Positions 1-64,000 of a DNA stretch of 64,000 nucleotides are shown here, piece by piece. The translations under genes were made by a program, and so were the position numbers. Position 1 is the stretch's first letter. The number at the start of each line of letters is the position of its first letter. Source of the DNA: Octopus vulgaris (lineage: Eukaryota); contig OX597819.1 of the NCBI GenBank assembly GCA_951406725.2, positions 9,176,001 through 9,240,000 on the forward strand, given 5' to 3'. The notes under the pieces are model-generated. The model was not told the DNA's origin, did no database searches, and was given only the letters and a program-made list of their open reading frames with translations.

Positions 1-1660
1 ATGCGTCTGCATGGATGATGGTGCACTTGCTTTCAATGTTTCTGAAAAGAAAGAGGCTTGGAGAAGCCATTATGAGAGACTGCTGAATGTGGAGAATGAA
101 TGGGAAGAGGAGAACCTGCCAAATGTTGACCCAGTAGAGGAACCAGCTATCCGAATAGACAGCTCCCTAGTAGTTAAAGCAATTAAGGGTACAGCCCATC
201 AGGAATCACTGCTGAGATGTTTAAAACATCTGGTGGTGTGGGCTATGGCCTAGTCACCCGCATTGTAAACCAGGTAGTTCATAATACAGTCATACCCAAT
301 GACTGGCGTAGCAGCACCATAGTCAACTGCTACAAGGGTAAAGGTGATGCTCTAGATAGAAATAACTACAGGGGTATTAAACTGTTGGATCAGGTGATGG
401 TCACAGAGAGGGTCATAGCCCATCTCATTAGGGAGAGAGTTTGCTTAGATGAGATGCAGTTCGGTTTTGTGCTGGGTAGAAGCACCACTGATGCCATATT
501 CCTGGTTCAACAACTGCAGGAGAAATACCTAGCTAAAGATAAACTCCTCTACATAGCTTTCGTAGACTATGAGAAAGCCTTTGACAGGGTCCCCCATCCC
601 TTATCTGGTGGGTGATGCAGAAACTGGAGATTGACGAATGGTTAATAAGGGCTGTACAGGCCCTATACAGAGAGGCTGTCAGCAAGGTTAGGATTGGCAA
701 TGTGTATAGTGAAGAATTCCAGGTAGAAGTAGGGGTCATCAAGGTTCAGCCCTCAATCCCCTTTTATTCATCATAGTCCTCCAGGCAATAACAGAGGAAT
801 TCAAAATGGGTTGCCCCTGGGAGCTCCTCTATGCTGATGACCTGGCCCTCATAGCAGAATCACTACCGGAACTAGAAAAGAAATTTCAGGTGTGGAAGCT
901 AGGTTTAGAATCAAAGGGCCTTAGAGTCAATGTAGCAAAGACCAAAGTCCTTGTATGTAGGAAGGCAAACACACCACACACCCCTTCAGGTAGGTGGCCC
1001 TGCTCGATCTGTAGAAAAGGTGTAGGTAGAAACTCCATAAGATGTACCCAGTGTAAGCTATGGACGCATAAGAGGTGCAGCAACATCAAAGGAAAATTAA
1101 CCGAGAAGATAGCTTTCATGTGATGCACAGGGCAATAGACACCACAGATACTCAGAAAACAGATTCCATCACACTCCAGGGGGAGAAACTAGAAGTAGTT
1201 GATAGTTTCCGCTACCTAGGTGACCAAGTTAGTAGTGGGGGTGGATGTTCAAAGAGTGTTACTACTAGAATAAGAATAGCCTGGGCAAAGTTCAGAAAGC
1301 TCCTACCCCTACTGGTGACAAAGGGTCTCTCGCTCAGAGTGAAAGGTAGATTGTACGACACGTGTGCGAACTGCCATGCTTCACAGCAGTGAAACATGGG
1401 CTGTGACTGCTGAGGACATACGTAGGCCTGAAAGAAATGAAGCTAGTATGCTCTGCTGGATGTGTAATGTCAGTGTGCACACACAACAGAGTGTAAGTGC
1501 CCTGAGAGAAATGTTGGACATAAGAAGCATTGGATGTGGCGTGCAAGAGAGACGCTTGCATTGGTATGGTCATGTACTGCGGATGGATGAGGAGAGATGT
1601 GTGAAGAAGTGCCACTCCCAAACAGTTGAAGGAATCCGGGGTAGAGGTAGACCCAGGAAG
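1..1660 (+). mobile_element. RTE-clade LINE, decayed RT ORF with frameshifts, runs off window start
   Basis: Consecutive ORFs carry RT motifs: YKGKGD..NYRGIKLL, QFGF..GRSTTDAIF, FVDYEKAFDRVP, LLYADDL, FRYLG, SETW, RLHWYGHVLRM, GRGRPRKT. Confidence 0.92.
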
Positions 1661-1692
1661 ACAGCCTGTTGTGTAACTAGCTGAGTACCCCT

Positions 1693-2790
1693 TCATCATC
1701 ATCATCATTTAATGTTTGCTTTCCATGCTGGCATGGGTTAGACGGTTTGATTGGAACAGGTAAGCCAGAGAGCTGCGCCAGGTTCCAGTCTGATCTGGCA
1801 TGGTTTCTACGGCTGGATGCTGCCCTTCCTAAAGCCAACCACTCCAAGAGTGTCATGGGTGGATTTTACATGCCACTGGCACGGGTGTCATTTACATGAC
1901 ACCAGCTGTGGCCATAACTACAATTTCATGGGTGTCATTTACATGACACTGGTAACGGTCATGACTATGATTTCTCGAGTCAAGCCCAGCATATCGCCTA
2001 AGGTCTCAATCCCTTGTTGTCGCCTCCATGAGGCCCAACATTTGAAGGTCATGCTTCACCACCTCTGTATGGCCCAACATTCAAAGATTATGCTACTGAC
2101 AATGTCTACCTCTTCCACAGGTTCCATCCACAGTTAGGGATCAGCTTTTCTTTACACAACTGTCCTCATCCATATACATCACATGACCACACCAACACAT
2201 TAATCTCTTCATCTCACTTGCACACCACATTTGATGCCTCTTATGTCCAGTTTTTCTCGCAAAACATTTACACTCTGTCATGCATGCACATTGACATTGC
2301 ACATCCAGTGAAGCATACTGGCTTCATTTCTTTCTAGCCTACGCATGTCCCTGGCTGTCACAGTCAATGTTTTACTGCTATAGAGCATGGCTGTTCACAC
2401 ACAGGCATCATACAGTCTGTCTTTCATTCTAAGAGAGAGGCCATTTGTTACTAACAGAGGTAGAAGCTCTCTGAACTTTGCCCTGTCTATTCTTATTCTT
2501 GCAGCTACACTCTCAGCGTATCCACCTCCACTGCTGACTTGGTCACCTAAATAACGGAAGCTATCACCTACTTCTAGATGTCCCTGCTGGCATTTGACAA
2601 AATCTATTTTCTGTACATTTCTAGTGCTTATTGTATCTCTGTACATATGCCACACACAAAGACTATTTTCCCTGTTAATGTTCCTCTGATATTGCTGCAC
2701 CTCTTATGTGCCATTGGCTTGCAGCAGGAACATCTTATGGAGTCTCTTCCTATGCTTTTCCTACATATTGAGCATGGCCATCTACCTTAA
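1693..2790 (-). mobile_element. RTE-clade LINE 3' portion, same family as 1-1660, with 3' end and (GAT)n tail
   Basis: ORF 2395-2700 closely matches ORF 1075-1392 (DSFRYLGDQVSSGGG..RIRI..AKFRELLPLL). The (CAT)n run at 1693-1708 on + is the tail. Confidence 0.88.
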
Positions 2791-3094
2791 AGGATAAGAA
2801 ATAATTACATCAGAGGATCTGCTCGCTAGGAAACATGTAGCCTGAATTTCACCTGCTACACTCCCTTATTTTGGATTTTTATTTGCATTCATAGTAACTC
2901 AAGTTGCTAACCATTAGTTACAAAAAAGTATTTTTCAGCTTATCAAGCCTCAATATCAGAAAAGCCTACAACCTTCTATGTCAATAAATTATAATTGTTC
3001 TTGAATGTTGGTTTTTATACCTACCGCGGACTACTCAAAGCTTACAAACTTCCTACACTTAGATCCTTGGATCTTATAATTACATATCAATATA

Positions 3095-3310
3095 CAGGTG
3101 TGTGTGTGTATTTGTCCCACATTACCCCTTGACAACCAGTGTTGGTATGTTTATGTCTCCATAACTTAGCAGCTCAACAGAAGAGAATAAATACCAGCCT
3201 TAACAAAAAATAAGTACTGGAGTTGATTCATTCAACTAAAAATGTTTCAAGGTGATGCTCCTGCATGGCCACAGTGTAATGACTGAAACAAGTAAAAAAT
3301 AAAAGAAGCT
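3095..3310 (+). mobile_element. Old diverged SINE family A-related 3' half
   Basis: Degenerate match to the family A body and tail (ttgacaacc..gcatggcc.cagt..aatgactgaaacaagtaaaa). Confidence 0.7.
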
Positions 3311-3372
3311 ATAATGTCTATCATAAGTAATGGTATTAATCATTTGATAAACTAAGATTTAAGTCTACATAC

Positions 3373-3752
3373 TCTTTACTCTTTTACTCTTTTACGTGTT
3401 TCAGTCATTTGACTGCGGCCATGCTGGAGCACCCTGGGACTTATTCTTTGTAAGCCCAGTACTTATTCTATCGGTCTCTTTTGCCGAACCACTAAGTGAT
3501 GGGGACATAAACACACCAGCATCGGTTGTCAAGCAATGCTAAGGGGACAAACACAAACATACACGCATACATATATATACATATATACGACGGGCTTCTT
3601 TCAGTTTCCGTCTACCAAATCCACTCACAAGGCTTTGGTCGGCCCGGGGCTATTAGTAGAAGACATTTGACCAAGGTGCCATGCAGTGGGACCGAACCCG
3701 GAACCATGTGGTTGGTAAACAAGCTACTTACCACACAGCCACTCCTGCGCCT
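3373..3752 (-). mobile_element. tRNA-derived SINE family A
   Basis: Head GGCGCAGGAGTGGCTGTGTGG..GGTTCGGTCCC (A/B boxes), internal (TA)/(TG) tract, (AGTAAAAG)n tail. More than 10 copies in the window. Confidence 0.9.
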
Positions 3753-4048
3753 ATATGTTCTATTCTGGACCTACATGTTCTATTCTCCCCACATTTTTAG
3801 TTTTGCTTTTATCTGTGGAAATATAAATTTTGGTCATTGACAGAGTTTGTATCTTGGATTTATTTAAATTTCAACTCAATTATCTTATTCTTTAGTCTGA
3901 TTTATTTCTTTGCTAGAATGGCTCCAGCGTCTTCAATTTAAAAAAATTTTTTTTACCATGAGGGGAAATTCCTTTTGGATCAAAGAAGGGGCTTCTACAT
4001 GGTCACTCAATCAGCTGGAAATAACACCTACATTTCCTTTAAGTGATA

Positions 4049-4522
4049 TCTTTATATATAAAAGTGAAGTTGTGTGTCTGTCTCCTACGATTTAGGTTCC
4101 TCACTACTCCCACATTTTGCGGTGCAGTTTAACCAAAACCCGGTATCTTATAGTCGTGATTCATATCGAGCCCTTCTGGGTATTAGCGCGCGTCTACGAT
4201 GAGTCTACGATTTTAAAAATAATTTACCATCATTTTTTTCCATTTTAATGCATTTTTTCGCTATTATATAAGGGAGGTAACTCTCTAAAAATGTCTACGA
4301 TTTAAAAAAATTTACCATCATTTTTTCCATTTTAATGCATTTTTTTCGCTATTATATAAGGGAAGTAACTCTCTAAAAATGTCTACGATTTAAAAAAAAA
4401 TTTACCATAATTTTTTTTCCATCTTTAATGCATTTTTTGCTATTTTTTGGCTATAACTCTCTAAAAATGCTTATATAGTTATTTCCCTTACAAACCCAAG
4501 CAACGCCGGGTGATACTGCTAG
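4049..4522 (+). mobile_element. Non-autonomous Helitron (family H1)
   Basis: 5' A|TCTTTATATATAAAA, 3' hairpin CCCAAGCAACGCCGGG then CTAG|T, no TSD, internal ~90-bp unit repeated 3 times. Confidence 0.85.
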
Positions 4523-4828
4523 TATTTGATATTGTAGTTCATGATACAGCCACAAGTGTGGCTGAACAATAACCACAAAGGATCTTATAAATAAATTCCT
4601 CCTACTACTTAATTGTAAACTGAAACGATGTTGATCTCTCCCCTCTTCATAGTCACACCTTGTATCAACTCTTCCTCCTCCTTCAATATAACTTTTTAGG
4701 GGATTCCTCTCTCATTTGTTTCCCTTCTCATATACTTGTAGTTTGAAATTGTTCCAAATTAACAGTTGATTAGAACTTGAATCTATATCAATTCAAATTA
4801 GGCCCCAGCTCTTTTAATCCCACACATA

Positions 4829-5243
4829 GGCGCAGGAGTGGCTATGTGGTAAGTAGCTTGCTAACCAACCACAAGGTTCTGGGTTCAGTCCCACTGTGTG
4901 GCATCTTGGGCAAGTGTCTTCTACTATAGCCCCGGGCCAACCAATGCCTTGTGAGTGGATTTGGTAGACGGAAACTGAAAGAAGCCTGTCGTATATATGT
5001 ATATATATATGTATGTGTGTGTGTTTGTGTGTCTGTGTTTGTACCCCTAGCATTGCTTGACAACTGATGCTGGTGTGTGTTTATGTCCCCGTCACTTAGC
5101 GGTACGGCAAAAGAGACCAATAGAATAAGTACTGGGCTTACAAAGAATAAGTCCCGGGGTCGATTTGCTCGACTAAAGGCGGTACTCCAGCATGGCCGCA
5201 GTCAAATGACTGAAGCAAGTAAAAGAGTAAAAGAGAGTAAAGA
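4829..5243 (+). mobile_element. SINE family A
   Basis: Full-length match to the other family A copies. Confidence 0.9.
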
Positions 5244-5687
5244 GTTATTTCTATGCATCTCAGTTGGACACCAAAAGAGAAGCTTTAACCCCTAAACTGC
5301 TCTTCCTTCTGCTCTTCTCCCCTTCTTTCTGTTTTAGTCAAATCAAAGTAATCATTTTCTTCTTTTATCTCTTTTACCTGTTTCAGTTACTAACCAAATC
5401 GCCTCCCAGCAAACTTCCTTTTTTATTCCATCAGTCTCTTTTGCTAAAGTACTAAGATATGGGGATGTAAATGAACCAACAGTTGTCAAGTGGTGGATGA
5501 GGATAAAGAAACGTGTGTGTGTGAGTTAGAGGTTCAGAAACCAACCAACTAAGGGATAGTATCTATCCAATATATTGCTGGTAGTGTACCCAATTATTCA
5601 TACCTAAGTGCTGGTTATTGCATGGCAATCTTGCAATTGAGTGTTATATATTGGCGGGGGTAAACAGGGGTTTTACCCTTAATTTAA

Positions 5688-5788
5688 ACGGCAAATAAGA
5701 AAATGGAGAGGATACAAAAATGACATACATCAGCCAGTAGACATTCTAGTATGTCATTTTATATCCTTTCCATTTTCTTATTTGCCGT
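5688..5788. repeat. Imperfect ~40-bp-arm inverted repeat
   Basis: acggcaaataagaaaatgga..atgacatac pairs with gtatgtcat..tccattttcttatttgccgt around a 20-nt loop. Confidence 0.85.
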
Positions 5789-5977
5789 CATCATCATCAT
5801 CATCATCATCGGTTAACGTCCGTTCTCCATGCTAGCATGGGTTGGACGGTTCGACCGGAGATCTGGGAAGCCAAAAGGCTGCACCAGGCTCCAGTCTTAT
5901 CTGGCAATGTTTCTACAGCTGGATGCCCTTCCTAATGCCAACCACTTCATGAGTGTAGTGGGTGCTTTTTACGTGCC
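5789..5977 (-). mobile_element. RTE-type 3' end fragment with (GAT)n tail
   Basis: Matches 1693-1875 (ccatgct.gcatgggtt.gacggtt..gctggatgcccttccta..gccaaccac). Confidence 0.8.
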
Positions 5978-6058
5978 TTTTTACGTGGCACGTAAAAAAG
6001 TGCCACATAAAAAAAGTGCCGTATATATATATAATATATATCTATATATATATATATA

Positions 6059-6133
6059 AAGTTAATCCAAACAAGAAAACAAAAAACAACAACGCAAGGA
6101 TGTGGAACAAATAAAGTATTATTGAACGCTCAG
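6059..6133 (-). mobile_element. Fragment of Penelope-like non-coding repeat P1
   Basis: Matches 37119-37200 and the reverse complement of 40700-40776. Flanked by (TA)n. Confidence 0.65.
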
Positions 6134-6149
6134 ATATATATGTATACCA

Positions 6150-6410
6150 CGTCATGTTATCACGTGACCAACCAGGCTATCAGATGTTACACATCGCTGG
6201 TCACAATGCGCTTCGCATTGTTTTAGCCTTCAAATGATGTCACCCCGCTGGCTAAGCGAGCAGGCCAAGAGAAGAGTACAGCAGGGATCGCCACCACCCC
6301 CCCTGCCGGAGCCTCGTGGAGCTTTAGGTGTTTTCGCTCAATAAACACTCACAACGCCCAGTATGGGAATCGAAACCGCGAGTCCGCTGCCCTAACCACT
6401 GGGCCATTGT
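6150..6410 (-). mobile_element. SINE family B variant: B head with a different, RTE-like tail
   Basis: Head and body match family B. Tail matches 27426-27540 and resembles the RTE 3' end at 39086-39150. Confidence 0.8.
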
Positions 6411-6454
6411 GGATTCCTTGTATGCTAAAAACAGACGTCAAACCTACTTACCAT

Positions 6455-6625
6455 GAAACACACACACATACACAACAGACCTTCACACAGTTTCCATCTA
6501 CCAAATTCATTTGCAAGGCATTGGTCAGTTTGAGGCTTAAGTAGGAGACACTTGTCCATGTGCCACTCAGTGAGACTCAAGCTGATATCACCTGGATGCA
6601 AAGCGAGCCCCATAACCACACAGTC
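6455..6625 (-). mobile_element. Old diverged SINE family A-related 5' half
   Basis: Degenerate cagtttccatctaccaaattca..caaggcattggtc..gacacttg. Confidence 0.7.
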
Positions 6626-6706
6626 ATTAATTTCTGAAATTAGCTAAGGAGTGGTAACGGCATGTATAGAGGCCTCTAAGTAACTTTGTAAGATATGCAC
6701 ACACTT

Positions 6707-7290
6707 CATCATCATCATCATTGTTCGACCGTGGTCGAGAGAATGGAATTTACCATGCTACGCTAGACTTCATGGTCCATCATGGCATTACGGAGGTCCT
6801 GTTGCTGGATGCCTGTATCCCTGGAGATTACATCAGGGTAGGAGAGTGTGCGCCCTCTGGTAGTGCGAGTAGATGGCTTCCAGAGGAGAAGAATAGAAAT
6901 TACTTCTTTTTCAGCCCTACAACAATGTCCAGCAAACTTGGACTCTCCTACCTTTCACAAGAGATGATACAGGTGGTAGTTTCCCATATATTTGCATTTT
7001 GGTTGGATGGCGCTTCCACGAGAGATTTTGAGCTCTCATAAGGAGGCGAGTGTAGGTTCCATCCAACTGCCTCTCAAGTTTCTTTGATAACGTCCAGGTT
7101 TCTGAGCCATATAGTAGAATTGGTTCGACTGTGGCTTTGAAGATTTCAAGTTTCAAGTCTCTACTTAGATTTGATGACCAGATCTTATGCATGTCATTAC
7201 AGGCTGACCAGGCCATACCCTTTCTGGTTAGAAAGTCTTTTCCAGATGATGATATGTATGACCCAAGATATTTATAATCAGAAACCATAG
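6707..7290 (-). mobile_element. RTE-type LINE 3' fragment (second family)
   Basis: YKYLGSYI..KGMAWSACNDMHKIW..IFKATVEPILLYGSETWTL and a (GAT)n tail. Confidence 0.88.
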
Positions 7291-7356
7291 TTAAGGGCGC
7301 ATTGTTGAGAGTATGGATGATACACACACTTACATACGCACACACACACACGCTCA

Positions 7357-7607
7357 TATTCAGCGTGACACAGAGAGTGACAAGGCCGGCCCTTTGAAAT
7401 ACAGGTACAACAGAAACAGGAAGTAAGAGTGAGAGTAAGTTGTGGTGAAAGAGTACAGCAGGGATCACCACCATCCCCTGCCAGAGCCTCGTGGCGCTTT
7501 AGGTGTTTTCGCTCAATAAACACTCACAACGACCGGTCTAGGAATCGAAACTGCGATCCTATGAAACCGCGAGTTCGCTGCCCTAACCACTGGGCCATTG
7601 CACCTCC
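7357..7607 (-). mobile_element. tRNA-derived SINE family B, 3'-truncated
   Basis: Head GGAGGTGCAATGGCCCAGTGGTTAGGG..GTTTCGATTCC on the minus strand. Confidence 0.88.
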
Positions 7608-7951
7608 CCTATTTTCATAAGCTGCATAACTGAAAGGCATAAACAATGTAAAGGTGGATATACTGTCTCCTCATCATTTTCATGACCACCATTAATACAA
7701 TACTTTTTCTTAAATTTTGTGATGATTTTCTAAAAAGAACCATAAAATACTTCAAGGTGTGAACAACCTTCTTGCTGTGTAGGCCTCTGGTCAGCTCTGA
7801 TCAAGTAGAGCTATGACCAAAAACACTCCAGATATAACTTACTTATCTCTCTGTACATCTAAAACTACACAAACACTTGTGTCCTGTTTTTAAGACTGTT
7901 GGTGGTGTTTTAACTGCTCTGACAGATCAAAATACCTTCATTGGACTACAA

Positions 7952-8553
7952 CAGTGATTCTCAACTGGGGTCCACATAAGATTTTTGGGAATCCAAGCAA
8001 TCAAAATGGTAAATTGAGGATCCACAGTAGCATTTTAAGAAAGTGCATATAAAGTACATGCAGTAATGTCGAAATGTCTGGAAAGCGAACAATGTATGAG
8101 TCAGATACATGCTTGTGTGTGTATGGAGGGGAGAAAATCAAGTGTAGTGTTGGCAAATCTCAGGAAGCATGGAAGTTTTGAAGGATGCAGTGCTCCCACA
8201 ACTAACAACTGATGCCGGCAGTTTGTTCCATACTTCAGCAACTCTCAGCGTGAAAAAATGTTTCCTGAAGTCATGGGAGCTGTGCTGTTTTCTTACTTTG
8301 TAAATATGTCCACGGGTGTTAGATGGGTGGAGTTTGAAAAGGTGCTCACAGAGTTCAACACGTTTCCAACCAATGAAACATTTTCTCTCGAAGAGTTGCA
8401 AACCAGCACAAGTGTATGGGTGAAAAACAAAACCGGAATTTAGCAAGATGTATCTATGAAACTAGTTTCTAAACATTGAATGGCTAGTGGGGGACACCAG
8501 AATAAAACAGTAATCAAAGGGCTCCATAGATTAAAAGTGGTTGAGAACCACTG
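7952..8553. mobile_element. hAT (Charlie-like) MITE with nested LINE fragment
   Basis: TIRs CAGTGATTCTCAAC / GTTGAGAACCACTG. 8-bp flanks gactacaa / gactactg (6 of 8 match). Confidence 0.75.
8040..8350 (-). mobile_element. CR1/L2-type LINE 3' end
   Basis: TRGHIYKVRK..RKHFFTLRVAEVWNKLPASVV..SFK is the typical CR1-group ORF2 C-terminus. Confidence 0.85.
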
Positions 8554-8852
8554 GACTACTGGAACAAGATATATTCTAACAATTTTAGCTTTTTTTTTTT
8601 TTTTTTTGATTGGAGAACTGTTGCGTGTGGGTAATTTTGTATTGAAAAGACTAAAAAAATGCAGAAGAGAACCATTATTAAAGTCAGTAGTGATTGTATT
8701 GATATAGCTTTGCAGTAGTGTCTTTATTGCTAAATATATATGTGGTTGGTGCACAGGAATATTTTTTTTATTAGAGTACATCCAACAAATAAGCTACGAA
8801 GATAAGAGGATGTTTGTATTTTCAAGATTTCAAACTAACAAATGTGAGTTGT

Positions 8853-9082
8853 ATATTTCTTTACTACCCACAAGGGGCTAAACACAGAGGGGACAAACAA
8901 GGACAGACAAACGGATTAAGTCGATTACATCGACCCCAGTGCGAAACTGGTACTTAATTTATCGACCCCGAAAGGACGAAAGACAAAGTCGACCTCGGCG
9001 GAATTTGAACTCAGGACGTAACGGCAGACGAAATACGGCTACGCATTTCGCCCGGCGTGCTAACGGTTCTGCCAGCTCGCCG
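8853..9082 (-). mobile_element. tRNA-derived SINE family C
   Basis: GGCGAGCTGGCAGAA..GAGTTCAAATTCCGCC head and central CTTTCRTCCTTTCGGGGTCGATAAATTAAGTACCAG core. Many copies in the window. Confidence 0.88.
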
Positions 9083-9560
9083 ATGTGAGTTGTAAGCGTC
9101 TGTCTAGTAGAGATCTCGCGCAAGTTTCTATTTTCAGTTCATTTAGAAAATTAATGTTCTTAGAAACGCCATGTACGTCACATCATACAATTCCTCTATT
9201 ACTCCTAAAAATAGAAGAAAGGAAAGGAAATATATATTTGTTGAAACGAAAATTTATTTAGCTCAAAAAATATTTTTCGGGCTTACAAGGGATATTTAAA
9301 CGGTACACAAGGGAAATAACTCTAAAATGTCCTCATCCAGAGTTATTGCCCCTAAGTCGTCAAATTTCGCCGGACGTTCAATTTTGCCGCTGAGATTGGT
9401 TAATTTAATTTAGTCCCTTACTCTAGGATGTAGGTATGTAGTTTTCAATCCTGAAATCGAATTATTTGAAGAAATGGAAACTCCGAATTAGTCTGGAATG
9501 CTGATAGACAGTCGTTTTACCTCGGCCTGAGCAAAACAGTTTTTTCCTCAGATACATATA

Positions 9561-9971
9561 CTTTTTTACTCTTTTACTTGTTTCAGTCATTTGACTGCGG
9601 CCATACTGGAGCACCGCCTTTAATCGAGCAACTCGACCCCGGGACTTATTCTTTTGTAAGCCCAAGTACTTATTCTATCGGTCTCTTTTTGCCGAACCGC
9701 TAAGTGACGGCGACGTAAACACACCAGCATCGGTTGTCAAGCAATGCTGGGGGGGACAAACACAGACACACACACATACATATATATATATATACATACA
9801 TATATACGACGGGCTTCTTTCAGTTTCCGTCTACCAAATCCACTCACAAGGCATTGGTCGGCCCGAGGCTATAGCAGAAGACACTTGACCAAGGTGCCAC
9901 GCAGTGGGACTGAACCCGGAACCATGTGGTTGGTTAGCAAGCTACTTACCACACAGCCACTCCTGCGCCTA
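9561..9971 (-). mobile_element. SINE family A
   Basis: Full-length match. Confidence 0.9.
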
Positions 9972-10147
9972 TGGTAACGAGATTTTAATCCATAGCCTGG
10001 GTTCATTCAAATACGAACTGAGGGAGCTGCTACGATTCCCCTCACCTTAGCGAAATTGTCACAGGTGTAACACCTTTGATTATAGGTCCAGTCACAGACG
10101 ACTGACCTAACGTTAAACAGCCATGTACTGTATCGGTGCAAAACATA

Positions 10148-10645
10148 CACACCCAGATCCACGCTAATAAGTTTAATAACTCTAGTATCATTGGGGACAG
10201 ACTTGTTGGCTCGGTCAGGATGCCTGAAGGGGTTAAAGTGACCGCAGCCGCCTACTGCAATCTCCTGAAGAAGATCTTGAATCCCTGGCTAGATGACATA
10301 CCACTGTCACTTCTAAGGAATCACGTATCCATGCATGACAACACTCCTTGCCACTCTGCTAGGACCACCCAAACATTACTAGGGCTTTACGGTAAACAAG
10401 ATGAAAGGTTGATGGTGTGGCCGCCTGCATCACCGGATCTCTATTGAAAATCTTTGGTCCATCATTAAACAAGATTTCTCAGTTTTCTGAGAATCGATTT
10501 TGATAAAACTTTTCCCAGCTGGTTTGGATACTATGGCAACACCATTGTTATGTTTACATTATTTTGTGTAACGTCCTTTCTTCTTTATTTCAGATTCTTT
10601 AGTCTTTGGGGTGAACCACACTAATAGCTTTTGAAGTAAAATATC
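10148..10645 (+). mobile_element. Rearranged inverted fragments of the adjacent Tc1 element
   Basis: TIR-like start at 10148, transposase catalytic piece 10186-10472 (IIGDRLVG..HDNTPCH..WPPASPDL), 5' non-coding piece 10473-10610, second TIR-like motif at ~10613. Confidence 0.8.
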
Positions 10646-10652
10646 TCATATA

Positions 10653-10817
10653 GGCGCAGGAGTGGCTGTGTGGTAAGTAGCTTGCTAACCAACCACATGG
10701 TTCCGGGTTCAGTCCCACTGCGTGGCACCTTGGGCAAGTGTCTTCTGCTATAGCCCCGGGCCGACCAATGCCTTGTGAGTGGATTTGGTAGACGGAAACT
10801 GAAAGAAGCCCGTCGTA

Positions 10818-10897
<80 letters not shown>

Positions 10898-11121
10898 TGT
10901 GTGTATATGTTTGTGTGTCTGTGTTTGTCCCCCTAGCATCGCTTGACAACCGATGCTGGTGTGTTTATGTCCCCGTCACTTAGCGGTTCGGCAAAAGAGA
11001 CCGATAGAATAAGTACTGGGCTTACAAAAGAATAAGTCCCGGGGTCGATTTGCTCGATTAAAAGGCGGTGCTCCAGCATGGCCGCAGTCAAATGACTGAA
11101 ACAAGTAAAAGAGTAAAAGAG
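10653..11121 (+). mobile_element. SINE family A inserted in the Tc1 element
   Basis: Full-length match with an expanded (TA)n. Confidence 0.9.
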
Positions 11122-12434
11122 TATATAGACTTCGTTTTTTTCTTAGAAAATGAAGGATAATGATACATATTAAGCATACTTTGAGTTTGTATTTAACAGA
11201 AACCCATAATGACATTATAACATTGAATGACATAATGAATTACTTAGCCACATAAGCAGAATTTCGACAGATAACTTCAAAAACCCTATTAATCATGTAA
11301 TCTATCAATTTCTTAATAGTAGCAGATTTGACTGCCTCTGCTGCAGCTTTGATGGTCGCCCATAAGACATCTTTCGACGTGAATTGGCGCCCATTGGCAT
11401 GAGCATCTTGTTTAATGATGGACCAAAGATTTTCAAGAGAGATCCGGTGATGCAGGCGGCCACACCATCAACCTTTCATCTTGTATGTCATAAGACCCTA
11501 GTAATGTTTGGGTGGTCCTAGCAGAGTGGCAAGGAGTGTTGTCATGCATGAATACGTGATTCCTTAGAAGTGACAGTGGTATGTCATCTAGCCAGGGATT
11601 CAAGATCTTCTTCAGGAGATTGCAGTAAGCGGCTGCAGTCACTTTAACCCCTTCAGGCATCCTGACTGGGCCAACAAGTCTGTCCCCAATGATACCAGCC
11701 CACAACATGACTCTTCCACCCTGTTGTTGACGTCGTAAACGTTGGTGACGCTCATCTCCAAAATAGACCCAACCATTTGCCCAGCCATCAGGTCCGTCAA
11801 GAGTCGCCCTGGTTTCGTCAATGAACAGAACACAATTTATGTCTAGCGTCATGGACTTTTTGGCCCATTGAAGCCTCAAACTCCTGTGACGGGGTGTTAA
11901 AGGAAACAGTTTCAGGGGTTCTCGCACGGAAGCCATGGTCCCGAGAATGTAATTTCTGGTAGTTTTTGGTACATAAGGAAGTCCGGAAGTGTTGAAAATG
12001 GCCCTGCTTGTTTGTCCAGGTTTCCCATGAAACTTGCGGTCAATATTCCTTAAGTCACAGTCTTGGAAGTCCCACAAGCGGATCATTTTCCTTGGTGAAG
12101 GGTCCTCCAGGAATCGTCTAACTGTGTCCACGTGACGGCTTAACTTCTTTGCAATGACATGAAGAGAGGTGCCTTTAGCACTTTCTTTGATTATGACAGA
12201 CGTTTCTTCATCGTTCAGACCTTTTCCACGTTCCATTGATCTTAGAGAGGAGAGACACTATTAGCGACGTTCACACAAAAACTGAAGAATCTGAAATAAA
12301 AAAGAACAATGAAAACATAACAATGGTGTTGCCATAGAGTACAATCCAGAAGGGAAACATTATATCAAATTCGATTCGCAGAAAACCGAGAAATCCTAAA
12401 TTTCACTCCTAAGCTATTAGCGTGGTTCTGGGTG
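11122..12434 (-). mobile_element. Tc1-family DNA transposon; transposase pseudogene 12236 to ~11240
   Basis: 267-aa ORF with N-terminal HTH, LFIDE, FMHDN and WPPASPDL, then ENLW after a stop. TIR CACCCAGAACCACGCTAATAGC next to TA. Confidence 0.92.
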
Positions 12435-12842
12435 TATACCACTGAAGGATTTCGTATGTACAGAAAATGAAATGCTGGAAACTCAGGTTCTGATTAAAAT
12501 CTTCGGTCACCATACTTGATAATGTGAAGTGAGGGAGGCGTGTGTGTAATGCACACAGCATGTACAAGAATGATAGAACTAATTGATAGACACTTAGAAT
12601 GAGAAATATCCATCAGTGGTTTATTATCATTATTAAGAGATTAGATGAATTGAATTTTGGACGTTCATACCATCTCTAAAAGTATTTGTAAAAGAAGTGA
12701 TATATCCATAACTCGAAAAGGAACATTGGCCGCAGACTCCGTTAAAGCTTAGAAGCCATATCATGGTAGTAACTACTTTCAAACGACTGGATAATTGTAC
12801 TTATCCCACGCGCGGATGTGATATCAAGTGATATGGTAATCA

Positions 12843-14009
12843 AGTCATCAAGTGATATGGTAAAATTTGACAGCGGCTCATTTTGCACCATTATTATATT
12901 TTGACAATCTTTATTTGTTTTTCTTAGAAAGCTGAAATATCTTTTTCTTATTCTAACTCATTTTGAACTTTATAAATCATTTTTTGCTATTTTTGTTTAG
13001 AGCTGGATAAATCGGAAATTCGTACAGTTTTGAAATACGAGTTCTTTCTTGGAAATACTGCATCACGGACAGCTCAGAATATTAATGGAGTATTTCATTC
13101 TAATGTTATTACACAGCAGACAGTGTCAAATTGGTTTGCAAAATTTCGTTCTGGTAACCTCACAAATGAGCAACGCAGTCGACCAGAAACAAAGGTGGAT
13201 GATGACGGACTGAAAGCCACTGTCGAGTCAGATCCATCTCAAAGTGTCCATGAATTATCGTTGTAGTTTGGTGTTAGCAAGCAAACAATATTGACTCACC
13301 TAGTTCCAATCGGTAAAGTGAAAATTTTGGATAAGTGGGTTCCACATGAACTCAATGAAAATCAGAAACAGCAACGTTTAGAAGCCCGGATTTCAGCACA
13401 AAAGTTGGACAAAGACGAGACATCAAAACACAGTCCAAAAAGCAAAATTCATCAAAAGAAGCTGATGGTGAGTGTTTGGTGGTCTGGCGCAGGTGTGATC
13501 CATTATGATTTCATTAAACCTGGCTCATCAATCACGGCCGAAGTATGCTGCAGCCAACTGGACCAAATGATGCAGAAACTTATAAAAAGAAAAAAAAAAC
13601 AGCCTAGATTAGTCAACAGGTCCACTCCTATTTTATTGTAAGACAACGCCAGACCACACATCGCAAAAATGACATTGGCAAAACTACATGAGTTGGAGTT
13701 GGAAGTTCTCCATCATCCACCATACTCATCTGATCTTGCCCTCAGTGACTACCACTTCTTCCAGAATTTGAATAACTTTTTGATAGGAAAAAATTTAATT
13801 CCGACAATGCTGTAAAACAGCATCGAAGATTTTATTGACTCTAGATTGCCAGGCTTTTACAGTTCCGGGCTGGACAAGCTACCACTGAAATGGCAAAAGT
13901 GTATTGAGAATAAGGGTGCATACTCTGATGAATAAAACTATCCCTTGTATTTATAAAATATAAGCAAACTTTTTTTTCTTTTCTACACATTTCATACTTG
14001 ACGACCTAA
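12843..14009 (+). mobile_element. mariner transposon, decayed DD34D transposase
   Basis: WFAKFRSG, KWVPHEL, KKLMVSVWWS, DNARPH, HPPYSSDLA.SDYH. Right TIR ..gacgacctaa|TA; left TIR degraded. Confidence 0.9.
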
Positions 14010-14189
14010 TAATTTTCACAACTGATCGCCCCTTGTCAGAAGTATGTGCAAATAAATATAAAGAACAGATGAAAACAAATTCAGAACATTGACATAGATT
14101 TAAATATTAAGTTAAAAGCAAATGTACTGAACACTGTACTTAACTATTGAAAGTTTCCTCTCACTTAGGAGCAGAAAGCAAAAGACTAA

Positions 14190-14432
14190 GAGCAATCGTT
14201 TGCAACTTACATAGCAACTCCACCATGGCTCCTTTCTTTCCTGTCGGTCCGTAATACAACATACTGTGGTATGTGTATTTCCGCATCTGCTATATCTGGT
14301 GTCAGGTGTGTTTCCGTAAGTGCTATGCATTAGACTTGATTGCATATAACAAGGTCTCCCAAGAAAGGGATTTTTGTCCTGTTACTGAGTGTTAGCAGTC
14401 CTCTGATGTTCAGTAGGAGCATCGAGGTGATG
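14190..14432 (-). pseudogene. APE endonuclease N-terminus of a CR1/L2-type LINE ORF2
   Basis: Manual translation: LLLNIRGL..K..*CIALTETHLTPDIADAEIHIPQYVVLRTDR..RSHGGVAM. Confidence 0.82.
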
Positions 14433-14726
14433 TGTGTGTTGTTGCCAGTGGTGCCCACTGGTGGTGGTCTTGTGTATTGTGGATAGTCCCATCTGTGAGA
14501 TTGATGGAGCCAGGTAGCTGCTGTACAATATTTTGTGCCATGCACAAAAAAGATTGTTGTTCAGCAGCTGCCTTTTCAATAACATGCTATTATATAAATA
14601 CTTACATATAAATTTGACATGAGTGGTTCTTTCTTGTCTTGGGATTCACGGTCAAACAGCTGGGTGGAATTGAGTGAAAAATTACACAGATGTGTAGAAT
14701 GATCCGATGGGATGCTGGGCTTTGTA

Positions 14727-14916
14727 TTTTTTCATAGCTCCCATGGTTACTGAGATAGTATACTATAATAATACTCTTGTGTTTATGAATGAGAAAGGAA
14801 GGAGTGTTGGATGAATAAAGGAAGGGGTGATGTCATTTTTTTCATTGCTCCCATGGTTACCGAGATAATCTACTAAAATAATACCTTTGTGTTTATGAAT
14901 GAGAAAGGAAGGAGTG
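14727..14916. repeat. Direct duplication, ~110-bp period
   Basis: ttttttcat.gctcccatggttac.gagata..ttgtgtttatgaatgagaaaggaaggagtg occurs twice. Confidence 0.85.
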
Positions 14917-14931
14917 AGCTGAAACTAGATG

Positions 14932-14976
<45 letters not shown>

Positions 14977-14978
14977 GC

Positions 14979-15038
14979 TTGCACTGAAGATTAAAAAGTG
15001 CATTTTGTGCACTAATTATGAAATCATATGATATGCAG
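14979..15038 (+). ncRNA. Type I hammerhead ribozyme (AUA site)
   Basis: Stem I TTGCA/TGCAG, core CTGAAGA, stem II with AGTGCA/TGCACT, GAA, palindromic stem III ATCATATGAT, H17 = A15033. Confidence 0.75.
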
Positions 15039-15353
15039 CTGAGTTTGTTTATAGGAGGCTCGCTTCGAGAGTTGCATTCCCTCGAATTCGGTACAATGTG
15101 TTTATTTATTATGGTAGTTTTAACTTTAAAAAGTTCCTCCTAGCCTGAGGCATTTATGTATAGGAATGCCCTTAATATAAGTAAATATATTTAAGAGGAA
15201 TGAATTGATGGATTTTTACCTTATGAGGTTTTTCACGCTAACAACTTGATAAATTCTTATAAAGATTTTATCCTATTTTTCAATTATACATACATACATA
15301 CATACATACATACATACATACATACATACATACATACATACATGTATATATAC

Positions 15354-15412
<59 letters not shown>

Positions 15413-15426
15413 GATAATAATAATAA

Positions 15427-15452
15427 CTAGCTGGACCCGTGAAAATTCACGG
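15427..15452 (-). mobile_element. Helitron 3' terminus (family other than H1)
   Basis: Minus strand reads CCGTGAA-TT-TTCACGG hairpin then GTCCAGCTAG|T. Confidence 0.6.
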
Positions 15453-15527
15453 AATATATAAAAAATGTAAGCATCTGTAAATTGTGTGCTGGTGCCGTGA
15501 CAAATGTTTCTATATTCTGACAGTTAA

Positions 15528-15890
15528 AGGCAGCGAGCTGGCAGAAACGTTAGCACGCCGAGCGAAATGCCTAGCGGTATCTCGTATGCCGCTACGTTCT
15601 GAGTTCAAATTCAGCCGAGGTCGACTTTGCCTTTCATCCTTTCGGGGTCAATTAAATAAGTACCAGTTACGCACTGGGGTCGATATAATCGACTTAATCC
15701 GTTTGTCTGTCCTTGTTTGTCCTCCCTGTGTTTAGCCCCTTGTGGGGAGTAAAGAAATAGGTATTTCGTCTGTCTTTACGTTCTGAGTTCAAATTTTACC
15801 GAGGTCGACTTTGCCTTTCATCCTTTCGGGGTCGATAAATTGAGTACCAGTTGCGTACTGCGGTCGATCTAATTGACTGACCCTCTCCCC
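15528..15890 (+). mobile_element. SINE family C followed by a second partial copy
   Basis: Full copy to ~15760, then a headless copy. Confidence 0.87.
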
Positions 15891-16011
15891 ACCAAAAGGT
15901 ATATTGCGACAGTTACAGAATATAGAAAGAAGGATAAATTTCAGTTACGCAAACGTAAACAGTATTACTATTTAGCCTTAAAATACACCGTACATATTCA
16001 TCGTACATAAT

Positions 16012-16393
16012 GGAAGCACTCCGTCGGTTACGACGACGAGGGTTCCGGTTGATCCGATCAACGGAACAGCCTGCTCGTGAAATTAACGTGTAAGTGGCTG
16101 AGCACTCCACAGACACGTGTACCCTTAACGTAGTTCTCGGGGATATTCAGCGTGACACAGAGAGTGACAAGGCCGGCCCCTTTGAAATACAGGTACAACA
16201 GAAACAGGAAGTAAGAGTGAGAGAAAGTTGTGGTGAAAGAGTACAGCAGGGATCACCACCATCCCCTGCCGGAGCCTCGTAGAGCTTTAGGTGTTTTCGC
16301 TCAATAAACACTCACAACGCCCGGTCTGGGAATCGAAACCGCGATCCTATGACCACGAGTCCGCTGCCCTAACCACTGGGCCATTGCGCCTTC
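16012..16393 (-). mobile_element. SINE family B
   Basis: Full-length ~380-bp match. Confidence 0.9.
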
Positions 16394-16477
16394 ACTTTTA
16401 ATGGCCTACCATTGTATACAGTGCGTTTCTCTGCCCTAGGTATCAGAAAGACACTCGGCAAGGAATGGAAACAGAAT

Positions 16478-17047
<570 letters not shown>

Positions 17048-17065
17048 ATAATAATAATAATAATG

Positions 17066-17114
<49 letters not shown>

Positions 17115-17128
17115 TAATAATAATAATG

Positions 17129-17513
17129 ATAGCAAGAGCACTCAGAGAGCGCAAACCTCTGCCAAGGCAACACAAACGTCCCTTCAACGATGAGCCAGAG
17201 ATGATTTTTAAAAGGAGAATATCAGAAATAAACTCGACTGTTCTCACGAAATAGAATACTAAAAATGAACCCGACAGCTCTCAAAAATTAAGTAAAAAAA
17301 AAATAACAGGAAATGTAATCCAGAATCCTTGTCCGGTACCGGATAGATCCGAAAATCTAATCAGTTTGTGTCAGTCACGAGGCCAAACATCCCTGAAAGT
17401 TTCATCCGAATCCATTCAACGGTTCTTGAGATATCTTGTCTATGGACAAACAAACAAACAAACAAACACGACTGAAAACAATACCCCCGCCTTAGCTAAG
17501 GTGGGGGTAATAA
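17129..17513 (-). mobile_element. Helentron/DINE-like non-autonomous element
   Basis: Minus strand: TTATTACCCCC hairpin, (GTTT)n, GATATCTCAAGAACC..ATGAAACTT core, 3' GCGCTCTCTGAGTGC hairpin. Confidence 0.65.
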
Positions 17514-17582
17514 AAGAACGACGGACAGATAACCACGAATACTATGAAATGGTTGATTTATGATTTACACACACTACTGAAT

Positions 17583-17965
17583 GGAAGCACTCCATCGGTT
17601 ACGACGACGAGGGTTCCGGTTGATCCGAATCAACGGAACAGCCTGCTCGTGAAATTAACGTGTAAGTGGCTGAGCACTCCACAGACACGTGTACCTTTAA
17701 CGTAGTTCTCGGGGATATTCAGCGTGACATAGAGAGTGACAAGGCCGGCCCCTTGAAATACAGGTACAACAGAAACAGGAAGTAAGAGTGAGAGAAAGTT
17801 GTGGTGAAAGAGTACAGCAGGGATCACCACCATCCCCTGCCGGAGCCTCGTGGAGCTTTTAGGTGTTTTCGCTCAATAAACACTCACAATGCCCGGTCTG
17901 GGAATCGAAACCGCGATTCTACGACCGCGAGTCCGCTGCCCTAACCACTGGGCCATTGCGCCTCC
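17583..17965 (-). mobile_element. SINE family B with 10-bp TSD
   Basis: Full length, flanked by acacactact on both sides. Confidence 0.9.
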
Positions 17966-18427
17966 ACACACTACTATGCAGCACTCCTCCAAAAACATGC
18001 AGTAAATATCCAATAAAATGAACAAACCGCATGACATGTGCCATAGAAGTCCGATACCCAACAGAAGAACACAACCTGCACTACACAAACAACACACAAT
18101 ACAAAACTAATACAACAGAAGACTCAAACCAAACTCCATAACAAAACATACTGATGCAATACAGTATTCCCCAAAAGAGAAAAAAACCGAAGCCGCACAC
18201 TTCACCAGCTCAAATGTGCAGCAAGAGATGCAATAAAATGTTATTTGAAACTATCAGATGTCGAAAAATTATAATGGTGATGACGATGGGGACGAACGTT
18301 ACCTTACCTCAGTTTATGAAAGACAGGAGTTTGCGTAGAAACTCCGGTTGTAACAATGGAAATGAGGTTGGACCTTTAAGGGAGGGCCTCTCGCTCGGCA
18401 GTGGTTCAGCAAAGCTGCAGATTGAGA

Positions 18428-18651
18428 GGCGGCGAGCTGGCAGAATCGTTAGCACGCCGGGCGAAATGCTTTGCGGCATTTCGTCTGCGGCTACGTTCTA
18501 AGTTCAAATTCCGCCGAGGTCGACTTTGCCTTTCATCCTTTCGGGGTCGATTAAATAAGTACCAGTTATGCACTGGGGTCGATATAATCGACTTAGTCCG
18601 TTTGTCTGTCCTTGTTTGTCCCCTCTGTGTTTAGCCCCTTGTGGGTAGTAA
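18428..18651 (+). mobile_element. SINE family C
   Basis: Full-length match. Confidence 0.88.
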
Positions 18652-19387
18652 AAAAAAAGAAAAAAGCTGCAGATTGACCACTGCTGTTATCCTAAGACAG
18701 ATTTGGGTAGAGAAGGGTATGTTTAAAGTGACTGAGCAGAGAGACTAGCAGATGAAGCTAATGCTATTAGGAGAAGAAAGTGGATGACAGAATTGGAGGT
18801 GGAAGAGATCACAAGAGAACTGGAAAAGAAAGACTAACAACAACGTAAGAGATATAGCTCAGATCAAGAAGAACCTAAAGGGAAAAAAAAATAATAATAG
18901 CGCTACCAATAAGGAAGGGACAACTGGCACCAGCGATTTAAGTGATTTAAGTGAGGAAGATCAGAAGAATTTAGATGAGTTGCTGGAAGTAATGAGTAAA
19001 GAAGTAAGAAAAAGATTGCCAACATTAAATGGAACCAAGAGAAGGAAGCTGCTGGATATGACTAGGAAAGTAGATTTTGTTATCAGTAGGATAGATGCTA
19101 GAAATATAGGAAACATTGACTTATTGATTTATGCAGGAGGGGTAGTAGTTACAAGAAGATTAGATATTTTACAAGGAAAGATTAGAAAAGAGCAAATGTG
19201 GAAAAGGAGATTACGAAACAAAGTGAAGACTTTAAAACAAGATCTGAGTAGAATAGAAGACTGAAAACTGAACAAGTTAGAAAACACATGATTTAAATCT
19301 TCTCTTGAGAAAAGATACTTTGTCAATGAAAAAGGATTTGGGACAGTCATAGAAGAGTTGAAACAGCGTATCATAGCAGAAAAGAAT

Positions 19388-19809
19388 ACTCTCTCTCTTT
19401 TTACTTTTTTATTTGTTTCAGTCATTTGACTGCGGCCATGCTGGAGCACCGCCTTTAGTCGAGCAAATCGATCCCGGGACTTATTCTTTTTGTAAGCCCA
19501 GTATTTATTCTATCGGTCTCTTTTGCCAAACCGCTAAGTGACGGGGACGTAAACACACCAGCATCGGTTGTCAAGCAATGCTAGGGGAACAAACACAGAC
19601 ACACAAACATATACACACACACTTATATATATATACATATATATACGACAGGCTTCTTTCAGTTTCCGTCTACCAAATCCACTCACAAGGCTTTGGTCGG
19701 CCCGGGGCTATAGCAGAAGACACTTGCCCAAGATGCCACGCAGTAGGACTGAACCCGGAACCATGTGGTTGGTTAGCAAGCTACTTACCACACAGCCACT
19801 CCTGCGCCT
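19388..19809 (-). mobile_element. SINE family A (nested)
   Basis: Full-length match. Confidence 0.9.
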
Positions 19810-20662
19810 ATATAAATCAGTATCAACACAATAGATTATTTGTGACAGACCAGATATTTTATAACCAAATCAATTGTGGAGAAGAAAGTGCTAAAGATGA
19901 GAAACTTAATTCAGAAGAAGCTAGATAGTTCTGGAGTAATATTTGGAATAAACCAGTCAATCATAATTGAGATGCAGTATGGTTAAAGAAAGAGATGGAA
20001 GAAGTAGTGAGAGAGAAGCAGCCAGATCTAGGACTAACCAGTGCATTAATGAGTACAGTGTTAGAAAAAATGCCGGATTGGAAGGACCCAGGACTAGATT
20101 TAGTCCAAGGATACTGGTTAAAGAAATTTAGTAGTTTACATGGGAGGCTGAGGGAACAGCTTCAGGATTGCCTTAATGGAGGAATGATAGCAGACTGGAT
20201 GACCAGATGGATAAACGCAAGGGTAATACAGCTAGCGATAATAGACCAATCACTTGCGTACCATTAGTGTGGAAACTGTTAACAGGAATGCTTTCAGAAA
20301 GCATTTATTAGCACCTTGACAACCAGAATTTACTGCTAGAACAGAAAAGCTGCAGAAAGAAGGCTAGAGGAACGCATGATCTATTATACACAGACAAAGC
20401 AGTTCTAAATGAAGTAAAAGCTATAAAGAAAAATCTAACAATAGCTTGGATTGATTATAGGAAAGCCTATGACATGATCCCATATTCATGGATAAGTGAA
20501 TTTTTGAGTATAAGTGAATGTTTGAGTACTGACACAGTACTAACTCTAGAAACGAAAACGAAAATTGGAAAGGAGTACATCACAAGGGTGAGGAAGCTAA
20601 TGAAATCAAAGTTAAATGGTTCGAATCTAGTGAAGGCTGTAAATATTTGGGCAATGGGTGGG

Positions 20663-21044
20663 GGAAGCACTCCGTCGGTTACGACGACGAGGGTCCCGGT
20701 TGATCCGAATCAACGGAACAGCCTGCTCGTGAAATTAACGTGTAAGTGACTGAGCACTCCACAGACACGTGTACCCTTAACGTAGTTCTCGGGGATATTC
20801 AGCGTGACACAGAGAGTGACAAGGCCGGCCCTTTGAAATACAGGTACAACAGAAACAGGAAGTAAGAGTGAGAGAAAGTTGTGGTGAAAGAGTACAGCAG
20901 GGATCACCACCATCCCCTGCCGGAGCCTCGTGGAGCTTTAGGTGTTTTCGCTGAATAAACACTCACAACGCCCGGTCTGGGAATCGAAACCGCGATCCTA
21001 TGACCGCGAGTCCGCTGCCCTAACCACTGGGCCATTGCGCCTCC
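20663..21044 (-). mobile_element. SINE family B (nested) with 12-bp TSD
   Basis: TSD tatttgggcaat at 20644-20655 and 21047-21058. Confidence 0.92.
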
Positions 21045-21807
21045 ACTATTTGGGCAATATCATTACTTAGATACTCAGTAGCTTTTGTGGATTGGACAAA
21101 AATTGAATCAGTAAAGCTAGCCAGAAGAACTAGGAAGGAATTCAATATGAATTGATGACTCCACCTAAGAGTAGGAGGAGCAAGATTATACTTACCTAGA
21201 AAGGAAGGCGGGAGAGGGTTAATAATCAGTAGAAGACTGCGCGGAGTTAGCTAGAGTAGATAGAGGCTCCTATGTAGGTAAGAGTGAAGAAAGTTTATTA
21301 AAAGCTGCTAAAGTCACAGCAAGACATAAGGCCCCCCCCCACCCATACACATACACAAAAAAAAAACGAAGTTTTAAACCAGGAAAACAACATAAGAATG
21401 CTTTTCATGATAGATTTCCCAAAATAGTTGCAGCAAATAGTAGTAGTGGTTATTGTTTATAGAAAGAAAGGCTGAAAAGGGAGAAAGTTTCTTAGCAGCA
21501 GCAGCAGAAGCGAAGATAGACAAAACCCAAGTAGATTCCCAATGTAGGTTATGGAAATGAAAAGAGGAATTGTGTTACTCATATAGTAAGTGAACGTAAC
21601 ATGCTGGCACAGAAAGAATACAAGAAAGGGCATGACAACCAAGGGAGAGTAATCCACTGAGGGTTATGTAGAAAGCTAGGATTTGACCATACTGATTAAT
21701 AGTAGGAACATGAACCTAGTAAATTACTAGAGAGTAAGAAATATAAGATGTTGTGGGACTTTAACATTCAGACTGACAGAGTAATAGAAGCTAGAAGGTC
21801 TGATTTA

Positions 21808-21963
21808 GGAGTGGCTGTGTGGTAAGTAGCTTGTTTACCAACCACATGGCTCCGGGTTCAGTCCCACTGCGTGGCACCTTGGGCAAGTGTCTTCTACTAT
21901 AGCCTCGGGCCGACCAAAGCCTTATGAGTGGATTTGGTAGACGGAAACTGAAAGAAGCCCATC

Positions 21964-22008
<45 letters not shown>

Positions 22009-22225
22009 TGTGTGTGTTTGTGTGTCTGTGTTTGTCCCCCTAGCATTGCTTGACAACCGTGTGTTTATGTCCCCGTCACTAAGCGGTTCGGCAAAAGAGA
22101 CCGATAGAATAAGTACTGGGCTTACAAAAAGAATAAGTCCCGGGCTCGAGTTGCTCGACTAAAGGCGGTGTTACAGCATGGCCGCAGTCAAATGACTGAA
22201 ACCAGTAAAAGAGTAAAAGAGTAAA
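21808..22225 (+). mobile_element. SINE family A (nested)
   Basis: Near full-length match. Confidence 0.9.
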
Positions 22226-22582
22226 GAGAATAGACAGTGCCAGATATTTGACCTTACAGTCCCAAAAGACGAAAAAATCAATATGAGAGGTATAGAAAAA
22301 ATAGCAATTGAATTACAGAGACTGTGGAAAGTGTGGATAAAATGTATCCCAATAGTTATGGGTGCATTAGGAACTATCACTAAAGATTTGAACAGATGGA
22401 TAAAGATTTGAACAGATAGGCATAAAACCCAGTTTAGTACAGCTCCAGAAAACAGTGATATTAGGGGACAGCTAGGATACTTAGGAGGGTTTTTGGCATC
22501 TAAGGTTACTTGTTATAGTCCATGATAACTAATTGTTCAAGAAAGAGACGCCGGTGTGGGTTTGGTTTCTAATCCAACACCT

Positions 22583-22587
<5 letters not shown>

Positions 22588-22620
<33 letters not shown>

Positions 22621-22714
22621 ACGCACACACACACACACACACGCACACACATACACACAGACACACACACACATGCACACACACGCGCACACACACACAC
22701 ACACAGACACACAC

Positions 22715-22773
<59 letters not shown>
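22588..22773. repeat. (CA)n microsatellite
   Basis: Directly visible. Confidence 0.95.
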
Positions 22774-22776
<3 letters not shown>

Positions 22777-22959
22777 ATCAATCTAAGCCTCTTTTACAGT
22801 TTAATGTCACAACCATTAAACTTTGAGACAGCTTATAAACATGTTTTGGAGAATAAATGACAAGTTGTAGGACACACAGACATACAATCAGGCGCTCCTG
22901 CACCCTTACAAACAATTACACACGCACGCGTGCACAGACACACATACAAGCATGCACGC

Positions 22960-23193
22960 GTTTTAAAGATGACAGTCGCAGTGGAAGACCTTCAAAATTG
23001 GATGAAGATGTTTTGAAGGAAAAAAATCGAAGGAAGCTCAAATATTATGACTGGAGAACTTGCAGAGGAATTGGAAGTTTCTATAAGTAAGACTCATGAA
23101 CACCCAGAGAAGATAGGAGACATTTCTCGCTATAATGTATGGGTCCCTCACAAATTCTCAAAAAAGAATTCCTTGGACCTTTATTCCGTTTGT
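22960..23193 (+). mobile_element. mariner transposase fragment
   Basis: DDSRSGRPS..VWVPHKF, near-identical to ~27040-27270. Confidence 0.85.
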
Positions 23194-23579
23194 CCTTGGG
23201 TAGCTGCTGTTATTTCCTGTTTGCTTACCCCTACAAAGTATGAAAAAGGGTTAATATTTCCTTTAAACTTTGCCTTTGTTAAATTTATTCAAACCCTCAA
23301 GAATCTCTCTCAATACATGGCTATGTTGGTCCCCTACTACTCCTGCTCATCATCTGAGGTGCATATATTGCCAGTCACTAAGAAATATGCTCAAGTGGTT
23401 AAGGTCAAGCAACTGACAAGCAAATCTGTAGCACTGAGCAGAATATTTGCTATAATGATATTTCTACTTCAGCAACTCAGCGCCGAATCTGTCTAAAATG
23501 AAATGGAAAATAGGCCAGTTTCAGAAGTTTCATATCACAAAAGCAAAGTTTGAAGGGAATAGTAGTTATTTCCTTTGAT

Positions 23580-24122
23580 GGATCTTTTCAAATTTGTGGC
23601 CAGGACCCCAGATCTTTCTAGTTAACTAAATAATTTGAAACTTTGTGTACTCATAGAGTGGAACTAGTTTATTCGCCAGTTGGAACTAGTTTATTTGAGA
23701 AAAATCTATTTTATGACTTTAATCGTAGATTAAAACTGCGAATTTTAACCAATGAGATTGCTTGTTTTCATATCTAAAACGTTACTGCGATCTGTTAGTG
23801 TGACGTTGAAAGCAGTTTTGTGACGTAGTTGAAGACGGCTTATAAGCACGTCTGCTATTTCTAAAAAGCTTTGTGTGTGGTAAAGTAATTTTTTTACTTT
23901 ACCATATTTTTATAAATTATATCGGAGAATCCATATTTTTATAACATATATCGGAGAATCCATGTGATTTTTCGTTGTTTTTCTCTTATACGTATGTGAA
24001 TTATTTCTGAGTATGCATTGTCTGGGAGACTTTTTCTTGCAGTTGAGAAATTTTTGGCTGCTATTTCTAAAAAGCTCGGTGTGTGGTTAAGTAATTTTTT
24101 TACTTTACCATATTTTTATAAA

Positions 24123-24165
<43 letters not shown>

Positions 24166-24806
24166 TTACTCGGTGTATGTGTATATGTATGTCTGCATGT
24201 GTGTGTGTATGTATGTGTGTGTGTGTGTGTAAGTATGTGTAAAAAATTACATTGAATTGGCCATACATACATACATACATACATACATACATACATACAC
24301 ATACACAGATACATACACACATACATTCAGGCATATACACATACACCGAGTAAAAAATTTCAGTTATCTCTCTCTTTCACACATTACTCTCTCTGTCTCT
24401 TCACACACACTAACAGAAGCACTTCACTTACACAACATACTGTCTCCCACACCCCATCAAACACACACACACACATGTACATCAATGCTTCCCCTAGACG
24501 GTAACTTCAAAGACAAACTTTTGTTATTAGAAGGTGGCTGACTATAGCTTGTTTACATTTAAGATGTTTAATACGTCACGAAATTGGTGGTCGAGACGGA
24601 GTAAATAAAATAAAGCCGAATGACGGAATATCATTGGTTAAAATTCTAATTATTAAACAACGTTAAACTTAGAAGTTACAATTCCGTTTTCATTCTGGTT
24701 TACAATTAAGTTTACTTTTGACACATTCTACCAGTATACGAAGTTTCAAATTGTTTGGTTCAGTAGGAAAAATTTGAAAAAACTGGCTTCAGAATAGAAA
24801 AGATCC
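23580..24806. mobile_element. Non-autonomous TIR element (Merlin- or MULE-like) with long imperfect TIRs and nested inserts
   Basis: Ends GGATCTTTTC / GAAAAGATCC, inverted similarity extends ~230 bp, 8-bp flanks cctttgat / ccattgat. Confidence 0.65.
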
Positions 24807-25374
24807 CCATTGATTTCTAAATAGAACTAAATAGGAAATAACGTTTATTGACCAAAGACAAAAGAAATTGTTACACAGGCGCAGGAGTGGCTGTGTGGTA
24901 AGTAGCTTGCTAACCAACCACATGGTTCCGGGTTCAGTCCCACTGCGTAGCATCTTGGGCAAGTGTCTTCTGCTATAGCTCCGGGCCGACCAATGCCTTG
25001 TGAGTGGATTTGGTAGACGGAAACTGAAAGAAGCCTGTCGTATATATGTATATATATATATAAAGGGTGAAATTAATTAATTAGGGATAATTATCAATTA
25101 CACCAAGTAGATTTCGGCATGTAAAAGCCCCATTCGAGGAAAATTTAAGTAATACTAAGTAATTAAGGGTTTAGCAACGAATTGCCTCACCAACACACCG
25201 AATTTAGAAATAGCAGTCAAAGAGATATAGCTATTCCTTCTACTAAAAGGGGACTTTCATTCAAACTTTGAATTTCGTGGTACTGGTCATGCTTTGGCTC
25301 GCTCTGACACTGAGTTGAGATGATGCATTCTAGTATCTCAAAATTTAATATACAATTATTCATAATTGTGGTAT

Positions 25375-25466
25375 CCTGCGCCGATGAGAGAAGAAGTTTG
25401 GGTAAAGTAAAATTTTCTAATTCTTATGCTATCCTAAAACTTGATCTCGAAACGTACGTCCGTAGG
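25375..25466 (+). ncRNA. Type I hammerhead ribozyme, U4C variant, long stem II
   Basis: Stem I CCTGCG/CGTAGG, core CCGATGA, stem II GAGA..TCTC, GAA, palindrome ACGTACGT, GUC site at C25460. Confidence 0.82.
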
Positions 25467-25962
25467 TAACTTAAAATTGCATGATAGCTTGCCGTCATTT
25501 CATTCTTTCTTTCTTACCTGTCTGTGTTTGCCTTTCAAGTGCTGTGTTTTTACTGAGATCCCCCTTTTAGTAGAAGGAATAGCTATATCTCTTTGACTGC
25601 TATTTCTAAATTCGGTGTGTTGGTGAGGCAATTCGTTGCTAAACCCTTAATTACTTAGTATTACTTAAATTTTCCTCGAATGGGGCTTTTACATGCCGAA
25701 ATCTACTTGGTGTAATTGATAATTATCCCTAATTAATTAATTTCACCCTTTATTATTACTGATAACCATATTTTATCCCAGTAAATGACCGCAGCATTTT
25801 GTCTTGGCTACACGCGGGTGGAAGGGGGCTGGTGACACAAACTTTCATTCAAACTTTGAATTTCGTGGTACTGGTCATGCTTTGGCTCGCTCTGACACTG
25901 AGTTGAGATGATGCATTCTAGTATCTCAAAATTTAATATACAATTATTCATAATTGTGGTAT

Positions 25963-26054
25963 CCTGCGCCGATGAGAGAAGAAGTTTGGGTAAAGTAGAA
26001 TTTTCTAATTCTTATGCTATCCTAAAACTTGATCTCGAAACGTACGTCCGTAGG
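25963..26054 (+). ncRNA. Type I hammerhead ribozyme, second tandem copy
   Basis: Same elements, GUC site at C26048. Confidence 0.82.
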
Positions 26055-26245
26055 TAACTTAAAATTGTATGATAGATTGCCGTCATTTCATTCTTTCTTT
26101 CTTACCTGTCTGTGTTTGCCTTTCAAGTGCTGTGTTTTTACTGAGATCCCCCTTTTAGTAGAAGGAATAGCTATATCTCTTTGACTGCTATTTCTAAATT
26201 CGGTGTGTTGGTGAGGCAATTCGTTGCTAAACCCTTAATTACTTA

Positions 26246-26301
<56 letters not shown>

Positions 26302-26694
26302 AGGGAGTTTGTGTGTCTGTATTTGTCCCCCTAGCATTGCTTGACAACCGATGCTGGTGTGTTTACGTCCCCGTTACTTAGCGGTTCGGCAAAAGAGACC
26401 GATAGAATAAGTACGGGGCTTACAAAGAATAAGTCCCGGGGTCGATTTGCTCGACTAAAGGCGGTGCTCCCACATGGCCGCAGTCAAATGACTGAAACAA
26501 GTAAAAGAGTAAAAGAGAGAGTGTAATTCACATCCTTAGTGGCTGCAGAAAACAGATCAACATAACTGCGTAGCAATTATCCCTTTGCCTCTCCAGGACA
26601 TATTTCCCTGAAGTCCATGCAGCATATACGATACATATTCCTAATTTCTTTTTCAATCATCAGAATAGCTTGTGACTTAGGAAAGCCTTGTGTA

Positions 26695-27300
26695 TTAGGT
26701 TGCCCGGAAGGTTCTGAAAGTTTTTAAGCTAAATCTTTTATCGCTTCATTGAACACACCTTAAACGTAACACAGTTAAAATTTTGGCATTGCTTGAAGCA
26801 GTAGTGCATCTCTTCTCTGTTTCTGTCTAAAAATAGATTTATATCTTTCATTCCGGTTACCCATTATTGATATTTGAAATGGATAGCCAAGAATTTCATA
26901 TTCGTGTTGTAATGCTTTTCTTTTTTAAAAACGGAGAAAATGCTTCCAAAAACACTTGTGAAGTTTATGGTGAATGATGCTGTTGGTGAATCAACTGTTC
27001 GAAGGTGGTTTGCAAAATTTAAAGCTGGAGAGTTTAGCTTGGAAGATGACAGTCGCAGTGGAAGACCTTCAGAATTGGATGAAGATGTTTTGAAGAAAAA
27101 AAATCGAAGGAAGCTCAAATATTACGACTAGAGAACTTGCAGAGGAATTGGAAGTTTCTATAAGTAAGACTCATGAACACCTAGTGAAGATAGGATACAT
27201 TTCTCGCTATAATGTATGGGTCCCTCACAAATTCTCAAAAAAGAATTCCTTGGACCTTTATTCCGTTTGTGATATGATTTTGAAACGGAATGAAAGATAT
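26695..27300 (+). mobile_element. mariner transposon 5' half
   Basis: TA|TTAGGTTGCCCGGAAGG TIR, STVRRWFAKFKAGEFSLEDDSRSGRP, VWVPHKF. Confidence 0.88.
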
Positions 27301-27372
27301 TTTTATGTTATTTTGGTAAATATATCATTTTTGCGTAAGTTAAACAAAAATATATTCACTGCACTAAGTATG

Positions 27373-27425
<53 letters not shown>

Positions 27426-27428
<3 letters not shown>

Positions 27429-27537
27429 CTGCTCGCTTAGCCAGCGGGGTGGCGTCATTCGAAGGCTAAAACAATGTGAAGCGCATTGTGACCAGCGATG
27501 TGTAACAACATGTGATGGTCTGGTCGGTCATGTGATG

Positions 27538-27540
<3 letters not shown>
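27426..27540 (+). mobile_element. Tail of the SINE B variant
   Basis: Reverse complement of ~6155-6265. Confidence 0.75.
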
Positions 27541-27631
<91 letters not shown>

Positions 27632-27949
27632 ATGTATGTATGTATGTATGTATGTATGTATAGGGGTACGTCTGTGTATATATGGACACAGATGTGTTTG
27701 AGTGTAACGGAACCGGGAAGCGTATTATGTCCTCGAGAAGGATATAACATTTCTCTCAGTTGGTCAACGAGTATCGCACCAGGGCTAATGCAGCCCTCTC
27801 ACCACCCCCTACAGCTGTTACATCACGGATGTTCCAACAGGTCAAATATAGGACAGTCTTTTTGGCACTTAAAACAATTAGCGCAACTGCATGTGACATC
27901 TGTGTGGTTTTTACTCACACACACAACATGGACAAATATGTAACCATCC

Positions 27950-30682
<2,733 letters not shown>

Positions 30683-30685
30683 TAC

Positions 30686-30740
<55 letters not shown>

Positions 30741-30975
30741 AATCTTTGTAATTCTTATTAGGAAATGAAACACATGTAATGGAGAATAAATAACACTAAA
30801 AAAATTCCATTTTCCCATACAACAACCCTGTAAATGATATTTCAAAAACTCTTAATTTTAATATGTATATTTATTATCATACAACATTAACTATGGATAC
30901 ATATTAATTGCAATAATGGAATAAGCAGATGTGCTTCAAGAGGAAATAACTGAGGTTAACCCTAACAACCTATAT

Positions 30976-31378
30976 TCTTTTACTCTTTTACTTGTTTCAG
31001 TCATTTTGACTGTGGCCATGCTGGAGCACCGCCTTTAATCGAGCAACTCGATCCCGGGACTTATTCTTTTGTAAGCCCAGTACTTATTCTATCGGTCTCT
31101 TTTGCAGAACCGCTAGGTGACGGGGACGTAAACACACTAACATCGGTTGTCAAGCAATGCTAGGGGGACAAACATAGACACACAAACACAGACACACAAA
31201 CACACATATATATATACATATATACGACGGGCTTCTTTCAGTTTCCTTCTACCAAATCCACTCACAAGGCATTGGTCGGCCCGGGGCTATAGCAGAAGAC
31301 ACTTGCCCAAGATGCCACGCAGTGGGACTGAACCCGGAACCATGTGGTTGGTTAGCAAGCTACTTACCACACAGCCAC
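30976..31378 (-). mobile_element. SINE family A
   Basis: Near full-length match. Confidence 0.9.
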
Positions 31379-31600
31379 AATTTTTTTTAAATTCTGACCT
31401 TTGACAATTTCGTAACTGGCAGTCTGGAAGTAACAGACTTAAACTACAACATTCTCAGTTTTTAAATAAGAATTGTTAATTTGGAAGAAATAGACACAGT
31501 TGTAAGAAGGAAAATATGAGAGTATCATACGCGAGTAAGTTTATACATCAGGATCGACTTTTTAGAACTTGAAGCCCGAGTATTAATTCATGCACATGCA

Positions 31601-31678
<78 letters not shown>

Positions 31679-31679
<1 letters not shown>

Positions 31680-32165
31680 TCACTGCAGCCCTTCGCTTCA
31701 GGAGTCTCTTAGCGCGCCGGAACCAAGACATTTGAAATTTTATTCCCGATGTAATCAGTAAGACTAAGCACGTGTCTGTCTTGACACAGAGAGCTGGGGT
31801 TAGTCTTGCAGTTTGCATCTCGAGGACCGAATGTACTGAAGAAGTCACGGACACTTGAATTATGCAAGTAATTCTTTTGTTAAGACCGAAACCGAGGTAT
31901 GCATTTAAGTCTGTTTTTTATTTAATTTTTCATATGTCCTGCCCGCCAAATTTGGTTCTGGTGTTCGCTGAATTCTTCCTCTAGAGAATTTCCATTGTAG
32001 TTTGATCGTTTATGATCTATTTCTAGCATTCTGGCCGGCTACCTAGCAGGCCAGCCCTGCCAATATACACATATATTTGAATTTTCTCTGACTCCTCAGA
32101 TTTTTTGAATGCTGGACTACTGGTTTTAAATTGATATTAAAATTAATATTAATTTATCTCCCTCA

Positions 32166-32170
<5 letters not shown>
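31679..32170 (+). mobile_element. Penelope-like non-coding repeat P2 inside (TA)n
   Basis: Diverged copy at 61898-62536, (TA)n on both sides, contains a hammerhead. Confidence 0.78.
31830..31905 (+). ncRNA. Type I hammerhead ribozyme (GUA site)
   Basis: Stem I AATGTA/TGCATT, core CTGAAGA, stem II GTC..GAC with inner GAATTA/TAATTC, GAA, stem III ACC-GA-GGT, H17 = A31899. Confidence 0.8.
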
Positions 32171-32258
<88 letters not shown>

Positions 32259-32260
32259 TA

Positions 32261-32431
32261 GGCGCAGGAATGGCTGTGTGGTAAGTAGCTTGCTAACCAA
32301 CCACATGGTCCCGGGTTCAGTCCCACTGCGTGGCATCTTGGGCAAGTGTCTTCTGCTATAGCCCCGGGCCGACCAATGCCTTGTGAGTGGATTTGGTAGA
32401 CGGAAACTGAAAGAAGCCTGTCGTATATATG

Positions 32432-32466
<35 letters not shown>

Positions 32467-32631
32467 TTGTGTGTCTGTGTTTGTCCCCCTAGCATAGCTT
32501 GACAACCGATGCTGGTGGTGTGTTTACGTCCCTGTCACTTAGCGGTTCGGCAAAAGAGACCGATAGAATAAGTACTGGGCTTACAAAGTATAAGTCCCGG
32601 GGTCGATTTGCTCGACTAAAGGCGGTGCTCC
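32261..32631 (+). mobile_element. SINE family A, 3'-truncated
   Basis: Match ends at ggcggtgctcc. Confidence 0.88.
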
Positions 32632-33144
32632 AATTAAAGTAGGTTACATGGTGCGTTTAGACACTTTCGTTTCAGCCGATTCTCATGAAAAAAAAGTTAT
32701 ATAAAAATCCTAACCACTTGGCCACACGCCTTCATCCCGCCCACACACGCGCGTGTGTGTGTGTGTGTGTGAGAGAGAGACAGGCAGAGACAGAGACAGA
32801 GAGACATACAGATAGAGCGAGACAGAGACAGAGAGGGAGAGAGAAACAAAATTTTGCCTCGTATTCTATAATTGCTGAGAGTAAACTTGACTAGGGCTTG
32901 GAGCGATGACGTTAGTGAATTGCATGTATTCCATTGAATGAGGTTTCTTAAGTGCTGCAATCGTATCATTGGGAGGTGTTCTTCATCGAAAATATATTGG
33001 CTACTTAAACATGAAGAGCAGGATAGAGAAACAAGTAAAGGAAAGCGAATACATAGTTTTACTATTCAGGTTGTGTGTATGCTTATCTGAAGGACCAAAA
33101 GTGTAAATAAAGTACTTTGGTGAGGCAGAAAGCAAACATTTTTT

Positions 33145-33527
33145 GGAAGCACACCGTCGTTTACGACGATGAGGGTTCCGGTTGATCCGAATCAACGGAA
33201 CAGCCTGCTCGTGAAATTAACGTGTAAGTGGCTGAGCACTCCACAGACACGTGTACCCTTAACGTAGTTCTCGGGGATATTCAGCGTGACACAGAGAGTG
33301 ACAAGGCCAGCCCTTTGAAATACAGGTACAACAGAAACAGGAAGTAAGAGTGAGAGAAAGTTGTGGTGAAAGAGTACAGCAGGGATCACCACCATCCCCT
33401 GCCGGAGCCTCGTGGAGCTTTTAAGTGTTTTCGCTCAATAAACACTCACAACGCCCGGTCTGGGAATCGAAACCTCGATCCTACGACCGCGAGTCCGCTG
33501 CCCTAACCACTGGGCCATTGCGCCTCC
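33145..33527 (-). mobile_element. SINE family B
   Basis: Full-length match. Confidence 0.9.
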
Positions 33528-34185
33528 ACCTAAGTTTCTATACTGAGCGGCTGAGTGAATCAATCAACTAAATTTCTATTATTGGCAGTTACTTATTTAT
33601 CAACCCTGTTGCTGGCACTTATTTATCAACAGCGCTGATAAATAAGTGCCACCAATAGTTTAACCCCACTGGCACCGAGAACAGAGTGCCGCGAAGAACC
33701 CAAATACTATGGTCAACCATTTGGTCCGTCGTTTGGATGTGTCAGAAATCTAACTCTTCAGTAATTATTATTTTAAGTAATTAATAATTTATGATGTCCG
33801 CTGAATACAAAGAAAGTAGTGTATTGAGATTGACTTCATAAAAAATTATGATATAGTCGATTAACCCCAAAATACATATTCACTATAGTGATAAATGTTT
33901 CAAAATGATTACAAAACACTACACACAGCAGCGCTCTTAAATCAACTTAAATCAATATGTTTGATCGTTATAAAACCAAATTAATTTATTATTTATTTTA
34001 TTTTTTACTTTTTATTTACTTAATGAAAATAAATAATCCAGACGTGCCATCAGGCCTGAAAATCGATAGCTGAGTTAGTATCAGCTTATTTAAAAAAAAA
34101 ACTGGCTGGAAATCATTACGCAAATAGGAAAAACATTAATTAATGACTAATGTCGTCTTAATTATTTTGGTAACCACAGGAGGCA

Positions 34186-34229
34186 ACTTCGGATATTTTT
34201 TGGTCATATTTTGACCTCATCAGCAAAGT
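34186..34229 (-). ncRNA. Decayed type I hammerhead (G12A)
   Basis: Stem I ACTTTG/CGAAGT, CTGATGA, stem II GGTC/GACC, AAA in place of GAA, AUC site. Confidence 0.62.
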
Positions 34230-34712
34230 ATAACCTTCACAGCAGTGGGTGAGGGAAGAAGGCATAAACTACACAGTTTATAATTTTTAAATGACACACT
34301 ATATTTTTTCTATTATTTGATTTATTTTTTGTTTTAGTTTTCAGACATCTTAAACCACTTGATAAGTATGTCCACCAGGCTTAGTTACACGCTGCACGAG
34401 CCAGCGAAGGAGGAGCCTCTACACATTTATTCGACCAGGGTACCAAGGAAATCTCCAACAGTGGAGTTCCCCGATTATCTTTAGAAGCCTTCCTGTAACA
34501 GGAGGACCACATCCCTAGCATCCTCCCCGCCCTTTTTTTTTACCTTTGTATGCTATGCATATGTCCCTTCTTTTTCAGCGTATACCGTGTATACTTATTT
34601 TCTTTACATTTAAAAAATTTTTTTATCATTTCATTATTATATGTAACCCCGTGCACTTTATGTCTGTCTCTATATTGTCCCCCTCATCTTTCACCCTGAG
34701 GCAAATAAATGA

Positions 34713-34728
34713 AATCATCATCATCATC

Positions 34729-34781
<53 letters not shown>

Positions 34782-34862
34782 TATTATTATCATTATTATT
34801 ATCATTATCATCATCATCACCCTCATCATCATCAACATCATCATCATTATTATTATTATTAT
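34713..34862. repeat. (ATC)n/(ATT)n microsatellite
   Basis: Directly visible. Confidence 0.95.
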
Positions 34863-36062
34863 TCTATGTTTGACTTTTGCTTTATATTTTGTACAAGTTG
34901 GCTCCAAGTCTCACCCAGAGACCTCAAGAGACAACAGGTTGGAAGTTCATGTTGTTGTTATGCCTAGTGTGCCATATATTTGGTTTTGTATTTAGTGTTG
35001 TACAGGCGAATGTCTTAAAAAAAAAAACGAAAATTATGTTTGTTTTAAAACTTGAGATTACATAGAAAGTATTTTGCGTAGGATATGAGCAGTTCCCATG
35101 AGCACTATCTTTTGAATTTCTGCCATTTTGGGGTTTACTGGTATCTGAGTTAGGTAGCAATCAGCCCCTTTTGCTATCATTCCCAGGGCACCTATGACAA
35201 CAGGTATTGTTTTAGTCTTCAGGTTCCACATTTTGCTGATTTCTATTTCAAGATCTTTATATTTGCTCAGTTTCGGTAGGTCTTGACAGATACGTTTATA
35301 CCTATTGGGATAGTCATATCAATGAGGAGGCATGTTCTTTGTCTGAAGTCTTTCAATATGATGTCTGGCCTATTTGTGTCTATCTTTCTGTCAGTTTGAA
35401 TGGTGACAAGCACTGGAGGTGGTTTGTGTTCCCACCAGTTTTTTTCATGGGGCAAATCCAGGTTTTTGCAAATTACCCAGTGAATATATTGTGCAGCTCT
35501 ATCATGCCTGTTGAGATACTCTGTAGGCGCTAGAAGACTGCACTTGGAGACAACATGATCAATGGTTTCATTTTGTTGTTGACATACACGACATGTTGGG
35601 CTACTGCCGTTCTTTAATATGTTGGCCTGGTAGTTCCTTGTTGGTAGGCATTGATCTTGAGCTGCTATGATAAACCCTTCTGTTTCAGATTTTAAGCCAG
35701 AGGCCATTAGCTATTGATGGGTCAGGGCTTTGTCAACATCTGCATTATTCGCTCTCTGTGGGTATTTGCCATAGAGAGGTTTTTCTTGCCATTTATCATT
35801 CAGAATATCTAAGGCCGCAGTTTTAGCACGGGTTTTCATGCGCTTAGCTTTTTCTGTGCTTGTTTCTTGTATATCTAATTCCGAAATTTGTTGTATTCGG
35901 AATTCACTTAGATATTCCTTTGCCTGTTTTGTTACTGAATATGATGCTTTCTTGTTTTCATGTTTTGAGACAAGTTTTAACATCCAGTCCTCAGAGTTTT
36001 TCAGGTAGATGTCTAGGCCAATTGTAGCAATCTTCATTGTTATTGCCAGTTGTAAAAGTCTC

Positions 36063-36063
<1 letters not shown>
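34863..36063 (-). mobile_element. R4/Dong-type retrotransposon 3' part (Zn knuckle + RLE), 5'-truncated
   Basis: SETEGFIIAAQDQ, CRVC..ETIDHVVSKC, RHD, RPDII, PVVIGALG. (AAT)n at both junctions. Confidence 0.92.
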
Positions 36064-36144
<81 letters not shown>

Positions 36145-36407
36145 CATTATTGTTATTCATTTAGTTTATCATCTGAAGTACGTGTGTATTCATCATTTTA
36201 TTTATTTTATTTAACTTTAGGAAAGCTGAAGCATAACTTTACCAATTCCAGAGCGTTTTGTGCGTGAGCTTTGGCTCTCTCTCAAAAACATCTACATGAA
36301 GTTAAATATTTGTCCGGTCACAGAGTGACCAATGGGTTCGCATGTAAATACTTTACTGCTCTAACTTTTGGAGTGTGCTTCTTTTTCGGATATATGATCC
36401 ACTGACG

Positions 36408-36458
<51 letters not shown>

Positions 36459-36660
36459 CACGAGTGTATGTATATGCGTTTATCTATTCAAGTTCTTATC
36501 TTTTACTTGTTGATGGGGCACTACTTTGAATCACATTTTAAAAATCCTGATATTCATTCTAACGGTCTCTTTTGCCGAACCGTTAACTTACGGGAAAGCA
36601 AACACACCATTTGTCAATCGGTGGTGAAGATAAACATAAACAAGTACACACACACATGTG

Positions 36661-36703
<43 letters not shown>

Positions 36704-36711
36704 GTATGTAT

Positions 36712-37002
36712 ATGTATATAATTTAAAGAAAAAGCCTCTATTAAACAATTCAATAAAGAAAGATGTTAAGATGTTATTCACACCATATAGAAAACATATA
36801 CTATAAAAACCTTATTCTAAAAACCAATAAAGTACAATAAGTAGTAAATAGTAGTAAAAAGACTTTTTACTACTATTTACTATGTATTGTACTTTATTGA
36901 TTTTTAGAATAAGGTTTTTATAGTATATGTTTTCTATATGGTGTGAATAGCATTTTTCTTTATTGAATTGTTTAATTGTGGTTTTTCTCTAAATTATATA
37001 CA
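36712..37002. repeat. Long AT-rich palindrome, ~140-bp arms
   Basis: Arms reverse-complementary around ~36862 with a few mismatches and a spacer of only a few nt. Confidence 0.9.
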
Positions 37003-37118
37003 TATATTATATATTGGGAAATTTGATTTAAAATTGTTAAATTGAATTTTTCCCTGTAAGTTTTGGAATTATATTCCCTACTATTATTATTATATTGTAT
37101 TATATATATATGTATATA

Positions 37119-37338
37119 GTTAATCCAAACAAGAAAACACACACAAAAAAACACAACAATGCGAAGACGTGGAACAAATATAGTATTATTGGACGCTCAG
37201 AAAAGAAGGGAAGAAGGAGGGTTTAACGTTTCGAGCGGAGCTCTTCGTCGGAAACATAGGAGAAGGAAAGATCCCGAGAAGGGAAGACAGAGGGAAAAAA
37301 ATCGCTAACGGTACACACGAGGTCACATTTTGAAAGAC

Positions 37339-37341
<3 letters not shown>
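37119..37341 (-). mobile_element. Penelope-like non-coding repeat P1
   Basis: Related to 40492-40776 and 6059-6133, (TA)n flanks, carries a hammerhead. Confidence 0.72.
37221..37255 (-). ncRNA. Minimal type I hammerhead, U4C variant (GUU site)
   Basis: GTTT-CCGACGA-A-GAGC-TCC-GCTC-GAA-ACGT-T-AAAC. Confidence 0.68.
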
Positions 37342-37405
<64 letters not shown>

Positions 37406-37429
37406 AATAGTAAAAAGTGCTTTCAAATT

Positions 37430-37496
<67 letters not shown>

Positions 37497-37595
37497 CTAC
37501 AGAAGGCTTGTTTTAAAAGGTTAAAAAATATATATTTGAGTCAATATGTCTGAAGAATGTTATAAATATTTTTCATACAATGACATAGTTTTTGA

Positions 37596-37633
37596 AGAAA
37601 TGACCGGTTTCGCGTTCAGCTTTTCAAATTTCT
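37596..37633 (-). ncRNA. Minimal type I hammerhead, U3-A8 compensatory core
   Basis: AGAAAT-TTGAAAA-GC-TGAAC-GC-GAA-ACCGGT-C-ATTTCT. Confidence 0.78.
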
Positions 37634-37635
37634 CA

Positions 37636-37673
<38 letters not shown>

Positions 37674-37793
37674 AAATAGTAAAAAGTGAAAAAACTACAG
37701 AAGGCTTGTTTTAAAAGGTTAAAAAATATATTTTTGAGTCAATATGTCTGAAGAATGTTATAAATATTTTTCATACAATGACATAGTTTTTGA

Positions 37794-37831
37794 AGAAATG
37801 ACCGGTTTCGCGTTCAGCTTTTCAAATTTCT
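37794..37831 (-). ncRNA. Minimal type I hammerhead, second tandem copy
   Basis: Identical to 37596-37633. Confidence 0.78.
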
Positions 37832-37833
37832 CA

Positions 37834-37888
<55 letters not shown>

Positions 37889-38289
37889 CCACTCACATGA
37901 CCTTGTTAGCCTGAGGTTAGAGTGGTGGTGCTGAACCTGGATCTTGGTGGTTGGTATGCAAACTTATTACCACACAGCCACGCCTACGTTAATGTAAATT
38001 TAAATGTAAAGGCAAATGTTGATATGTATTTATGCAAGTATCCTATGAAAGAAAAGTCAGGTCCGTCAGTTGATGCTTGCACATGTCATAATGTTTATGT
38101 GTGTTTCATGGCTAAGAAGATGACAGCATCATTAAGTTATTTCCTGCTTGAAATTGTAAACATGTCCAATATGTTATCTGTCATTGGCTACATAAAAATA
38201 GAGTTTAGAATTGCTGGTGATTATATTTTCACTCTGATGCAACTTTGTCAGCGTAGACGTGGGTGGAGTAAAATGACATATATATATAT

Positions 38290-38342
<53 letters not shown>

Positions 38343-38350
38343 GACACATA

Positions 38351-38398
<48 letters not shown>

Positions 38399-38411
38399 GA
38401 CACACACACAG

Positions 38412-38447
<36 letters not shown>

Positions 38448-38675
38448 TTAGTGAAGGGAAGAAATGGAGCTGAACGAAGATTCTACAAAATTCCTTTTTA
38501 TTATTTTCTACACATGTTTCAAAGGCTGCAAATTTCCAAATTCGGATTGAATAAGGAGACCATTTTGCAGCTTTCTCTTCAGGAAAAACAGGAATTTAAA
38601 TCTCCAAACAAATGCGCAGCAAGCTATTCGAACAAAACGCTCCCTAGGAGCCCATGGTAAGGCACATATATATCC

Positions 38676-38744
<69 letters not shown>

Positions 38745-39029
38745 TTGTTTAAAATAGACACGATTCCAAGAACAAGAACACATTACAAAGTGATTGATAA
38801 CACCGTACCTGTGTGATTCTATTGTGTTTTTAGTTCTTATCTTACCTACGATTTTAGTTCTTATCTTACCTACGATTACTTTTTGACAACTGGGATTTTC
38901 TTCTATGAAAATTTGTCGTTCTGTACGAAGCAAATTGTATTGCAACATGAGTAATAAAAACTATAATCCATTTTAACATCTAATCTCCTTCATTTACATA
39001 AATATGAATGTATTTGTTGAATACTTAAC

Positions 39030-39085
<56 letters not shown>

Positions 39086-39088
<3 letters not shown>

Positions 39089-39610
39089 CTTGATCACCTT
39101 GACCGACCAGTCCGTCGGGCGTCCAATTGACACCGCTGCTCACTGCACGCTGTCCACTCCTCTCTGGATCGTGCCTTTCTCATCCACGTGATCCCAATCG
39201 TCCTCCTAAAATCGTAACTCCACCGTCGTGGAGGCCTTCCGAGTGGTCGTTTCCGCTCGCGCGGGTACCATTCGATAACTGCGCGGGTCCACCGATTATC
39301 GGTGAGCCGGGCGACGTGTCCAGCCCATCTAAACTTGCTGCGTGTATACTCTGCGATGACATCCCTCACGCCGGACTTCTCTCTGATGGCCTCGCTACTG
39401 ATGTGCTCTCTCAACGAGATTCCAAGCATTGACCTTTCCATGGCTCTTTGAGTCGTTACTAATCTCTGCTCTTCTTTCTTTGTTGTAGCCCATGTTTCAC
39501 TACCATATAACATTGCAAGTAGAACTGTGCTGTTGATGAGGTTGGCATGAGTGGTCCTGTCCAACCTTCCCTTGAGCACATCCCTTATACCATTAAATGC
39601 CTTTCATCCG
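39086..39610 (-). mobile_element. RTE (BovB-like) LINE 3' fragment
   Basis: MLYGSETW..QRAMERSMLG..KFRWAGHVAR..RPLGRPPRRW, ending in a TCAAGGTGA tandem next to (TA)n. Confidence 0.92.
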
Positions 39611-39667
39611 GTCCTTATTCTTCAAGTCTACCAGAAATGTCCAGCCATTACCACCACTCCAACAGGA

Positions 39668-39840
39668 AGAATAAGTCGATTATACCGACTCCAGGGCGTA
39701 ACTGGTACTTATTTAATCGACCCCGAAAGGATGAGAGGCAAAGTCGACCTCGGCGGAATTTGAACTCAGAACATAACTGCAGATGAAATACCGCTTAGCA
39801 TTTCCTCCACCGTGCTAGCGATTCTCCCAGCTCGCCGCCT
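39668..39840 (-). mobile_element. SINE family C
   Basis: Head and core match. Confidence 0.85.
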
Positions 39841-40157
39841 TGCATTTTACCCGTTGTGATAAGGATTCTGCCATCTCGCCGCCTTTTAGATAGATAATGT
39901 AAACAAGTTTACATTATCCTGAATATACATGTTTCCTTCCTTTTCTTTTTTAAAGATAACAGGGTATGATTTGAGGAGGATTTTACTATTACTTACTAAC
40001 AGGTAGAGTGACATCGTGGTAGTTCCTCATTGGTTTGTTTAGCAGGAAGTCAGACCTGCCCAAGCAGGCCTATAGTCAGAGGCGTTTTTACCGAGCCAAT
40101 CCCGTTACTTTTTTCTCTCTGCATCGTCAGTGTATGGTTACATTACTTAGCATGTGT

Positions 40158-40491
40158 GGAGGCGCAATGGCCCAGTGGTTAGGGTAGCGGACTCGCGGTC
40201 GTAGGATCGAGGTTTCGATTCCCAGACCGGGCGTTGTGAGTGTTTATTGAGCGAAAACACCTAAAAGCTCCACTAGGCTCTGGCAGGGGATGGTGGTGAT
40301 CCCTGCTGTACTCTTTCACCACAACTTTCTCTCACTCTTACTTCCTGTTTCTGTTGTACCTGTATTTCAAAGGGCCGGCCTTGTCACTCTCTGTGTCACG
40401 CTGAATATCCCCGAGAACTACGTTAAGGGTACACGTGTCTGTGGAGTGCTCAGCCACTTGCACGTTAATTTCACGAGCAGGCTGTTCCGTT
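40158..40491 (+). mobile_element. SINE family B, 3'-truncated by repeat P1
   Basis: Head at 40158, match stops at gctgttccgttg. Confidence 0.9.
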
Positions 40492-40776
40492 GTGTTTTTA
40501 CCTTCCTTCTTTTTCCGCTCTCCTGTCTTTGAAAACCTGTCCCCTCTCGTCTACGACTTCCGCCTCTCAGTATGTTTACCTCGTGAAGACCACTCGCGTT
40601 TTTTTTTCCTTCTGTCCTCCCACCTCCGGATCTTTCTTTCTCTTATGTTTCCGACGAAGAGCTCCGCTCGAAACGTCATACCCTCCTTCTTCCCTTTTTT
40701 CCTGAGCGCCTAATAATACTTTAATTGTTCCACCTTTTGCGTTGTTGTCTTTTTTGTTTTTCTTGTTTGGATTAAC
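40492..40776 (+). mobile_element. Penelope-like non-coding repeat P1
   Basis: Reverse-complement similarity to 37119-37300, ends at (TA)n. Confidence 0.72.
40647..40681 (+). ncRNA. Minimal type I hammerhead, U4C variant (GUC site)
   Basis: GTTT-CCGACGA-A-GAGC-TCC-GCTC-GAA-ACGT-C-ATAC, with one stem I mismatch. Confidence 0.68.
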
Positions 40777-40953
40777 TATATATATATAGTAACGTTTTTT
40801 TTTGCCACTGTAACATGGCTGTTCTATAAAGAACAATATTGCTACATTTTAATTCCAGGAAAACGTCTTTTCCAGTTGGTTAATGACACACAACACGCAC
40901 CCGATATATTGTGAGTAAAGGAGTGAATCACTCCTCTCCAGCTTAGCAAGATG

Positions 40954-40994
40954 AGTAGACCATGGTTTCTGGGTCTTAACCCTTCATTAGTGCT
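40954..40994 (-). ncRNA. Decayed minimal hammerhead (G5A)
   Basis: AGCA-CTAATGA-A-GGGT-TAAG-ACCC-A-GAA-ACCATGGT-C-TACT. Confidence 0.62.
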
Positions 40995-41288
40995 GGACAC
41001 CTGCCTATATATATATATAAAGTCCTGGTAGAGTATTTTCAGTGTAGCACTCAACTTGAGCTCTGGGCTATCAGCACAGCTGGATTGTAAACTACTCCCG
41101 AAATGCTTCAGGTGTAGAAAACGGTGGTTACACAGCGGTAAAAACGTTGCGTGGGTTTAGCGAAGAGGAAAATATTAATCATATAATCCGAACTAAAGGG
41201 CAAATAAAGACTTTAACACATCTTTAATGATCAGAAATAATTGTAACTGATCGTTAAAGATGTTTATATATATGTTTCTATATTACCT

Positions 41289-41491
41289 ACACAGAGGGGA
41301 CAAACAAGGACAGACAAACGGATTAAGTCGATTACATCGACCCCAGTGCGTAACTGGTACTTAATTTATCGACCCCGAAAGGATGAAAGGCAAAGTCGAC
41401 CTCGGCGGAATTTGAACTCAGGACGTAACGGCAGACGAAATACAGCTACGCATTTCGCCCGGCGTGCTAACGGTTCTGCCAGCTCGCCGCC
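41289..41491 (-). mobile_element. SINE family C
   Basis: Near full-length match. Confidence 0.88.
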
Positions 41492-41521
41492 GTAAAGATG
41501 TTTATATATAGATGTATGTAT

Positions 41522-41574
<53 letters not shown>

Positions 41575-41956
41575 CATTCATACATACATCATGTGTACGT
41601 GTGTGTATGTGTGTATGTGTGTGTGTGTGTGTGTGTGTGCGTGTGTGTGTTTGCGTGTGTGTCCGTGTTTGTCCCCCTCATAACCGCTGCGACTGTTTGT
41701 AGTACACAATCAACAAATAAAATAGTAAGTAAAAATAAGCACAAGAAATTAGGTTTCAAAATTGAACTTAATACATAACTGGATATTTATTTGCCAAAAA
41801 GAGGAAGTGCTGGTGTCTTGCAAAACACAAGGGCTTTTGTGCGAATTTGGGAAGAGAAACGAAACATAGTACTAGTTATTATGTATGATGTATTAATTAG
41901 TATTACGTATGTGTAATGCTGATCTTTTTGATGATTCACAGTTATTATTTAAGAGC

Positions 41957-42008
<52 letters not shown>

Positions 42009-42194
42009 GCGTGCACACACCCACACACCCAAATGTGCATACACAAACATATGGTGGGGTAAGTATGTTTATATAATAATCCACACGCACATGCGTGTAT
42101 GTAAGAGATTATTCTATATTTATACAGTACCTATCCATTAAACATTATTCCATTATGGCCACTACATCTGAATAGATATACATTATTCTCTGAC

Positions 42195-42882
42195 GTTTTA
42201 AAGAAAAACTGTCCCCATGAACAAAGTAAGGTCCTGGAGCAGTTGGTTGAGACCTCTGTAGAAGAGGGAACGAAGGCGACTGAGGAAACGGAGGACTCCT
42301 CAAAGAAGGGCCGCAACAGGAAGGTGAGCAACAATGCGTGCTCACCGAAGGATCCTAGGTATGAGGAAGGGGAGGCGAATCTCCCGGTCACGGAGGAGAC
42401 GCACCCTCCCTCAGTTGACGAGAAGAAAGAGGAAGAGGAAAAGAAATGGGACATTGCCGGCAGTCGGTGACATAGTACCAGAATGTCCCGGAACCTCAGA
42501 GGAGGAGATTGTGCCGCCGGTAGGGGAAGAGACACCGTCGGTGGGAATTGTGCGGCCGACGGTAGAAGCGATTACCTTATTGGTCTTCTTCTACAGAGGC
42601 GGAGAGGTGGAGAAGGTGTTGGAAAAACACCATAAGGGAGTATCTTTAGCCTGCACACGGGATCCCAAATGGCCTCCGCAGATAGCTGTGGAGGTCATAA
42701 CGTTGCCGGTGTTGCGTTGGCTGGAGGGACTCAATGAGGAATATCGCTTGTGGCCGGGCGACGCCGACACAGCACTCGCTTTGTGCTTGAATGAGGCGTG
42801 GATGATGGTGGAGGATGTAGTCACAAGCGATGTTGGGGAGGATAAAGGGATGAAAAGCCTCGGTGTTATTGAAAGTTCCTAG
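42195..42882 (+). pseudogene. Frameshifted GC-richer coding-like fragment, possibly a LINE ORF1 C-terminus
   Basis: Starts LKKNCP (Zn-knuckle-end-like), then a Glu-rich linker (ORF 42243) continuing into the ORF 42334 frame. Confidence 0.4.
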
Positions 42883-42952
42883 TTGGGAAAACAAGGTAAG
42901 AGGCTTAGTGCCTCATTTTGTTATTTAATTGTGAACAGTGTAAGGGGTTTGT

Positions 42953-43574
42953 TGCGATTTCTCAACTCTCAGTCAAATATGCTGCTACTTATACGAGTTC
43001 GGCGAGTCCATTCTCACAGCAGGCTGCCATGATTCTCGCCAGAACATCTGCCTTTTTGAGATTTGACTTCTGTAGGAAGTGCAATTTGTTTATTTAATCT
43101 TATTCAATTTTCCCTTTTTCATCATCACCTCTCCCTTTTTTGAGATTTTAATTTCCTCAGAAGTTTTCATACTTCGTCCACTTAGGGATTATTTCTTGTT
43201 CTGTTTTTTTTTTCTTTACGTTTTCTATTGCTGATCCTCTTAGGTTCGACCTCTGTTGGCGTTGGGACATCGAACAAGTATGTTTAGTCTTCAACTGGTT
43301 CAAATGTCATTTGTGCTCTCCTATTTGGCCATTTATTATGTACATCACCGCCGATTCTTTTTTCTCACTCTACCGTCCTCCCAACCTTTTCTTCCATTCT
43401 TATATATTTTGAAATGAACTTTATCTTCCACATCAAAATACTTTGTTGTGTTTCTTAGGTTTTCCCTATAAGGTTTTTTTTGTAGGTAACAATTTATCAA
43501 AACTTGATTTTATCTTCAATGCCTTGTGAGTGGATTTGGTAGACGGAAACTGAAAGAAGCTTGTCGTATATATG

Positions 43575-43607
<33 letters not shown>

Positions 43608-44678
43608 TTGTGTTTGTCCCCCTAGCGTTGCTTGACAACCGATGCTGGTGTGTTTACGTCCCCGTCACTTAGCGGTTCGGCAAAAGAGACCGATAGAATA
43701 AGTACTGGGCTTACAAAGAATAAGTCCCGGGGTCGATTTGCTCGACTAAAGGCGGTGCTCCAGCATGGCCGCAGTCAAATGACTGAAACAAGTAAAAGAG
43801 TAAAGAGTAAAAGAGTGTTCAGTACCGAACAAGTTTGTTGCATTCTTTAACGCAAACGCTTTTGCTTTACAGGTTTTATCACGGAATGTAATGTTGCTTA
43901 CCATTTCGCCTAAGAAGTGTAATCTTCCCCCTGTGATGCCTCGCGCACTTTTCGATGTTTTCTTTTATGTAGGTTTCCCAAATCGTCTTTCACGTGTCGG
44001 TATCAATAATTGTAACGTCGCTACCTGTGTCTAGTTTTAGTCTCATGTTCACAATGTTTATTTATACATACACATACTTTTCTTTTTGTGTGTCGTCACA
44101 ACTTTCCGTTAAGCAAACGTTTTTAGAAGAATGTTTTTTCCACTTTTTTTTGCTTCGCTTATGTAGTGCGAGCTTTTATGTCCTATTTTTTGACGACTAA
44201 AACATTTCCGAGTTTTAAAGGGACACACCTTCTTAAAATGCAGACCATCCTACACCCATAGCATGGATTTGGTCGTAACATTCTTTTTTCTTTATTTATT
44301 CCCGGTCGACATGTCTGTACTTCAGAGAAATTTCTTCAACGTAAGCTTCGAATCACTCGTTACCATTTTTGTACCGTCACTTCTGTATATGTCACCTTAG
44401 TGTCGTGCACTAATAACAGTGTGGCATATAGTACCACAGAACGGGGTAGACACCAGCTGTTTCCGCTTGATGTATACCCAAATACTCTGCCAACAACTGT
44501 AACCAATCCAAAACAACTCTCAACGAACTATAACAACTTCTCAACAATTTCCTGCGATTCCACGAACTCACGAACGACACCTTTCGACTTCCTGCGATTT
44601 CTCAACTCTCGGTCTCAGTCAAACACGGTGCTACTTAGTCCATTCTCACAGCAGGCTGTCATGATTCTCGCCATAACA
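42953..44678 (-). mobile_element. Ty3/Gypsy LTR retrotransposon remnant: gag knuckles, protease, integrase C-terminus, two LTR pieces
   Basis: Direct repeats 42953-43046 and 44593-44678 start TGTT on minus, with a PPT-like AAAAAGGCAGA. Manual translation: PCYGC..HFKKVCPFK..KIGHK, LKLDTGSDVTIID..NLFG, RIG..YII..HLNQLK. Confidence 0.85.
43518..43815 (+). mobile_element. SINE family A, headless
   Basis: Match starts mid-element at caatgccttgtgagtgg. Confidence 0.88.
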
Positions 44679-46105
44679 GTACCAGAGCTGCGACAGAAAA
44701 GTGAATATCTTGGTGTTTTAGCTGAAGAATCGCGTAACAAAACATTGCCAACATACAATCTTAAAAAAAGGAAAAGAATATTGGTAATACAATCCTAGAA
44801 ACACTTTGAAAAAATAATGGGTAGTGGAAATGATCAAGTGAATCTGGTAGCAGTCCTCAGAAAACCTCTTTCACAAACCTCTTTTATTTTTTACACCTCA
44901 GTCACTTTTATATACAGGTTATTACATAAATAACTTACATCTATATCTCAATGAAATATAGTTAGAAGCAATATTTTCACTTTTAAATTTATGCTTCATC
45001 TCCAATTATCAGTATTCTTATTGCATGGTTGATATCACACAATTAGAAACATTTTCTCCATTGGTTAATTAGTACAACATAGAACAATGTTCATTTACAT
45101 GGGAGCATAAGTAGCTTTTGTGGTTATCATCTTGGGAATTTGACTTCTTACTCTCTTTCTTTGATCTGTGCTTTCATTTCTAGAAAAAATTGTTATGCTA
45201 TTTTTATAGACTGTTCTAATTGCTACTTCACTATCTTTTTAATGACCTAAATTATTTACACTAATGGAAAGAACGGACAGACTTCATAGGATCATCGGAA
45301 ATTTAACAGTTCATACGTCATCGGCGCTGAATTATATCCATGATCAAAAGACGTAACTAAACAGCACACTACACCCTAGCTGTAATCAAAAGACGTAACT
45401 AAACAGCACACTACACCCTAGCTGTAACTAGGTTCAACAGGTTAAAATTGTCCACAGCACTACAAATACGATAAATGATCTTTTAGTTTCCAGGACTGAG
45501 TATAATTGATTTCGTGGGTTTGAGCATAAGGAATGTTGGGTCTTATTGGTTTCATCTTGTCATTTGGACAATTTATCCTTTGAATTGATTATATGACAAC
45601 AGACGAATTGTATGATAAAGAACATTAAAGAAAAAACATTCAAAAACAAATTTCCTTTCATATATAGCTTAGCCATAGTAGGAAGAGCAGTACCCATAAT
45701 TTTTTGCGGGAACATGCAAAATTATTAGAGGTATACGGGAAAGTTACTTTCAAAGCACTATACCAGGACACTATACTTGAAACAGAGAGAACTCCGCTGA
45801 AAACATCCAAGATTCAGAAATGATATTAAACCAAGGATGCCGCCACCCGCATTCAATTTTGAAACTGTTCACTGACGTCTCTAAAAATGGACAAGGTCAA
45901 AATAATAGTTTAAACGTTCGGAGTAAAACGTTAATTTAATGAAAGTTACATATCCAAGAATTTGTAAAATTAAAGGTTCATTCTTTTCTTTATTATAATA
46001 TGCAACTCCAGAGCCTTTTCATGTACTTGTAAGTCTCCACTGGTAAGAAAATGGTTGCGATCACCGGATTAAATGCTGAGTGACTTTTAATCTGTTGAAA
46101 GTATA

Positions 46106-46500
46106 TCTTTATATATAAAAGTGAGGTAGTGTGCTGTCTGTCTCCTACGATTTAGATTCCTAACTACTCCCACATTTTGCGGTGCAGTTTAACTAAAACC
46201 GGGTATCTTATAGTCGGGATTCATATCGAGCCCTTCTGGGTATTAGCGCGCGTCTACGATGAGTCTACGATTGAAAAAAAAATTACCATCAATTTTTCCC
46301 ATTTTTAATGCATTTTTGGCATATATAAGGGAAGTAACTCTCTAAAATTTTATTATTAAATCTCAGAACGTAAAAAGCTACAGTACCCCCCCCCCCTTTG
46401 TGGTTAGCCATTTTGAGATGGCTATTATACTTTACATCTCTAAAAATGCTTATATAGTTATTTCCCTTACAAACCCGAGCAACCCGGGCGATACTGCTAG
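46106..46500 (+). mobile_element. Non-autonomous Helitron H1
   Basis: A|TCTTTATATATAAAA ... CCCGAGCAACCCGGG..CTAG|T. Confidence 0.87.
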
Positions 46501-46813
46501 TTTGTACTAAACGTACAAAAGATACCCGTACAATGCAAGAGTTACCAGATTAACGAATGTTGGTAACAGAATTCAAAGATCATAAAATGAAAAACAACTG
46601 TGTTAAAACAGAAACTCGAACGGATATTTGACTAATCATAAAAGATATATGTCTCTGCAACAGGAGTAAAATACATCAAAATATGATGAGTAGAAGTATG
46701 AACGCATGCGTATGCAAACACATATTTAAACACAGAAACACACACACATACACACACACACACACATGCACACACACACAATATGCATACACACTCATCA
46801 CCAACCTAGAAAT

Positions 46814-47196
46814 GGAAGCACTCCGTCGGTTACGACGACGAGGGTTCCGGTTGATCCGAATCAACGGAACAGCCTGCTCGTGAAATTAACGTGTAAGTGG
46901 CTGAGCACTCCACAGACACGTGTACCCTTAACGTAGTTCTCGGGGATATTCAGCGTGACACAGAGAGTGACAAGGCCGGTCCCTTTGAAATACAGGTACA
47001 ACAGAAACAGGAAGTAAGAGTGAGAGAAAGTTGTGGTGAAAGAGTACAGCAGGGATCACCACCATCCCCTGCCGGAGCCTCGTTGAACTTTAGGTGTTTT
47101 CGCTCAATAAACACTCACAACGCCCGGTCTGGGAATCGAAGCCGCGATCCTATGACCGCGAGTCCGCTGCCCTAACCACTGGGCCATTGCGCCTCC
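46814..47196 (-). mobile_element. SINE family B with 38-bp TSD
   Basis: 46776-46813 is identical to 47197-47234. Confidence 0.92.
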
Positions 47197-47358
47197 ACAC
47201 AATATGCATACACACTCATCACCAACCTAGAAATATAACAAATGCACATGTGAATGTGTATTTATGACAAGGAATTTATAGTTGTAAATTCAAGTGTGTT
47301 TCTTGAAGAAATCATTTCAAAAGCGAGCGTTAGTTTTCTTTTCCAACTGTAAACATCA

Positions 47359-47545
47359 CGAGAGAGAGAGAGAGAGAGAGAGAAGAGAGAAGGAGGAGGA
47401 GAGAGAGCAGAAGGTGGGAGAGGGGGAGAGAGAAAAAGGGGAGAGAGGTGGGTGGAAGAGAAAATGAGACTGACAAAAAAAAACCGAAAGAGAGGTTGAG
47501 AGGAAAGAAGTTAAGAGTATGAGAGAGAGAGAGCGAGAGAGAGAA

Positions 47546-47632
<87 letters not shown>

Positions 47633-47640
47633 AAGAGAGA
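47359..47640. repeat. (GA)n / polypurine tract
   Basis: Directly visible. Confidence 0.92.
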
Positions 47641-48110
47641 CTACTTTACCATGTCTAGCTCATTGATTCTGTAGGATGTTGCCAGAACACTTCAACATCT
47701 AATCTCAGACGTGAAAACTTCAGTTATATAATAATTTGTTGAAAATGGTTTCCTGTTGACGCAATTTCTATTAAATTTTTGATTTTGTTCTAAGTATATT
47801 AAAAATACTCTACTACGGTTTTCATCGCTCTTGTTCACATACATACATACATACATACATACATACATACATACATACATAGATGCATACTACATACATA
47901 CATACAGACAGACGTACATACATACATACATACATACATACATACATACAAACATACATAAATACAAACATACATACATACATACATACATACATACATA
48001 CATTCATTCATACATACATACATACATACATACATACATACATACATACATACATACATACATACATTCACTCATACATACATACATACATACATACATT
48101 CATTCATACA

Positions 48111-49463
<1,353 letters not shown>

Positions 49464-50829
49464 TCATTACATAGTTTAGAGTTTACATTTTCTGGGAAAC
49501 AGCGGATTAATTCAATTACTCTTATTTTGGTATCTGAAACTTTTCAATTTGGTAAAACTTACTAGGATGGCTTCGTCCAAGGATAATAACAAAATGAACA
49601 AAATACCACCACACACATTAGGAGTAATTTCATACCGCTCAATATTATACCAGTATCAAGATCAATAATTGTGGGGAATTCTCGTCTGATGTCCATGGGT
49701 TTTTTTTTTAATGATTTAGAAATTAATGGTGAAAGTCCACAATATCGAATTGAGTGAATGTGCTCGAGAGTATGTTTTACAGACATAAAACTATTGTTCA
49801 AGTTACTCGCCAATGGATTTTTTTTCTTATTGAGAAACCTAAGAGACATTATATATCTCGCAAAACCGGCAACAACCAATGAAAATGCGTCCAAACACCA
49901 ATTAAATGATTTGTAGTGTTTGTAATTTCATTGCTTTGCGTTGCCAGCCGAATCAAGGCCAGAACTGAGTTCGAACAGGTAACTCGAAACACTTCATATA
50001 TGCCTTCTTTAATTTGAATTGTAAATTTTTAATAAATTTTAATTGATACTCTATTTGGGTTTAATGGTAATCCTAATTTTGAGGTTTATTGCATAGAGAA
50101 TTCGATTTCTAACTATTCCCAATTCCCTCGTGCATTTAAGCCAGAGAGAAATTTAGTATGTGGCTCTTAAACGTAATAGACGTTTTGTACATAGCATCGT
50201 GGTCCACAGTTTTAACTGAGAAACTTTCTATATTTATGATATTATTGATGGTAGAATATTATCTTTTTTTAATGTTCTGGTGATATTGTTCCTCTAGAGT
50301 TTAAAGTATGTTGTATTTTTTCTTCTGAAAATATCTGTGGATGTTAGTATATTGTTTGAGGCTTCATGTAATTATTCATGATGATTTAGAGGAAATTGTT
50401 GTTGTTTTGATATATTATGGTGAATTCGCATTCGAAGTTTTCAAGTATAGTGCTACTTTTGAGTTTTAGATCTGTACATGTTTTCAGAGGTCCCAGAACA
50501 ACATTTTAAAATTCTCGGAAGAGAAGAGAAACCTGAATTAATTTACTTTTTAATTTGGATGTCACCACAGTATAATCAGGAAATTCTAGTAAGAAATTTC
50601 CCAATAGCATTCATATGCAATATGTTTTTCAATATCTTAATGTAGATTCCTGCATGAATAACATCGCTTCTATAAATCATCTTTGATGAAGATATCACAA
50701 ACTTCGATGGCTCCATTTATTAAAACAGCCATTAAAGTCACTTAACTGAAGATCAGAAATATCTAATTGCCTTCAACAATGAAAATTCTTCGAACAACTC
50801 ATACAAGTCCTTCTGATTCAAAACTGTAC

Positions 50830-52275
50830 CCAACGGACACACACTAGGTAGACTTAGAAAAGACTTAATTAGCGCTCTAGGCTCAATGGGACTCAAGATC
50901 ACCGTTGAGACTAATCTCACCACAGCAGATTTCCTAGATGTTACTTCAGATCTGGGTTCTGGTACATACAGGTCCTATCACAAGCCAATCGAGTGGCTGT
51001 CCTATATTAACACAGCCTTCTGCCACCCCACTATAGTGTCAAAGAACCTAGTGAAAGGTGTAAGCAAGATCTCGAATCTATCCTCTAACCAAGATATTTT
51101 CGATGCCGCTGCCCCCTACTACAACGAGGCACTGGTTTCGAGTGGGTTTATGGATCGCATCTCCTACACACCAGGCCCTAGGACCCGGAAAAAGAAGCGC
51201 TGCAGAAACGTCGTTTGGTTTTCCCCACCCTTCTCACTCAACGTTAAGACTTGTGTGGGAAGGATTTTCCTAAGATAAGCACTTCACACAGACACATAGA
51301 TACAGGCATTTATTTAAAAGCACAACCAAAGAGTCTCCTTTAGTCGTGCATCTAACATAAAAAATATTTTAACAAACATCCACAATAAAAGGGCGGAGGC
51401 AGGTCACTCTTGCAGGGTATACAATAGCTGTCCAGGAGGAGACCGATGCGAGGACGAAGAGGATATCTATGAAGCTACACTGACACCTAGAACTGCCACC
51501 CGCATTACCAGTAATGTACCATCCAACAACAATGATGACACCGGAGGTGATGACAGTAGCAGATTAACTAGCTCTAACGCCATCGACCCCGGTACAGTCG
51601 CCACACCCAGAGATGATGAACAGTCCGGGACCAGCAACACAGAGGAGGTAACCGACGACCCCAGTACTACCACCACAGACGGTGACCAAACCATTATCAT
51701 CGACACCAGCAGTGACCGGCCCTAAACTATATATTACCATCAGCGGCAAGCTGGCAGAAACGTTAGCGCGCCGGACGAAATGCTTAGCGGTATTTCGTCT
51801 GTCGTTACGTTCTGAGTTCAAATTCCGCCGGGGTCGACTTTGCCTTTCATCCTCTCGGGGTAGATAAATAAAGTACCAGTTTCGCACTGGGTCGATATAA
51901 TCGACTTAATCCCTTTGTCTGTCCTTGTTTGTGCCCTCTATGTTTAGCCCCTTGTAGGCAATAAAGAAATATATATGTTACCATCAGCCACTCTACCGCC
52001 GGCAGCATCAACGCTAAACATAAGACCAGAGACGAAAACCACGGCGATAACAAGTGCGGAGACGGCAGACGTGACCAACACCGCCGAATCTTTGCGCCAT
52101 AACGACATCAACGCTGGTGATACCAACAACATCCTCAAGTCTGGAGCCTACCAGAGATACACCAGGAGTGTGAATACAGCCACCTCTCAAGCTTCTGAAT
52201 ATATATCGGATCAGCCAGGACATCTTTCAAACGACGCTTCCGCAACCACCAGTTGTCCTTCAGAGTCCCAGAAAG
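50830..52275 (+). mobile_element. Penelope-like element ORF fragment: RT C-terminus, Cys linker, T/S/D-rich extension
   Basis: GLKITVE..FLDVT.DL..Y..YHKP..YIN..HP..YNEAL..VWFSPPFS.NVKT.VG..FL, then SCRVYNSCPGGDRC....IYEATL. Confidence 0.85.
51743..51970 (+). mobile_element. SINE family C with 17-bp TSD
   Basis: tatatattaccatcagc / tatatgttaccatcagc. Confidence 0.9.
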
Positions 52276-52277
52276 AT

Positions 52278-52369
<92 letters not shown>

Positions 52370-52877
52370 AAATACACACACACACACACACACATAAGAC
52401 AATTACAATGAATACGAAGATTAATACATCTGCATTTATACAGCATATTCGGTCTAAATTTTCCGACGTATGTTTCTACTGCATAGAAAGCTAGTAATTG
52501 TATTTGTACCCAGCTATTTTCGACTGGTTAGCAACTTTTTTTTAGGGTTCGTCCACAGATATGGCCCGGAGCGAACTACGTATGTGTAGGCTTGGCTAAT
52601 GTTATTTTGTGACATTATCATAGTTTTTGAGAGAAAAGCATGTGAGTGGTGATTTGGAAACTTGGTGTGGCTATAAAATCTACAATATAGTTCGCTTCAT
52701 CCCGTCTTTAGTTAGATTAAATTCGAAATAGAATATTTGACCTTTAGATAGGTCAAAGTGTATTTTTTCAAACCCGAGCCTTAGATGGACTGTGAATTGG
52801 TGACCTTCCGATATTGCTTACAACTACTGGCTATGAGGTATGAAGAACCTATTTATGAGGCCAATTCAAAATTTTCT

Positions 52878-52923
<46 letters not shown>

Positions 52924-52926
<3 letters not shown>

Positions 52927-53334
52927 CACAGGAGTGGCTGTGTGGTAAGTAGCTTGTTTACCAACCACATGGTTCCGGGTTCAGTCCCACTGCGTTTCAC
53001 CTTCGGTAAGTGTCTTCTACTATAGCCTCGGGCCGACCAAAGCCTTGTGAGTGGATTTGGTAGACGGAAACTGAAAGAAGCCCGTCGTATATATGTGTAT
53101 ATATATATGTGTGTGTTTGTGTTTGTGTGTCTGTGTTTGTCCCCCTAGCATTGCATGACAACCGATGCTGGTGTGTTTATGTCCCCGTTACTTAGCGGTT
53201 CGGCAAAAGAGACCGATAGAATAAGTACTGGGCTTACAAAAGAATAAGTCCCGGAGTCGAGTTGCTCGATTAAAGGCGGTGCTCCAGCATGGCCGCAGTC
53301 AAATGACTGAAACAAGTAAAAAGAGTAAAAAAGA

Positions 53335-53335
<1 letters not shown>
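52924..53335 (+). mobile_element. SINE family A
   Basis: Full-length match. Confidence 0.9.
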
Positions 53336-53388
<53 letters not shown>

Positions 53389-53539
53389 TCACATACATAC
53401 ATACATACATACATACATACATACATACATACATACATACATACATACATACATACAAACATACATAATACATACATACATACATACATACATACAAACA
53501 TACATACAAACATACATACATACATACATACAACACTCT

Positions 53540-54625
53540 TTCTCTGATAACCTAGAACACATGCCCAAAGAAGTCGCAGGAGTCCACCGCAAAGTATCAT
53601 CAGATGAAAGGATGAGCCTATATGAGCAGAAGACTATGCATAGATATGTTAGTAGAAAACTCTGTGATGATAGTAACATCGATCATCAAAGCAGTTTATC
53701 ATGGACGAATAGCCGGATTACTACCTCCCACTTTGAAGGGTACGCGTTTGCAATCCAGGAACAGGAAATATCAACCAAGTACCTGATGCACAAAAGGGAT
53801 TGAGATGCAGGAAAAACCGTACAATGTGACAACCGATGCAGACTTTGTGGAATTCACACTGAAGATATCACCAACATCATAAGCAGTTGTCCAAAAATGT
53901 CATCAGGGTATTATCTACCGACGAGACACGACGTTGTAGCTAGTACGCTCTATAATGAAATTCGTCAGAAGGATAATGCCGAGGACAAAGAAATAAAAAC
54001 TCACAATATGGTAGAAGCCATAGCCACTCATAATAAAAAGGAATACTGGTGGAATCTACCAGTGAAGTCTTAATAAAATGTAAGCACAACAGACCTGATA
54101 TAACGATTTGGGATAGAGAAGGGAAACTTTGCACACTTGTGGAAATTAGCTGCCCCATGGATGCTAACATAAAGCTGAAGATCAGTGAAAGAGAGAAAAC
54201 CTATGCTGAACTATTGAGAAATCTGCGGATACTCTATCCAGATTACAAGTTCAGGTTTATACCTGTAATTATTGGGGCCCTGGGATATGTAACGCAATGC
54301 CTAAATACCAATCTTGAGAAATTAGGCTTCTCAAAACCAGAAAGAAAAAAGCTAATTCGAAGGCTACAGATCCAATTTATCACTTGAACTGTAAAAACCT
54401 GTAAAACTTTCCAGAAGTTTATCATTTGAATTTATATGAGCATGTCTAGATATGTGTCTATATGCATGAGGATACAAACATAAAACATACAAATCAGCAG
54501 ATACATACATACATACAAAAATACCCTGTTGTTGATGTTGAAATTCCAATGAAGGAACCTTGGATCTAGGTTACAAACCGGTTCTTTCTCTATTGGCAAG
54601 AAATCTTGAAATAAACTGAATAATG
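53540..54625 (+). mobile_element. RLE-type (R4/Dong-related) retrotransposon 3' part, second family
   Basis: [64 protein letters not shown]. Confidence 0.9.
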
Positions 54626-54673
54626 ACATACACACATATATGCGAACATATATATATATATATATACACGAAC

Positions 54674-54741
<68 letters not shown>

Positions 54742-54745
<4 letters not shown>

Positions 54746-55127
54746 CTGTGTGGTAAGTAGCTTGCTAACCAACCACATGGTTCCGGATTCAGTCCCACTG
54801 CGTGGCATCTTGGGCAAGTGTCTTCTGCTATAGCCCCAGGCCGACCAATGCCTTGTGAGTGGATTTGGTAGACGGAAACTGAAAGAAGCCTGTCGTATAT
54901 ATTTATATATGTATATGTATGTGTGTGTGTGTTTGCGTGTTTGTCCCCCTAGCATTGCTTGACAACCCTTGTTGGTGTCCTCGTCACTTAGCGGTTCGGC
55001 AAAGGAGACCGATAGAATAAGTACTGGGCTTACAAAGAATAAGTCCCAGGGTCGATTTGCTCGACTAAAGGCGGTGCTCCAGCATGGCCGCAGTCAAATG
55101 ACTGAAACAAGTAAAAGAGTAAAAGAG
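54742..55127 (+). mobile_element. SINE family A
   Basis: Near full-length match. Confidence 0.9.
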
Positions 55128-55167
55128 TATACACACACATACATATATATGTGTGTGTGTGTGTATG

Positions 55168-55220
<53 letters not shown>

Positions 55221-55547
55221 GTATGTCGGTTTGATTTGTTTTGGAAAAATACCTCAGAGAGTGCTCTTAAAAGTTCCTATGCTTCTTGCTGCCGGCTACC
55301 GTCTGTTACTTCTCGCTTTCTGAATAATCGTAAGGATTGGTTATACATGCGGAACTCCTTACAGTTATTGATTGATATAACAATAACGAAGACGACTTGT
55401 AGACGCAAAGTCTTTAGACGTTATTCATTGGCGACGTAGAATGCAGAAACACGTCACGATACATTACTGAAGTCTAAAAACTTTCCATGCATAAGTCATC
55501 CTCGTTATTACATGTGTGTGTGTGTGCGTGCGCGTGTGTGTGATTGT

Positions 55548-55589
<42 letters not shown>

Positions 55590-55714
55590 TTACGTATGTA
55601 TGTGTGTATGTACGCGCATCGGTATGGCTGGAGCTTACGATTAAAGCAAGTAAAAGACGTGATACATACACATACGCACATTTAAATGTACACACACACA
55701 AATATATACATATA

Positions 55715-56232
55715 CTAGCAGTATCGCCCGGCGTTGCTCGGGTTTGTAAGGGAAATAACTATATAAGCATTTTTAGAGAGTTACTTCCCTTATAGATGCC
55801 AATTCGGGCTTTCTTAGCCATTTCTGGTTTTGGTGTCTTCAAGCCATGAAGTCGTTGTTCTAAAAGAACGCTGGTCTCCTTGACAACGCATTACGACGTT
55901 GATTTCCTTACACTCCCTTCCCCACAGCTTCACGAGGGAGGGAAGAAGGGGGAGAAGCAAACACAGGTGCAGGTGTTTGAGCGTGGACGCCAACTCCGCC
56001 GCCATCGACACACGAAAAATTATGCATTAAAATGGAATAAAAAATGATGTTAAATTATTTTTAAAATCGTAGACTCATCGTAGACGCGCGCTAATACTCA
56101 GACGGGCTCGATATGAATCACGACTATAAGATACCCGAATTTGGTTAAACTGCACCGCAAAATGTGGGAGTAGTTAGGAATCTAAATCGAAGGGGACAGA
56201 CACTCACACAACTACAGTTTTATATATATAGA
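55715..56232 (-). mobile_element. Non-autonomous Helitron H1 with a unique ~220-bp interior
   Basis: A|TCTATATATATAAAA at 56232, hairpin plus CTAG|T at 55715. Confidence 0.87.
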
Positions 56233-56820
56233 TATGTGCATGTGTATGTGTGCATATGTGTGTTTGTGTGAGTGTGTAAGTGTCTATCTGTTTGTCTGTC
56301 TGTGTATATATAAATTTATTGAGACTTGAACTCAAGATTATTATTTTCATGTTAACCAAAATGATTTTACAGAAAGTGTATTTCCTAGTTTAATTAACTG
56401 ACGAAATCATTTAGATATTTTGCTTACATGCAGAAATCTTATTGTTTTATTGTTGATGCGTGTGTATATGCGTGTGTATGCTTGCGTTTTGCTCAGCTCT
56501 GCTCGAGCAGGCCTGTGACCAAAGGCATTCCAGTCACAACCATCCCTTCTTTTTCCTATACGTATCGAAACCAGGTTCTTGTCATTCAACGCCTACGAAT
56601 ATCTTGATTTGTGACCGCCATCTAACCTATACCCGAGGTTTCAAGTTGTGGTCTTTAATTGAAATTTGAATTATATCGTAAATAATTAATGATGAAATTA
56701 TGCGCATAACCGCATATAGAGAAAACTTTATTAGGGATGCCTTCTGAATGAAGTTAAGAACCGCGTTTGCCAGCGTATACGACACACATTCGCATAAGAA
56801 GCACCCCTATTTTACAAGAC

Positions 56821-57030
56821 GGCGAGCTGGCAGAAATGTTTGCCCGCCAGGCGAAATGCGTAGCCGTATTTCGTCTGCCGTTACGTTCTGAGTTCAAATT
56901 CCGCCGAGGTCGATTTTACCTTTCATCCTTTCGGGGTCGATAAATTAAGTACCAGTTACGCACTGGGGTTGATGTAATCGACTTAATCCGTTTGTCTGTC
57001 CCCTCTATGTTTAGCCCCTTGTGGGTAGTA
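56821..57030 (+). mobile_element. SINE family C
   Basis: Full-length match. Confidence 0.88.
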
Positions 57031-57594
57031 AAAAAAAAAAAATTTTACAAGTATATTTCATGAAGAAAAATTCAAACACCTTTTGAAAGACATTTTGAAG
57101 TGCTTTTGTAAGGGATGTGCACGCATACACAATATTGTGAATATACTGGAATAAAGTATGAAACCATAAACTTATCATAAACAAACTAGGTTGTATGTAT
57201 ACCAAATCCCAACTTTATCTTCTTTTAGATCAGCTGTACAGTTATTTATAGTTTGATCAAAAGAATTGTATTTCTATGATATTTTTGGCAACTACGATTG
57301 GTCACCAGACTGGCGCATCGGCGCTATGGTTTTGACACTGTCCACACATTGGAAACAGCTGAGAATTTTTCATTCAGGTAATTAAAAAGACAAAGCTTCT
57401 TAAAGGTAACACATTCATTAAAGAACGCAAGCCACATATCAGGTGTAGATTTTGTAAGCAGGGAACAGATGTATAATGAGATGATGGGATCTACCCATAT
57501 GACTGCCATGGTACGTACCATAAGCAATTTTTCATCGGTCTACAGGTACAGTGTCTATGTTAATTTGGCTGGTTTATAATATTTGTTATTGAGA

Positions 57595-58090
57595 CGGCGA
57601 ATCGATAACATGCCGGCAAAATGCTAAGCATTTCATCCATCTTCTGAGTTCAAATTCCGTCGAGGTGGACTTCACTCTTCATCCTTTCGGGGTCGTGAGG
57701 ATAAGTACCAGTTGAGTATTGGGGTCGATATTACCCCTTCCCCTGAAGTTGCTGTTCTGCCAAAATTTGAAAGAAATGTTTTATTGCTAGTAAGGCAGCA
57801 AGCTGGCAGAATCGTTACGTCTTGTACGTCTTTTCTGATTCAAATTCAGCTGAGGTCGATGTTTCAGGACGACGAGCTGGCAGAATCGATAGCTCACTGG
57901 ACAAGATGCTTAGCGGCATTTCATCCGTTTTTACGTTCTGAGTTCAAATGCCGCCGCGTTCGACTTTGCCTTTCACCCTTCCTGAGTCGATAAAATAAGT
58001 ACCAATTGACTGGGATCGATGTAATCGACTTAACCCCTTCCTGAACTTGCTGGCCTTGTGCTAAAATTTGAAGCCAATATTTTATTGTTA
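57595..58090 (+). mobile_element. Cluster of about three diverged SINE C-related copies
   Basis: Repeated gagttcaaat..gtcgact..catcctt..aagtacca motifs with a different tail. Confidence 0.75.
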
Positions 58091-59205
58091 GTAACAATTA
58101 TTATGCTAATGGACTTATCATTATCCGGCTTCCGAGATTATAACCTCGAACTCCCATTCGTAATACACCACATTAGACGCAGGGCAATTTTTGGTAATAT
58201 ACACAAACTTTTAAGAAAGCGCGTCTCATACACTGATAGATACGGTATATATTTAATGCAGTGAGCAAGAGAAATTGTTAATCAGCTGAAATTACACCGA
58301 ATTGAGAATAAAAAGTGTTTAGGGTTACAGAAAATCCTTGTCAAGAGAAGCATGGGAAGAACTCGGAAATTTAAATTTAAATTGAATAAAATTTTAAAAC
58401 ATACCATACATACACACATAGAAATAGAGAGACAGACAGACAGACTAAGCACAAAAACTTGAAGCTGTGGGAATCAATCTGCAATTAATCTCCACCCTTA
58501 GAGGCCTCCAAGTTTGGTGTTGGGAAGGACGATAAAATAGTTTCTTTGATACACACTACCCCAATAAAAGTACCATGTTCCAGGCGATAAGATATCGTCT
58601 TCTTACTGGGATGTAACCTACTTCTGATATATTTTAAATGGTATTTCCAGATCTCCTGATTGTCAAAACTGCTGCTGACACACTTTCTCTATGTTCGACC
58701 TGCTTGAAACACAATCAAATCTCTCTCAAATCACACTATGCCATCTTAAAGAGGGATAGACCCATACGGTGTTGTAGATCTAGACACAACTAAAACTAGA
58801 ATGTTTTCATCATAGGTCAAGTCGATAAAGTTTAGCCTGGAGTTTAATTACAATACAGACTAAAACTAAATGTACAGCGTATTTTAAAGACAGACATTTC
58901 TAAACAGAGATTCAATGTATTATAATAAGCAAAAGGAAGAAGATACACGGTATATTGAAGCAGGAGTGGACACTAATATGGCAGAAAATTCTAAAGTGTC
59001 TTAGTGTGACACTCCACAGAACCTCTAACATTATTGGAAATAAACTGATAACTCAATGCAAGACGAGGACTGAATGAATGTTATACGATTTGAAATTTAT
59101 TCTTTTAAGTCTTTATAAGTGTTGAATAGTCTGATGTCTGATCACCAGACACTTTGCCATATGCCATAGGATGGAATTGAACTCAACAATTCCCGAACAA
59201 TAGGA

Positions 59206-59586
59206 GGAAGCACTCCGTCGGTTACGACGACGAGGGTTTCGGTTGATCCGAAACAACGGAACAGCCTGCTCGTGAAATTAACGTGTAAGTGGCTGAGCAC
59301 TCCACAGACACGTGTACCCTTAACGTAGTTCTCGGGGATATTCAGCGTGACACAGAGAGTGACAAGGCCGGCCCTTTGAAATACAGGCACAACAGAAACA
59401 GGAAGTAAGAGTGAGAGAAAGTTGTGGTGAAAGAGTACAGCAGGGATCACCACCATCCCCTGCCGGAGCCTCGTGGAGCTTTAGGTGTTTTCGCTCAATA
59501 AACACTCACAACGCCCGGTCTGGGAATCGAAACCGCGATCCTATGACCGTGAGTCCGCTACCCTAACCACTGGGCCATTGCGCCTT
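59206..59586 (-). mobile_element. SINE family B with 12-bp TSD
   Basis: tcccgaacaata on both flanks. Confidence 0.92.
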
Positions 59587-60008
59587 CTCCCGAACAATAA
59601 CATAACAGATAAAAACATTGGCATTCTGAATGAGATAAAGGCATAAGTTCAATTTCAACATAAGCACATATTTCTAAAAAAAAAATTTTTTTAACTGCGA
59701 CTAGTGATTGACTGAGGTCAAATTTGTTAAAGGAAATGGAAGATGCAGTTAACAGTCTCAAAAGTTATTCCAGCTGAACTAATAATTCAATTGAAGCATT
59801 CTAGTATAAAATCTGGAACTGTTAAGTAAAACATTCAAAATATAAGGAGGCATGTAGGAGATGTTGACGGGAAAGTTACATTGTAGCGAGAAATGTCACA
59901 AAGCTAATCCAAAGATCCAACTTCCTGTAAAGTGTCAGTGCTATGTATGTGTGTCCGTGCGCGCGTGTGCGAATGTGTATGTGTACACATACACGTATAT
60001 GTATGAAA

Positions 60009-60222
60009 GCGGCGAGCTGGTAGAATCGTTAGCACGTCGGGCGAAGTGCTTAGTAGTATTTCGTCTGCGGTTACGTTCTGAGTTCAAATTCCGCCGAGGT
60101 CGACTTTGCCTTTCATCCTTTCGGGGTCGATTAAATAAGTACCAGTTACGCACTAGGGTCAATATAATTGACTTAATCCGTTTGTCCCCTCTGTGTTTGG
60201 CCCCTTGTGGGTAGTAAAGAAA
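60009..60222 (+). mobile_element. SINE family C
   Basis: Full-length match. Confidence 0.88.
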
Positions 60223-60271
60223 TGGTATATGTATGAATGAATATACATATACATATGCAACACTGTATGTG

Positions 60272-60363
<92 letters not shown>

Positions 60364-60419
60364 CAGATAGATTGATGTGTATGTATGAATTTAAGTATTT
60401 ATGTATGTATGTATGCATG

Positions 60420-60940
60420 CAGATTTGTATGTTTCATTTTATAAATGTATTATCATGCATATAGTTGCATATCTAGACATGCTCATATATACTTAAATGA
60501 TGAACTTCTGGAAAGTTTTACAGATTTTTACAGTTCCAGTGATGGATTAGATCTGTAGTCTTCGAATCAGCTTTCACCTTTCTGGCCTTGAGAAGACTAT
60601 TTCCTCAAGATTTGTATTTCGGCAGTGTGTTACACATCCCAGTTTCCCAATAATTACAGGTATAAACCTGAACTTGTAGTTTGGATATAGTAGCTGCAGA
60701 TTTCTCAGCGTAGGTATTCTCTTTTCACTGATCTTCAGCTTTATGTTAACATCCGCTGGGCATCTGATTTCCACAACTGTACACAGTTTCTCTTCTCAAT
60801 CCCAAATCATAACGTCAGGTCTATTATGTTTACATTTTATTGATGCACTGGGACCTTCCACCAGTACTCCTTTTATTATGAGTAGCTATGGCTTCCACCA
60901 TACTATAGGTTCTTATTTCATACTCCCCGAGGTTATCCTT
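60420..60940 (-). mobile_element. RLE-type retrotransposon fragment, same family as 53540-54625
   Basis: EIRCPADVNIKLKISEK..YPNYKFRFIPVIIG. Confidence 0.85.
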
Positions 60941-61219
60941 CCAACGAGAAAGACTGTTTTAACGAAGTCGCGTCTTTTCCTAACCTTCGAAACGCGGAGT
61001 ATATAAAACGGGACAACTGATGAAGGGATTGTTCTTTATGTTGCCTGTCTCGTTTCTCTATTTGTTTCTTTTGTTGTCCGAAAGACAGTTCGTTTTCCAT
61101 GTTTTTGTTTTTTTATGTTCTCGTTTCTCATATTGTTCACGGTTTTTTTGACGTCCTGTACACATATATGCATGTATATATACATATATATGTCGGTATG
61201 CAATATATGTATGTATATA

Positions 61220-61253
<34 letters not shown>

Positions 61254-61822
61254 TATATATGTATATATATATATATGTATATATATATACATATATATAT
61301 ATACATATATATTAATAAATAAAACATATGCATATATATAAACATATATGTACGTACCTACCGCTACATGTACATATACACGCATATATATGTTCAGGAC
61401 ACCAAAAAGACGTCGAACACAATGAGAAACGAAAAAATAGACACAAACCCAAGGAACTGGACAATTTGTTTAAACAACAAAAAAATAGAGTACAGGACAA
61501 TTAACACAAAGAAAAAAACCCTTCTTCAGTCGCTATGGTTTCATCTACTCTGCGTTTCGAAGGTGAAAGCGAGACGTATCTTCGACAAGAAACTTTCCTT
61601 ACTGCGAAAAGCAAATCAATAAAAATTTTGAGATCTTTTCGCAGAGGGGTAAAAAATGGTAACAAAAACAGGACAGTAACGACAGTACAAATTATAAACA
61701 GTAAAAGACAGGACAAGGAAAATCAAGATAAGAAGGGCTGTTAACGCCGAACGAAAAAAAGTATTACGAACGCGGATTTTTTTGTGAACGACGAACGGAA
61801 CAAAAATAATTGTTGTCCAACC

Positions 61823-61825
<3 letters not shown>
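60941..61825. mobile_element. Inverted pair of non-coding repeat P3 around a TA-rich core
   Basis: ~60941-61160 on + resembles the reverse complement of ~61395-61600. Confidence 0.6.
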
Positions 61826-61897
<72 letters not shown>

Positions 61898-61899
<2 letters not shown>

Positions 61900-62536
61900 G
61901 AATTCAGCGAACACCAGAACCAAATTTGGCGGGCAGGACAGATGAAAATTTATATAAAAAACAGAATTAAATGCATACCTCGGTTTCGGCTTTTAACAAA
62001 AGAATTACTTACATAATTCAAATGTCCGTGCTTCATCAGTGCATTCGTTCATTGTAAATGTAAACTGAAAAACTAACCCCAGCCTTCCGTGCCAAGACAG
62101 ACACGTGCTTAGTTTTACCGATTACATTAAGGATAAAATTTCAAATGTCTTGGTTCTGGCGCGCTAAGAAATTCCTGAAGCGAAGGGCTGCAGTAAATAA
62201 TTCACTGCGGTTAATGTGCTTACTACTAGAGAACGTATTTATTTCAATATTTAAATAATGAGGGAGATAAATTAATATTAATTTTAATATCAATTTAAAA
62301 CCAGTAGTCTAGCATACAAAAAATCCGCTGAATTTTTCCTCTAGAGAATTCCTTTGTAATTTGATCGTTGATGATCTGTTTCTAGCATACGGCCGACTTC
62401 CTAGCAGTCAAGCCCTGCCAATATACACATATATTAGAATTTTCTCTGACTTCTCAGATTTTTTGTATGCTAGACTACTGGTTTTAAATTGATATTAAAA
62501 TTAATATTAATTTATCTCCTTCATTATTTAAATTTA
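61898..62536 (-). mobile_element. Penelope-like repeat P2: partial tandem on minus plus an inverted segment
   Basis: 61898-62195 is the reverse complement of 31679-31975, 62252-62325 is the reverse complement of the unit end, and 62326-62536 is a direct copy of 31966-32170. Confidence 0.8.
61970..62045 (-). ncRNA. Type I hammerhead ribozyme (GUA site), canonical core
   Basis: AATGCA-CTGATGA-AGC..GCC-GAA-ACCGAGGT-A-TGCATT. Confidence 0.82.
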
Positions 62537-62594
62537 TATATATATATATATTATTTATATTATTATACGACCGAACGTCACACGTCCATTTCCA

Positions 62595-62728
62595 AGTAAG
62601 TTTTACCTTAATAATTTTCCTTGTATTGTTTGTCCTGTACTCTGTTTTTTCGTTGTTAAAAAAGTCCGTTTCCTTGTTTGATTTTATGTTTTCGTTTCCC
62701 ATTGTGTTCTACGTTTATTTGTGGTGTC

Positions 62729-62795
<67 letters not shown>

Positions 62796-63049
62796 TGTAT
62801 ATATACATGTAAATATAAGTATGTACATATATGTATGTATATATGCATATATTTTATTTATTTATTATATTGTTATTATATGACCGAACGCACGCGTTAT
62901 TTCTCTATTTCTCTTCTCCAAGTAAGTTTTTATTTGAATAATCATGACGCGCACTCTGACTCTTTTCTTGACCTTTCCTCTCAGCCTGTCTGTCTTCCTC
63001 TCTACTTGTCTCTCTCCTTCCTATTTTTCACCCTTTCTGGTTTATTTTC

Positions 63050-63088
<39 letters not shown>

Positions 63089-63584
63089 CTCCTCCTCCTC
63101 CTCTCTCTGGCCGTTGACCAGAGGGCTACTAAAACTTTCTTTCAGCTTCGTGCTTCAACAAGCATACATCGACTTCCCTGTCTTTCGCAAGCCGATTTTT
63201 CACATGCGTTCTAACTAATTTTTCCACCGTCTAGACCTAAAAAAAAGCCCTTATTGTTGGTTCCCTGTCCTGTTATTCTTTATTTGTACTGTTTTTCTTC
63301 ATTTGTATTGCTTTTACGTCCTGTTCTTGTCACTTGTTTTACCCCTCTGCAAAAGAATTTTACTTAATTCCTTTTGCAGGAAGACTGCTTCGGTCTGGCC
63401 GTGTTCTGCCCTTAACTTCGAAACACGCATTGAGTCGAACCAGGGGCAGCTGATGAAGGGGAATTTTCCTTGTATTGTTTGTCCTGTACTCTGTTTTTTC
63501 GTTGTTAAAAAAAAGTCCGTTTCCTTGTTTGATTTTATGCTTTCGTTTCTCATTCTGTTCTACGTTTATTTGTGGTGTCCTGTA

Positions 63585-63642
<58 letters not shown>

Positions 63643-63720
63643 TGTATATATACATGTAGATGTAAGTATGTACATATATGTATGTATATATGCATATATT
63701 TTATTTATTTATTATATTGT

Positions 63721-63725
<5 letters not shown>
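62595..63725 (+). mobile_element. Repeat P3 partial tandem with (TA)n
   Basis: ~62613-62880 repeats at ~63462-63726. Confidence 0.65.
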
Positions 63726-63765
<40 letters not shown>

Positions 63766-63769
<4 letters not shown>

Positions 63770-64000
63770 GTTGTCTGGAAAGTTCGTGCTGATTTATAGT
63801 AGCTTACCTTTCGACTTATTTTAGAACATGCCTGAGTCCATAAATAGGATTTGACTACACCTCCACTTAGAGCACAGTTTAAGCTATCTTTTCGTGGAAG
63901 AAGCTTTATGTTCCAATAATCTGTGTTAATTCTGTAACCCTTTAAAATGGAAGATAAGAAAGTTCTTTTTCGGCACTTGATGCTTTTCTTTTTCCGTAAA
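63766..64000 (+). mobile_element. mariner transposon left end, runs off window
   Basis: TA|TTGGGTTGTCTGGAAAGTTC TIR, ORF start at 63947 MEDKKVLFRHLMLFFFRK. Confidence 0.8.

Follow-up and report, generated by a model that had tools for sequence, protein, structure and literature searches.

The repeat at 31679-32170 of the window (the whole 64,000-nt stretch of DNA analyzed here) is probably a copy of a non-autonomous, retrozyme-like retroelement that is moved in trans by a Penelope-like RT/GIY-YIG protein. Judged from its sequence, it is one more example of the retrozyme/Penelope type, and the type itself, its compensatory changes and the link between retrozymes and Penelope elements have all been published already. 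The ribozyme is in itself ordinary, and the value lies in the element. Specifically, the family is young and high in copy number, it comprises two subfamilies with compensatory changes along the whole element, and one of its insertions exceeds the unit in length, all of which makes it good material for testing the mechanism of mobilization. That mechanism is left open in the available part of a 2026 preprint (bioRxiv 10.64898/2026.07.22.740005), where the retrozyme-Penelope link is drawn from similar sequences and their joint occurrence, mainly among vertebrates. The element is likewise suited to the question of what is under selection, cleavage or a fold that binds protein. The literature that we consulted on the ribozyme and on a guessed octopus host does not describe this element; Repbase/Dfam and some supplements may hold it, or variants with a long stem II.

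Organization of the 548-nt unit

The window is microsatellite-rich, animal-type DNA with many decayed retroelement and Tc1 fragments, and it contains one other locus of the repeat, at 61897-62533, which is about 89-91% alike. The first copy (copy 1; 31679-32168, + strand) is 5′-truncated, ORF-free, just under one unit long and a member of the young subfamily. It lies between a left (TA)n flank at 31604-31678, the presumed target, and a right (TA)n flank at 32171-32260, which the 3′ ends of the family enter at the same place. The second locus follows (TA)n at 61826-61896 and consists of two pieces in opposite orientation. Its inverted piece (61897-62325, − strand) comprises the last 67 nt of the unit, a 64-nt spacer (62195-62258, − strand) that closes the unit and is absent from copy 1, and then the unit start through the hammerhead, that is, the first 297 nt of the unit. 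The direct piece (62326-62533, + strand) supplies the 3′ part from nt 288 to the end, overlaps the inverted piece by 10 nt and stops at (TA)n. Because locus 2 returns to the unit start, the unit is 548 nt long and arranged head-to-tail. It has no ORF open in any frame, and its GC content is 35-39%. With respect to target-site duplications, our check found both loci to sit in (TA)n. An 8-bp hairpin occupies the unit junction (62187-62207, − strand); copy 1 starts at its loop, and copy 2 retains it by way of a G-U pair.

The wider family was surveyed in four of 24 listed public runs, as contigs only, with 998, 882 and 426 contigs aligned in three DNA-like runs and 12 in the fourth; none of the listed runs is recorded as RNA. 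At least two subfamilies and hundreds of variant contigs are present; in run X1, 355 of the 998 contigs are at least 99% alike to copy 1 and 97 are less than 90% alike. Summed contig depth was not taken as copy number. The 3′ end is shared across the family, in that a loose end behind 32165 runs into (TA)n in 11 X1 contigs, as it does in locus 2. The joint that goes back to the unit start, with about 57 letters between, also occurs in one contig of run X9, a run that may be RNA, and this contig is 1 letter in 285 off copy 1. The same junction exists as DNA in the window, so that it is no evidence for circles. Loose ends at 31995 and 32029, found in several runs, suggest relatives of greater divergence with which the 3′ half of the unit is shared. 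A Helitron or MITE, considered for the hairpins at the ends, was dropped, as the 5′ ends vary, the 3′ end is fixed and the head-to-tail junction is crossed.

The hammerhead motif

The motif in copy 1 is a genuine type I hammerhead in its match to the CUGANGAH...GAAAN-palindrome-NUH consensus, and it is predicted to cleave. Together with a distal extension of stem I it occupies 31825-31911 on the + strand. The core CTGAAGA (31836-31842, with N7 at 31840) is followed by the extra nucleotide typical of Penelope-type hammerheads, here an A (box and extra nucleotide, 31836-31843; PMC4209133). An irregular stem II (31844-31887) comes next, built from a 3-bp helix IIa, an internal loop, a 4-bp helix IIb, a further internal loop and a 7-bp hairpin capped by a GNRA tetraloop at 31864-31867. 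The remaining segment (31888-31899) comprises the GAAA box (31888-31891), a dimer-type palindromic stem III and GUA; ACCGAGGT at 31891-31898 (+ strand) is unchanged between the copies. The sequence-only reading had placed the cut at A31899, which agrees with the hammerhead model: this residue is H17, and cleavage is predicted 3′ of it. Helix I is open at the cut-site flank and has 7/7 pairs in each copy, plus a 3-bp extension (31825-31827 with 31909-31911) in which one C-G pair becomes A-U in copy 2. The hammerhead of copy 2 lies on the − strand at 62046-61969 (61964-62050 with the extension), where the core begins at 62039 and H17 is 61976. Both copies contain the conserved core set (C3 U4 G5 A6 N7 G8 A9, G12 A13 A14 A15.1, U16.1 H17).

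In terms of specificity, a descriptor of the hammerhead shape gave 0.01 matches per shuffled window over 100 shuffles, and 0 with a 7-bp stem I. Rfam searches returned no hammerhead family among 146 matches or among 2 matches, and those matches are microsatellite artefacts; the long stem II may be the cause of this missing hit, which concerns a library match and not the definition of the class. Exact-pattern scans yielded 0 matches in viral contigs and 0 in metagenome contigs. A looser pattern gave 106 loci, one of which (L094) has a 7-bp stem I; all were set aside as chance matches, since none is BLAST-similar to the element and L094 lies inside an ORF of a contig with 51% GC.

The stem III palindrome can form a self-duplex of −6.6 kcal/mol with six pairs around a tandem G-A. 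When two molecules are cofolded, copy 1 gives the dimer, whereas the best cofold of copy 2 does not. At the base of helix II, G10.1 and C11.1 are both present, and the hammerhead carries one extra C on the 3′ strand. The stable register places an A opposite a C in both copies, and the canonical G10.1-C11.1 register, with one C bulged, carries a penalty of 4.6 kcal/mol. The basal A-C mismatch described earlier as conserved is thus seen in both copies, but as one of two registers, and its A corresponds in sequence to the extra nucleotide of the published CUGANGAH consensus.

Differences between the copies within the hammerhead

The sequence-only reading held that the changes between the two hammerheads preserve structure, and much of what it listed is borne out by the alignment. 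N7 is A in one copy and T in the other, T31834C converts a U-G pair of stem I to C-G, the GAATTA/TAATTC inner hairpin is identical at 7/7 pairs, and the stem III palindrome and GUA are the same in both copies. The proposed T-A to C-G covariation in stem II does not survive. The sole optimal alignment instead has T31845 lost, G31884A and one G inserted, a register shift in which helix IIa goes from 3 to 2 bp through deletion and not through an in-register change. Three further differences had gone unlisted: C31854T in an internal loop, C31865T at the N of the GNRA tetraloop, which is kept, and the double change C31827A/G31909T in the distal stem I extension. On the hammerhead model, 0 of 23 pairs are changed on both sides.

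The hammerhead has diverged by 7 events in 78 nt, versus 42 in 407 outside it (Fisher P 0.84). When seven edits were placed at random, the core and stem III were spared in 0.16 of trials, and stem I as well in 0.06. Basal stem II was also kept in 0.015-0.025, and an outcome at least equal to the worse copy was reached in 0.002-0.003; without indels the last two values are 0.07 and 0.02. With criteria that were chosen post hoc, the changes avoid damaging sites at about 0.02 by randomization, which is modest support for selection on the fold. A test restricted to the hammerhead on the MFE fold was not significant (0.14, 0.50).

Variants in the public contigs were tabulated as 30 rows at 28 places, apparently only places at least 31 letters from a contig end, so that the table is incomplete. 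Within the ribozyme it contains C31865T, the GNRA N (6-22% of depth in the three DNA-like runs), A31885G (11-31%) and an extra A after 31881. G31884A is missing from it, and the stem II form of copy 2 is therefore not the common one. A31885G is the commoner family variant, and pairing is kept in all modelled combinations, with or without the extra internal-loop A. Loss of T31845 alone opens helix IIa in the models. Among the 24 loose ends listed, T31845 is missing together with N7 = A in at least three contigs, an A-to-G change lies opposite a U of stem I in at least two, and one contig combines three pair-keeping changes of the inner hairpin with a lost GNRA.

Proposed mode of propagation

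Locus 2 is most simply read as the product of a single round of reverse transcription, on a template that at about 625 nt exceeds the unit, in which a second priming event left the 5′ part inverted. Twin priming of this kind is known for L1. The longest locus in the window amounts to about 1.14 units with one ribozyme, and no locus with two complete hammerheads occurs in the window. The features of Penelope-type insertion are present, namely partial-tandem and inverted, 5′-truncated structure, an internal 3′ end and an AT-rich target; the accessible portion of bioRxiv 2021.04.23.441226 describes partial tandems and inverted 5′ copies as typical of such elements.

In the mechanism that we favor, multimeric transcripts would pair their palindromic stem III in trans and be cut after A31899, the predicted site, probably slowly or with the help of a protein, and the resulting monomers may be ligated into circles. 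The Penelope-like RT/GIY-YIG protein, acting in trans, would nick AT-rich DNA, and reverse transcription would start at an internal point of the RNA, directly beyond the terminal AT hairpin. This 13-bp AT-rich hairpin (32127-32156, + strand) immediately precedes the common 3′ end, does not differ between the copies and is a candidate signal for the start of reverse transcription. Copying would then continue across a cut site left uncut or religated; at times it would extend beyond one unit, and a second priming event would invert the 5′ part. Those source copies in which the ribozyme and the overall fold are kept would propagate, and the compensatory pattern between subfamilies would follow. 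The window contains no autonomous partner of the element.

We hold a further proposal only tentatively, namely that this is a recently active retrozyme family copied by Penelope-like machinery from circular 548-nt RNA, with the whole viroid-like fold under selection and switching off the hammerhead in the monomer. The more-than-unit length, the fixed internal start, the twin-priming inversion and the (TA)n target would then be single-insertion footprints of circular-RNA copying, and the hammerhead would be an unusual one, with a 45-nt stem II and an extra base at the helix II junction. If true, the family would allow a direct test of how animal retrozymes move and of the purpose of Penelope-type hammerheads.

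Possible, though we doubt it, is that the hammerhead no longer needs to cut. Its fold would then be a binding or priming scaffold for the Penelope-like protein, and the more-than-unit copies would come from uncut tandem transcripts, not circles; this is partly compatible with movement in trans as proposed above. Both window copies run through the cut site, and the template must therefore have been uncut or religated. The available part of PMC11167929 reports that ribozyme mutants of an anole element insert normally and that uncleaved RNA is the main template, and in the part of the 2026 preprint at hand only 1 of 9 Xenopus dimers was cleaved in vitro. The extra C at the base of stem II and the position of the strongest covariation, outside the core, point the same way. 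These observations have to be weighed against the retention of the dimer palindrome and against the core and stem III, where 18/18 positions are identical in the two copies (P 0.16) and none is touched by a variant at the 28 listed places of the family (P 0.34), both being weak results.

The anole element, PAc (Poseidon, Anolis carolinensis), bears on our preferred reading more broadly. The accessible text of PMC11167929 describes AT-rich cleavage, an internal RT start near a stem-loop, protein-assisted ribozyme cleavage and an uncleaved template. Our element is like PAc in its AT-rich targets, in a presumed start of reverse transcription downstream of the hammerhead near a stem-loop, and in being copied through an uncut site. 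PAc, however, is autonomous, with an ORF that begins in stem II, whereas the present unit loops back ORF-free, and the 3′ end here lies about 270 nt past the ribozyme.

Relation to retrozymes and Penelope-like elements

The 2020 description of animal non-LTR retrozymes (PMC7229834, in the part available) covers, among others, a mussel family and an axolotl ribozyme whose helix II has a U-U mismatch at its base, and the corresponding part of the 2026 preprint treats retrozymes as non-autonomous Penelope derivatives of 51-972 bp that are often monomeric. The present element falls within the latter range and above the 150-450 bp given in the former. It shares with retrozymes a non-coding unit with one type I hammerhead, GC below 50%, strongly self-paired RNA, a head-to-tail junction and dispersed monomeric copies. 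It is unlike them in that an array of two complete ribozymes is not seen in the window, in that its ribozyme is of the Penelope type and not canonical, and in its insertions, which have (TA)n targets, a shared internal 3′ end and 5′ inversion. With no two-ribozyme array seen in the window, we call the element retrozyme-like. Nor do we class it as an autonomous Penelope-like element, the unit returning to its start without an ORF.

Hammerheads in the pseudo-LTRs of metazoan Penelope-like elements are known from Cervera and De la Pena 2014 (PMC4209133), who also reported compensatory change in such hammerhead families. Ours resembles theirs in the CUGANGA box with its extra nucleotide, in a helix II that begins with G and ends with C, in a short palindromic helix III fit for a dimer (as in the Aedes, D. 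willistoni and Saccoglossus rows), and in compensatory changes among mostly dispersed copies. It differs in having a 45-nt insert in helix II, with two internal loops and a GNRA tetraloop as its cap, which is about double the longest insert in the 44 rows examined of the supplementary alignment. It also differs in an additional C at the base of this helix, on the 3′ strand, and in a unit that is without an RT/endonuclease ORF.

It is accordingly worth asking whether an autonomous Penelope-like element, with its ORF at some other place, left these copies as truncated pseudo-LTRs, which we consider improbable. The hammerhead does bear the pseudo-LTR signature, most motifs of this kind are dispersed remains of truncated elements (PMC4209133), and the window holds an RT remnant of the Penelope-like type. 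Past the common 3′ end, however, both subfamilies return to the unit start after 64 nt, the unit has no ORF, and the 24 loose ends listed resemble diverged unit sequence. The anole element, in the available part of PMC11167929, differs in having its ORF begin in the ribozyme. We found no RT plus GIY-YIG ORF between pseudo-LTRs, the unit returning to its own start, and within the window the element has no DNA similarity to a coding pseudo-LTR. The RT remnant, at 50817-51480 (+ strand), we take from its motifs to be a decayed C-terminus of a Penelope-like RT with the start of its endonuclease region. It gave no match in a Pfam search, and its atlas matches carry PF26215 in about a third of members. 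The element shows no similarity to the flanks of this remnant, and a link between the two was rejected, as they have no DNA in common.

Element-wide fold and compensatory changes

Selection on the RNA fold in the source elements, which the sequence-only reading had proposed, is probably real. The support extends over the whole element, is better from helices outside the hammerhead core and comes mainly from changes other than those that it listed. Copy 1 folds more stably than its shuffles, with z from −3.5 to −5.0 for the linear molecule, compared with −2.1 for the opposite strand and −1.4 to +1.2 for six control stretches; the unit modelled as a circle has z −3.95 and is 62% paired. When the 44 substitutions of copy 2 are laid on a fold computed from copy 1 only, they break 8 pairs, versus 16.8 expected under letter-matched random placement (P 0.0008), the two copies being two data points of one divergence. 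The centroid fold of copy 1 gives 6 broken pairs versus 14.7 expected. The deficit persists without the ribozyme (P 0.004), and the opposite-strand control behaved as expected (P 0.10-0.39). Pairs changed on both sides number 3 on the copy 1 fold, versus 0.8 expected (P 0.04). The reverse test, on a fold from the two pieces of copy 2, was not significant (P 0.07-0.26), and one of four control repeats reached P 0.04 on the MFE fold.

The three double changes fall in two domains. The long hairpin 5′ of the ribozyme (31748-31819, + strand) contains 31748/31819 and 31762/31805, both G-C to A-U. In the 3′ domain (32022-32116, + strand), a helix of 32022-32031 with 32107-32116 contains 32030/32108, U-A to A-U, and U-G becomes U-A at 32114. 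A fourth double change, the C-G to A-U replacement at 31827/31909 described above, derives from the two-sequence consensus fold. The hairpin and ribozyme domains are enclosed by a long-range helix of 31709-31742 with 31923-31971 (31709-31971, + strand), in which G31719A keeps its pair and A31934C breaks one in the fold of copy 1. The longest identical run between the copies (31935-31988, 54 nt) follows directly on the 3′ side of the ribozyme and supplies this helix with its 3′ strand.

Several of these changes are found well beyond the window. G31748A and G31762A recur family-wide, with their partner T's present in an X9 loose end; A32108T and G32114A likewise occur family-wide, and one X9 contig carries both letters of the 31827/31909 change. 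As several of the differences between copies 1 and 2 recur across contigs, these arose in source lineages as subfamily differences. The 30 family variant rows, set against the fold, break 8 pairs versus 11.1 expected, which is not significant (P 0.11-0.14). It is very unlikely that pairing was preserved by chance or mutational bias while two copies decayed neutrally: the substitution rate is equal inside and outside the ribozyme, transitions often leave G-U pairs, the reverse and family tests are not significant and the finding was picked post hoc, yet the letter-matched randomization, the three double changes within that same copy 1 fold and the many differences common to many contigs all speak against it.

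In folds of the whole unit the ribozyme is a minority state, with a stem I probability of about 0.2 in copy 1. For locus 2 modelled as a circle this probability is 0.01, and its best fold differs from that of copy 1 and is without the 31748-31819 hairpin.

Other features of the window

The same 64 kb holds four further hammerhead-like motifs, from three other families. One, at 38582-38510 (− strand), has CTGAAGA, an extra G, a long stem II (−15.5 kcal/mol), a palindromic stem III and a 5-bp stem I, and it lies in a segment of roughly 230 nt between microsatellites that is single-copy in the window. Another, at 14977-15036 (+ strand), has a 10-nt stem III that is palindromic throughout and a stem II with U opposite U at its base, and starts a 310-nt segment that is also bounded by microsatellites. 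Two minimal motifs of the U3-A8 form, at 37825 and 37627 (− strand), each have a 7-bp stem I, a 2-bp stem II and a palindromic stem III; they are hosted at 37442-37887 by units of 198 nt with (TA)n between them, and a third unit there is degenerate. Near 49963-49992 the sequence again resembles a hammerhead, in degenerate form.

Locus 2 is flanked by another TA-associated repeat family, at 60979-61706 (− strand) and at 62613-62881 and 63284-63768 (+ strand), whose members are about 70-95% alike. These repeats contain CTGANGA and GAAAC boxes in reversed order, and no hammerhead is formed. Copy 1 is adjoined at 32260-32632 by a frequent SINE-like repeat, presumably an octopus tRNA-derived SINE, which is found in at least eight other places.
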